This document shows positions 1-64,000 of a stretch of 64,000 nucleotides of DNA, piece after piece (within the stretch, counting starts at the first letter, position 1; the number at the start of each line of letters is the position of its first letter). The stretch comes from Octopus vulgaris (taxonomy: Eukaryota). Location: assembly GCA_951406725.2 (NCBI GenBank), contig OX597826.1:67828001-67892000 (forward strand), in the 5' to 3' direction. A program made the translations under genes and the position numbers. The notes beneath the pieces are model-generated. The model had not been told where the DNA came from and did no database searches. It saw only the letters and a program-made list of their open reading frames with translations.

Positions 1-99
1 CACGTACGAATTTCTTGGAGATGTGAATCAATCACATCAGTTGCTGAGAGTAGTAACGGCTTTAGTTTTACCAGCAGAGATCATGGAGATATTCAAGTG

Positions 100-1480
100 T
101 TTAACAGCTGCGATAAAATTAGCCATTAGCCAAATAGAATTCTTTGAAAGGCAGTCTAGCAATTGATATTGGTAACTGTTGAGATTTATTAATTGACATT
201 TCATGGCTTTGGTATACAGAAAATTGAAGTCTTCTACATTAAAGGCGCGCATTTGTCGACATGAGTAGAAATTCGCCTTTAGTGTATTCATTGAACTTAA
301 TAATCTCGATATTATTTTACATGGTGTTCTTAACCATTAGTCTTACACCATTGGATATACGAAGCTGACCTAAATTACACGGTTGCCTACAAGGCGTCCT
401 TTTATATCAGTTGAAGTCAGTACGGCGGTAGAATTGGAAGTTTTAAAGAATTAATTTCGATTTTTCTCAGGAATATTGAATGATGTCATCCATAGCTACG
501 TCATTATCACGTGATTTGTAGTTATGGATAGTCGTAGTAGCGTCTGAAACAACCACCAGTTGATGTTTCTGACCGCCCAACATTTGGGATAAAGGGCAAG
601 TATGGCATTTTTTTCACTACTGTTTTTATGTTATGTAATGCTGGTAACATAACGGGACATCTTCGTCATGAATTCATTTGATATATTCGGCATTCTATCG
701 CAAGGAAATCATACCATTTCAAATTGCTCAAATTTGTAGCCAAATTAACCAAGTAACTCCATTCTAGATTAATTTTTTTTTTCAATAAAAACTTCGATCA
801 AAAGTTTGTAGATACATTGAAAATGTTAATTTCAGTTGAAATATATGAGGTTTTAAGAAAAACCTAGATTACATCAACTTTTATTCTCACAGCGATCAAT
901 GATACTCTCTCACATAAGTAACCTTACATAATCATTTGAGAGCGACTGTCACGCACGTTTGCAGAGCTGACTTGTTCATTTAACCTCGGCCGTATTTTAG
1001 ATCACTTCTTCAGTTACTAAATTCATTCAAAAGAATGAGATCTGCCGCCTGATATCCAAAAGTGTTATCCGCGTTTTCGGTTCGCATAACGATGTTATAA
1101 TTCCGCACAGCAATAATTTTTGTATATCGTTTACAATTTCGCTGAGTCGTATTTGCATCTCAAAATTATCTGATTTGTGTTATGCATCTCCCTGCTCATT
1201 ATAACAGCAACATCCTTGCATTCTGGTGTACTAGAAGGATTCTTGCTTCGATGAATGGTAATTTGGAACTCCCGTGTCGAACTCACTCCAATGCACGCTT
1301 GAAAATTATGACACGGTTGTTCTTTAAATGAAGCGTGTCTTTTAATCTCTTCTACCCTTTCCATTGCCAATGTTTTCCGTCATCCTTTTCTTTCGCAAAA
1401 CTCCAATTTTTCTTCACATTTCTATATCTTCTTGCAATCGAATTAGATACTAACATTAAGCGTTGCAGAAAAGAAAAAAG
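100..1480 (-). mobile_element. Decayed Helitron Rep/PIF1-helicase relic
   Basis: Minus-strand translation gives INSLKLPILPPY*LQL...NLGQLRISNGVRLMVKN and CRRLQFSVYQSHEMSINKSQQLPISIARL...NG*FY. These match the Helitron helicase motifs LNSL.P.GLPPH.L.L, RNL...LCNGTRL.VK and KRLQFPV...FAMTINKSQGQ. ORF 1131-1370 (KDVAVIMSREMHNTNQIILRC) resembles the Helitron N-terminal region. Many stops and frameshifts. Confidence 0.8.
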
Positions 1481-1749
1481 ATACGCTTGTGACAATCTTT
1501 TACCTAATTATTACATTCAAATTTATATTTCTTCAATTTTTCTTTAAGTGACAATTGCGGTTTTATTCATAAGGAGATAGCATGTACAGGCGAAAGGTAC
1601 ACTTGAACTCTCACTCACAACTCTTGGTTTCTTACTTTGATTAAATAAAATGATTTGAATAAAGGAACGGCAAAGCAAATAAAAATGTGAGAAAAATCAA
1701 GGCAGACAAGGTTAACTAATTGGCTGCAGGAATATATCAAAGTGTGACT

Positions 1750-1751
<2 letters not shown>

Positions 1752-1802
<51 letters not shown>
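1752..1802. repeat. (GA)n microsatellite
   Basis: Direct read. Confidence 0.97.
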
Positions 1803-1806
<4 letters not shown>

Positions 1807-1860
1807 GTTCCGAATATGCTGAACAGAAAATGGTAGAGATATCTTTGAAAACAACTGAGA

Positions 1861-2468
1861 CGAAATACCAATTTCTTTACTACCCACAAGGGGCTAAACA
1901 CAGCGAGGATAAACAAGGACAGACAAACGGATTAAGTCGATTAGATCGCCCCCAGTGCGTAACTGATACTTATTTAATCGACTCCGAAAGGATGAAAGGC
2001 AAAGTCAACCTCGGCGGAATTTGGACTCAGAACGTAGTGACAAACGAAATATCTATTCCTTTACTACCGACAAGGGGTTAAACACAGAGGCGGCAAACAA
2101 GGACAGACAAACGGATCAAATCAATTATATCGACCCCAGTGCGCAACTGGTACTTAATTTATCGACCCCGAAAGGATGAGAGGCAAAGTCAACATCGGCG
2201 GAATTTGAACTCAGAATGTAACGGCATACGAAATACCTATTTCTTTACTAACCACAAGGGGCTAAAGATAGAGAGGACAAACAAGGACAGACATACGGAT
2301 TAAATCAATTATATCGCCCCCAGTGCGTAACTGGTTCTTAATTTATCGACCCTGAAAGGATGAAAGGTAAAGTCGACCTCGGCCGAATTTGAACTCAGAA
2401 CGTAGCGGCAGACGAAATACAGCTAAGCATTTCGCCCGGCGTGGTAACGTTTCTGCCAGCTCGCCGCC
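1861..2468 (-). mobile_element. tRNA-derived SINE family A, three tandem ~190-bp body units behind a single head
   Basis: Head GGCGGCGAGCTGGCAGAAACG (reverse complement ends at 2468). B-box-like GAGTTCAAATTC. The body motif GCCTTTCATCCTTTCGGGGTCGATAAATTAAGTACCAG recurs three times. Confidence 0.9.
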
Positions 2469-3619
2469 ATATTTAGCCTTATAATATTGATACACATATC
2501 ATCAAGTTTCCGATGATCCGGTTTCCGTCTTCTTTGTTAAAGTTGCTGCTATTTTATCGTAACGTATTATCCTGGAGATATTCTCCCATTGTTCTTCTAT
2601 ACTATCTTCCATGCTTTTAATTATTTCATTTTTTTTCTATCTTATTGCCCGATTTATGATGGCTAGGTTTAAAATTTTCATTTCTTAAAATATTTTCTTA
2701 TTTCCTTTTACATATATTTTTGTATGCCTGGCTCTGATTTCGTTTTTGCTTGTCACTATTCTAGATTTTTTCTATTCGTTGCCTATTGTAATTTGCACAA
2801 GTATATCTATCACAGTGATTAATCATACAAATGTTTTTATTTTTGTTTTAATGTTTTACAATCAAGTACAGCCATTTTCGTTGTGCGCACATATTTTTAC
2901 GTGTTATATTTCATTTCAACTAGTTATCGAATCCGAGAAAGCATTTTTTACTAAGTGTATGAATCCAACGTAATATTTAGTCAACGATATTGTCATAAAT
3001 CCGTGTTTTGTGTAGAATGTAGCAGTAAAAAAGACGCGTCATTCAGAGACATATCACTCACATCACCATTTCTGCTTTTCCTGCATTATTTGTGTGGCTT
3101 GATGAGCAAACACTAGCCGTTTATTTCGATTGCCATCATTTCCAAGAAGTGTTGTTTCTTTTGTTTCCAATGACGACAAGTATTCCAGCCTACAATTATC
3201 GAAAATTTATTCATCAATTTCAAGGCACCATGTATTTCTCTTTTAACCTTGGGCCGAACGATAAGGTTTTAATTTGTATTATTTGTTATTTTTCGCATGC
3301 AGGGGCAAATCGATGTGGTGTCTAATATAAACCATAATCCGTTAGTTTGTTTACACGTAGTGTCAGATGAGATTGCCAACCACAATGAACATTTACAATG
3401 CATTAATTATATAACGCAAAGATCAATAAATTTCACAAGTATTGCTTACGCAATCATCCTTCAAAATATTTCTTCTTATTTTTTCTTCGTTTCTATTTGA
3501 TTTGCTATATTTTAATTGAGGTTATTGGATATTTTTGTAGCAGTCAAATAACATCCTCTCTTTCTCTTTCAATTTCTCACTCTTTTCTTCTTCTTCTACT
3601 ACTTCTTTTTCTTCGCCTG

Positions 3620-3711
3620 AACATCATCATCATCATCATCACTACCTTAATAATAATAATGATGTCAATAATAATAATAATAATAATAATAATAATCATA
3701 ATAATAATAAT

Positions 3712-3788
<77 letters not shown>

Positions 3789-3881
3789 TTAATAATAATA
3801 ATAATAATAATAATAAAAATACTAATAATAATAATAATAATAATAATATAAATAATAATTAATAATAATAATAATATAAAT

Positions 3882-3931
<50 letters not shown>

Positions 3932-3984
3932 GTAATAATAATAATAATAATGATAATAATAATAATAATGATAGTAATAATAAT

Positions 3985-4022
<38 letters not shown>

Positions 4023-4070
4023 TAATAATAATAATAATAGTAATAATAATAATAATAATAATAATACTAC

Positions 4071-4116
<46 letters not shown>

Positions 4117-4151
4117 TATACTAATAATAATAATAATAATAATAATTATAC

Positions 4152-4200
<49 letters not shown>

Positions 4201-4280
4201 AATAATAGTAACAATAATAATTAATAATAATAATAATAGTAATAATAATAATAATTATGATGATGATGATAATAATTATA
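3620..4280. repeat. Long (TAA)n microsatellite
   Basis: Direct read; source of the poly-I/poly-N ORFs. Confidence 0.98.
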
Positions 4281-4447
4281 ACCATAATTTCTCTGGACAT
4301 ACAACCGTTCAGAGACAACTCGGTAATAATTAATTATATACAAAACTCGCTGTAACAACAATGTCATGACCAGAACTAGTTATGGTGTCGCACGACGCAG
4401 ACCTTCTTCGATGATATTATTGACGTGGATATAACATTAAGAAGATG

Positions 4448-4615
4448 CTACTGCTGTTGCTTGTCTTTGCAAAAGTAACGCTGGCGGTGAAGAGACGGTG
4501 GGTGCGTGAAACGGTTGTTTCGATCTCGTCTGCAAATAGCCACAGAGCAGCCATAGTGTCTGTCTGTACTAAAAGAGAGCGAATCGATACGAATGCAAAG
4601 TGGGCGACTAAGCAC
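4448..4615 (-). CDS. Possible terminal coding exon of an unidentified gene (VLSRPLCIRIDSLSFSTDRHYGCSVAICRRDRNNRFTHPPSLHRQRYFCKDKQQQ*)
   Basis: Non-repetitive, GC-richer island. Minus-strand acceptor CTCTTCACTTATTTTTAG|G at 4616/4615; phase-0 frame open for 55 codons to TAG at 4450-4448. No homology recognised and phase uncertain. Confidence 0.3.
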   Translation of the reverse strand: MLSRPLCIRIDSLSFSTDRHYGCSVAICRRDRNNRFTHPPSLHRQRYFCKDKQQQ

Positions 4616-4752
4616 CTAAAAATAAGTGAAGAGTATATGTTGTTGTCAATTTCCACATTTAATAGGAAAAAGGTTGCATATTGTTATGGTTATGTGTATA
4701 TATATATATATTCATATACGTATATATTATATAATCACGTTTCCGTTTAGAA

Positions 4753-4816
<64 letters not shown>

Positions 4817-4870
4817 CATTTACTTGCTTCCCATGCCGCGGCACGTACATATGTGTGCGAGTAAGACATG

Positions 4871-4902
<32 letters not shown>

Positions 4903-5314
4903 CATGTATGTATGTACGTAAACATCAATATAAACTTGCATATATATATGGTTTAATAGAAATCTGTTATATTTATGTATATGTTGACCATAAGAAATGC
5001 GTACGTGTGTGAAAGCGTCCGTCGTAGGTATAGTGTCACACAATCACAGGTATATAATATATCGCTATATAAATATTTAAATCGGTAAAAAAATACACAA
5101 ATTATTATAAAATATATATGTTATTATTCTTCAGATTGCTTCAGGTATGAGACAGCGGCGATGATGTTGTGTGACCTTGCCCGTTTTAGGCAATCAACTC
5201 CGGAACGCTTGAAATCTAGTAATTATACTGAAATTTCTTTCTACCAACCTGCTATTGTTCCTCGTAGGTGTGAGTCCATCACCGTTTTTGTAGTATTTAG
5301 AGGAAAACAGAAAG

Positions 5315-5633
5315 CCCTCAATCCGCAAAGTCGACCACGGCGGAATTTGAACTGAGAACGTAAAGACAGACGAAATGCCGCTAAACATTTCGCCAGCGCG
5401 CTAACATTACTTATTTCTCTATTACCCACAGGGAGCTAAACATAGAGGGGGCAAACAAGGACAGACAAAGGGATTAATTCGATTATTTCGACCCCAGTGC
5501 GTGACTAGTACTTAATTTATCGACCCGGAAAGGATGAAAGGCAGAGTCAACCTCGGTGGAATTTGAACTCAGAACGTAGCGGCAGACGAAATACGGCTAC
5601 GCATTTCGCCCGGCGTGCTAACGTTTCTGCCAG
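5315..5633 (-). mobile_element. SINE family A (two partial units)
   Basis: Same motifs as 1861-2468. Confidence 0.88.
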
Positions 5634-5865
5634 TTTTTTTCATTATAAAATAAAATCAACAAGCTAATTTGCACATTAGGAATAGAATCTTTAAGTGGAA
5701 CATTAAAAATATGCAAGACTGTCCTCAAGTTTCCACAAATGTTTTCTACATTTCAACGATGGAGATTTGTATCTTTGCTTGTTGGAGACCAACTCCTTTC
5801 TCACTGGAAGAATTTAAGTAATTAAAACTGAGGCGACGAAACATACACACACATGCATACATAGG

Positions 5866-5918
<53 letters not shown>

Positions 5919-6284
5919 CATATATATGTATGTGTGTGTGTGTGTGCATATATATTTATAGGGTGAAAAATTCGTAGCGAGATTCCACGTAGTGGTAAAT
6001 ATAAAATAAGATTTGAGGTGAAAAAACACAGAAATCTTGTTTGTTTAGATAAAGATTATTTAATCTATTACAAGCAGAAGTTAACGTGACTATATCATAG
6101 ATTTCACAAATAAAAGACGAACCAGAAAAAAAGAAAGCAAAGAATACCTTCCCTTTAGCTAAAAAAAACATTATATTCACTGATTATCCCTCATGAGCTA
6201 TACCCTCCTGTATAACCACAAACCTGTATCATACCCGCTTCTACGTAAGATTAAATAAAAAAAAACTTAAGATTTCATAACACT

Positions 6285-6318
6285 GAGTCATGATTAGAGA
6301 AACGAAACCGGTTGACTC
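6285..6318 (+). ncRNA. Degenerate minimal hammerhead ribozyme
   Basis: GAGTC-aTGAttA-gagaaac-GAAA-ccgg-TT-GACTC: stem I GAGTC/GACTC, palindromic stem III ACCGGT, two core mutations. Confidence 0.55.
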
Positions 6319-6414
6319 TGTACATATGGTAATGAATTAAATAATATTTATCTACACAATCAAGATTTCTCTGCTTTTGCATCTTCAATCTTATTGTGTA
6401 TATAAATTCCAAGA

Positions 6415-6972
6415 AAGTTAGAGGTTGTGAATCCAACCAGCTGAGGGATAAAATCTATCCAATATACTGCTGGTAGAATACCCAATTGTTAATACACAAA
6501 TGGTTTTTATTGCATTGCAATTACATCAGTAAGTGTATTAAATGGGTGAAGGTAAAGAGTTATTTTACCATTATTTTGTAGAGCAATAAGAAAATGGAGG
6601 GGGTCAATAGGTGTTATTCATCAACTTTTAGTCATTATATTATGTCAATTTATTTCTTTACTAAAATGACAATTACAACAATATACATACATGTATAACA
6701 TATTATGCTTTACATATACAATATATGAAATATATAAAGATACCAGTCATTATTAAAATATAAAACATAGAAAAATAGAAATTGGGCATTGTTATATATT
6801 TTAATTATTACTGGTATCTTTATATATTTTATATTATATATATATATAAAGTGTATGTTATATATGTGTATATATTGTTGTAATTGTCATTTTAATAAAT
6901 AAATAAATTGACATAATATATTGTCTAAAAGTTGATGAATACCAACTCTTGATCTCCTTCATTTTCTTATAG

Positions 6973-6976
<4 letters not shown>
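6415..6976. repeat. Dispersed repeat ending in a diverged ~190-bp-arm inverted repeat (6580-6976)
   Basis: AGAGCAATAAGAAAATGGAGG...TTCATCAACTTTTAG versus CTAAAAGTTGATGAATACC...CATTTTCTTATAGCTCT. 6415-6630 has a reverse-complement copy at about 58985-59205. Confidence 0.85.
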
Positions 6977-7014
<38 letters not shown>

Positions 7015-7520
7015 CACTCACACACATATAGATGTAAGCATACTGGTGTGCACATATTCATACATATCACTAACACTTAACTGCATACTTGACATGAAGC
7101 TGGATATGAGCGTGAGCGGAGGAAGCTTGCTTGCCTGTGTACGTACAATGCACTCTGCAATGAACTTCTGTCATGTGACGTTTTGATGCTTATTACGTAA
7201 TAGGCATTATGTATAATGATTATTTCCTCTTGTGTTCTCTCGTAGGTGTACGCGTCAGCAATTGGACATGCGTATTCGCTCACTTCTGCTTTCGTGCATG
7301 TCTGTTAATGTGTTAATGATTAGAGCAGGTGCATAGGGGTGTATGCGGAATATATGCAGCAGTTAATAGGCACTTGAGTATTTGAGTGTATAATTAATTA
7401 TATTAGCCTATGCAATTAGGAATTTTCCATAAAATACCTGCTTCTCTTTGCATATATGTGTGCATGTAACCATACATACTACATACACACATATATGCAC
7501 ATAGCTGCACACAAGTATAT

Positions 7521-7563
<43 letters not shown>

Positions 7564-7797
7564 TGTGTATGTGCATGTATGTATATATTTAAGGATAGAT
7601 ACATATTCGCACATACACACGCTCCCGACATATGTGCACACACACTCAACATCGCACTCTCATACACAGCTACAATTATATATATATATATACACACACA
7701 ACACAACACTCACTCACATCCACAGATACACAGACACATACAGACACACACACACACACATATATATATACACACACACACACACACATATACACAT

Positions 7798-7829
<32 letters not shown>

Positions 7830-8091
7830 CGCCTTCTCCTTCGAAACGTAGAGTAGATGAAACCATTGGCGACTGAAGAAGGGGCTTTTTCCTTGTGTTA
7901 TTTGTCCTGTACTCTTTTTTTTTTAAAGGAAAATGTCCAGTTCCTTGGGTTTGTGTCTATGTTTTCGTTTCTCATTGTGTTCGACGTTATTTTTGGTGTC
8001 CTGTACTCATATATGCGTGTATATATACATGTAGAGGTAGGTACGTACATATATGTTTATATATATGCATATATTTTATTTATTAATATAT

Positions 8092-8135
<44 letters not shown>

Positions 8136-8436
8136 AACACGACACACGCAAGTGTTCTACGCGCAACGTAGGTGCTATACTTATATATATTCCTCCTCAT
8201 CCCTTCTGGGAAACTTCGAACTTGAATTTGATTATTCTAATTTTAATAGATATATGTCGATTAGCGCGTTGAAGTGTTGAGTAAAGCACTGGCACAGTTT
8301 GGACTACGTGGCTTCATCGGCAGTCGGTGTATATTTTCATTGGATCTACTTAAAAAATTCCGCAGTCTTAGTTGAGATAATAATTACTATTATTACTTAA
8401 ATAACGAGAATATGTATTTAGTATTAATCTTTATTT

Positions 8437-8535
8437 TGTACAGGGGTCGTTTCGGTTCTTCCTGCTACTACCCATTATAGATGGAACTAATTTTATGTGT
8501 GAACCAATTTTGCAATCTGGGCCTCATCAGGTACA
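8437..8535 (-). ncRNA. Degenerate hammerhead-like motif, inverted relative to the downstream PLE
   Basis: Minus strand TGTAC-CTGATGA-gg...cc-GAAAC-gacccct-GTACA; stem III and cleavage triplet damaged. Confidence 0.4.
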
Positions 8536-8788
8536 CCTATACATAAAATATCTCGCTAAAGATGCTGAGTTTTGACTGTCATATAGTTATAAGCCCGTTT
8601 GGTTAAGGAATGGATCATCGCTACAATTTTCAGTTACTACTATCTTTTGTCAATAAGCGTTGCACACAATTGTAAATATGGCAAATAACTGCTGATTTGA
8701 AAGAAAAGTTCGTAGGGGAGGTTAATAGATGGACTGGAAGGGACTGAGTTACACTGGGTTTAAGACAAGGATAGTACTTGAAGAAGGA

Positions 8789-8878
<90 letters not shown>

Positions 8879-8989
8879 CTTGTACTATCTAGTTGGAGAA
8901 ATGTTGTTTAGCTAGCTAGCTAACTTATATCTGGATTCGTATGCATACATATACACAATTTCGCTCGCGCATGCACTCTTACAGAGGAG

Positions 8990-10720
8990 GTTGGCCCACA
9001 CGCCCATACGGTCAATCTCTGTCGTCGTTCGTATAATTCAGGATTAGAAGATAACTTCATGAGTAGTGTGTCGTTACGCTCGCCTCGAGACTGGGGTAAT
9101 ACGCAGATACCTTTTCTAGCCGGAAAATTACCTCGAAGAACTTCCGGAACGCGTTTTCCAGGTTTTTATCATTGGAACTTTAAAATTTATACTTCAGAAC
9201 AATTATTTCCTGTTTAATGACAACTGCTATCGACATATGTAGAATTATGATGGGAACGAAGGCAGCGCATGTTATTGTGAACCTAATAATGGGCTAAGGC
9301 GGTGAGCTGGTAGAAATGTTAGCACACCGGGCCAATACTTAGCGGTGTTTCGTCTGTCTTTACGTTCTGAGTTCAAATTCCGTCGAGGTCGACTTTGTCT
9401 TCTATCCTTTCAGTGTCGATAAATTAAGTACAAGTTGCGTTCTGGGGTTGATCTAATCGAGTGACCCCCTCCGCCAAAATTTCAGGCCATGTGCCTACAG
9501 TAGAAAAGGAACGTAATAATGGGATAATTTTGAATTCACTACATACGAAGTGCTATTGTAAAATATGGATATCCATTTTACCATTATATAAGAGAAAACT
9601 AGAAAAGATATCTTGATGACTGCTGTATCATTTGGAATGAAAGCATTGAGGAGCCTTTGGAATTTAAATCAATACTAAAGAATATAAATTCTAACATTCA
9701 GTTTATAATGGAATATAGCAAACAACAGCTCCCTTTTTTACATATTCTGATTAAAATGTCAAAAAACAAATTGTAACTGAAATTTATCATAAACCAACAG
9801 ACTTGAAGCAATATATTCTGTTTATCTCATACCACTCGAAACGTATCAAAAGTAATATTCCCTTTAATTTAGTGAAAAATATTTGAACATTAGTGCCAAA
9901 TGGAAATACACGGGACCTCCTTCTTTAAGACCTCAGAGCATCACTAACTGAAAGACACTATCCACCCTCACTTATAGATGATGGAATTAAACGGACCAAG
10001 AATATAGGCATTAAAACACCAAGGGAAACAAAACGAAACACCACGCCTCGTCTCAATATACTACCGTATGTATCAGTTCGCAAACGTAGGAGCAATGAGG
10101 TGTACAAAACTATGATGCAAATTCTGACTAGAAATCCAAAAATGAACAAAATTCTGAAAGCATATAGATTCGTCAAACGTAAAGAGCAACCCGAATCGCT
10201 GAAAAACCTCCTGACAAATGTGAAGATTTACACAACAACCACTAAACTAGTGGTTACAAAATATGGACGTCCAAACTGTGGAACATGCTCCAACCTACTG
10301 GAAGTCTTAGAATTCCAATTCAAACAATTTCACTTGTGCATCCGAGAATTTACTTTATATTATAACTTGTTCAGGTTATGAACATAACTATATAGGACAG
10401 ACACGTATGGCACTTAGACGGAGAACTCCACTACATAAAGAACATATCAAATTCCCAAATTATAGATAGATACATTAGGACGAACACACAGAGAGATGTG
10501 CAGGGAATCTCCAATCAAATATCAATGATTTCCTTATCTACCAGTGAGAAGAAAGACTTTCTATGCGAGAACTTTTTAATAAAAAACATTTATTTATCGA
10601 AAAATACAGAACGGTTAAACCAAACTTTGGTGACACTATGTATTTTAATTTATGACCACATATCCATCACTGTACATATTTCATCTCACTACTTTAGTTT
10701 ATAATTTTTTGTTTATTTAT
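8990..10720 (+). mobile_element. Penelope-like retroelement relic (RT + GIY-YIG endonuclease)
   Basis: KFILQNNYFLFN...MGTKAAHVIVNLIMG; KRYLDDC at about 9605-9623; IYHKPTD; GRPNCGTC zinc motif; FTCASENLLYIITCSG...NYIGQT (GIY-YIG). Frameshifted. Confidence 0.9.
9294..9513 (+). mobile_element. SINE family A inserted in the PLE RT, 10-bp TSD
   Basis: TAATAATGGG at 9284-9293 and 9514-9523. Confidence 0.9.
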
Positions 10721-10945
10721 TTATCCCTCCCCAAAATGAGTAATTACCCCCCCCCTTCCCGAGTAATAGCGCGATCACCAATTACCTCCCCTAAGATTTT
10801 TCTACTTCTTGAGTCTTTTACAAACTTTCATACAAGAACATGGACTAAAATCGTCTAAAGAAAATACGAACTTACAATATCTTCAATTTCATGATTAGTG
10901 AAAGAGAAACCAGTAGACAACCATAATACCCTTTCATTTAAATTG

Positions 10946-11036
<91 letters not shown>

Positions 11037-11042
11037 CTATAC

Positions 11043-11578
11043 ATATAAGCTAATGAGTACTAACTTACAAGCTATATTATCATACTAGAGTAGGAGAATA
11101 CCGGACAAAGAACAAAGAAAATATCAATATTCAACGGTCGGAAATTAGCGGAGAGATTGAGACACAAATTGTATACGAGACATTTACAAACACAATCTAC
11201 CACAGGCAAATGACAGCCGATCCTATTGAACAGCTGTCTTGCCTTTCTTTTGTGCATTTTCCTTCTATTATTATATATATGTATGTGTGTATATATATAT
11301 ATGTACTTATATAGAGAGTGAAGAGAGATATAAAGAGAGAGAGAAAAAGAGAGTGTGTATGCATGAGAGAGAAAGAGAGGCAAGAGAGCAGTTCAATAAA
11401 ATTGGTTGTATTTTGCCTGTAGGGGGCTGTGTTTGTAAATGTTTCGTATATAATTTATGTTTCAATGCCTATGTTACTTCCCGCACATTCAATATTAATG
11501 TACTTTTGTTCTTCGTTTGTTATTCTACTACTCTAGCAAACTTATATAGATTGTACATTAAAAATCATTAGCTTATAT
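11043..11578. repeat. Diverged inverted-repeat element (~200-bp arms) flanked on both sides by (TA)n
   Basis: Arms about 11043-11247 and 11375-11578. The opposite-strand ORF translations mirror each other (FNRIGCHLPVVDCVCKCLVYNLC versus FNKIGCILPVGGCVCKCFVYNLC). Confidence 0.85.
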
Positions 11579-11597
11579 ATATGTATGTATATATATG

Positions 11598-11659
<62 letters not shown>

Positions 11660-11766
11660 CATATATAATATATACATATAAATATATATATATATCACGA
11701 CACATATATATAATATATAATATAATATGATATAATATATATATATATATATTATAAATTATATGC

Positions 11767-11798
<32 letters not shown>

Positions 11799-11889
11799 CA
11801 AAAATGAAGGTGAAAAATTAGATATTAATTTAAACGGAGCTATTTCTAGCACTAGAGTTGACCTATTTAACGTTAACTCTCTTATATTT

Positions 11890-11947
<58 letters not shown>

Positions 11948-11968
11948 ATGTATACATATATGTGTGTG

Positions 11969-12012
<44 letters not shown>

Positions 12013-12754
12013 TACATATGTGTGTACATATATATGTATATATATTTATATATTGGCTGAAACAGCGGACAACTGATGAAGGGTCGTTCTTTATGTTACT
12101 TGTCTTGTTTTCCATTGTTTCTCTCGTTGTTCGCAAAAATTAGTTTCTCTTCGTATTTCGAGTTGCTTTTCTTATTTCATGTTGTTTACGTTTTGTCACT
12201 TTCTGTATGTTTGTGGTTTGACGTACATGACGTCTCTTTCTAGCTTATACGAATGCTAGCGCCTGTGCACTTCGTTATAATTGTATTTTATACAATTATA
12301 TTTCTCTCTATATGAAGTTTACCTAAAAGCTTACTTATATTTACTGGCCTGATAAAAGCTCTTAAATTTAATGATTTAAAAAGTAAAAGAATGACCTTAC
12401 TCGTGGTTCTAATCAGTTTAAATTATTATTCTCCAATTTTTTAGTAATCTAAATTTTACACTTTAATTCGTAGAACTCCAGTCCTATCCCTCGCACAATT
12501 TCCCTAGTTTAACCCTTCCCTCCTTCAGACGAGTCCAGAAACTGCGTGGCATCCTGGTCTTCAGATTGTTCCCAGCCACATCACCGACTCCTTTATCTGC
12601 ACTTCGATTAAAGTCATTTACTGCATCTCCTGCTCTTTCTGTACCTCTGTACATCAGTCAAACGGGATGCCGACTGACTGGTTCGCGGAACACCTCCGAG
12701 ACATTGGACTCGACAATGACACCCCGGTCTAGATAAAAAAAGCCCAAGGCTCTC

Positions 12755-13115
12755 TCTTTACTCTCTTTACCCTTTTACTTGTTTCAGTCATTTGACTGCG
12801 GCCATGCTGGAGCACCGCCTTTTAGTCGAGCAAATCGACCCCGGGACTTATTCTTTGGAAGCCCAGTACTTATTCTCTCGGTCTCTTTTGCCGAACCGCT
12901 AAGTGACAGGGACGTAAACACACCAGCATCGGTTGTCAAGCAATGCTAAGGGGACAAACACAGACACACAAACACATTTGTATTAGTTTCCGTCTACCAA
13001 ATCCACTTACAAGGCTATAGCAGAAGACACTTGCCCAAGATGCCACGCAGTGGGACTGAACCCAGAACCATGTGGTTGGTTAGCAAGCTACTTACCACAC
13101 AGCCACTCCTGCGCC
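12755..13115 (-). mobile_element. SINE family B (CORE-like, normally with an internal microsatellite)
   Basis: Head GGCGCAGGAGTGGCTGTGTGGTAAG, CORE-like CTTGGGCAAGTGTCTT, tail GGCGGTGCTCCAGCATGGCCGCAGTCAAATGACTGAAACAAGTAAAAG. Confidence 0.9.
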
Positions 13116-13844
13116 TATGCTGTGTAGATTATATTTTTATTTTCTTATATTATTAAGCACTGACCAGCAAACCATCTAAATTCCCTAAATTCTTAATTCG
13201 TTACTACTAACCCTCTCTTTGCCCCATCACTTAGACTCTATCGCTATGCATTTGTCACTCCATTACCTTTTATCCCCCCATCAACTCATGCCTTTTATCA
13301 CCCCCATTCCTTCTATATTCTTACTCTCTAATACCTTTCTCTCTCTATCACTCCTACTTTCAAATTACCTCCACTGACCCCTAACTGGTACACTTACCCT
13401 TATCTACATCTTTGTGTTTCCATTTTCATATTTCTTTCTTTCGTTTATTCCTCTCTTCCTGTTTTTTATATTTTATTATTATAGTTTTTATTATTTTTTA
13501 TTACTTTCTTCTCTCATTTTTCTCTTCTTTTTCTCTTTCTTTATTCTTCTCTTCCTGTTTTCAATTTGACCCTACTAAAACACTCCCTATCTTTAGGTCA
13601 CTTTAAGTAAAACCCTTGATTCAATAACAGTGTATAAACTCTATACTGGGAATGACCAATTTTAAATACTATTGGGTATTACTCATAAGGTATTGGAATA
13701 TTATATGGATAACATTCTGCCTAAAAAAAAAATGGATCTTCAGATACAATATCCCTACACATTTGACGTCTATTTTCTTTCCTCCACCTCACTCTCTATT
13801 TTGTATCTTATCTAAATCAACTATTATTAAACCATCCTCTCACA

Positions 13845-13896
13845 CCGTGTCCGATGAAGGGATATAATAAATATCCTGGAAACAGCTGTAAGACCT
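13845..13896 (+). ncRNA. PLE-terminal minimal hammerhead ribozyme (U4C variant, weak stem I)
   Basis: CCGATGA (13851-57), stem II GGGATAT/ATATCCT, GAAA (13881-84), palindromic stem III ACAGCTGT, GUA triplet. Confidence 0.6.
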
Positions 13897-14119
13897 TCTG
13901 TATATAAATGTTCTAAAATCTACACTGCCTTGGTTTTTTTCATCTTATTACGAGAAAAAACAACTATATACACATGCTGACATATAACCAAATTTGAAAC
14001 CCCGAACCTAACTATGGAACCTGGAACTTAACTATGGTCCATCTATAGCTCTTATTCAGCATTACCTGACAACATTGGGTCTCAATGACACCATTACCTC
14101 TCATAACCTCTCTCGCTCT

Positions 14120-14183
<64 letters not shown>

Positions 14184-14577
14184 TCGAGGCATTTTTGAAA
14201 ATATATAAATTAATACTCTGTATATTATCAGAGCAGTAGCAGAAATGTTCAGATACGTGTGAATGGACAAAAATTGTATTCTTTTACAGCTAAATCTTTT
14301 TAGTAAGATAGAGATATACATAAGGACAGATTTTTATCTGTTTCGTCAGTAATGTAATCCTGTGAAAAACATATATCAAAAACAAACACACACACACACA
14401 CAAACACAAACACATTCCATATACAAGAACATACACAAATACATACACTCAAAGGCAAATTATATACAATTCAACGCTCAAACACACACGCACTAATATA
14501 ACCATATGCATACACATATATCTGCACATATACCTGTAAAAATATATATTCATATATGCGGAAGTCTATATATATAC

Positions 14578-14634
<57 letters not shown>

Positions 14635-14919
14635 TAAAATATACACATGTGTATATACTATATATATTTATAAGTATATATATACATATATATGTTTATG
14701 TAGGTGTTATATATACCCATACACACATATATGTAATTCACGTAGAAGCACGTGAAGATTCATGCACAGACACCTAGATAGAAGTGAATATATTTATATA
14801 TTTACATGAAGTGATTTCATATTGTAGCGTGTATATATAGATTTATAAATTACAATAGCGCATAAAAAGTAGCAGTTTAACATTTCACATTAATACATAT
14901 GAATATGTATGTATGTATG

Positions 14920-14973
<54 letters not shown>

Positions 14974-14975
14974 TT

Positions 14976-15023
<48 letters not shown>

Positions 15024-15924
15024 TGTCTGTGTGTAAGTGTTTGTGTGTTGGCGTGTGTGTGTGTATGTATATATGTCCTAATAGACATATACAGTTGCAA
15101 AGATGCAAACCTACATTCAAATATATACATGATATGACACCATAAAAAACACAATTCTTTCATGTAATCTTGTATAAGATTTCAGAAGAGGACAAAGGAA
15201 ATATAAAATATTAAAATAATCTTTCTTATACTCATACAAATGCAAGCACACGACGTATATACACATACACACACAGAGAAAGACACAAACACATACACAC
15301 AGGCAAAGACACAAACTCACACAAATACACAAAAACACAAAGACACAAAACCGCACACGCAAATACAGACACACATATATGCATGATCAAATATGTAAAG
15401 AGCCACAAATACGACAGATCATGTCACCTAAATACCAATTATATACGTGTTAAAAAATTTGAAAGCTATAATATTGTATGTGTTAAGAAAAGTATATTAT
15501 ATAAAGGCAAATTTTCTACATATTGAAATGTAAAAGAAATCAAGAATAATGTGGCAGTTATATATATAAACGTAGTTGGAATCGTGTCTTATAAAATTAC
15601 AGGATGTGTCCAATATAGGTGATAGTCTATTATACATGAATCATATTAGTCCAGAAGATGCAATTTATAATATAGTATCAAATAGCTGAAGATTGATTAT
15701 ATCTAATGAGATATCATGAGAAATGTGAGAGTAAATATTTAGGACAATGTCAGTTTAGTAGTTAGAGAGAAGAAGATTTACGATGTATTGTATGGAAATG
15801 CAATACTTAATTTTAATAGCGTATTCATAAGTCTAAATGTAAAACAGGACGGGCAGTAATGTTATCGGAAACGTTTCCGTGAAGCTATCTTTTCGTATTC
15901 TTGGTCAGAAGATATTCCTAAGAA

Positions 15925-16075
15925 GATATGTCTGTTGCAATATAAATATAAAGGGGTAATAAATATTTTGCGCCCCATATACCGCAGAGATAAAAAAAAA
16001 GATTAATTGCCCCTGTGGCATATCGGGCCCCAAACAATTTATTTCCCCTATATATTTTTACATTGACAGATATAT
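15925..16075. repeat. Imperfect inverted repeat
   Basis: ATATGTCTGT...AAAGGGGTAATAAAT...CCCCATATACCGCAG versus CTGTGGCATATCGGG...ATTTATTTCCCCT...GACAGATAT. Confidence 0.7.
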
Positions 16076-16589
16076 TCCATTTTAAATCTTAACGAAGGGT
16101 ATTTTCAATCAGATATCTAGATAAAGTGATATAATTTCATCCTATTACGGTCCTAAATAAATGAGTTAGCTGGTGGTAGCGAGAGTTAAAATTACTTGTG
16201 GTTTATCTAATATAAGATTAATTAGGAGTATAGGTTTTAACTAAACATTACCAAACAATTTCCTCGGCAAAGCAATTAGAGTTAAGAAGTAAGGATTGCT
16301 AATTGCAAAGCAATTAAAAGTTAGGAAGTAAAGAATGTAAATCATTATTACTGTAATTGTTTAATTTAATTAATTTGAAGATGCAATATTTTGTGCTAAA
16401 TTAGGGCTGAAGCATAAGATTTGACGGTATTTCTTGTGAATATTCGCAAGTATTTGTAAGTAGGAGGAGATGCATACGAAAACGAGAAAGTAGGAATATC
16501 ATACTAGATTGATATTTTAGATGTATTGCAACTATTTCTAACTACATACGTAAGAGAAATATCTATTAACTTCTGCTTGTTCCATTCAT

Positions 16590-16870
16590 CAGATTACGGC
16601 CACATTAGCAGATTGCCTTCTATCTCTTCTCCAACATGAAAATGCTGCTCAAAAGTTGCCGTTTTAACACCGTTGGCGAGATCCAAGTTGGATCGCATAA
16701 GGTCCCCGAATCGCGTATGGGAAACGATTTCCAGGCCGGATTTCAAAAGTGGCAGGAACACCGGCACCGGTGTATTGCTGCGCAGGGTAACTATTACTAA
16801 GAAGATGATATTAAAAGCTAGGTAATTCAGTTATTTAAAAAAAATTATACATACCTTGTCCTGGAACCTC
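16590..16870 (+). mobile_element. Mariner transposase C-terminal relic
   Basis: FYLFSNMKMLLKSCRFNTVGEIQ...NDFQAGFQKWQEHRHRCIAAQGNY. Confidence 0.8.
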
Positions 16871-16982
16871 GAATGAATCCATTTTTCCAAGTAACGAATT
16901 ATTTGCTTGATGTTTCTTCCTCTACTCTGAGAGTGGCTACAGAGAACTCGTCAATAATAATTTGCAGCTACATATTTTAAAC

Positions 16983-17535
16983 CAGTGCTACTCAAACTGG
17001 TGGTCTGCGGACTGGTGTCCGTCCGCAAGCCATCACCTGCCACCAGTACGCGGCCAGTTTCCAGAATAGAAAGAAACATTATAACATGATTATAAAATGC
17101 TTATAAAATACTTATGGAATATTGTATTATCTGTTTACAAAATACATATCAGATAAAAAAAAAATTGTCAACTTTTATTATATTCAATAAATATTGAGTC
17201 GGTGCATAATCATTGCGGCTTTTTTTTCAATAAATTTTATTCAACAAGAACAATAACAATATTTAAGAAAAACATTTTTAAATGACGGTCTGACCGTCTA
17301 CCAAACAAATGGGATGGTGAATATGCTCCTGAATAATCACGTAAAGACGTTTTTGTTACATGATGTTTTTGCAGAATAAAATTTGTTGAAAAAAAAAAAC
17401 CCCGCAATAATTATGCACCAACCCAATATATATGGTTTCCGATATAAATTAATATTACTAAAAAATATTATCGGTCCTTTACACATCGGAAAAAACACTG
17501 CCACTACGCCGCATCAGCTAATTTGAGAAGCACTA
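16983..17535. mobile_element. hAT-like MITE containing a nested mariner-type MITE
   Basis: Termini CAGTGCTACTCAAA and TTTGAGAAGCACTA. Confidence 0.7.
17192..17428. mobile_element. Mariner (Hsmar1/MADE1-like TIR) MITE with TA TSD
   Basis: TA-TTGAGTCGGTGCATAATCATTGCGG ... CCGCAATAATTATGCACCAACCCAA-TA. Confidence 0.85.
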
Positions 17536-17871
17536 AAATTTGAAATGCATAATATTGTCTGTCTGTTCAATTTGTTTTTATAGTATTTGGATATTTATTT
17601 GAAAATATTTAGTGATTTATCTTAATAAAAAATTTTGCAATACACGAATCACGTATGATCTTTTTAATGCTGTATCTCATATTAAAATGTAGAAGAATAT
17701 AGCAGACTCTACTGTTAATTTTGATCATTCTACTCTTGGTAAGCCATGCTAGTTTGTTACTGATTTGCGTTCGCTGTAGTTTATTTCATGTGTCCATTAA
17801 TGTATATATAATCTTTGTATTATCTACGTGTTATCTGTTAGATCTGTGAGTAACGCATATAGAGAATTTGA

Positions 17872-18253
17872 TATATACAAGAGTTAAGGAATGGAGTAGA
17901 AACGATTCAGGCTACATGTTTCATAGCGAAAGGAATCCCAGAAGTGGTAAATATTCAAGCGAGGTGTACGCCGCAGGTTACTCGTCAGGCCAATGATATC
18001 TTGATTAAATGAAAGCTTACATCGTCGCATGGAGGTACATGTTAACACATGGAAGATTCCATCAATCTAATTGAATCTTCCATGTACCTACCTGAGACAA
18101 TGTAAACTTTCATTTAATCATGATATCTTTAGCCTGAGGAGTAACCTGCGGCATACACAGCGCTTTGATATTTACAACTCCTGAGGTTCCGGTCACAATG
18201 AAACATGTGTAGCCCGGATATTATCTGCTCCGTTCTTAAACTCTTGTATACAT
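17872..18253. repeat. Diverged ~380-bp palindrome with an HHR-like motif in each arm
   Basis: Arms complementary along their length. Minus strand GGC-CTGACGA...GAAAC-at-GTA-GCC (17910-17991); plus strand AGC-CTGAGGA...GAAACATGTGTA-GCC (18131-18214). Confidence 0.8.
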
Positions 18254-18470
18254 ATTAGCACACCCGATAGCTCTGGTCACCTACCGTGGATTATAAAATG
18301 AACTTTTTTCAATTTATCATTATTCGATACGAAAAAAATCCACAAAATTCCGTCTCAAAAAACCACTATTGTCCCTGAAAGTTGTTTTATTTTTATATTT
18401 ACTACGGATTACTTGAAGCAAACCTTTCGTACATCTCGATCTCTGGATGTATATATTTGCGTATGCGCGC

Positions 18471-18501
<31 letters not shown>

Positions 18502-18574
18502 TGTGTGTGTATGTGCGTACACACACACATAAATATGTATATATACATGCTTATATATATTATCTATATCTGAG

Positions 18575-18863
18575 TCTGAGACCCCTTTCGGTCACGACAT
18601 TGATCATGGAATTGCACCTAGCAAGTTACTCTCCCAGGCACAAGTCCGAGCAAGGTTGTTTATGGAAGACCAGCAGTCGCCCATGCACACCGGCCTCTCC
18701 TCTCCACGCCGCCAGTGTTATCCAAGGGAAAGGTGAAGGGGCCGATACAGCTTGGTACCTGTGACGTCGCAACTTATTTCTACAGCTGTGTGAACTGGAG
18801 CAACGTGAAATAAAGTGTCTTGCTCAAGAACGCAACACGCAGCCCGGTCCGGGATTCGAGCTC

Positions 18864-18865
<2 letters not shown>
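18575..18865 (-). mobile_element. SINE family D
   Basis: Reverse complement GTTCTTGAGCAAGACACTTTATTTCACGTTGCTCCAGTTCAC; related copy at 60909-61040. Confidence 0.8.
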
Positions 18866-18896
<31 letters not shown>

Positions 18897-18946
18897 CTAT
18901 ATACATAATTATACATACATACATATACACACATGCACACACACAC

Positions 18947-18982
<36 letters not shown>

Positions 18983-19019
18983 ATGTGTGTGTGTGTGTGC
19001 ACGATACACAATATAAAGT

Positions 19020-19560
19020 TAACGACGGAACTCGAACCAATCCAACGAAATCGACTGAATGCAACGTAACAGCTACTGGGAAAGACTGAAGGAATTAAAA
19101 CTCTTCTCCTTAGAACGAAGGCGGGAAAGATATGCAGTGATATACAATCTGGAAAATTCTGGAAGGCCTTGCACCAAAATTTGACATTGAAAGATACTCA
19201 CACAGCAGACAGCGTGCACCTGATTAGAGCCAATGTTCTCAGCATCCCCATCAAAATACAGGATCAAATACTGCAACAACTGATGTTTGAAGGGCCCACG
19301 GCTCTTCAATATTTTTCTAAAATGCCTCAAAGATCTGCATGATGTGTATGAATGTGTCTTTCAAACAAAACTTGATCGCTTCCTGTCAAGGGATCCAGAT
19401 GAGCCTACATCACAGCATGAAACATGTAAGTGTAGCGGCAAGAAACCAACCTATTAACCAAATGCCACATATCAGAGGACGTTTCAAATAATGCTACCAG
19501 CACAGTCAACAGCGGTGCCCCACTATGAACGCATCTTTGAAGCTGAAACGTTGTAAAGGT
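19020..19560 (+). mobile_element. CR1/L2-like LINE 3' end
   Basis: SYWERLKELKLFSLERRRERYAVIY...WKILEGLAP...GPRLFNIF...KLDRFLSRDPDEP, followed by a 3' tail. Confidence 0.85.
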
Positions 19561-19564
19561 TTAA

Positions 19565-19605
<41 letters not shown>

Positions 19606-19608
19606 AAC

Positions 19609-19691
19609 ATAAAAGAGATACCCGAAGAATATGATATCTGACTCGCTAGAAAGAGCAGTCAGATATCCTATTCTTCGGGTATCTCTTTTAT
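19609..19691. repeat. Short hairpin element adjoining (TA)n
   Basis: ATAAAAGAGATACCCGAAGAATATGATATCTGACT / AGTCAGATATCCTATTCTTCGGGTATCTCTTTTAT. Confidence 0.9.
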
Positions 19692-19818
19692 ATCTGAATG
19701 TACACTTTATTATTCTCTGAATAATATATAGTCTATTGACTAATTTTTTCTCGCTAGACCACTGGTAACTAAGAATTTTTCGATGAATATTCTTGTTACC
19801 TACGTTTTTTAATTAATG

Positions 19819-19882
<64 letters not shown>

Positions 19883-20578
19883 AAAAGAGGAGGGAAAGTG
19901 AGCATGAAGAGAAGGCAAGAAAATGTGAAAGAGGGGGAACGAAAGAATGAAGTAAGCGTGAAAGGGCTGATAAACAGAAGGAAAGAATAAAAGTAAAGAA
20001 TAGAGTTGTAAAATATTTAGATAAATATATACTTACATATAAGAGACCAAAGTGTACGTACGCCGCTATATATATACATATATAATACAGAATGGGACAA
20101 GAACGGAAAACATCCAGACAGTTAGCTAACACAAAAAGGGACAGCAAAATATCCAGATATACGATAAAAAGAAAACAAGGACGGGTCATTCGGAGTTTCC
20201 TTTCCTCAGTCGAGTTCCAGATTATTTTTGCAATTTTGGCTGGTTATACGCGAGATTGCTCCAATCTGGCCAGCCCCAAGAAAAAATTAAGCAAGGAGCG
20301 AAAACAAGAACTGAAGGAAAGCGGAGAATGTTACACAGATACAAATAACAGGACATAACACACATAAATACGTATACACACATGTGTATCAACACCTATA
20401 AATAAGTAAATGAATATATATTATATATACATACATACATAAATATATATATATATTTATATATGTATATTTGATCGAGAGAGACGGAAGATGGAAGTTA
20501 CGAAAATGTTTATAGAGCACTATATATTCATACACACACACACACACTCAAACACCCTCATATGCATATATATGACTA

Positions 20579-20619
<41 letters not shown>

Positions 20620-20633
20620 TTATACATATATGT

Positions 20634-20709
<76 letters not shown>

Positions 20710-21214
20710 TGTGTGTGTGTGTGTGTGTGTGAGTGTGTGTGTATAACTCCATTCTGTACAGTTTCTCTCAACCATATTCTATCTGTATATATTACCATAT
20801 AAAATGCTATTCATTTTAATTTTAGATTATTTATGGAGATACAAATGTAATCGCTCTTATTGTATGTATGTATGCAGATATGAACGTATACACGCATGTA
20901 AGTGTGTATCTAAATAAATATATATATATACACTTGAACATATTGGACCCTGTCCATGAGTGTGTTTGTATATATGCGCTTATATTTGTACCACCATATT
21001 TGTGGGTATTATTCTGGATAAGGCTATGTAAGAATGTAGATGATGTAGTTATAAATATTAAAATTGCCAATATAAAAATATTAATATTTATTCAATGAGA
21101 TCTATTTTTGAATCCAAAAATACCGAAAAGCATATAAAATTATTATTTTGTAGCAAAGTCAAGCACATTCTCTTTTACAAATCTTCTTGCGGTTTTTTCC
21201 CTTCAAATTATTTA

Positions 21215-21745
<531 letters not shown>

Positions 21746-21754
21746 AGAAGAACA

Positions 21755-22790
21755 GGTGTGTAAACGCGAAGATGGCGGAAGGGGTATGAGTAGTGTGCTG
21801 GATGGTGTGAAGATGGAAGTAAAAATCTCAATCAGCATGTTAAAGAAAATACTGACGAACTGCTAGCTGCAGTGAGTAATGAAAAGTACTTAGTGAATGT
21901 CAAACAATAGACAAAGCACTTGAGAAGAAAAAACAAATTTATGTAAAACTGCATTTAATCTCTTAGTTTATGAAGAATAATGCGGCGGAAAGAGGAAATG
22001 GCTGAAAACGGGAATTCTCAACAAATAAATACCGTAAATCCTCGAGTATAGTCCGCCCTTGAATATACTACGCAGGGGAATTTTAGTGGTTGTACCTCTG
22101 AAAAACCTACACCTTGTGTATAATAAGCATCTCTTCTCTAACTTGAGTCAAGGAGGTCTATATAACGTCCTTGGTTTGTAAAAAGGTATACAGTAACGTC
22201 CTTTATTATTATTGTACATATAACATAATGCAAACGTGTAGCGTTTTTGTGTATTTTGTTTGCAGAAAATAAAGAAATAACAGTAATAACAGTAATAGTA
22301 AAGTTTAATAAATGTTGCTTACTGCAAGTTATGGATGATTCTTTTATGACTTCATTGCTTTCAGGCTTAGCTTAAGGTATTTTCGCGCCCGACATCACAA
22401 AATGTGTCTGAATAAACATTGCCGGAGAGCAAATAGAGACTCGGACATTGCTTAGAAAATTTCTTTTTTAACCTCGTATATAGTAGGCACTAAAGATTTT
22501 GATCTTTAAAAATTTTGGGAAAAAAATTCGGATTACGCTCGAGGATTTTCGGTATATAGATAGATAAGTAGAAGGAATAAAGCTTGCAGGTCTCTATAAA
22601 TAATATGGGGCGGTTGACCCCAGTTTGTCACCTTTGTGAAGGTTGTGCGATGCGAGAGAATAGAAAGTGATCGTCACAATAGTTGAATGGTCCAAACTCT
22701 CTGAGAAACTTTACAGATATTGGACACATGATAATATTGCGAAGATCATCCACTGGGAAATGTCTAGGAAGTATGGAATTCATAACACTA
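21755..22790 (+). mobile_element. R4/Dong-like (RLE) non-LTR retrotransposon relic, interrupted by a MITE
   Basis: KREDGGRGMSSV (RT C-terminus), then a degenerate CCHC knuckle and HDNIAKIIHWEMSRKYGI at about 22630-22780. Confidence 0.75.
22030..22554. mobile_element. pogo/Tc2-like MITE
   Basis: TA-CCGTAAATCCTCGAGTATAGTCCG ... CGGATTACGCTCGAGGATTTTCGG-TA. Confidence 0.8.
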
Positions 22791-24510
22791 TTTAACATTG
22801 TTAAATAACTTTTCAAACTTCTTGCAAGTGTTCCAACATAGGTTGTCTCTCTACCACTCTGATTTCAAATGAATCAAATAACATTAATTATGCGCAATAA
22901 TACCTGCTCATGATAGATCTCTTTACCTTTTCCTTTGCAGTTTTGTATTCTGTAATACGTTTAAGTTGCCAATTCTCAGAATGAATTATGTTTTATGGTC
23001 ATATCACATTTCCTTACATCTGAACTCATATTTTTGAAGATTCTAATACATGTTTAAAGTAACCTTGTGATGCCACCATATAGATCCTCAGGGCATGCAT
23101 TTTACATTCAGAGACTATTTTTGTCGCTATCCATTTTCTTTCATACTCAGTCGAGAAAACTGATCTATATTCTTCCTGTGGTTAATCTGATTATTTGAAC
23201 CTGCATAACTAGAATAACGCCCTGTTTTTCAATCTTTAACACATTCTACCTTAGACACTGAACTGTCTTCTGGTTAATCTTCCCCTCACTGTGCTACACA
23301 CAGTTTTGTCTTCGTTTTGTAGCGCTCTACCTCCGAGAATGTCATTTTCTTCTGCTCTATCTCCAAACACATACATACGTACATACGTACATACGTACAT
23401 ATAATCAGTCATCAAGTGAGATCTAGAGAAGTGAGAAAATACCAAGTAGTGCGTAAGTTTTTAAAGAGGACTAGGCCCACGAGGTAAAGAATGACTGAAG
23501 GAGAAATTCAGATGAGTTGATATGGATGTAGAGGTACAGAGAAACACGATTAGGCTTCATATATATTAATACGCACACTCAAACGCACGAGCTAGAGAGC
23601 AGCTACAGAAACAAACAAGTTGAGAAGCGTCAGCGGCGAAAAGAAAACAACAGAAATGCAGAGTGCCGAGCCACCCTCTTGGAATGCGTTACAGTGACAG
23701 ACGCTGTGCTTTAATCATAGGAAGAATCAGCCCTGAAAGAAGCTGCAAGAAAAGGAGCTCCTGATATGAAACTGCAAGAAAGGGAGCTCCCCCCCCCCAC
23801 ACACACATGTATGAGATGTGTCGGAAAGGACACAACCAAACTCAAGCCCTGGAAATACATCGTGCCAGCCAGCACAGCCGCCTTCAAGCGGCGCCTGCAT
23901 AATGACAAGTCCTCTTACGGTATTTTGGAATCACGATTCGCCGCATGATGCACCTCAAAAATGAAGGGACCCCATGCGATACGAAGTGGAGGATCATAGA
24001 GTGGCCAGAATCAAACATTAGCGGGAGCTGATGCAGCAACGATCCTCAAAGACTCCATGAATCCAAAACTACTGTACACTCGAATAGAAATATACAGTCC
24101 CTCCATGGATTTCAAACGTATAGATGCTGCAAGCACGGGGTTCCTCGTTCTTCGATTTGAGCTGGAAAAGTCCTTATAGATTAAAAGCAATCGCCGAGCG
24201 TAATTCCCCGTCCCCCTTTTTTGATCAACATGAATAGGTCTAAGGTAGGTAACCCATCCGCACCGTCTCAGATATTGTATTCTTTTATTAATTGCTAAGT
24301 GACCATAAATTGCTGTCCCAGAGTTGCAGAGTTCTATTTATCATCGGCTTTAGAGGCTTTCGCGCCGTTCCATCGGCTAGGTCCTTTCTTGAAAGGAAAA
24401 CATTGGTCATTCTATGACACAATATAGACTTAAATGCACACAGATATATTACTGGCCAATGCTTTAGAGTGTGCTTAATTTCCGGGTATATGATACACTA
24501 ACGGTATGTA

Positions 24511-24564
<54 letters not shown>

Positions 24565-24577
24565 CATACACACACAT

Positions 24578-24628
<51 letters not shown>

Positions 24629-24723
24629 TCAATATAGGGTGGCAAAAAATTTCGTAGAATTTATTTGCCACCAGCGGCCTAGTGGGAAAAATTAAATAGT
24701 CATAGACCATTTATAAGTTCAAC

Positions 24724-25305
24724 ATCACAATCAAGGAATGGCCATAATAGGCCATTCACCCACTAGAAATAACAGCCAAGCTTCAACCGCAAAATAACAT
24801 TAATTCCGCAAACCAGGAGAAAATTAAAAAAACATTTACCCTGTAATTTCTTATACGATGCACCGTTTCATCTATTGTTTAATGGTAAACTAACCTGATT
24901 AAATTAAATCAAGCCAATCTTGATTTAATTTAATTTTCTGGTTAATTCCGTAATGGAATCGGCGGCTTATATTTGCTGCCGATAAATTTGGCGCGAGAGC
25001 GATGATTTGAAAATTTTAGGTCAGATATTGCCGAGGCAGGGATAGAGGTGCCTCGTGATAATATCTGCTCGGATCTGGCTGTTTCTTACTGACGAATCTA
25101 TCGGCCTATGGAAGATTGGCTTGATTTAATTTAATCAGGTTAGTTTACCATTAAACAATAGATGAAACGGTGCATCGTATAAGAAATTACAGGGTAAATG
25201 TTTTTTTAATTTTCTCCTGGTTTGCGGAATTAATGTTATTTTGCGGTTGAAGCTTTGGCTGTTATTTCTAGTGGGTGAATGGCCTATTACGGCCATTCCT
25301 TGATT

Positions 25306-25310
<5 letters not shown>
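24724..25310. mobile_element. HHR-bearing element with near-perfect ~198-bp inverted arms (24724-24921 / 25112-25310)
   Basis: Arms almost identical in reverse complement; right end abuts (TA)n; another copy of the terminus at 33546-33663. Confidence 0.92.
25082..25186 (+). ncRNA. Type I hammerhead ribozyme with canonical core and enlarged loop II
   Basis: Stem I TTTCTTA/TAAGAAA; CTGACGA 25089-95; stem II ATCTAT/ATAGAT; GAAA 25164-67; stem III CGGT-gc-ATCG; GUA cleavage predicted after 25179. Confidence 0.85.
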
Positions 25311-25347
<37 letters not shown>

Positions 25348-25400
25348 TATGTCTATATCCTCCTTCATATGTGTTGTGTTTATCTTCTGAATATATCCAG

Positions 25401-25440
<40 letters not shown>

Positions 25441-25892
25441 TACATATATAGAGATACATAGATACACATATATTACATATACATATACATACCTGTCTAC
25501 CTACATACATGTGTTTTGATATATATATATATATGTGCAAACACACACACACACACAAAGACACATCTATATGTCTGTGTTTGTTTTATTAGCCTCAGTT
25601 GAAATAATGATTATATTTCTGATACATGATTTCAATGCGAAACACGACGCCACTAGTCAATTTATTTTTTGTGGTTCTCCGTTTGAGATCAGTGTACACT
25701 GTCGCATAGTGTAGAGTTTCTCTGTAAGAAGCATTTCGGAAATTTAATTCCATTTAATCTATTCCACGCTTGAATAGAATATATCTTAGCCTAGAAACCC
25801 CTTATTGTTCTATTGCAGAACATTTTAGTTTCAACCCATTTATATATACATGTAAATACGCTTATATGTACGTTTATGTGTATATATGTACG

Positions 25893-25924
<32 letters not shown>

Positions 25925-26029
25925 TATAATATATACATTTACTATATACTTCCATATATCGTACACACACGCGCGCGAGCACGCACAGACGCACACTAAC
26001 ATCTATATACGTATACGTACATATATATA

Positions 26030-26198
26030 CCAGTCACCGATGCTGATGTGTTTACGTCCCCGTAACTTAGCGGTTCGACAAAAGGGACCGATAGAATAAG
26101 TACTAGGCTTACAAAGAATAAGTCGTTGGGTTGGTTTATCTCGACTAAAGGCGGTGCTCTAGCATGGCCACACTCAAATGACTGAAACAAGTAAAATA
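26030..26198 (+). mobile_element. SINE family B 3' half
   Basis: TGTTTACGTCCCCGTAACTTAGCGGTTCG...GACTGAAACAAGTAAAA. Confidence 0.85.
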
Positions 26199-26239
26199 GT
26201 GTATTACAGAGAAAGGAAATACAGAGTAGATTCCAGATA

Positions 26240-26700
26240 TTTTGAGACTTTTTCAGGACATACTTTTATTTATTTCAAAGAGGTACTCAACACTTATCTC
26301 CTTCAATGTAGGATTCTGCGACTTCAATGCACTCCAGCTACTTCGTAAACGCCCTATGGAAGTCCTCAAAACTGAAAATGACCAAGGCCCTCATCACGGT
26401 ATCCTTCATCTCAGATTCTCCTTCTACTTGCAGAACAAGCAAACCTCACAGTGATTAAGGGCTGGATTATAGGGAAAGTGAATACAGTTTCTGTCAAGAT
26501 GTTGGTTACCTGGATGCTCCTCACTGAGCCCAATGAGAACACACTTTGCAAAAATCTTGCGCAAGTTCATTTCTTCATAAATAATTCTGTATACAGTTAT
26601 ATATTGTCTTTATAGACAGACAACTTTCTTCATCCAGGAACTTGCGAATTTTGTCATTCATTTCTTATGTTCTGACGTTCCTCTTCATCCTACATACACT
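26240..26700 (-). mobile_element. Mariner relic
   Basis: Minus strand EMKDTVMRALVIFSFEDFHRAFTK*LECIEVAESYIEGD resembles the mariner C-terminus. Confidence 0.6.
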
Positions 26701-27684
26701 TTGTTCAATACATCAAGTTACACGCATGTAATTACATATATGCATGCACGAAAATACTCGCATTTACATGTGCGTTCATGCTGAGTGACTTACTAGTCTC
26801 GGATAGGCAACCAAAGGCCAAAGGTGTGTATTGCACCAAAACGTCAGGAGAACGCCATTTCTTTCATCATGCTGACGAGGATATAAATAAATTTTAAGCG
26901 CGAGTGACATGTATAACGTACTTAGTCGTGCTTAGACTTTCCATCCGTATATTAGGTCTTCAAGAAAACAGAACAACAATAAAATACTAGGAGTACAAAA
27001 ATGAAGGATGGCATTTAAACCAATAAGTAGTGAAAACAAACGCAAATTCGTTAGAATATGGACTGAATTTTTTACCCTCATCATGTACAGGCGTCCGCAA
27101 GTAACGACTTGTTATCAACGTATAGCAAATAATGCAAGTATAAGGCAATACAGAATATATTTTTCGAATGGTAGCGCCGAAGATCAAAATATAGGAAAGT
27201 ATATGAGCGTGAACTGTACAAGCATTCGTCATAGGAACGAATATTGATAGGGGGTTCTTGTCGTAAACTATTTAAAATATAAACACAGTCGTCTAAACTT
27301 AGTAACATATGACAGAGAAAATGCTAGTGAGCTGTGATGAAATAGATTGACCACCAAATATGATATAATGATGAAGAGAGCATAAAATATATGATGTCGA
27401 CGGTGAAGCAATGAGAAATATGGAGGTACTGCACTTGAGTATTTTAGCGGATCGTTTTGTAGCGGACTAGTGCAGCACCCGTTTTTAGAAGCTAAGCTTT
27501 AGAATACCATAATGAACAAGACTAATTAGAAGATGCAATTACAGGTTATTTAATGGAAGCGTGTAGAATTATGTAACACACTCCAAAAGTTTCTCTTGTT
27601 CTACATATATATGTATATACACACACACACACATATATATATATATACAAACCATCCGATCTTCTGATTACCTCATTTCTTCTA

Positions 27685-27755
<71 letters not shown>

Positions 27756-27768
27756 TAGATAGATAGAT

Positions 27769-27801
<33 letters not shown>

Positions 27802-29418
27802 CATACAGACAAACCAAGATATATATATATGCGTGTGTTTATATATAAATGTATGTATATGAATAATAATAAATGCAATTGTATATAAACATATACATGG
27901 ATATGCAAACATGGCCACGTCGGAACATGCATTTTCTCTCGAATAACCACATGCAACAGAACAAGTACACGCACATCTACACATGCAGATATCTACATAC
28001 ATGCATATGTACACACGCACACACACATACATACACCAACACACACACACGCTTACACACACAAACACACACGCACATATGTATACATGTATATACACAT
28101 GTGCTATTTCGTATGAGCTGCAGTAACACACTTAACACAAATATTTTGAAAGGTGTGCAATGCTTTATAGATCTTATACACACATAGACACACACAGAGG
28201 CACACGCATGCACACACACATACACACACACACGTACACACACATACACAAAGCGCGAAGATACATGGACAGAAACGCTCGCACACACACATGCGTGCGC
28301 ACAAACGTACATACACTCACAAAAACACACTCACACACACACACAGAACGAAATACCTAACCTGGTAGCTTTCACACGTGATTGCTTGATTGCCAGGTAT
28401 CCTTTAGCTATTCAGGTTGTTGAATAGGAAATTAACTAATTTTAGTCTGTGTTTCGTGAGGATGGCAAATGTTGATTTAAGCTGAATTAACTCCGTTGCT
28501 AATGAATATTGTATTCACATGTTTGCGTTATTTGTAATGAATTTTTTTCATGTGGATAGCAAGTTTCAGTAATTAACCTCGCTTATTTATCTGTTTAAAA
28601 TCTGTTAATTTTATTGATTCTCGTCACTATTCCAGAAAAGAGCTATCACGTCTATATTTCGCTGAGAAGGTGTAATAATACCAAAACAAACATGGAATAG
28701 TTTTCCCCATTTTACTACCACGAAAAAATAATGCTTGTTCAGGTAATGTCTTATCCTCACCATACAATTACTTCGAATAAAACTTTCTGTGTCCAGTACA
28801 TTAAATATGGTGTCATTGACGTAATTCTTTGATATTTCTTTAAAATTTAACCCGTTTCGATCATTGCGGTCATGCTGAAAGCACAGTGATAAAGAAATAG
28901 TTAGACAAGTGACTTGACACTTGTACTTATTTTTGTACAGCCAAGTACTTATGGTGTAGGGCTCTCATTTGCTGAACCGCTGAGGATAGAAACACTCCAG
29001 CACCGGTTGTGAAGCGATAGAGAGGGACAAATATAGGCACAAATACACCCCCATACACACAGACATGCACACTCACGCACGCACCCAAGGTAGGCTTCTT
29101 AAGTTTCCGCCTACATAATCTCCTTGGTCGGCCCGTGGCTATGCATACCGTGCACACGTTTTCGGCCACCTCACATAAACCAATCAAGATACAGTGTCTT
29201 TAAAAAAATTATCTATACTCTTTTACTTGTTTCAGTCATTTAACTGCGTCCATGCTGGAGCACAGCCTTTAGTCGAGCAAATCGACCCCAGGACTTATTC
29301 TTTGTAAGCCTAGTACCTATTCTCTCGGTTCATTTTACTGAACCGCTAAGTTACGGGGACGCAAACACACCAGCATCGGTTGTCAAGCGATGTTGGGGGG
29401 ACAAACACAGATACACAA

Positions 29419-29475
<57 letters not shown>

Positions 29476-29501
29476 CTTTATTTTAAGCAGCAGAAAATTC
29501 A

Positions 29502-29553
29502 ACAAAATCTGTTACTCTGAGTTTCTCGTTGCCGTTCATCAGACAGTTTTTGC
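29502..29553 (-). ncRNA. Mirror-image hammerhead ribozyme (left arm of the perfect palindrome)
   Basis: Exact reverse complement of 29556-29607. Confidence 0.8.
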
Positions 29554-29555
29554 TA

Positions 29556-29607
29556 GCAAAAACTGTCTGATGAACGGCAACGAGAAACTCAGAGTAACAG
29601 ATTTTGT
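29556..29607 (+). ncRNA. Type I hammerhead ribozyme (right arm of the perfect palindrome)
   Basis: Stem I GCAAAAACTGT/ACAGATTTTGT; CTGATGA 29567-73; a-CG-GCAA-CG-a; GAAA 29584-87; CTC-a-GAG; GUA, cleavage after 29596. Confidence 0.8.
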
Positions 29608-31234
29608 TGAATTTTCTGCTGCTTAAAATAAAGCATATTACTCTACCACTGGTATTTGAGTACTCTTTTTCCACCTTGTTTCACATTTATGTGTTTACTC
29701 CGGTCTATATATATATATATATATATATACATATATGCGACGGGATTCTTTCAGTTTCCGTCTACCAAATCCACTCACAAGGCCCGAGGCTATAGTAGAA
29801 GACACTTGCCCAAAGTGCCAGGCTGTGGGACTGAACCCAATGGAAGTTTATTACAAAATGTTCATTTCAAGAAGCTACTGTGCATTGCTAATATTTTGTG
29901 TGACTTCCCTTAGCTTGAGCATGTCCATCGATGCGCCTGGAAGAAAATGCGTACAAATCCTTCACCATTCTTCACAGGTATGCGATGCCATTCTTTGTGG
30001 TCTTCTGGGAATATTCCGCTTGTTAGAATGCGAAATGTCCCACGATACATGACGAAAACAGGGAAGTTTGAGGGTAAGAATTTGATGACTCGGGGATTCA
30101 TAACAACGATGGTTCAAGAAAGCTGGTAAAAATTTAAGGTAACTTGAATAGCGCCAAATACATCTAGTTGCTGGCGAATATGCTGCTGCCACAGATTGCG
30201 TACAACGCAACAGACTCTGGCTGATGAAGGTGTTACAGTATTGAAAGATTGGTCAGCTCAGAGCCCTGACTTAAATGTGAACAGATACACAGAGAAATCT
30301 TCGTCTGAAGAATCCACGCAATTTTGAAGAGTTGTGGGAGCTCAGCTATAGAGAAAGTCATCTCATACCTGTTAAGATAGTGAAGGATTTGTACGCATCT
30401 CTTCGCAAGTGCATCGAAGCAATTATTCAAGCTAAGGGAAGCCGCACAAAATATTTACAATGTACAGTAAATTCTTGAAATGAATATTATGTAATAAATT
30501 TTCATTTTAGCTATTTTTCTGTTTTAAAATGCTTTATCTTCATTAGTTTATGTGAGGTGGCCGAAAACTTCTGCACGGCCAATTTTGGTGGTCGTCTCGC
30601 ATCATCCCCTCTCATTCAGAACCCCTACTACAAAATATAATGACTAGGTGTGGAAATGACTTCAACAGGGGTCACTGTTCCATCTATAAAAACCGCAATG
30701 CGCATCAGTCCGTTATAAGTTGGCAATTAGTAGAAATTTATAGCAGTTTATGCTGGCCGAAGACTTTAGCAGGGTACTGTAGTAGAAGAGTCTTGGCCAT
30801 TTAACCACACAGTGCGACTGAACCCGGAATAATATTATTTTGAGTGTGGCACGTGCCTGTATATTTGTGAGTATTTATAGTGCATTTTGTGTGTATATAT
30901 ATGTGCATTTTTGTGTATATATATGTGGAATTTTTGTGTATATATATGTTCATTTTTTGTGTATATATATGTGTATAAGTTTGTGGGAGTGTTTGTTTGT
31001 TTGTGTGTGTGTGTGTGTATTTGCATTTGTGGATATTAATTGCTTAATATCTAGACTTTCTTTGGCTCATTACATATGTCTAAGAACAAATTGATGTAAT
31101 CTTTATTAAAGAATTTCTTATTTCAATGGAGCAAGAAATATTTTATACAGTACTATCGAAAACTGCATGTCCCTCATGGAATTCCGACAACATAAGGCAG
31201 ACGTGGAGAAATAGGATGCTTGATATTATATTTA

Positions 31235-31290
<56 letters not shown>

Positions 31291-31356
31291 GTGTGTGTAT
31301 GTATATATGTATATATATATATATATTTTGTATATATGTATTTATATATATTTATA

Positions 31357-31725
31357 GGCGCATGTGTAGCTCTGTGGTAAGTAGCTTCCTTACCAACCAC
31401 ATAGTTCCGGGTTCTGTCCTACTGCGTGGCACCTTGGGCAAGTGTCTTCTACTATAGCCTCGGAGTGAATTTGGTAAGCGGAAAGAAACTGAAAGAAGCC
31501 CGTCGTGTATATATATATATATTTGTGCGGGGTTTTTGTGTGTCTGTGTTTGTCCCTTCCACCATCGCTGGTGTTTTTACGTTCCCGCAAACTAGCGGTT
31601 CGACAAAACAGAACGATAGAATAAATACTAGGCTAACAAAGAATAAGTCCTGGGTTAGAGTTGCTCGACTAAAGCCGGTGCCCCAGCATTGCCGCAGTCA
31701 AATGACTGGAACAAGTAAAAGAATA
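31357..31725 (+). mobile_element. SINE family B, full length
   Basis: Head GGCGCATGTGTAGCTCTGTGGTAAG, ACCTTGGGCAAGTGTCTT, internal (TA)n, tail ACAAGTAAAAGA. Confidence 0.9.
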
Positions 31726-33097
31726 TAATTCTATATGAATATAATAGCATTTCGCAAAACCCGTTGATGAAGATATTGGAAAATGGAAAATATATATTCC
31801 AAGACACGTAGAAGTAAGCTTTCATTCCCTGCCGCCATCGGATATGAATGTTGGTCGATGTTCTGAATGATATTATATTTCCACCTCGTTAGTTATTACA
31901 AAAGTGCATCGAGCAACCACACCTGACCTATGTCGATGCTTCATTGTTCAAATTAAAGCCTCCGATTTAATAAATCACGATGCGTTATAGAGAACTCAAT
32001 GATTCGGGCGTAAGTTTTGGGAAGTAATTAGAAAAGTTGGTTGAGTGATGAGTTACCGAATATTACAAAATCTTTATGTGATTATTTAAAAGTACATCTG
32101 ACTGTGGAGTGTGCTGTTGTCTATTTTCAATAAATGATAGTTTAAAAGAAGTTGATATAAATAGCCTTATATTCACTTATCATATACTTCCAAACAATTT
32201 CTTTCATTTACCTTAAAGATATACGCAAGAGTGCAAGTTATTCAATTACAATCATATTAACTGTAACTGAAACACATTCGTTTCTCTGATAAGAGCCCTC
32301 TTGTATTCAAGACCGTGATATTGTTTGCACGCATTGGAAAATATCTTCATCCTCTCCTGTATGAAACATCATCCATCTGTAATATTTTAGGATTCATACA
32401 AAATCTTTATAAACATTTCTCCTTTATCTTTCACGGCCTTGTGTAAATCCTAAAATAGCGGTGTGTGCTAAAACTTAAAAGGTAAAAAACAAAAATACCA
32501 TTCTTTAAATTCTTCTCAACATCGGTGAATGGAAACGAAAAAGATGTCGCTGTCGCTATTGTGATTCATAAATCATGGACAGCTTTCAGAAAAGATTCAA
32601 TGTCAATTATTGTCTCAAAGAGATATGAAATTCAATAACATTTATTTTCAAATTATGTAGTTTATCTGTACATTTTTCGTGGATTTAATGAGTGGATATT
32701 TTACTGAAGCCATGATAAGCAGTTGAAATGTTTTCAGTATGAAGTTGCATATAGTTCGAAGAAATTTGTGTGTAGTGTTGAGGTTTTTGTGATAATGAAA
32801 ACTGCGAGTGTAATTCCTCTTTTGCCAAAACGTTGAGTGAATTGTGAAGGTTAGGGATTTCAAAATGTCTGCTTATAGTAGAACAGTTGTGGGAAAAGAA
32901 CACATTCTTATAAACCGAATTCGATTTACAGACTCTTGTAAATTTGATTTAAAGGAAGAAGCAAATAGAGCCAAAGTTGATATTCATATGGAATATGGAG
33001 AAGATATGGGATATGTTTTAGTTTTTACTTCTGACAGTGAATAAACTGCTGTAATGCTGAAATACAGCCTCGAAAGGCTTTACATCAAGAAATCTAT

Positions 33098-33184
<87 letters not shown>

Positions 33185-33428
33185 AATATAAATGTACGTG
33201 TATGCGTATATATATATATATATAACAATACAAATGTATTACTTCCCAGTAAAAGAAAGCCCCACAAGAGTAGAATTATATATATAATAACAGATAAGAG
33301 GTAAGACAAATTTTTCATGTTTGTTGCACAAACATGTCTTTGCTAGTAAATACGCAGTGAAGCAATACAATAGCGTCGTATTTGTACAGATTGCTATTTT
33401 CCAGTAAATATTGTACCACTTATCTGTT

Positions 33429-33528
<100 letters not shown>

Positions 33529-33545
33529 TATATATATATATATAT

Positions 33546-33663
33546 ATCACAATCAAGGAACGGCCATAATAAGGCCATTCACCCACTAGAAATAACAGCC
33601 AAAGCTTCAACCGCAAAATAACATTAATTCCGCAAACCAGGAGGAAATTAAAAAAAAACATTT
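33546..33663 (-). mobile_element. 3' terminal fragment of the 24724-25310 HHR element, embedded in (TA)n
   Basis: Near-identical to 24724-24838. Confidence 0.9.
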
Positions 33664-34699
33664 TATATATATATATATATGTTCAGAAGGCATTGGTCAG
33701 CCTGGGAATGTAAAAGAAGACACTAAACCAGTGTTCTGCGCAGTGGAAGTGAACCCGAGGCCGCCTGATTACAAACCGAGCTCCTTAACAAACACAACTG
33801 TGCCAACGCCTACAAACCAATATAAACATTTTGAAAACAGTTACAACACAACATACACAAAGGTAAAAGGAAAGTGAAAGGAAAGCGAAAAAGGAGAGGA
33901 AAGGAAATGAAAGTTGTATTTATAATCCGTTTAAATATTGAACTTTGCCCACAAATCTACTTTCGTTAATCACTCATGATTCAGAAAACCAGAGCAAGTT
34001 TAAATAATAGATTATAGAATATACATATCACCCAATCACGTTACATTTGCTGATTTTCTATGGTGTTCTTATTTATAAAATGCTATTTTATTAAACTTTT
34101 ACCTCATTAAGAAGAATAATTGTTTCCAGCATCACGAATATTTATTGAGCAAAAACACCTAAGCTCCATGAGGCCTCGGCGGGGAGGAGTGGCGAACCCC
34201 GCTGTACTCTTTCACCACAACTTTCTCCCACTCTTTCTTCCTACTTCTGCCACAAAGCAGAGGAACCATGGTGTAACCCACCATGGTGTGGAAAAGCTTT
34301 CAAGCCCTAGTCTAGATTGCGATTCCTCTGTACCCCAGGATGGTTCAGCTCTCCACCCGTTAAAAGACACCGTTTATGGAATGAGGATAACAACGTAGGT
34401 TTCGCGCCCGTGCAAACCGCCAGCCTATCGCGTGTGGTGGGTGGATCTTCAAGCTGCCACACGCATTCTTAGTAGCTTAGAGTAGGCACGAATAAGAGAT
34501 TATTCTTTGTGGCTAATGATGTGAGTCCTGATTGGAAGGAGAAGAAAAAACATCAACAACAAACCTATTGATAATAATTGTTTCAAGTTTTTGACACAAG
34601 ATCAGTAGTTAAGTGAAATTGGTTAGTCGATTAAATTGACCTTAGGGCTCCGATATTAATTATTCTATCGGATCCAAAATGAAGAGAGACGAAGACGAA

Positions 34700-35342
34700 A
34701 TGTGTGTAGTAGTGGTAGTGCTTCTGAAAGACTTCAGCAGAAACAGTACAAGAGTAGACACGACAAGGTAGCCCAAAACCTTCACTGGCTTTTGTGCCAG
34801 AAGTATGGATAGGAGGTAACGGGTTCTTGGTACCAACATACACCGGAAAATGCAATGGACGAAAAGGAGGAGGTGAAAATCTTCTGGGAATTTTGACTTC
34901 TAGACAGACAATGCGTTAGAGCAACGGGGGCCGGATATAAGAACCTTTAGGAGCGACAAACAAGAATGCCTAATAATGGAGGTGGCAGTACCAGGAGATC
35001 ATCGAATTATAATGTAGGAAAGAGAAAAGATTGGTAACTATGGTGACCTGAGAATTAAGATGGTTAGGATGTGTCGGCCACGTGAGTCAAGCATAATGGT
35101 GGTTTCAATTGTCAGAGGAGCATCGGGTTTAATGCAACCCTACATGAAAAAACATCTGGAAACTTTAGAAATACCCTACAATCTGGATGTAGTTCAAGAA
35201 CCTGCATTACTTGGAACTACAAGCATATTAAAGCGTAAAGTACTGTCTGTCTATATTGTGACATAACAGGCAGTAAAAACCACCGGTAGACACGATATAT
35301 TAAAACAAAAACGTTATGATATTAGATACTGTAGTACGTCTT
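34700..35342 (+). mobile_element. R4/Dong-like element 3' end (restriction-like endonuclease) followed by (TAA)n
   Basis: QYKSRHDKVAQNLHWLLCQKYG...WYQHTPE...KIFW...GPDI...LIMEVAVPGD...EKIGNYGDL...ALLGTTSIL; (TAA)n at 35343-35446. Confidence 0.88.
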
Positions 35343-35354
35343 AAATAATAATAA

Positions 35355-35447
<93 letters not shown>

Positions 35448-35536
35448 AACATTAATAATCATCCAGCAAACATAGGCAAGTAAGTTTACTTAGTGATTTC
35501 ATCTCTTTCCTCCTCTCACTCGCTCATTTTATAAGC

Positions 35537-35592
<56 letters not shown>

Positions 35593-36550
35593 GTGTGTTT
35601 TGTGTGTGTGTGTGTGTGTGTGTGTGAGTTTATATATATGTATGTATATGTATAGATATATACATACTAAATACATATATATATATATATACCCATAAAT
35701 GTATATGCATATGCATATGCATATATATATATAGGTATATATACATATATGTATGTATATATATATGTATCTATCTATATATATTTATATATACATACAT
35801 ATATATAATGTATATAATATATATATATATATGTATGTATGTATGTATAATGTATATATATCATTAAGCCAGTAGATAGCCAGGTAATAACGTGATACAA
35901 AACAGAAATGATAGCCACACCAATTACAAGAAATTTAAATAATCATGACATATATACACCCATACACACTCAGATTCCATAAACCCGTGCACACATGCAC
36001 ACTTATACATACAGAAATATTCACACACACAGACGCACACACACGTACATACATATATGAATAAATATGTGTATATGTATACACAATTACGCACACGCAT
36101 GCAAACATATATACATATATATAGTTTTGCATACTCGCAGATAAACACACGTCATCCTATATTGTCAAATTATATTCTATTACAACATATCACATCGTAT
36201 TACATTATAACATTATATTACATTATATTATATTGCACAATTTTCGATTATCAAATGCTAGCGCGTGGATAGCAAATATTAAAAGATATGAGCTGAGGAG
36301 ATTGGTATAAACGACAAGAAACGAAAGCAAATATAAAACCATATCAATACCAAATACAAAATAATCTTCCAGACTTGTTTCTGTCTATTTCACATTTACA
36401 AATAGACATCATCTTCTTGTTTACTAAAGCTGTTGTTTGAGCATTGGATAAGCCGGATCGGTAAAGCGGTGCGCAGAGTATGCTGCGGTATTTATGGTGT
36501 GAGTTCAAGTTACAGCGTATTCTACGCCACATTTCATCGTTGAGTGGTCT

Positions 36551-37348
36551 TTAAACCTTTTGTTACCGTATTTCTGTTGAGATGCTTCGTGTTTCTTTGA
36601 ATTAATTTTAAATATAGCAAAGAATTTAGTAAAATATTGGGTTGTCTGGAAAGTTCTTGTCGATTTTTAAAGGAAAGAAAAAGGTCAATAAATACTTGCC
36701 ATTACATTTTTAATCAACCAAATATGAACCATTTTGTTGCACAATGCGTCTCCATCTTTCCTTTAACTTGAAAATACCCTCTTCCCAGAATTGAGGTGGT
36801 TTCATGGCAAATAATTCATCAAGGTATCTTTTTACGTCATCCAAGGAATTGAAAATTTTACCATTAAGACTATTCTGCAGAGACATGAATAAGTGGAAAT
36901 CCGAAGGAGCAATATCTGGTGAATATGGAGGCTGCGGTAACACATCCCAGCCGAACTGCCGCAATTTTAGTCTAGTTCCCAAAGTATCAAGTGCCGAAAA
37001 TGAACTTTCTTATATTCCATTTTAAAGGGTTACAGAATTAACACAGGTTATAGGAACATAAACCTTCTTCCACGAAAAAACAGCTTATACTGTGCTCTAA
37101 ATGAAGGTGTAGTCAAATCCTATTTTATGGACTCAACCATGTTCTGAAATAAGTCGAAATTTAAGCCACTATAAATCGGCACGAACTTTCCGGACAACTC
37201 AATAGCATAGTTATTATTAAGCTAGTGTTACGGACATAAATTGTGACTAAGGTTTGGTGGAAGATTTTAATTCAGAATTTTTGAAAACCAGCCATTTTTA
37301 CTACAGAGCCAGAAGCATCTTCAGACGGAATGACACCAAAGGGGTTAA
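36551..37348. mobile_element. piggyBac-like (TTAA) MITE interrupted by a mariner element
   Basis: TTAA-ACCTTTTGTTACC ... ACACCAAAGGGG-TTAA. Confidence 0.6.
36635..37204 (-). mobile_element. Internally deleted mariner with both TIRs and TA TSD
   Basis: TIRs TTGGGTTGTCTGGAAAGTTC / GAACTTTCCGGACAACTCAA. The N-terminus MEYKKVHFRHL is joined directly to GWDVLPQPPYSPDIAPSDFHLF...QNGSYLVD. Confidence 0.93.
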
Positions 37349-39084
37349 AATATATCAGTTTTGCATTGACATCATTTGATCGACTATAGTATGAAAATTG
37401 GTAGATTCTTCAGACTATTAGTAAAACATTGCCGAGATTGTCTTTAACCTTTCCGTGTTGGAGATTTTTGGAATGAAGGCTAAAATTAACTTCCATAAAA
37501 GTTGGAGGGTAAAAGTTATATGCTGAGACTGATATTGTATTTCTTATAAAGCGCCCGTAGTTTGAATACAAAATCTGGGAGTGATATCTTATCTACTACC
37601 GGTACAAGACCTGTAATCTTGGAGTAGGTGGTTCGACGATTACATCGATCACAATGCAAAGCAGGTATATATTTATTTCATTGACCCAGAAAGGATAAAA
37701 TGTAAAGTCAACTTCGACGAAATTTGAACCCAAAATATAAAGATGAACGAAAAGCCGCTATGCATTTTCTCCGGTGTGCTAACGACTCTGCCAGCTTGCC
37801 GACTCAACACTTAGAGTAATGACACCATCCAAAATATATCATAGATTGATAATCTGTTGGGTTGCGGGATGATGTAGTGGTATTATGGATAAACTGTCAA
37901 AGACAACGTACGCCATTACAGTTTAAGGTTCGTTAACGTTACTAGTTTCCTCTTTAACCCTCTTTATTCTCTCGTGTTACCGGTTCAGGAGTGGAGTCAA
38001 TGAAATCGACTGTATCCATCAGCCAATATATGTGTGTGGCCTTGTGTCTATATATGGGGATGCCTGAATGTTGTAGTATTGTAGGGAAATAATATTGTTC
38101 CTAAATAAACAGTATGCGCATGGAAATGTATAACATATACATATGCATATTTACGCAGCGACTGCGAAGGCAAACAAAAACGAACACACACATACACGCA
38201 CACACATGTATAAAAGGTGGCGCAATGTAGGTGTACAGTTAGAAATAATAAAACACGTATAATAATCGTTTATTTTGGATCTTTTCCCTTTGAACGGCAG
38301 ATCGAAAAATTAATTTTTTTGTAACTAAACACTTTGAAACTTCTGACACTGGTAGAATTTGTCATATAAAACATCTTTTTCTCTTAGCGTTTTGGAGAAA
38401 AGTTTATATTTACGAAGTAATTTCGTGTTAAAGTTGTCGTATTTACGATAAACTAAGTACCAGTTGCTTCCTGAGGTCAATCTAATCGACTGGCCCCCTC
38501 CCCCTAAAAATTTCGGGGCCTTGTGCCTTGAGTAGAAAAGAATATTTCTGTCTGTTCTCGTTGTCTGTCTTCGTTTTATATGCATCTGCTCATGTCCTTT
38601 TGTTTACGTTTGCATTTTTTTCTTGTTTACTAGGGCTATTCTTGTTTACTACATGCTATTCATCAAATATGATTTGAGCCAAAGCCTATGACACTGGCTT
38701 AAATGTATTACCAAAATACTAAACATACAAAAACAGCAAACACAACTACACATCCCTATTCAGAATAGCAATCAAATACAATACGTTTTTATAGTATAAA
38801 TTCATATCACTGTCAGCCACCATTCATTTAAAGGAAGATGCTTTCATGCGTTCCGTTCTCTGTGTATTTAATTCTCTTGACCCGGTGCAGTTGATAGAAA
38901 GCTTTTACGGGAACTTGACAATTACTACACACATGAAGAAGTGCTTTGTTGCATAAGGCTTACAAGACTACCTAAGTATGAATATATTCGAGAAGCATTG
39001 TTCATGTTGATTCATTTTCCATAGACATTGATCATAGACTCACCTACTTTCTGACGATTAGTTGAGTACTCTTAGTGAATAAGT

Positions 39085-39335
39085 ACCTCCTCCCATTTTT
39101 CCTCCTCCTCCTCCTCCTTCTTTTCATTTGTTTCCTTTCTCATCCCATCCTCTTGTTCTTTTCCTGTTCCTCCTCCTTTTCTTCTATATCTTCATCTTCA
39201 TTACTTCCTCCTCCTGCTCCTCCTTTTTCTCCACCCCTCCTCCTCCTTCTTCTTCTTCTTCTTTTTCTCCTTCTGCTTATTCTTCTCTTTCTTCTTCTTC
39301 TTCTTCTTCTTCTTCTTCTTCTTCTTCTCCTTCTG
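39085..39335. repeat. (TCC)n/(TCT)n polypyrimidine tract
   Basis: Direct read. Confidence 0.9.
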
Positions 39336-39425
39336 GCCATTCTTTGAAAACAACCCCATTTTATGTGAGTTTGTGTGAGAGGTGGTTGGTATGTGTGCGT
39401 GTGTGTGTGTGTAGTGTTTGGTGTC

Positions 39426-39458
<33 letters not shown>

Positions 39459-39828
39459 CGCGTGCGTTTTGTGCGTGCACTTGTAGCATCTCTCATATTT
39501 CACTAACACTAACTTAATATTTTTAACCTATTTTTATTTTGAAAATATATTTTGTTTCGAAGATTACTCCACTTATAATTAATTTCACACCTTCGATTGA
39601 TCGTGCCTTCCAATTAATTAACAATATTTAACATGCATTAATTTTTTCCATACGTACATGTCATCATACATTCTATTCCACGTATCTATTCCACCTTGCT
39701 TCTCATTCTTCTTTACGTTCTTGTTTTATTTATACCATAGTATATAAAAAGATTAATACCTTTCTTAATTTCTCACAAATTGAATTATTTTCTTTTACTT
39801 ACTTCTATGTTAATATAATTAATCCTAA

Positions 39829-40465
39829 GGCGGCGAGCAGGCAGAAACGTTAGCACGCCGGGCGAAATGACTAGCAGTATTTCGTCTGTCTTTATGCTCT
39901 AAGTTCAAATTCCGCCGAGGTCGACTTTGCCTTTCATCCTTTCGGGGTCGATAAATTAATTACCAGTTACGCACTGGAGGTCGATATAATCGACTTAATC
40001 CGTTTGTCTGTTCTTGTTTGTCCCTTCTGTGTTTAGCCCCTTGTGGGCAGTAAAGAAATCGGTATTTCGTCTATTTTTACATTCTGAATTCAAAATCCGC
40101 AGAGGTCGACTTTGCCTTTCATCATTTCGGAGTCGATAAATTAAGTACCAGTTTCATACTGGGGTCGATCTAATCGACTGTCCCCCCCTCCTCCCCCAAA
40201 AATTCAGGCCTTGTGCCTAGAGTAGAAAACAATATCATTAGTCCTAAAGCGGCGAGCTGGCAGAAACGTTAGCACACCGGGTGAAATGCCTAGCAGTATT
40301 TCGTCTGTCTTTACGTTCCGAGTTCAGATTCCGCCGAAGTCGACTATGCTTTTTATCATTTCGCGGTCGGTAATTTAAGTTCCAGTTACATACTAGAGTC
40401 GATCTAATCGATTGCCCCACCTCCCCCAAAATTTCGGGCCTTGTGCCTAGAATAGAAAAGAATAT
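39829..40465 (+). mobile_element. Two adjacent SINE family A copies (dimer 39829-40230, monomer 40248-40465)
   Basis: Heads GGCGGCGAGCAGGCAGAAACG and AGCGGCGAGCTGGCAGAAACG; tails CCTTGTGCCTAGA.TAGAAAA. Confidence 0.9.
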
Positions 40466-41252
40466 AAGTAGTCCTCGAATTGAAGTATGGATCCTCTTCA
40501 TATTTACCAGCACATTTCTTCAAAAGCTGAAACATTATCTGCAATAAAAATGAATTTAACCGAGAGGTCCCTTATCTTCTACTCTTTTTCTTATATTTAC
40601 AAATCTCATGTGTTTCGAAAGTCCATAAATTGTACGCACTGCCCCAAAAGCCTACTTCTTTTGAAAAGATTATATAGTGCGAAACATATGGCTAAGTATA
40701 ACGAATCGCGTTTATGTAACAGCCACATATACACACGAAAGCACAAAACACACACACACAAGCAATCATTTATACATATATATATATATGGACACAAATA
40801 CACTTAGGAATTTTAGATTTGACGTATCCTCATTTGCTTGAAGTCTTTATGTTCCATTTTAATGTAATTATATTATCAAAATGGCCTATTTCAACCGAAT
40901 CAATCTTTTCCTTGCTCCACTGCCCTTCAATGAATTCTATTGTGGCCCATTTACTAGTCAACACCTAACCTTACGTTCCACTTTCTAACCTATAGCTATC
41001 CTTATCATTTCACTTACATTTTCTCTAACATGATATAGTATCACTTTCACCTCCAACGTTCCCCGCTTATATCAACATTTTCTACTTCCATCCTCTGTTT
41101 TAAGACAGTTTTACATTCTTAATATCTTATTCAAGCTTTTCTGCAATTCGTTTGGTCACAAGTACTTTTCTCTACACAGGTCTAATCGTATCTCCCCAGA
41201 TGTCACACCATACACCCACAGATATTCCGCATGTATATACATACATACATAT

Positions 41253-41311
<59 letters not shown>

Positions 41312-41322
41312 CATATACATAC

Positions 41323-41373
<51 letters not shown>

Positions 41374-41456
41374 TGGGTGTGTATATGCATGTATATATAT
41401 ATATATGTATACATATATATATACACATATATATATATATACACATATATATATAT

Positions 41457-41506
<50 letters not shown>

Positions 41507-41509
41507 TGT

Positions 41510-41725
41510 GGAGGCGCAATGGCCTAGTGGTTAGGGCAGCGGACTCGCGGTCGCAGGATCGCGGTTTCGATTCTCAGACCGGGCGTTGTGTGTGTTTATT
41601 GAGCGAAAAAACACCTAAAAGCTCTACGAGGCTCCGGCAGGGGGTGGTGATCCCTGCTGTACTCTTTCACCACAATGGCGGTGCCCCAGCATGGCCACAG
41701 CTCAAAAGCTGAAACTGGAAAAACA
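41510..41725 (+). mobile_element. SINE family C (tRNA-Arg-like head) with a LINE-type tail
   Basis: GGCGCAATGGCCTAGTGGTTAGGGCAGCGGACTCGCGGTC...GGTTTCGATTC (A and B boxes); tail GGCGGTGCCCCAGCATGGCCACAGCT, then poly-A. Confidence 0.85.
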
Positions 41726-41729
41726 AAAA

Positions 41730-41786
<57 letters not shown>

Positions 41787-43232
41787 GTATATATATGCAC
41801 ATGCATACATATATATCTATATATCTGTGTGCGTGTGTATATATAGATAGATAAATATACAGGGTCGGGAAGCAAAACTTTTGAAAGCCTTCCTTTTCAG
41901 AAATTCCTGATCGTAAATACTAAAATATTGTGTTCTATTTCAGGGTGGAGGTATATAGAGTTAATCTAAACAGAAGTTCCAGTCATACGATCTTGCATAT
42001 TCACTCAAAAAGCCCCAAAACAACGCATTGCAGATTTGCTTCGTGGCACGGTTGCAATTAGACGTATTGCTGAGCAGTCGAGGCTCCTGTGGGCATTGTC
42101 TACAATTTTAAGAACCGAATGCTGGATATAGGAGGCATCAAGAGAAAGCAAGGAAGTGGATGCATAAAGTCGAGTTTGACGAGCTCCCACCGGTCCGGGA
42201 ATTAGACGATTTGAAACCCTGTAGGAACTTTTAAAAGCAAGTGAGTAAAACTTGTATTTCGTAACAAAAGAAAAAAAAAAGAAAGAAGATAGACTGTTAA
42301 AAAGTTTAAAGGAAAAAGAAAAAGAAACATCCAAAAAAATATAGAAACAAGAAAAGACTGTAATAACGTTTAATTGTAAAAAAAGAAATCACGGTTTCGT
42401 CTCGGAGCAGGACCGAGAAAACCGTATCATATTCATTGTAATTTAATTCATTTTACATCCATTCTTTCATGTGCTTTCGTTCCCGCATGTCCTGTGTTGT
42501 CCCCTCTGTGTTCAGGCCTTGTGCCTGTAATAAAGATTTAAACCAGGATTGTAACTTTTCTGCGTTCGCCTGCTGCTGCTTTGTGAATTTATTTGGTTAA
42601 TGTATTTTTGTTGTTAATTGTATGCTAAAGTTGTTACGCGCTTGTGGGAATCGAACTGTTGTCGTCGTTGTAACGGACATTTTCGCCCTTTGGGGCAGAA
42701 AACTAATCACTGCATAACTTATTGAGCTGCTTTTTGTGTTTCGTTTTTACCTGTCGCAGGTTAAAAAATTTATTTTTGTCATTGTGACAAAACTAATTGC
42801 TTTTTTTTTGTGTATTCGAAGGCCATTTGCAAAAATGGATTTAAAATTATTGTCGAAAGTCGACTTTCTGTTCTTAGGGGAGGATTTCCCGGCCATAAAA
42901 GAAAGTAACCGAGTCTGTAACCAGGAAGGGAAGGAAAAGGCAAGTTTTTTCTGCTGCTGTCGGTGGCAATTTCAGTGAATTGGATGTATCTAAGGAATAT
43001 TTATTTAAGTTTCGAAACCTGATAAAGAAAAGTGGAAACGAAACCAAGCTTCTGCCAGCACAGGACATGATACAAAGTCTTAGTGCCAGAACGGTAGTAT
43101 ATAAAATATACAACCGTAAAGAAAAAAGAATTATGTCAGTGAAGAACGAGGTTGTAGAGAAGTGCCTCGCCCCCATATGGGGAAAAATTACCTATGTCGG
43201 GCAAGGACCTAGAATCTATTGAAGAGCAATTG

Positions 43233-43712
43233 GATCTTTTCGGTTTGAACGGCAGTTTGTAACATAATTTCTAGGTAACTAAAAAATTTTAAACTTCGTA
43301 TACTGGTAGAATGTGTTTATAAAACATCATTTTCTCTTGGCTTTATTGAGAAAATTCTATAGTTTGTAACATATTTCATCTTTAATTTCTTGCATTTCTG
43401 CAATTTTAACCAATCAATTACCTCCGTTTAGGTAAACAACATTTTGTGTCGTATGAATATGTCCCTCGTTTAAGAAACAGATTGGGTTTATTTACAATTG
43501 TGAAGAAAAAGATACCCTTTCCCTAACCTTAACCCTAAATCTAACATAGATTGAAATGCAATAGATCGATACTCGGGTCATAATTATGGGTGACAATTTC
43601 ATAGGACACCGCTTGAAAAAACTCCCATTTTCTCTAGCGGTGTCAAATGAAATTGTCACCCATAATTATAACCCCAGTATCGATCTATTGCATTGCAATC
43701 TATTTTAGATTT
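43233..43712. repeat. Dispersed repeat with (CCCTAA)-like units and an ~85-bp-arm hairpin (43537-43712)
   Basis: Start GGATCTTTTCGGTTTGAACGGCAG, related to about 38277-38450; telomere-like units at 43521-43545. Confidence 0.8.
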
Positions 43713-43969
43713 GTGGCCAATAAAGTAATATAAATTACCATCTGTGGTAGAATTTGAAGAGGTAATGACTTTTGTGTTATAAATACGATATCAGCTGAAT
43801 TGTAAAAACAGTAAAATGCAACTTTCTACTTTGGGGAGTTGGAAGCCATTTCATTACCATAATTTTTCACACCTCATAATTCACTCGTAAATCCTTCTAT
43901 GTACCCCACGCTTGTCCTTGTAATGTCCTTTCTATAAAAGGCTTTATGCCTATAATAAAGGAAAAACCG

Positions 43970-44028
43970 GTGATTGTCACACGCTGATGTCGGGTCAATA
44001 CTCAGAAACCGGAGTCCGTGTGTATCAC
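43970..44028 (+). ncRNA. Type I hammerhead-like ribozyme (A9U variant)
   Basis: GTGAT-tgt-CACACG / CGTGTG-t-ATCAC bulged stem I; CTGATGt 43984-90; GGGT-caat-ACTC; GAAA 44005-08; minimal stem III; GUC triplet ending at 44016. Confidence 0.65.
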
Positions 44029-44187
44029 GTCAGGCTGGAGATGGGAACGATGACTTCCTTTTGCAAATACTAATAGGGCACAGAAAGTGTGTCAATAGGC
44101 AGCTGGAGGAGCTCTGCCTGGGGCTACAAGCTACAGTAGCATCCACCCTTAAGGGATAGCCACATTTAAATGGCAAATATACTTCAC

Positions 44188-44250
<63 letters not shown>

Positions 44251-45385
44251 CAACAGGGTATGTATGCATGTGTATGTATATGTGAGTGTGTGCGTTTGTA
44301 TGTGCTTATGTATACGTGAAGATTTGTACGTTTGTTTTATATATGACTTATATATCTGCATATACACATACATACTTCTGGAAAGTTTTACAAATTTTTC
44401 AGTTCTAGTGATGGATTGGATCTATAGTCTTCGAATCAGCATTCTCCTTGTGGCTTTTGGGGAGACTAATTCCTCGATATTGTTATTTAGGTAGTGTATT
44501 ACATATCCCGGGGCCTCAATAATTACAAGTATAAACCTGAACTCGTAATCTGGATAGAGGAACAGAAGATTTCTCAGATTGTATGCACGTATCTGTGTAT
44601 GTATGTATGTATGTATGTATGTATGTATGTATGTATGTATGTATGTATTTGTATCAATGCATGTGTATGTGTGTGCGTAGGCATCTTTGAGCATGTATAT
44701 GCTTATGTAGATGTGTGATTGTATGTGTGTAATCCTTTCTCAACCTTGGAACGTTATTCCGTTGACGATAATCAACAAAACACCAAAGAAATGTCACATT
44801 TCTCATCATTTTCACTTTTTCTTCTTGGTTCTATTTGGCCGTCCAGTTTTGTTTTTCTTCTTAGTTATTCCCCAATCTCTGTTGCGCATTTGTTTATTTT
44901 CTTATTCATTTTAAAATTCTCTTCTCATTTCTTCCAGCCTCCTACCTCAACCATTGTACATTCAATTCGTTTCATTATTATTTTCTTTTAATTCCGTTCA
45001 CGCTTAGAAATACATTCAGTCGTCATATGCATTTATTTATTCAAATATTAGAAGATTAGCTTTTTCTTTTTTTATAAAACTCAATTTCATCAAATATTGA
45101 TAAGGATATCAGAAATGGAATAAAGATTGAATAAGAGGCAACGCGAAAATCGGAATAAACAACTGAAAAAACGCAGTTCCAGTTTTGATGTAGCATAATT
45201 AACTCTATTTATTGTGTACGTTTTGGCTGCGGCTTTGGTTGTGTGCAAAGAATTTTGCTTACAAACAACCTGGTTACAGGTTCAGTCCCATTGCGTGGTT
45301 CCTTGGGCAGATGTGTTCTCGTAGCCTTGCACGGACCGAGGCCGTCTAAATGGGTTTGGTACACGGAAACTGAAAATAGCCAGTC

Positions 45386-45387
<2 letters not shown>

Positions 45388-45427
<40 letters not shown>

Positions 45428-45434
45428 GTATATG

Positions 45435-45491
<57 letters not shown>

Positions 45492-45580
45492 GTATTTATA
45501 TATATGTATATATATATATATGTATATGTATATGTATGTGTATATATATATATGTATATGTATATATATATGTATATGTG

Positions 45581-45632
<52 letters not shown>

Positions 45633-45645
45633 ATATATATATGTA

Positions 45646-45676
<31 letters not shown>

Positions 45677-45774
45677 ATATGTATATATATATATATATGT
45701 ATATATGTATATATGTATATGTATATATATATGTATGTGTATATGTATATATATGTATGTGTATATGTATATAT

Positions 45775-45816
<42 letters not shown>

Positions 45817-45862
45817 GTATATGTATATGTATATATATAAATATATATATGTGAGTGTGTGT
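45388..45862. repeat. Compound (TA)n/(TATG)n array
   Basis: Direct read. Confidence 0.97.
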
Positions 45863-47480
45863 GCTCATGTGTCTGCCAACTTTGTCATGGCATACTTGGA
45901 AGTCTAAATATACGAGCACGCTAGACTGAAATTTGGAAACAACTTACAAAAATACTCACCAACTGGAAACGCTACCTGGATGACTGTTTCATAACAGTCA
46001 CATAAACATGAACAATTCTCAAAATTTAAATTCTTAATCAACAGTAATAACCAGAATAACCATTTGCTACCCAAAACATTCTAAAATAAATACACCGTTC
46101 ACCTTCCGAAGCCCGAGAAAAGCGACTCAAAGAATTTTAAAATACATTACTAGATAGAAAATACCTGACCAGTCTAATAAAAAATGGAATAGAACGCGCC
46201 AAATTGCCCACCAAAAATACAATCCCACATGTCAGAACGTGCAACTGACCTAACTGTGGAACTTGCATCTTCTTCTTAGAGGGCCCAACATACAAATTTC
46301 AGTCAGGTCAAAAGTTTACCATAAAATATGACTTCACCTATGCTTCGAAGAACTTAATCTATGTTCTCAAATGTGGAGGTTGTAGCGGTGACTACATTGG
46401 TCAAACTAGCTTAACTTTGAGTGATAGACTTACGGTACACAGGCAACAAATCCGGGACCCCACCACTAGGAAAATTCCCGTAAGCAAGCACCTAGACCAA
46501 TGCCCCGCAGACACAAACACTAAATTTCAAATCTTCCTTTCTATCAATGCTCTGGAAACACTTCAACCCAAATCCGTTTAAATAAGGAAAGCATACTGAT
46601 TAAAAAATATAAACCACAACTGAATATCGTTTAGAAAGAAGAAAAAGCAGTAAAAAGAATAGAAAAAAGATTCAATTCCAATACAAAACAACAAGGGAGA
46701 ACAAAAAAATTGTTTTGAAATCTTTAGTAACAATCTTCCACCCGGTTTCCGAAACCGCGACTCCAAATCATCACACAAACACCAGTTGACGACGTCACCT
46801 ACTTCTAGTCCAATGAAATTCTACAAACACCAGACCAATTAAAACCCAACTTCAACAAATACAACGAAATGACCCTTTAAAGAACCAACGAACCAGAACG
46901 ACTTATGACCGTCTCCACAGGGAAACCAACCAAACATAACGACAAGCTTGACCACGGAACAAAAAGCGTCACCAGTATTTTAACGAATCAAAAATTAGAT
47001 CTGCTCGCGTAAAAAAATATAAATACATCTGGTCCCACTACAAATAAAAGCGTCTACTAGAAGAGGATCAAAGAAACTGTAAACTAAATACCTTTTTTTA
47101 ATATTTTCATTTCACCCTTGTTTTTTTCAGTATGACTTGCCGACCACCACTAATTTTAATGAACTTTGTACTTTCAAACAAATTGATATTCAGTTTTAAT
47201 ATTATTGACTACTATGAACATTCAAACTTACACCTGTCCTCCAAATTCACAATGCTAAATTTATCTGTTTTGAACATGTTAATTTATCAATATCGAAACA
47301 TTTAAAGATGTTTTTCTAATTCATAGTTTTAAACTTTTACTATTGATAAACAAACATGTTTTTCTAATTCATAACTTTACACTTTTACCATTGATAAACA
47401 AAAAATATTGTTGAAACTAGTTTGGTATATATGTAAATAAATGTATTTTAAAAATTTACGGGTTTTTAAATTTAGGTGTA
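45863..47480 (+). mobile_element. Penelope-like element relic (RT + GIY-YIG + 3' region with degenerate HHR at 47386-47427)
   Basis: [53 protein letters not shown]; TACCA-tTGATaA-acaa..ttgtt-GAAAC-ta-GTT-TGGTA. Confidence 0.88.
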
Positions 47481-47913
47481 TTTTCAACAACGTATTTTCA
47501 TATATATATATATATATAGTATACATAATATAAATAAAAAATATATATATATGCATATATACATATATACATGTGTTCGCTACATTACTTCTTCTGGACT
47601 AATGGCCCTGCATGTTTGTTTTCGTTTGGTTAGTTATATGTCTCTACTGTCAGGTTTTTCTTACCAACTTTGACCCTCTACAAATCCCGAATTTTATTTT
47701 GGTTCGCGGGAGCAACTGTTTTTCGAAACCTTATTTGGACGTCAATTGCTCCAAATGTGGTGTAGATGAACGACCGACAATTGATGAAGGGTCGCTCTTT
47801 ATGTTACTTGTCTCGTTTTCTATTTGCTTCTCTCATTGTTCGCATACCCAAATGTGCCTTCGTATTTCATGTTGTTTACGTCTCATGACGTCCTATACAC
47901 ATATATGCATATA

Positions 47914-47973
<60 letters not shown>

Positions 47974-49097
47974 GGTATGTACATATATGTATATATGCAT
48001 ATATATATGTTTTGTGTCTGTCTTTGTTCCCCCCTCTCTTGACAACTGATGCTGGTGTGTTTAACTAGTGGTTCTGCAAAATTGACCGATAAAATAAGTA
48101 CCAGCCTTTCAAAGAAGTCCTGGAACCCCAGCACGGCCACAGTCAAATGACCGAGACAAGTAAAAGAGTAAGCAGGTCGTTATACCAGAGAGATACGCTG
48201 ATATATCCAGCCTTGGCGTGAGACAAGAAAATAAATACCTCCACCAACGTCTGCACGATATGTATTTGAAGTCCGAGTGAAACGTATATTATTGGTATCA
48301 TATATCTGTAATGTGGCTAGTGTGTAATGGCCGCAAGTAAACGACCATTGACTACTTAGTCTCCTAACCGACCAGACCAGCTGAGACAAGACATTCGCAA
48401 CGTGATTTCAAAGAATCAAAAGAACTGATCGCATCTCATTATCAAAGTTAGCTTCTGGCGAAACATATTTAAGTGGAAATAAATCTGAAGCATCTGAACT
48501 TTCATTGTATAAAAAATTCAGATTGGTCTGGGTGCATATAAGAAAGACAATATATATATATATATTTATAGATTTGTTTTTCATGTAATCTATGTGAGTT
48601 TACTTCTGCGTATACATGTGTATATGTGTGTGTGTGTAAATGTCTTTGTATACTTGTGGAGGTCATGTGCGAACTTTATTCCTTACAGTAATATCAATTC
48701 TATTATTGGATGTTGTAAAAGATTTGGATAAACCTCTGTTTCGTGAAAAAGAAAGTGAAAGAAAAGAAGACAAAAAACCGGCAGATAAAAAAACACGAAA
48801 AGAAAAAAAACAAATTTGAAAAATAAATGTTTATCGATAGAAAAAGTCTGCACCAGCCGAATGTTTACCATAATTTCATAATTCAATTGACAATTCTTTG
48901 GTAAATAACAGAAACATACAAACTTACAAATATGACAAGGGAAATAATGTGTGTGTGTATGTATGTATTTACGCACCTACATATATCTGTTTTTCTTCGT
49001 GTATATATATATTTTTTTTTCTTTTCCAATGTGCATTTTCACTTATTTTTCTTATTTACCCCTTACATTTCCACGTGTAGTTTCTATTTTCTTTTTG

Positions 49098-49140
<43 letters not shown>

Positions 49141-49406
49141 GTATGTATATAAATTTCTGTGTGCGTGTATTTGCATTTGCGTTTGTCCAACCCACCATTA
49201 CTTGACAACCGATGTTTGTGTGTTTATGTCCGCGAAACACAGCGGTTCAGCTTAGGAGAACGATGGAATAAGTATTATACTTACAAATAATAAATTCAGT
49301 GTCGATTTCTCTTCGACCAGAGGCGGTGACCCGGCACGGCCGTAATCAAACGACTTAAACTTGTAAAAGAGAATATGTATATATATATATATATATATAT
49401 AGTAGG

Positions 49407-49457
<51 letters not shown>

Positions 49458-49524
49458 ATGGATAGATAGAGAGAAACAACATACTGCTTTGCACGCACGA
49501 ATATTTTTTAATGCCAATAATTAC

Positions 49525-49572
49525 CTTTCGAATAGGATTTGATTCCCCAAGTGCAGATGACAGAGTGGATAC
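49525..49572 (-). CDS. Possible 48-nt internal exon (all three frames open)
   Basis: Minus strand CATTTTCAG|GTATCC...TTCGAAAG|GTAATT; length divisible by 3; non-repetitive context. Confidence 0.3.
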
Positions 49573-50257
49573 CTGAAAATGTTTGGATAAGCAAATACAA
49601 TGATGTTTAATCGTCATCTTGAGTTAGGCAATGAGTGAACTGAGACGGTTTATGTTTTATCCACGTAATTTTTTTTCTTAATCCCGACGCCATGTTTTTC
49701 TCACCGTGCCTATATTGGAGCGAATTATTAGTTGTAAATGGCATTGGATTAAAAGAATATTTAGAGAGTTTGAAGACATCCTTTGTGGTACTTTTATCTG
49801 GATCTCTTCGTTCTGTGGTCAACGTAACATTTTGATCTTCCTTGAGAGATCGCCAATATACAGTAATTCTAGTGGATTACTGGTGTCACTATTACCGACC
49901 AGGCTTCTGCATTGTCTTAAATACACTGTCAGTAAATTACACCATTTATCCAAAAAAATAATGAAGATAAGTCGTTGATGGAATGCTAATTTGAATATAA
50001 GCGACGTGGGTTAGAGCTGAACCGAAGTGAAACAAGGACGATAAGGTATTTTATTTAAGAATAATCTCGTGGAAATTAGATTTCAATTAACGACACCCAC
50101 TGCGATAATGATTATAATTATTTCAAAATTCATATTTCATATTCCGCTTCTAATATCAAACATACATACAAAAAAAGAAACAAACAAAGAATACTGAAGA
50201 AAAAAATCGCTCAGCCATATCGTATTGTAGTAGGCTAGTTTCAAAAGCATGACGAAC

Positions 50258-50797
50258 AGCAAGCTGGCAGAAACGTTAGCACGCCAGGTAAATGCTTAGC
50301 GGTATTTCGTCTGCGTTACGTTGTGAGTTCAAATTCCACCGAGGTCGACTTTGCCATTCATCTTTTCGGGGTCGACAAATTAAGTACCAGTTACGCACTG
50401 GGGTCGATGTAATCGACTTAATACCTATGTCTGTCCTTGTTTGTCCCCTCTGTGTTTAGCCCGTTGTGGGTAATAAAGAAATAGGTATTTCGTCTGCCGT
50501 TACGTTCTGAGTTCAAACTCCGCCGAGGTCGACTTTTGCCTTTCATCCTCTCGGGGTCGATTAAAAAAGTACCAGTTACGCACTGGGGTTGATATAATCG
50601 ACTTAGTCCGTTTGTCCTTTCTGTGTTTAGCCCCTTGTGGGTAGTAAAGAAATAGGTATTTCGTATTTGTTTACGTTCTGAGTTCAAATTCTGCCGAGGT
50701 CGAATTAAGTACCAGTTGAATACTGTTGTCTTGGGGACAATCTAATCGACTGCCCCTCCCCCAAGTTTTCGGGCCTTGTGCCTAGAGAAGGAAAGAA
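50258..50797 (+). mobile_element. SINE family A multimer (three body units)
   Basis: One head; repeated GGTATTTCGT...GAGTTCAAA...GAGGTCGA units; one tail. Confidence 0.9.
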
Positions 50798-51483
50798 TGT
50801 GAATGTAAGTCAAAATGCAAATTATTCACCGAAGCCTTTTCTATTTACAATTAATTTCCCTTAAGAAAGAACTGAAGGGACATACACAAACGTTGATTAT
50901 GACCCTTGCAGCAAAGATTCATTTTGAATAAATATTTTATTGGGTTTATATTGACCGATAATATTTATATGCAAGCATTCCTTTATCGATTGCTGATTAT
51001 CGAATTGTTGCGTTAGATATTTATATAAACGGTTGCAATTCGACTAAGATTTGCGTCAGGAAACGTAATTACAGATGCGCTCACAAATGCATGCATTCTA
51101 TATGTATGCATATGTATGTGCGTGTATATATATAATATATGTATGTATGTATGGATGTATATGTATGTATGCATATGTATGTATATATATGTATGTCTAT
51201 AAGTATGCACATATACATATATGTGTATGTATATATATATATATATACATATATTTGTATATACATATATGTGTGTGAGTGTGTGTGTTTGTGTGTCTGT
51301 GAACGTACCTATGTGAATGCTCACACATGCACACTAATATACTTACACATATATGCATGTTTATACATATATACATATACATGCGTATAAAACGTATTTT
51401 TCCATGATCCATCTCTCATTTACACACACACACACGTGTATATATATATATATGTATGTATTATATATATATATATATGTCTG

Positions 51484-51543
<60 letters not shown>

Positions 51544-51562
51544 TATATATATATATATATAT

Positions 51563-51609
<47 letters not shown>

Positions 51610-51696
51610 ATATATGTATGTATATATATATATATATATATATTTATGTATTATATATATATATGTATGTATGTATTATATATATATATATGTACG

Positions 51697-51747
<51 letters not shown>

Positions 51748-51819
51748 TATATCTATGGTCAGAAGGTTTGAGGTACGTAGCATTTGATAAATCTATGATA
51801 AATCTTTTTCAATGGAAAG

Positions 51820-51930
51820 CTGTGCTGAAGAAGGATGTGAAATATATATGCAATATATATTAAATATATATCAAAAATATATGGAATATATATTCAATAT
51901 GTTTGTAATCCAGAAACATGATGTTCACAG
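51820..51930 (+). ncRNA. Type I hammerhead ribozyme, copy 1
   Basis: Stem I CTGTG/CACAG; CTGAAGA 51825-31; a-GGAT...ATCC-a with a long AT-rich loop; GAAA 51913-16; CAT-g-ATG; GUU, cleavage after 51925. Confidence 0.78.
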
Positions 51931-52435
51931 ATAACCGCCAGACTTCGTATTCGTTATCTATTCCTTCTGTTTTGCATATGTGAGTTACAGGGTCTGTCAT
52001 GCCCGGAGTCCAACTTTGATAGAAATAAGCATTCTTGACTGCTATTTCTATTTTTTCGGTATGCGGTCAAGCAACCTGTTTTGCCTGTCCCTTTTTCTTA
52101 TATACAATATATATACTGAACTTTACAGAAGTTCCTGCCGGTAATCGGCTATATTTACATACCGAATTCTACCAGTAAATAATTGGGTTTTTTTTTAAAG
52201 CCTTTATAGAAATTATTTACTCTTATCATTATATTACTATTTGGATTTTTCACTCCCTTTGACAACCTAACTGTAATGCGCATGGCAAAAGTTTGGAGGG
52301 AAGATTTATGAATTCAAACGTCTATGTAGGTTTAGCCTTTGCTCACTTTCTTCAAATATTTTGATGTCGCATGGTCAGAAGGTTTGAGGTACGTAGCATT
52401 TGATAAATCTATGATAAATCTTTTTCAATGGAAAG

Positions 52436-52546
52436 CTGTGCTGAAGAAGGATGTGAAATATATATGCAATATATATTAAATATATATCAAAAATATATGG
52501 AATATATATTCAATATGTTTGTAATCCAGAAACATGATGTTCACAG
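52436..52546 (+). ncRNA. Type I hammerhead ribozyme, copy 2
   Basis: Same as copy 1, offset 616 bp; cleavage after 52541. Confidence 0.78.
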
Positions 52547-52881
52547 ATAACCGCCAGACTTCGTATTCGTTATCTATTCCTTCTGTTTTGCATATGTAAG
52601 TTACAGGGTCTGTCATGCCCGGAGTCCAACTTTGATAGAAATAAGCATTCTTGACTGCTATTTCTATTTTTTCGGTATGCGGTCAAGCAACCTGTTTTGC
52701 CTGTCCCTTTTTCTTATATACAATATATATACTGAACTTTACAGAAGTTCCTGCCTGTAATCGGCTATATTTACATACCGAATTCTACCAGTAAATAATT
52801 GGGTTTTTTTTTAAAGCCTTTATAGAAATTATTTACTCTTATCATATATATATATGTATGCATATATGTATATATAAATGC

Positions 52882-52942
<61 letters not shown>

Positions 52943-53945
52943 ATTTGCAAGCATCTTTGTGGCTGTTGTTGCGTTCAGATCCTCCGCGGAGATGCAGATT
53001 TGTGGACATCAAGGAAAAAAATGCTCGTTCAGTCGTATATCACCGTGGGGACGAGCTCCCAGTATCTTTAAGACCCCAGACAATCTGCTTAGCAGCATTT
53101 CGTCCGTCTGTACATTCTGATTTTAAACTCCGCCACGGTCGATTTACCTTTCGTCGTTTCAGAGTCAAGGAAGTAAGTACCAGATTTGCACTGGTATCAA
53201 AGTTATGGTTTGCCGTCCACCTCACAAATATATTGCCTTTTTGGCTATTTTGCAATTAATATTGTTATTAGTTTTATTGTTAGTTTTATTTTGGAGAATG
53301 AGATGTCTTTTCTAGAGTAAATAGCTAATGATTTCTTTAAATTTCAATCATGCGAAAGAAGACATTTTGCACAATTCCAAAATATGTTATTATGAAGTAA
53401 TTTCAATCTGATTTTTCAATTTTTCAACAAACAAAATTAAAGGGAAATAATATATTTTATCTTTATTATTGATATTTCGTTTACAAAACTTCGATGCATT
53501 TCTCTTATGACGTCGTAATAAGACAATTTCTGTAGTAAATGCGTGAGCCATTTTTTACTTTTGTGTTTATATCTTCAATGCTTCAGCAGACACCAGCATC
53601 GGATTTATAGACGGCTTTGTCTATAATCAGTATTGCATTGAGATATTTCACCAACTGTAGGATAGGTAAGCATAGGCATATATCCACACGCAAACACATA
53701 CCGACATATATAACCAGCTGCACATATTAATATATACACAAGCGCATCCTTGTAACAGCGTATATCGATCATTGCTGCACTCACGTTGTGGGCCTACCCG
53801 TAGATTGATGCAGGGAAACATGTTAGCTTCTAAAGAGTAGGTTAGCTAGTTTGTTTGCTTTTGAAAACATTTTCTGTTAGGATGTCCCTACATAAAATAA
53901 ATATATATTGTGATGCTGAGAACAGAACTGTGTCGGTCCTACATA

Positions 53946-54156
53946 CTCTTTTACTCTTTTACTTGTTTCAGTCATTTGGCTGCGGCCATGCTGGAGCACC
54001 GCCTTTAGTCGAGCAAATCGACCCCGGGACTTATTCTTTGTAAGCCCAGTACTTATTCTATCGGTCTCTTTTGCCGAACCGCTAAGTGACGGAGACGTAA
54101 ACGCACCAGCATCGGTTGTCAAGCAATGCTAGGGAGACAAACACAGAAGCACAAAC

Positions 54157-54193
<37 letters not shown>

Positions 54194-54365
54194 CATATAT
54201 ACGACAGGCTTCTTTCAGTTTCCGTCTACCAAATCCACTCACAAGGCATTGATCGTCCCGGGGCTATAGCAGAAGACAGTTGCCCAAGATGCCACGCAGT
54301 GGGTCTGAACCCGGAACCATGTGGTTGGTTAGCAAGCTACTTACCACACAGCCACTCCTGCGCCT
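53946..54365 (-). mobile_element. SINE family B, full length
   Basis: Nearly identical to 12755-13115, with the internal (CA)/(TA) tract present. Confidence 0.92.
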
Positions 54366-55095
54366 ATATGTATGTGGTATCCAGCAAATCGCATAACTGC
54401 TTCTTCCGAACGTTATCAGAGCTACATGGTTCCCTATAAAGGCAAATAAAAAAAAAAGAACTTCAAGACACAACCTCACACTTTGGTTTAACGGGTGGTT
54501 CATTGTTGACAGCCTGCATAGGCTCAGGAGGAAGTCAACAGCTCCGGGATAGAACGATATTTGCTCAGATACCGTGAGAGGAAAATAGTTTGTCAATTCG
54601 GTAGAGGCTGCTACATTCATTTGTATAATATTATTGCAAGCAGCATATGATCACCGAAGCAAAGTTCATTCACCTATATGAAACCAATATTTCAATATAC
54701 CTTGAGTCACAAGTTTATCCATGAAAAACTATTGACAAGATCGTCAGAACATGAATGTAAAATATCCACAACTAAAGACACATGGTTTATAGAGTAACGG
54801 AAATATTCGAAGTCAGTCCGGTGAACTCTCGAGTCTGTACACACCAGCTGCAACATGCTGGTTGGTGTCATAACATGGAATCAAGGGGTACAGACTGTGT
54901 CACGTAACCGTATAGACTCTTAGCTAGGCCCTTTCAGTGCTGAAAGCCGGGGGTTCCAAACAGAAACTTACAAATCCGTTTCTTCCCATGTACTCGTTAT
55001 GAAAATCATATTCACGTGGTAATGTTTTAGAAGAAATGTATTCTGTTGCATTTGTTATACAGGACAACAACAGATAAAGTCTAATTGCACACCTG

Positions 55096-55126
<31 letters not shown>

Positions 55127-55139
55127 ATGTAACTCTTTA

Positions 55140-55400
55140 ACTAGAATCAGCTAGAGAGTTGTGGCCATGCTGGGATACCGACATCAGCTTTCGTACAACT
55201 TCGTGCCTTGAAACCTCCTCTGATATGTGGCATTTGGTAAATGAGGAACTTTGAAATTGCTACTCTATCTATCTTGCCTGCTGCGAGGTAGGCTCATCTG
55301 GAACTCTTTACACGAGTAGAACCATATTTGTTTTGAAGGCATCTACAGCCAACTATGCACGTCTCTCATACACTTTGGGAGAATACTGAGGAATTCAGAT
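55140..55400 (-). mobile_element. CR1/L2-like LINE 3' end (same family as 19020-19560)
   Basis: Reverse complements of CCAGATGAGCCTAC and CCAAATGCCACATATCAGAGG. Confidence 0.8.
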
Positions 55401-55429
55401 GTGGGCCAGTGAGAGCCAAGAGTCAGAGG

Positions 55430-56680
55430 TTGGCCAAGTTGCCCTCATGTAAGCAAATGAAATATATTTTTGAAATGGCCCCCAGCCCTCGCAATCCACA
55501 CACATCTTCCATTGGTGTTGCAGTGCTTGGATTCCAGTAGTGAAAAAGGTCTCATCCCGTTAGTCAGAAATATTCGCGATAGGAGATATGACATCACGAT
55601 CACTATACTACTGGTTACCAACCAAGTATTTTGTTTATGTTGAGGAACAGATGATAGTCATATGGGTCCAAATCAGGAGAATAGCGATGATGATCCACCA
55701 GTTCAAAGCCACAGTCACGCACAGAAGCCTTTGGAACCAAGTATTTGTGCGCTGGAGAATTGTCCTGATTAAACAAAAACACTTTCGCCAATCTTCCAGG
55801 GTGTTTCGTCTTGAGAGCCTTTTGTATGAAACTCAGCAAGATGGCATAGCACTCGCCGATGCTGATGTAGCCCTATGGAATATAATCAATAAACACGAAG
55901 CCCTTTTCATTCCCCCCTCCCCCCCAAAAAAAAACGAGGTTGTCTTCCTCCCTGCAGATGAAACGATCTTGGCCTCCTTTGAAGCAGGCGAGGAAAAGAA
56001 TTTCCACTGCATGGATTGTCTGCTTGTCTCTGGCTGAAAGTGATGAACACAACACTCATCCTAGGTTGGGAAACTTGCAGAAAATAAGACAGATCTGCTT
56101 CAAAGATTATCAGATTTTCCCGTCATAGTGTGATCAACCTGTTGCACTCTTGACCAGATGTCAGAAGACGCTGGTATCTCCCAAGCAGAAAACTTCATCA
56201 TGCCACGTTCATTGTGTAGATTATTGTCATCTCTCTCGCGGGATATGTTAATAGCATTGGCTATTTGGTTCATAATCAATCACCTATCAACCATCGCAAT
56301 ATGGTGAACACGATTAATATTTCCCACCAAGTTGTTAGTTGCTGGACGTCCAGAAGCAGGGTCATATTCACGACTGTTGAAGCTGGATCGTTATCTCCTA
56401 ATGAAGCAACTATGTGAACATGGATGTTCCTCGGGGTTAAAGCATTTCTTCTGTAGAAACTTAATAATACCATGATGCCAAACTTTGTCTCCTTTGAAGA
56501 AAAGTTACTACAAGCTACTACTGAAGTCTTTCAAATGCCAGAAATCAATTTCTCTAGAAAAATAAGAAAAAAAAAACACAATACCGGTATTAATAAGTGT
56601 TGAGTTTAATGCATTCAAGATTTCATAGGCCTAGCATCACTCCTTCATAGTGAGCCTATGAACGTTTCAGTACCTCTTTG
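55430..56680 (-). mobile_element. Near-full-length decayed mariner
   Basis: KGFVFIDY, FNQDNSPAHK, GFELVDHHRYSPDLDPYDYHLF; N-terminus LTPRNIH..IVASLGD. Confidence 0.88.
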
Positions 56681-56686
56681 TGTATA

Positions 56687-56794
<108 letters not shown>

Positions 56795-56842
56795 GCCTAT
56801 GATGCAGGAAACATTCGCATCATAGGCAACATGTTAAGCAAA

Positions 56843-57520
56843 TACACGAAGGGGCTGAAAAGTTTGAGGCTTCAGTTAAAGAGGCGATGATTGAGAAGGA
56901 GGTCTTATTGCAATGATGCGGACCATCCGCTGTAAAAGCTTCATGATATTCTAGAAAACCTGTGAATATAAAATAAAGAAGATTATAGGGGTGAAGAAAC
57001 ACGATGTCGTTCTAACAAACCGATGTCTGTTTACTTTATTGCTACTGGGAGAGGAGTACAACAGTCAACACATTTCCTTCAATGGTGAAATCCACAGGTG
57101 TCTTGGAGACAACTTCGGAGTTGAATTCAGAGATCTTAGCCATACTCACTGTTTCATCTTGGGATTTTCGAGGTGAATAGCCCAAACTGGAAAGAGAGTC
57201 AGGAGGTAATCAGTGAAGCAACAACATCATTAAGATATCCTAACAACACTTTTATCGTTAGCTGTTTACCCTCCTCGCCTTTTCTAACGAATAGCAGGGA
57301 AACTCTTCTATTCAGAGCTTGTTGGTCCTCACAAAAGCATTTTCGACCCATTCGCGTCCGTCTTCCACTTGTAACTCATATTCCGTACATACTACCAGCT
57401 CTGGCAGTAACCATTCCGCTCAGACAATCAATTCGTCAACATCGACGCTCTGTGCCTGGTAAGCCTGTAACCGGCGACTTGCGTAAAATTAAGTGGAACA
57501 TTAATCATAGGAATAATGCT
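56843..57520 (-). mobile_element. Highly decayed mariner-like relic
   Basis: TIR-like ACGAAGGGGCTGAAAAGTTTGAGGC; only weak transposase similarity internally. Confidence 0.45.
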
Positions 57521-57764
57521 GACTAGACCAGAAAATAAGCAATAAAATTAATAATTGAATATGGTAAAAACTTGGCACGATGGTGTTTTCCTTGACGGAC
57601 CATTTTATTGACTATATTCTCATTCCCATTTGCAGAGGAACTCTGACCCACACTCATATATACAAAAGCATTCACACACATATTTACTTATATGCAAATA
57701 AATATATAGATCTCTCTGTCTCTCTCTGTCTCTGTCTCTCTCTCTCTTTCTCTCTCTCTCTATG

Positions 57765-57820
<56 letters not shown>

Positions 57821-57985
57821 TACCAACGAGAAATGAAATGGTTTACTCGTGAAGACAATGCATTGATCGGTCCAGGAATCGAAACTGCAAAGTTACAATC
57901 TAGAATATAACAACCCTAACGACTAAATCACGTAGTGCATCACACGCATAGTCACACATACATGTATATTAATATATATATACAT

Positions 57986-58031
<46 letters not shown>

Positions 58032-58082
58032 TATATATATTATATATATATGTATATATATATATATATATGTATATATAAC

Positions 58083-58136
<54 letters not shown>

Positions 58137-58137
<1 letters not shown>

Positions 58138-58256
58138 GCGCAGGCGTGCCTCGGTGGTAAGAAGCTTATCCGAACCACATGCTTCCAGATTCAGTCCCAC
58201 TCTGTGGCATCTTGGGCAAGTGTCGTCTACCATAGCCTTGTGAGTGGAAGCCCGTC

Positions 58257-58315
<59 letters not shown>

Positions 58316-58530
58316 AACATGTATATATGTATGTATGTGTGCGTCTGTGTTTGTACCCCCCACCATCGCTTGACTGCCGATGTTGGTGTATTTACGTTTC
58401 TGTAACTTAGCGGTTCGCTAAAAGATTCCGCTAGAATAAGTACTAAGCTCACACAATAAATTGTGGGGTCGATTTGTTCGATTAAAGGCGGTACATAGGC
58501 GCAGTCATATGACTGAAACTTGTAAAAGAA
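58137..58530 (+). mobile_element. SINE family B
   Basis: Head GGCGCAGGCGTG, CTTGGGCAAGTGTC, internal (TA)n, tail. Confidence 0.88.
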
Positions 58531-59320
58531 TATTTGTGTGTGTGCTTGTGTGTATGTGTGTGTACATGTTTGTGTGTGTGTGCGTTTTCTGCGGTTATTT
58601 GGTAAACGGTGCCGAATTTTACTCTTCTGTAAATAATAGTAATGATATTTTTCCATAAGCCTATAAGCGATCATCGTGCGTTGACGAAGACAAGTAGTCT
58701 AATATTGGGACATAGACGCCCTCAACGGAAAAAGCTAGGGTTGAAAATTATAGTTCTTAAATCTGTGTATATTAGTGTGAATGGTAGTACACTTGTCGCG
58801 AATACTTTGCGATGTGGTTTTGAATTCCATGCATTCTGCAAGTCCTACATTTTTTTTCTCTTCGAGAGCTTATATGCCCCGATATTAGACTATTGTTATT
58901 ACTGGTATTTTATATATGTAAAGCATAATCTGTTATACATGTATGTATACAGTTTTTTTCGAAAATTATATAGACATACTATAATGTCTAAAAGTTGATG
59001 AATACCACATCTTTATTCCCCTCCATTTTCTTATTGCCGTATAACTTACGGGTAAAACAACTTTTTACCCTCGGCCAATTATTACATTCAATAATGTAAT
59101 TGCCATGCAATAAAAACAATTGTGTATTAATAATTGGGCATTCTAACAGCAGAATATTGGATAGATATTATCCCTTAGTTGGATGGATTCACAATATCTA
59201 ACTCTCCTATTTCTCCATTTTCTTATTTTGTATTAGTAATTTGTGGTAAATCATTTTACCTTTGCCCATATAATACAGTAGATGAATTGATTGCATCGCA
59301 ATCATTAACATTTATGTATT

Positions 59321-59485
59321 ACTTTGTTGGGTACTTCACTAGAAGTATATTGGATATAGGTTATCCCTATCTCAATTTGTATGTTATCCCTATCTCAATT
59401 TGTATATATATATATATATATATATACAAATTGAGATAGGGATAACGTATATCCAATATACTGCTAGTGAAGTACCCAACAAAGT
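59321..59485. repeat. Inverted repeat centred on a (TA)n tract
   Basis: ACTTTGTTGGGTACTTCACTAG...CCCTATCTCAATTTGTA-(TA)n-TACAAATTGAGATAGGG...CTAGTGAAGTACCCAACAAAGT; 23-bp tandem duplication in the left arm. Confidence 0.92.
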
Positions 59486-59737
59486 TAGGGCAGCGGACTA
59501 GCGGTCGTAGAATCGTGGTTTCGATTACCAGACCGGGCGTTGTGAGTGTTTATTGAGCGAAAACACCTAAAAGCTCCACAAGGCTCCGACAGGGGGGGGG
59601 TGATCCTTGCTATACTCTTTCTTCTATTGGTCTGCTCGCTTAGCCAGTGGGGTGGCGTCATTCGAAAACTAAAACAATGCGAACGCATTGTGACCAGCGA
59701 TGTGTAACAACATCTGATGGACTGGTCGGTCACGTGA
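59484..59737 (+). mobile_element. SINE family C, 5'-clipped
   Basis: Matches 41530-41670, then a different tail ending GGTCACGTGA. Confidence 0.85.
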
Positions 59738-59738
59738 T

Positions 59739-59817
<79 letters not shown>

Positions 59818-60908
59818 CGTATGTATGTATGTACTGCCACAACTCCTTACGATCTCCAGTCTACAAAGTAGCTTTAATCAGGACAAAATTGTTTGAATGG
59901 AGGCATATTAAATTTAGAAGAAGATGTCTCTCTTGGAAAGTTAGCTTTCATGTAGTAGATGAATGTATTTACCAATAGATTCGTAACAGACAAGTCTGTA
60001 ATGCATTGCACTGCAGGAAGCCACTCAGCGTCCGTTTCTTGTATTGTTCTCTTTGTTGTATTAAATATTTCAGTTATTGATTTGCGGCCACCCTAGGGCA
60101 CTGGTCTAAAAGCTTTGCAACAATGTTTGTGTGTGTGTGTGGGGGGGGGATGCGTGCGTGCGTGTGCGTGTGTGTCAACACTTAATAGTCGGAGTTGATT
60201 TGTTTACATCACCGTGAATTAGTGGTTCCGCAAAAACTTAGCCAATGCAATAGGTAACGAAACGAAATATTTATTTATTTCATTTTCGGTACACGTTCTG
60301 TTGAATCACTTATCGCCGAACATCTAAGTTACGGTGATGTAAGCAAACTTGCTCCTGTTCTGTAGAGGTAAGAAAGCCCACGCTCACACACACACACACA
60401 CACATACACACACACACGTAACACATACACATACACACACGCATAACACATACACATACACACATATGCGCATGCACACATACATATACACCTGCGAGCA
60501 CGCACACGTACATACACACATGCACATACACAAACGTATACGTGCGCACACACAAACATAGGCACACTCACAGCACACACAGACAGAGATTTCTTCGCAA
60601 AATAAGGTGGAATACAACCACCACCACCACCACCACCGACGCACCTATTGTAAGATCATTGTCCAGGGTGCAAACGATGCTGTTGCTCATTCCTCTGCAC
60701 GGCTACACATTTGAGTCGAATTCTTCCTACTCCCTGCACATTAACCTCGGGATTATTCACGTCCTCTGAAATAAAATTCGACACTTATTTTCAATTTTGC
60801 TAGGTACCTCTTTGCACTCTGGAAACAGAGACGGCCTTATCTCTCTTTCAAGCAGACTTAGACCTCATTCCAGCTGGAGCATTACCCACTATAATGCTGC
60901 GATGTAAA

Positions 60909-61040
60909 GGCGCATGACTCAGTAATTAGAGCGTCGGGCTCACAATCATGAGGTAGTGAGTTTGATACTCAGATCAGGCTGTATGTAGTGTTTTCGAGCA
61001 AGACACTGTATTAATGTTGCTCCAGTTCATTCAGCTGTAA
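60909..61040 (+). mobile_element. SINE family D head fragment
   Basis: GGCGCATGACTCAGTAATTAGAGCGTCGGGCTCACAATCATGAGG...GAGCAAGACACT. Confidence 0.75.
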
Positions 61041-61779
61041 TGTTTATCAAGATCTGGGCGGCGCGGTGTTTCCTGATTTCCAACAGAAGATTGGTTTGCA
61101 ATCCAAGGAACTGAAGAAAGCATATACACAAACACGCAGACCACATCCAATCACCCACCCACACACACACGTACACACATGCACACGTGATTATAATTCT
61201 TTGTTTTCTTCTCGTAGTACACGGGTATAAATGATTTTGTTGGTTTCTGGTTGGCATCCCCATGTTTTCTGCATTAAAAGAGCCTGGCTAAGCGTCTATA
61301 CGGATACGTGACAACGTCTGGACACTTTGGCACTATATTATGACACCTACCAGCACGTCACAGTGGGTGTTTAAAGACTCAAGGGTTCATAAAACCGACT
61401 TCGAATCTTTCACTTACGCTATTAATTATATGTCTTTAGAAATGGATAGTTTATATTCATGTCCTGATCTTATCAACACAATTTGATGCAGGAACTTCTA
61501 ACGAAAGAAAGATTAAAATACTGATGTGATACCGGTAATTGAATATTGCTTCAGTGAGCATATGCTGATTGCAATGATTATGAAAGAAATGAATGTAGCA
61601 ACCTGTATTAAATCGAGAAACTATCTCAATCTCGCCGTATCTGAGCAATTACTCGTTCTAACTATCAAAGAGTTGATATCTGTTCCTCCTGATTCTGTGT
61701 AGGTTGACGACAACGAATTACTCGTTTCAACCAAAACAAGAATCGCGATACTTTTAAAATTACCACAACTGCTCACTTA

Positions 61780-62700
61780 TAAAGAATCCGCTACGTCATA
61801 CTTAGCGCTGCAGAAACGAGCGTTGACAGCAAATGGTGCGCTAGTTCAGAGGAAGCATTCCTTTTACGAAAAGCGGCAGACAGGACATTCCACTCAGGTC
61901 AGACGGGAACTGAATGAAGCATAACTGCAGTAATAGAAGACGATGGCCACGCAGGGGCCTATAATTTCCACCCAACTTTTCAAGGAGAATTTTCTCTCGG
62001 ACCGATTCTGAACGAGACTCGCAATCATACGCGTTATCACATCCCAGCTCTTCTCCATCTAGAGATCTCTATTTCTTTACTACCCACAAGGGGCTAAACA
62101 CAGAGGGGACAAACAAGGACAGACAAACGGATTAAGTCGATTATATCGACCCCTGTGCGTAACTGGTACTTAATTTATCGACCCCGGAAGGATGAAAGGT
62201 TAAGTCGACCTCGGCGGAATTTGAACTCAGAACGTAATGGCAGAAGAAATACGACTACGCATTTCGCCCGGCGTTCTAACGTTTCTGCCAGCTCGCCGCC
62301 TTGTATCTCCATCTAGAGATCTCAACCTAATCAGACACCTAAGATCGAGCTGTTGACCCACCGATTTTTCCGTGCAATTTTTAAAGTTGTGCTAATCGCC
62401 TCCATCTGATTTGTGGCCGATTCAATTACGTTAACGTGGTTTGCATATGTTGGTATATTAATTCCGCAACTTAGTTCGCTCAGAATGTGTTCAATATCTC
62501 TAGTTTCTGCTGCCGTGGCGCAAGCGTCAATACATACACAAAACGAGGGAGGATAATATTGACAAGTTGATGGCAAGAAATTGAGTGGTTTCGATAGGTA
62601 GCTTCTCTGTACCGTTCTCAATCGCAACCGATGTAGCCACGTCCAAGTCGGGAGTAGCATTTATGCAACTCGTTGGCTGCCATACACATATAGAATTGCC
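61780..62700 (-). mobile_element. L1/Tx1-like RT relic interrupted by a SINE
   Basis: TYANHVNVI (degenerate YADDVTV). After removing the SINE it reads LGV*LG*DL*MEKSWD...ERKFSLK...TICCQ. Confidence 0.65.
62070..62305 (-). mobile_element. SINE family A with 18-bp TSD
   Basis: TCTCCATCTAGAGATCTC at 62052-62069 and 62306-62323. Confidence 0.95.
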
Positions 62701-62943
62701 CCAAGTGTTTGTTTTTTTAGTTCTACAATCAAGATCTCTTTCCGGGAAAGGGAATTCCCCACGGAAAAATTAAAATAGCAACACTGCTCAACTACTCATT
62801 TGGAACTACAATGCTTCCATTCATTAAGATGCTGGTATACTCACCGTGTTTGTTATCAAGACCGATACAAATTTTTACAAGAATGTCTGTATGCGTGTTT
62901 ACATGTTTGTTTTTGTATATATGCGTGTATGTGTGTGTGTGTC

Positions 62944-62977
<34 letters not shown>

Positions 62978-63750
62978 TGTATGTATGTATGCATGTATTT
63001 ATGTATGTATGTATGTATGTATGTATGTATGTATGTATGTACGTGTGCTTGTATGAGTGTGCGTACATTGACATATCATGACATCATGAGAGAAATATAG
63101 CAACATTTTCTAAGGAAATATTTAAAGAAAAATAATTTGAAATATATTAACTCATTTGACATTATATGTAACATAATATTTTGTTATTTACTGTACTGAA
63201 ATCACGGAGATGTACTTGCATAGCAAGTGACCTGATCTGAGATCGTGTGCTGGAACGAAAACAAAAACCCTTAGATTCACTTCAACATTTAAATTTAATT
63301 TGTCAAAATAACGCGATATATAATGTTAAGAGCTTGCCATAAGAGTCTTAAATAAAGTCATTGTGCAGGACTTGAAACACTTTTGCTCCTTACATAAAAC
63401 TGGTCCTTAACAAAGCAGTATTCCACGCGGTGTGGTCCAGTGATGGTCGATGTTTGAAATTGGAATTTATTGCTTAACATGTCAAATCGTATTTGTTTCC
63501 CAGAATGAAATCTCCTTAACGAAAGGGGTATTTCTGAGGATTTGAATTGAATCCCGAGTATAAATGCCTCCTCTTATTTTGTAAATCCAGCACTAAAAGT
63601 CGTATCAATGATATGTAAGACATTTTTCAACCAGTGATGTTAGAGTCACAACATAAACGCAGTTTATGTTGCGTAGTACCATAATTACGGACTTATTTAA
63701 ACAATTCTGCTCAATAGCGAACCACTTTCATCTGATCCGCAATAGCATCT

Positions 63751-63799
<49 letters not shown>

Positions 63800-63863
63800 A
63801 GATCGTTATCCAGTACACACATTTTTTTCTCTCCTTGTTTCTCTCCTTGTTTTTTCTTTGTAC

Positions 63864-63899
63864 CTTTCTGTAGAAGAGCGTAGGCTAGAAACGCAAAAG
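63864..63899 (+). ncRNA. Degenerate minimal hammerhead-like motif next to (TA)n
   Basis: CTTT-CTGtAGA-ag-AGCgtagGCT-a-GAAAC-GcA-AAAG. Confidence 0.45.
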
Positions 63900-64000
63900 A
63901 ATTTTTCTATTCCTGAGCGCTATACTAATACATCTGTTTGTTTTGTACACCACCTGTTTTCGCATTTTGTTTTTTCGTAAACTTTCGCTATATACATATA

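Follow-up and report, generated by a model that had tools for sequence, protein, structure and literature searches.

Positions 24624-25310 of the window (the whole 64,000-nt stretch of the Octopus vulgaris contig OX597826.1 analysed here) are a single insertion of a young, non-coding tandem hammerhead repeat of about 484 nt, a non-LTR retrozyme. Two head-to-head arms of the repeat lie inside an (AT)n tract, and both were probably made by twin priming of the retrozyme RNA at two fixed sites by a borrowed Penelope-like enzyme. The antisense arm is the scar of this insertion.

Structure of the insertion

The features of the insertion and its surroundings are listed below, with unit numbering starting at the predicted cleavage site.

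24581..24623, no strand: left (AT)n target tract
24624..25310, no strand: whole insertion, two head-to-head arms of the ~484-nt hammerhead repeat inside an (AT)n tract
24624..24921, minus strand: inverted arm, unit positions 417-484 then 1-232; its outer end is start site B
24638..24672, minus strand: hairpin B, immediately inside start site B, with two-sided substitutions between sister families
24922..24931, plus strand: 10-nt filler at the junction; its sequence matches that of the inverted arm's end copied by fold-back
24932..25310, plus strand: direct arm, unit positions 237-484 then 1-131; its outer end is start site A
24958..24983, plus strand: hairpin C, kept in both sister families
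25022..25067, plus strand: hairpin D, kept in both sister families, less strictly
25082..25186, plus strand: type I hammerhead, predicted cut after 25179
25277..25298, plus strand: hairpin A, ending 12 nt ahead of start site A, with two-sided substitutions between sister families
25311..25338, no strand: right (AT)n target tract
33526..33663, minus strand: second short family-1 fragment, unit 17-131, ending at site A in (AT)n

The insertion thus has site B on the left and site A on the right, and its inverted arm carries the 3' half of the ribozyme only. According to the earlier note, an inverted duplicate of 25112-25310 lies upstream. We found this duplicate at 24724-24921, with 99% identity over 199 nt (one substitution and one 1-nt indel), but its limit had been set too short, as the arm continues about 100 nt further left, through unit positions 132-232, to the left end of the insertion at 24624-28. 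Since the arms are 99% identical, the locus is recent. The Penelope-type inverted layout proposed in the same note is also borne out, given that an inverted 5'-truncated arm, a one-sided tail and a (TA)n target are all present. Both flanks consist of (AT)n, in which a target-site duplication would not stand out. In the list of open reading frames of the window, no frame of at least 120 codons overlaps the insertion.

Directly upstream of the (AT)n target, 23810-24505 holds a decayed Penelope-like 3' end (a GIY-YIG remnant and a terminal repeat). It belongs to an old family, with 65-82% identity to its relatives, whose protein is similar to that of a young 727-codon family described below. On account of this age, we rejected the GIY-YIG fragment as a partner of the retrozyme.

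The repeat and its sister family

Using the 381-nt direct arm as a query, we obtained long matches of 98-100% identity, often 484 nt apart, among the 40 scored of 1898 first-look candidates. Cutting the arrays at the predicted cleavage site yields a 484-nt unit with one ribozyme each; units in family-1 arrays measure 484-493 nt, and up to 9 full units follow each other in one arm. The 2.8-Gb genome contains 716 exact occurrences of a 26-nt core pattern (control, 0), and the site-B motif is found 4338 times at no more than one mismatch (control, 1), so the wider family comprises thousands of units, which fall into several subfamilies of 81-100% identity. We also identified a sister family (family 2) with a 474-nt unit, identical to family 1 at 355 of 484 positions and with 121 exact core matches. 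A profile scan of 0.9 Mb gave no third family.

By its layout (tandem, non-coding, one type I hammerhead per unit), the repeat classes with the animal non-LTR retrozymes. At the level of the family, at least two consecutive complete ribozymes are found. The window copy has a single sense ribozyme, one fewer than the two consecutive ribozymes by which a 2026 preprint calls a copy 'active', and with its antisense arm it is likely a dead end. The repeat itself is not an autonomous Penelope-like element: its 484-nt unit has no frame with reverse transcriptase (RT) and GIY-YIG, and there was no RT frame continuous with the repeat beside the 41 family-2 loci and 20 further loci. No promoter was identified for the repeat.

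Words of the unit occur in sequencing runs of four organisms (A-D), among which no run is recorded as RNA, and contigs of organism B cover all 30 bins at 88% or more, so the family is likely common to related species. Contigs of three runs that we guess to be RNA cover the unit, and the unrelated repeat at 22000-22500 has a similar depth in them. This other repeat is present in high copy and shows high contig depth in all four runs compared.

Inverted insertions with two standard ends pair one A end with one B end

We mapped 100 insertions. The best hits supplied 19 of them, another 40 were taken as they follow each other on two contigs, and 41 belong to family 2, drawn from the first 100 of the 121 matches listed. 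Their outer ends fall at two sites, A at unit position 131 (129 in family 2) and B at 232-235 (227-229 in family 2). The sites are about 100 nt apart, each some 12-20 nt past a conserved hairpin, and 151 of the 152 intact ends adjoin (AT)n. Head-to-head insertions amount to 64 of the 100, the other 36 having no sizeable inverted arm. After setting aside 8 of these 64 for a non-standard or damaged end, all 56 inverted insertions with two standard ends pair A with B (14/14, 20/20 and 22/22, across the two sister families), and none pairs A with A or B with B. Some apparently direct copies carry a second arm of 4-22 nt that starts at the other site; such very short second arms were seen at loci L028, L047, L186, L189, L190, L203, L206, L261, L264, L267 and L268.

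Inner breakpoints are scattered over the unit

The antisense copy had been described as built in. Comparing inversion breakpoints across copies, as the earlier note had suggested, we found the opposite: at 57 junctions, the breakpoints differ between the two arms and from locus to locus, and spread over the whole unit. The breakpoint of the window copy does lie in loop II, as had been seen, but given this spread its position there is incidental. The arms come within 10 nt of symmetric in 2 of 34 family-1 and 0 of 23 family-2 insertions, leaving 55 of the 57 asymmetric. Microhomology is present at 34 of these junctions, 5 are blunt and 18 hold a short insert. The cDNA copies read through the ribozyme cut site, and inner ends are not enriched there (10/87, p 0.10, and 4/62, p 0.68), as they should be if cut linear RNAs had served as templates.

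In the window, the inverted arm ends at 417 and the direct arm begins at 237, with 10 nt of filler between them and a 3-nt microhomology on each side of the filler. The hairpin reported earlier at this junction is real, and 16 nt at 24919-24934 match unit positions 425-440 exactly. It is a local fill and not the origin of the second arm. The junction does record a copying event, but the template switch that had been read into it is better understood as two separately primed cDNAs joined with a fold-back fill.

Three individual cases deserve mention. At L170:990-2166 (= L209), in family 2, one inner end lies exactly at the predicted cut site, after a short repeat of the cut-site sequence; this single case may reflect a linear cut template. 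The inversion junction of L153:2126-2800, in family 1, is duplicated with the same breakpoints twice, which suggests a local rearrangement after insertion. Finally, 3 of 62 family-2 inner ends (L198, L199 and L207) fall at unit position 373, beside hairpin D, a possible pause site.

The two arms share a haplotype

For family 1, we dropped 7 complex or duplicate loci and skipped 2 for short overlap, leaving 32 insertions. Their arms differ from each other at 0-3 positions, and in 27 of the 32 no arm of another locus is closer. Locus-private variants are common to both arms in 13 of the 32 loci (19 variants), with 67 variants in one arm only. In family 2, arms are closest to each other in 16 of 17 insertions, the exception being L201, whose arms differ more than other loci do. 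The haplotype comparison is uninformative for the window copy, with 1 difference in 189 nt between its arms and a median of 1.5 to others.

The median divergence between full units is 2 substitutions for 57 pairs inside one insertion and 17 for 2023 pairs from different insertions. Of the private variants, 24 in family 1 and 7 in family 2 (31 together) are carried by every unit of their insertion, and 60 and 30 by a single unit, while unit-specific polymorphisms common to several loci were found 8 times in family 1 and 0 in family 2. This homogeneity, together with the fixed private variants, fits a monomer bottleneck followed by rolling-circle copying, although gene conversion could also produce it. 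Some variants are periodic: one alternates in phase in both arms of L200, and variants of L038 and L051 have periods of 3 and 2, hinting at dimer or trimer circles. In L197 and L051 the periodic variants of the two arms do not run in phase, those of L152 are irregular and L268-L270 show no period.

A conserved hammerhead with an extended helix II

The claim of a hammerhead at 25082-25186 with all core nucleotides, a 7-bp stem I and a 6-bp stem II was confirmed. Stem I pairs 25082-88 with 25180-86 and is followed by the core at 25089-95; stem II pairs 25096-101 with 25158-163 and is followed by GAAA at 25164-67; stem III pairs 25167-70 with 25175-78, and the GUA lies at 25177-79. The canonical core nucleotides and the three helices of a type I hammerhead are thus present. 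The G10.1-C11.1 closing pair is absent: family 1 has A-U in its place, and family 2 an A.A that is followed by a G-C pair. Loop II is indeed 56 nt long and has the hairpin of its own that had been noticed (25113-25146, pair probability 0.99), but the term giant loop does not hold for most of it, as this hairpin is part of an extended helix II, a long helix with internal loops that stands in place of the loop. The ribozyme is of the ordinary kind, with an unusually long helix II.

The fold has an energy of -28.7 kcal/mol, compared to a mean of -16.3 for shuffled sequences (z -4.12; 0 of 200 shuffles as good), and a scan of both strands gave 25082-25186 as the only hammerhead-like core in the 64-kb window. 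Rfam yielded no hammerhead match at gathering score in the window, nor at E<=5 in 24600-25400.

The earlier view of a conserved hammerhead within a larger structured RNA was borne out by covariation among genomic copies, a comparison that it had itself proposed. In an alignment of six ribozyme sequences, both partners are altered in 5 of 35 pairs, compared to 0.9 in shuffles (0/500), a figure inflated by the relatedness of the sequences. Across ten full units, two-sided change is seen in 14 of 122 predicted pairs, some of which lie in hairpins A and B and in the loop-II hairpin. The two spacer hairpins that had been named are present, and hairpins C and D are conserved in both sister families, D less strictly. 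All four letters occur at the free core position in a set of 57 distinct ribozyme strings (26, 16, 10 and 5 times), in which stem I has compensated variants and stems I and III covary; the search pattern itself fixed the core letters, whose invariance among these strings is thus not informative.

The designation of the window ribozyme as the best candidate for activity is contradicted by folding predictions, which leave out tertiary contacts and proteins. In both families, the stem III region (25167-25178) is self-complementary over 12 nt, and the predicted energy of this palindrome is -17.5 to -18.7 kcal/mol as a duplex and -0.2 to -1.0 as a hairpin. For a lone copy such as that of the window, stem III has a predicted probability of 0.03-0.04, and all ribozyme helices fall to 0 when the inverted arm is co-transcribed. 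One subfamily variant is predicted to fold well alone (0.91). For a natural tandem pair, the minimum-energy fold is a double hammerhead, with an inter-copy stem III at 0.98. Hence the active fold is predicted to appear as a double hammerhead in tandem copies, and not in the single copy of the window. Metazoan hammerheads are known to act as dimers by way of a palindromic loop III (PMC4209133).

Origin of the two arms

Tandem arrays, two fixed ends, strict A+B pairing, a haplotype shared by the arms and scattered breakpoints all support twin priming. The source arrays would be transcribed and adjacent ribozymes would fold as double hammerheads, releasing monomers that may then be circularised, as PMC7229834 describes for other retrozymes. 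At the target, an (AT)n tract, both strands would be cut by a borrowed Penelope-like enzyme; each would prime a cDNA on one RNA, one strand from A and the other from B. The polymerase would roll round this probably circular RNA, and repair would join the two unfinished cDNAs end to end. Mobilisation of retrozymes by Penelope-like elements is a hypothesis of PMC7229834. A Penelope-like protein does nick and extend both strands, with two internal sites at which it starts (PMC11167929), but this was in vitro and with no difference in start site between strands. The arm divergence of L201, the 8 of 64 non-standard ends, the out-of-phase or irregular periodic variants, the lack of a partner among the families compared and gene conversion as another source of the likeness between arms also count against twin priming.

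One could argue that the template was an uncut linear multimer from the source array, the ribozyme and circles having no part in transposition. Ribozyme mutants were without effect on Penelope-like insertion in vitro (PMC11167929), 8 of 9 Xenopus dimers were uncleaved (10.64898/2026.07.22.740005), the active fold of a single copy is predicted to be weak, and the units of L152 are heterogeneous. We nevertheless regard this alternative as rather unlikely, with only the unconstrained core position varying freely in the 57 ribozymes while stems I and III covary, and with 8 and 0 unit-specific variants common to several loci in families 1 and 2, of the type that inherited multimers would leave, compared to 31 private ones fixed in all units.

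We consider it improbable that a single priming event was followed by a switch. Here, a cDNA would start from A or B, the second arm would come from a fold-back or a jump to the new cDNA or to antisense RNA, and the one-sided tail from endonuclease resolution of the intermediate. The window junction has a real 10-nt fold-back, and one template would explain the shared haplotype. But a fold-back predicts symmetric arms, found within 10 nt at 2 of 57 junctions, and the second arm in many cases exceeds the first in length, or measures only 4-22 nt, and yet begins exactly at the other site; moreover, the tail ends match the measured RT start sites of another element (PMC11167929).

The weakest alternative, an active single ribozyme in a larger RNA regulated by a built-in antisense element, has in its favor the intact core and helices and the prediction that a read-through transcript would silence the fold completely, but is very improbable, with inversion points that differ at every locus, 36 of 100 insertions lacking a sizeable inverted arm, and arms of 99% identity at a recent locus.

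Returning to twin priming, we tentatively suggest, giving it somewhat less than even weight, a joint reading in which Penelope-type integration is obligatorily two-headed, performed by a protein dimer that binds one RNA at the two fixed sites and primes both target strands together, the retrozyme circle is rolled by both polymerases, and the ribozyme cuts only as a double hammerhead. If so, the inverted repeat and the one-sided tail would be a single phenomenon, the in-phase alternating variant of L200 would record both polymerases on the same circle, and monomer circles would stay intact.

Comparison with known systems

In the twin priming of L1, the two target strands prime two cDNAs, giving rise to an inverted 5' part; the template there is linear, and the position of the second priming event varies. 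Unlike in L1, both sites are fixed here, and each of the two cDNAs repeatedly crosses the cut site.

Animal non-LTR retrozymes, as presented in PMC7229834 and 10.64898/2026.07.22.740005, likewise consist of tandem, non-coding, AT-rich units with one type I hammerhead each, and they co-exist with Penelope-like elements; those of the axolotl share the palindromic loop III and dimeric cleavage (here predicted). The present units (484-493 and 474 nt) exceed the 150-450 nt of the former source and lie within the 51-972 nt of the latter. The octopus repeat differs in its helix II, extended by about 56 nt, in the A-U or A.A at the base of stem II, in its frequent head-to-head insertions with fixed ends, which the accessible text of the papers compared does not describe, and in that no homologous pLTR was found among the Penelope-like families and fragments searched here. 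Compared to endonuclease-bearing Penelope-like insertions (PMC3846280; PMC8557442), it has no ORF and a tail of about 100 nt instead of 30-40, both arms can be multimeric, and one-sidedness is strict (56/56).

The closest biochemical parallel is Poseidon of Anolis, studied in vitro (PMC11167929). In the accessible part of this paper, two internal RT start sites bound the tail, the target is AT-rich, both strands are nicked and extended, and the protein is predicted to be a dimer; it reports there no strand preference and no link to inversions, whereas here each insertion uses each site once. One-sided tails, retrozymes and two start sites are already published, and PMC8557442 treats the way in which Penelope-like elements come by their inverted ends and one-sided tails as an unsolved question. 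We did not find the strict A+B pairing in the literature on Penelope twin priming, nor in that since 2023 on dimers and both-strand initiation, of which few subscription papers were covered, nor a description of the present family in the accessible literature on octopus hammerheads, one passage of which counts hammerheads in squid. The value of the locus is its clean footprint, which extends to a sister family and three autonomous families, together with the double-hammerhead prediction. The insertions are small, young and numerous, and the sharp rule that they follow (one A and one B end, with a single haplotype) offers a route to testing how Penelope-type elements acquire inverted ends. A cis region of about 240 nt with two conserved hairpins suits the existing in vitro assay.

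Two-site ends in autonomous Penelope-like families

Ends at two sites, again in (AT)n, also occur in three Penelope-like families that are young and autonomous. In the 1312-codon family, all 8 inverted insertions with both ends readable combine a short and a long end; one further insertion runs into a gap, and another stops about 12 nt short of the long site. Two-site pairing was likewise seen in 3 of 3 insertions of the 727-codon family and 1 of 1 of the 781-codon family, which has RT and GIY-YIG matches.

We found no significant sequence common to the retrozyme repeat and these three families: local alignments gave p values of 0.30-0.90, and for end-anchored scores a fraction of 0.004-0.46 of positions was as good, inconsistently across sites. 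Nor did a non-exhaustive search reveal pLTR homology to the repeat in the three families and about 40 older fragments. A U-rich CCAC motif some 30-43 nt past site A, in the 727-codon family and the retrozymes, is weak and not significant.

The individual elements vary in their organization. The 1312-codon frame at L231:2442-6377 has a long Asn-rich insert and a tail of about 59 nt, and the terminal repeat of its family contains a hammerhead-like motif with an atypical core. The 727-codon frame at L272:319-2499, with copies of 98-100% identity, has a minimal hammerhead and a 72-nt tail. Lastly, L104:2268-5968 holds two frames (479 and 781 codons), a tail of about 32 nt and repeated promoter-like boxes in its terminal repeat.

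Follow-up and report, generated by a model that had tools for sequence, protein, structure and literature searches.

A 616-nt tandem element of Octopus vulgaris with type I hammerhead motifs, a probable non-LTR retrozyme with PLE-type insertions

The element and its hammerhead motifs

The window analysed here is a stretch of 64,000 nucleotides from the genome of Octopus vulgaris, to which all coordinates refer unless a unit position or another locus is named. Between two microsatellites it contains an element with a GC content of 33%, consisting of 1.78 tandem units of 616 nt (51755..52849). The original prediction described two near-identical 475-bp direct repeats with a period of 616 bp. The repeats (51755-52229 and 52371-52845) do align without gaps at an offset of 616, with 2 mismatches (51982/52598 and 52140/52756), and the period stands, but the length of 475 bp only reflects the 5' truncation of this particular copy; the repeat unit is the 616-nt monomer, and the direct repeats are not terminal repeats. 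The absence of coding capacity is borne out, since the longest stop-to-stop frames lying fully within the element span 68-69 aa, and an ORF scan of the unit found no RT or GIY-YIG endonuclease frame. Microsatellites are likewise present on both flanks, TA on the left and TA followed by TG on the right. The features of the locus are as follows.

51439..51754: left (TA)n microsatellite (tract to 51756 by repeat scan), the likely insertion target, with no discernible target-site duplication
51755..52849, + strand: the whole insertion, a single arm running through unit positions 1-616 and then 1 to about 480; its 5' end is a truncation point and its 3' end is the fixed site S2 of the family
51820..51930, + strand: hammerhead 1, type I, supported by sequence, fold and covariation across families; stem I 51820-24/51926-30, core CUGAAGA 51825-31, stem II 51833-36/51908-11 with unpaired A 51832 and A 51912, GAAA 51913-16, stem III CAUGAUG 51917-23, then GUU, with the predicted cut after 51925
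51837..51907, + strand: AT-rich hairpin extension of stem II, an 11-nt repeat in about 5 copies, particular to the 616-nt family
51926..52541, + strand: predicted cut-to-cut monomer of 616 nt, a candidate circle
52035..52179, + strand: conserved module of unit 1, ACTGCTATTTCTA..TTCGGTATG..CATACCGAA, with a predicted helix 52055-63/52158-66
52094..52115, + strand: S1, a TA-like site at unit positions ~340-361, not an end in this copy
52224..52240, + strand: S2 site of unit 1, internal in this copy
52436..52546, + strand: hammerhead 2, identical to hammerhead 1, with the predicted cut after 52541
52651..52795, + strand: conserved module of unit 2, with a predicted helix 52671-79/52774-82
52836..52849, + strand: S2, the fixed 3' end, fused to (TA)n and probably a start of reverse transcription
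52844..52939: right microsatellite, TA and then (TG)n, by repeat scan

Other repeats of the window include two further two-arm inverted insertions in (TA)n. The smaller (29456-29720) carries back-to-back minimal hammerheads, with CTGATGA at 29567 (+) and 29542 (-), and is another PLE-type end; the other (24630-25310) belongs to a different family and has a hammerhead at 25089 with an 8-bp stem I and a long stem II. Tandem copies of a dispersed repeat of ~184 bp, probably a SINE, occupy 1860-2420 and 50303-50750.

A hammerhead in each repeat had been predicted, and both repeats show the layout CTGTG-CTGAAGA-A-GGAT...ATCC-A-GAAA-CATGATG-TT/CACAG, in which the slash marks the predicted cut. CTGAAGA starts at 51825 and 52441, and GAAACATGATGTT ends at 51925 and 52541, so that the predicted cuts are exactly 616 nt apart. 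The type I core is complete (CUGAAGA, GAAA, GUU and stems I-III), and the 121-nt region, folded on its own, forms all three stems of a hammerhead (-25.3 kcal/mol). Judged from its sequence, the hammerhead is real as a motif, and self-cleavage is predicted.

The efficiency of that cleavage may be low, because the G10.1-C11.1 pair which closes stem II, and which is described as highly conserved among PLE hammerheads (PMC4209133), is replaced by an A-A (51832, 51912) beside the GGAU/AUCC helix, a peculiarity that the original prediction left unflagged. According to the same source, an extra base on the 5' side of stem II is common in PLE hammerheads and an A on the 3' side is not; in this genome the 3' base is also A in sister family G, and C, A or U in a Hydra family. 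Minimal PLE hammerheads of metazoans are reported to cleave poorly even as dimers (PMC4209133), and in vitro cleavage was obtained for 1 of 9 predicted frog retrozyme dimers (bioRxiv 10.64898/2026.07.22.740005).

The AT-rich loop II of about 70 nt that had been proposed is 71 nt long and indeed AT-rich, but it is a paired hairpin of 11-nt repeats and not a loop. The core boxes are 81 nt apart in the 616-nt family and only 32 nt apart in a sister family of 78% identity, and the extension is therefore a lineage-specific expansion. The Rfam search suggested with the original prediction, run on 49000-56000, returned no hammerhead even at E<=5, only false matches to AT repeats; the long stem II may defeat the models.

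The idea that the near-palindromic stem III works through dimeric folding agrees with predictions for the natural two-unit transcript, in which stem III forms between units with a probability of 0.83-0.84 and within a unit with one of at most 0.06. Two single hammerheads are 3.5 kcal/mol less favourable than the double one, which itself lies 4.3 kcal/mol above the minimum, and the outer stem I has a probability of 0.01 in the free dimer fold. Folding thus favours a dimeric over a single-unit ribozyme. The 616-nt circle is predicted to fold at -156.3 kcal/mol (z = -5.5 against 60 dinucleotide shuffles), with z-scores of -3.9 and -5.7 for units of sister families and also of -3.2 for the antisense strand.

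The family, its relatives and the conserved module

A search of the 2.8-Gb genome, in which the window lies on contig C13, gave 201 matches to the 616-nt unit at the 40 places that were scored out of 1390 candidates. Whole units are 93-99% identical at many loci, arrays reach about 13 units, and subfamilies of 616-644 nt are present. An 18-mer spanning the cut site in the 3' half of the ribozyme has 463 exact matches and a downstream 19-mer has 733, with none for either reversed control; since the first 100 listed matches of the 19-mer fall in about 53 insertions, the family may be estimated at ~400 insertions. The proposed genome-wide search yields hundreds of exact copies on many chromosomes. 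The tandem family is young.

A looser hammerhead pattern finds 646 genome sites, among them sister hammerheads, one of which is the terminal repeat of a Hydra-type PLE. Downstream of the ribozyme, a motif with 5640 exact matches (control 0) brought to light non-coding tandem relatives whose units measure 550, about 562 and 585-594 nt; the first of these is 78% identical to the 616-nt unit over its whole length (419/538 aligned bases). Sister retrozyme families of ~594, 550 and 562 nt and others were seen at loci L273-L277, L299/L302, L315-L339, L279 and L360, and the 585-594-nt group is apparently several times more abundant than the 616-nt family.

Stem I differs in sequence among six homologous families and yet always pairs (CTGTG/CACAG, ATGGTG/CACCAT, TCTACG/CGTAGA, CCTACG/CGTAGG, ACTGTA/TACAGT and ATCATG/CATGAT), while in the family-level matches a palindrome or near-palindrome makes up stem III (CATG, CGTACG, CGCG, and CATGATG in the 616-nt family). 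The hammerhead harvest for this comparison required pairing, but the homology link between the families did not, and on these alignments the ribozyme stems covary among homologous families.

Public sequencing runs contain matching sequence under seven organism codes; none of these is listed as RNA, and the 14 that are guessed to be RNA consist of assembled contigs. In X5 (run type guessed), one of four runs examined, a contig loops back over exactly one unit, which is no evidence for circles because a circle, a tandem transcript and DNA would all yield such a contig. Contig 15 of the same run (502 nt, depth 158, run type guessed) has the module, matches an L360-type relative and is possibly an abundant sister RNA.

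Unit positions 281-425 are the best-kept region across families and are common to the sisters of 550-645 nt. Within this "module", the helix TTCGGTATG/CATACCGAA together with an inner hairpin pairs in 94% of alignment cells, compared with at most 44% when the alignment is slid (the second half of one row, L319, is wrongly cut). The long helix shows one-sided G-U changes only and is for this reason predicted, not proven. Variants at unit positions 259-445, a region chosen post hoc, make up 2 of 26 inherited variants and 75 of 202 singletons (p = 0.002), which suggests that the module is under selection. It may represent a putative protein-binding signal that positions S1 and S2.

A search for an autonomous parent that carries the module covered 109 PLE-search loci, in a non-exhaustive survey, and found none; the module profile likewise found no match in the autonomous PLE terminal repeats at these loci, and motif searches of the accessible part of the PMC8557442 supplement did not find the exact motifs. 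No PLE ORF is joined to the family copies at 100 family loci, and no retrozyme-PLE chimera occurs at 27 single-arm 5' junctions. The likeness to PLE terminal repeats seen in this survey is limited to the hammerhead, which resembles that of Hydra-type repeats, and to a 15-nt match of S1 to a Neptune-like end. Of the autonomous hammerheads seen, the closest belongs to a Hydra-clade PLE that has an intact ORF of 842 aa and carries the motif in its terminal repeat.

Several candidate parents were rejected. The Neptune-like PLE-A (776-aa ORF) and PLE-B (781 aa) have no DNA similarity beyond the 15-nt 3'-end motif; 51 Hydra-type loci hold only separate retrozyme insertions; L142, apparently an ORF-linked copy, is a nested insertion into a LINE; L147 and L123 are copies placed in (TA)n at PLE ends; and a relative from a run contig proved to be a further non-coding member of the family. 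The Hydra clade was assigned by eye from the DKT, RW(K) and CxCx5C motifs and the absence of CCHH, as described in PMC8557442; Pfam and PDB gave no RT match for the Hydra-type ORFs.

The query that found the intact PLE families is a decayed 3' fragment of a Neptune-like PLE in the window (45850-47300), with a GIY-YIG endonuclease frame at 46249-46581. A very young Neptune-like PLE (L103:2909-6621, L101-L120), with identical endonuclease scores at about 100 places, has a 776-aa RT-EN frame after an overlapping upstream frame of ~480 aa, a TG-rich 3' region and a possible U3-A8 variant hammerhead. There are at least 4 Hydra-type PLE groups (L240-L259), with intact ORFs of 777-1091 aa, Asn-rich linkers and long-stem-II hammerheads, a diversity that far exceeds the single Octopus family in the accessible part of the PMC8557442 supplement. 

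Insertion anatomy and the template

Insertions were examined at the 40 loci of the longest matches, at 40 loci of ribozyme matches on C1 and C2, and at a third set of 20 loci that have the downstream motif without an exact ribozyme match. The first two sets comprise 81 insertions at 80 loci, of which 60 have two arms, 20 are one-strand and 1 is complex; several "single" arms carry a very short inverted partner. In two-arm insertions the arms lie back to back with their 3' ends facing outward, and TA-type repeats are found on both sides of 62 of the 81 (a hand count without a background control). Arms end on their 3' side either near unit position 480 (S2) or at other TA-like sites, for the most part at about 350-361 (S1), S1 being the commonest end of second arms in other insertions of the family. 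The 5' ends vary in position and frequently meet at hairpins, and those of paired arms lie within 20 nt of each other in 12 of 60 pairs, compared with 4 expected.

The use of S2 follows a rule. Among 72 two-arm insertions exactly one end is at S2 in 67, none in 5 and both in 0, whereas 15.6 insertions with two S2 ends would be expected (p about 2e-8). Autonomous PLEs of the same genome, where both ends are visible and as judged by eye, have one long and one short end in 8 of 8 Neptune-like and 10 of 12 Hydra-type cases. PLE insertions are described as partial tandems in (TA)n targets that carry an inverted truncated copy and have a tail at only one end (PMC8557442), and a PLE protein cuts and extends both strands in vitro from two internal start sites (PMC11167929). 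The insertions of the 616-nt family show the same partial tandem, inverted 5'-truncated arm, one-end tail and microsatellite targets, so that their anatomy is the PLE signature. The suggestion that the element is mobilised by a PLE gains weight from this, since both the two-arm anatomy and the one-S2 rule match autonomous PLEs of the same genome.

The reading as a retrozyme is upheld as well, given tandem non-coding units that each carry a type I hammerhead and many dispersed copies. The 3' ends are fixed, the 5' truncations random and the copies spread over many chromosomes, as expected for retrotransposition, and the repeats are tandem units of variable permutation with a GC content below 50%, as expected for the non-LTR type. 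At the sequence level, the testable criteria given for non-LTR retrozymes in the accessible text of PMC7229834 and of bioRxiv 10.64898/2026.07.22.740005 (hereafter the 2026 preprint) all describe this family.

The identity of the template is a separate question, on which the variants within and between insertions bear. Units diverge by 0.54% within an insertion, 0.49% across its arms and 1.8% between insertions. Of the shared variants, 103 of 124 are fixed in all overlapping units, and both arms carry 12 of the 21 private variants that are fixed in an insertion. No two insertions share at least 2 within-insertion polymorphisms, and 14 pairs share one, with 14.8 expected by chance. This pattern fits one template molecule or one homogeneous source, and it favours a circular template only mildly. 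The longest arrays have higher-order patterns that show local amplification. The insertion at L151:3565-4711 is a mosaic, with three variants diagnostic of the other subfamily on its short inverted arm, and may reflect a second template or gene conversion.

A direct footprint of cleavage would be the termination of arms at the cut site. An initial test found no pile-up there among loci selected for containing the ribozyme; because of that selection it was set aside in favour of a census defined by the downstream motif. This census covers C1 and C2 to 132.5 Mb, comprises 52 insertions and 87 arms and leaves out one 84% match, arms shorter than 40 nt and one site. Passes cross the cut site in 70 of 77 cases and stop at 169-178 in 7, against 1.4 expected, one of the 7 being an alignment artefact by eye. 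Five of the 87 arms start at the predicted cut end (172-175), with 2 clean junctions (L354, L359), 2 ambiguous ones and 1 explained by a hairpin. Since the enrichment is just as high at a hairpin hot spot (258-266), the arm stops at the cut site are suggestive only. In sister families, ends can be seen 0-14 nt past their own cut sites, an informal observation from partly biased sets. The one-S2 rule is no proof of a circle either, because autonomous PLEs obey it too.

Origin and comparison with known systems

The element is very probably a non-LTR retrozyme that owes its mobility to a PLE acting in trans. Its cycle would begin with read-through transcription of a tandem copy into a multimer RNA, in which neighbouring hammerheads would join through their near-palindromic stem III and cleave, weakly, after unit position 171, and the cut monomers would likely be ligated into 616-nt circles. 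The PLE protein would then bind the conserved module, cut both strands of a (TA)n target and prime one cDNA at S2 and the other at a different TA-like site, in most cases S1. Both cDNAs could extend for up to several units before being joined at self-complementary spots, and the longest arrays would be enlarged later through local duplication. Circles are marginally favoured over uncut multimers as the main template. As to the helper, the balance tilts slightly towards a Hydra-clade PLE, and a Neptune-like PLE is a possible but less probable source of the protein.

The alternative with most substance, which differs from the preferred explanation only on the template, is that a non-autonomous PLE is copied from uncut read-through multimers, with a weak or vestigial hammerhead inherited from the terminal repeat of a PLE and no role for circles. 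This has a real chance of being correct, if a somewhat smaller one than its converse. Uncut multimers explain the 70 of 77 passes that run through the cut site equally well, the A-A at the base of stem II and the poor cleavage of minimal metazoan PLE hammerheads (PMC4209133) point the same way, and for a lizard PLE unprocessed RNA is the main substrate and the ribozyme is dispensable for insertion in vitro (PMC11167929). Against it, the ribozyme has been kept with compensatory changes across families that are otherwise more than 20% diverged, a few arms begin at the predicted cut, and no insertion pair shares a multi-variant unit pattern, though young homogeneous sources would also give that result. 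A different possibility, raised in the 2026 preprint, is that the units are orphaned terminal-repeat fragments of an autonomous PLE, immobile alone and amplified locally to minisatellites by unequal exchange. The higher-order duplications of the longest arrays and the abundance in this genome of 5'-truncated PLE ends with similar hammerheads would suit such an origin, but 0 of 100 family loci join a PLE ORF, and arms that cross the unit junction share one permutation and the fixed 3' ends at many independent loci, both arms of inverted insertions included; this origin is largely refuted and very improbable.

Tandem arrays or 5' inversions and AT-rich sites are also known from rolling-circle DNA elements (non-autonomous Helitrons or Helentrons) and from SINEs mobilised by LINEs with twin priming, in either of which the hammerhead would be incidental, and one copy of the family does lie inside a LINE ORF (L142). 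That copy is a nested insertion, however, and the family has no fixed 5' terminus. In LINE twin priming the arms abut in template position, whereas here they overlap, and the anatomy matches that of autonomous PLEs of the same genome, which makes this class of explanation highly unlikely. An assembly or haplotype artefact, or a chance motif, could be entertained at a locus whose microsatellite flanks can mislead assemblers; with two units that differ at 2 positions, hundreds of exact copies on many chromosomes and stems that covary across families, it is refuted for the family as a whole and its probability is negligible.

If the preferred explanation of a retrozyme mobilised by a PLE is extended to the relatives, the tentative picture is of a long-lived group of 550-645-nt circular RNA parasites, with thousands of copies and no surviving autonomous parent, that captures a PLE protein via the module; each insertion might be written from one monomer circle by two primings, and a minority from cut linear RNA. 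If that is true, the genome holds direct footprints of ribozyme cleavage and of rolling-circle reverse transcription, which have so far only been proposed. The questions touched are by what route animal retrozymes move, whether their template is a circle and whether hammerheads of the PLE type cleave in vivo. In the accessible text of the retrozyme papers PLEs are termed merely "a strong candidate" helper, or are inferred from co-occurrence and homology. A very young family with hundreds of intact insertions, two defined start sites, a candidate binding module and intact PLE families alongside allows a direct in vitro test of the helper, and would offer a test case for the spread of RNA parasites.

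Autonomous relatives provide the closest comparisons for the insertions. Hydra-clade PLEs (Craig et al. 2021, PMC8557442), which include Hydra-1_Obim, share with the 616-nt element the (TA)n targets, the type I hammerhead, the inverted 5'-truncated arm and the tail at one end. Their hammerheads in the octopus genome have 47-65 nt between core boxes and a palindromic stem III, and one family shares CTGAAGAAGG..CC.GAAACAT with the element. They encode an RT and GIY-YIG, whereas the element is non-coding; their ends lie roughly 30-110 nt past the cut site, compared with 180 and 310 nt here, and the module was not found in the terminal repeats examined. The Poseidon PLE of Anolis (Frangieh et al. 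2024, PMC11167929) is similar in its two internal reverse-transcription starts, its AT-rich targets and the cutting and extension of both target strands. It differs in being autonomous and in the spacing of its start sites (30-40 nt, against about 130 nt in the element), and in the accessible text no read ends at its cut site.

The metazoan non-LTR retrozymes of coral, mussel and axolotl (Cervera & de la Pena 2020, PMC7229834) are likewise non-coding tandems with one type I hammerhead per unit, low GC, a highly self-paired monomer, a weak stem III acting as a dimer and coexistence with PLEs. Their units measure 170-400 nt and those described here 616-644 nt, and the octopus element has in addition the long stem II extension and the A-A at the stem II base. 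Its targets are (TA)n and its insertions two-arm and inverted, whereas those retrozymes have visible target-site duplications; circles have been demonstrated for them, while the octopus circle is a candidate predicted from genome sequence. 

The size is not exceptional, because the retrozyme consensus lengths reported for vertebrates, insects and coral run from 51 to 972 bp (Li, Clavereau & Pollet, bioRxiv 10.64898/2026.07.22.740005). That preprint treats animal retrozymes as non-autonomous PLEs, which is the same class with the same proposed PLE origin, and its accessible text covers vertebrates, three insects and one coral but no mollusc. A literature search at the level of listings, with Repbase and most subscription papers outside its scope, found no description of the 616-nt family or of two-arm anatomy in retrozymes, and the literature searched contained no cephalopod description of the abundant repeat group with 5640 motif matches; the supplements of PMC7229834 and of the preprint may hold a cephalopod example. 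The homologous autonomous terminal repeat known for the retrozymes of the preprint was not found at the loci surveyed here, and the link to PLEs, which there rests on co-occurrence and terminal-repeat homology, is drawn here from the anatomy of the insertions. What is new in the octopus is thus a set of unusually informative insertions in a member of an already described class of retrozymes.
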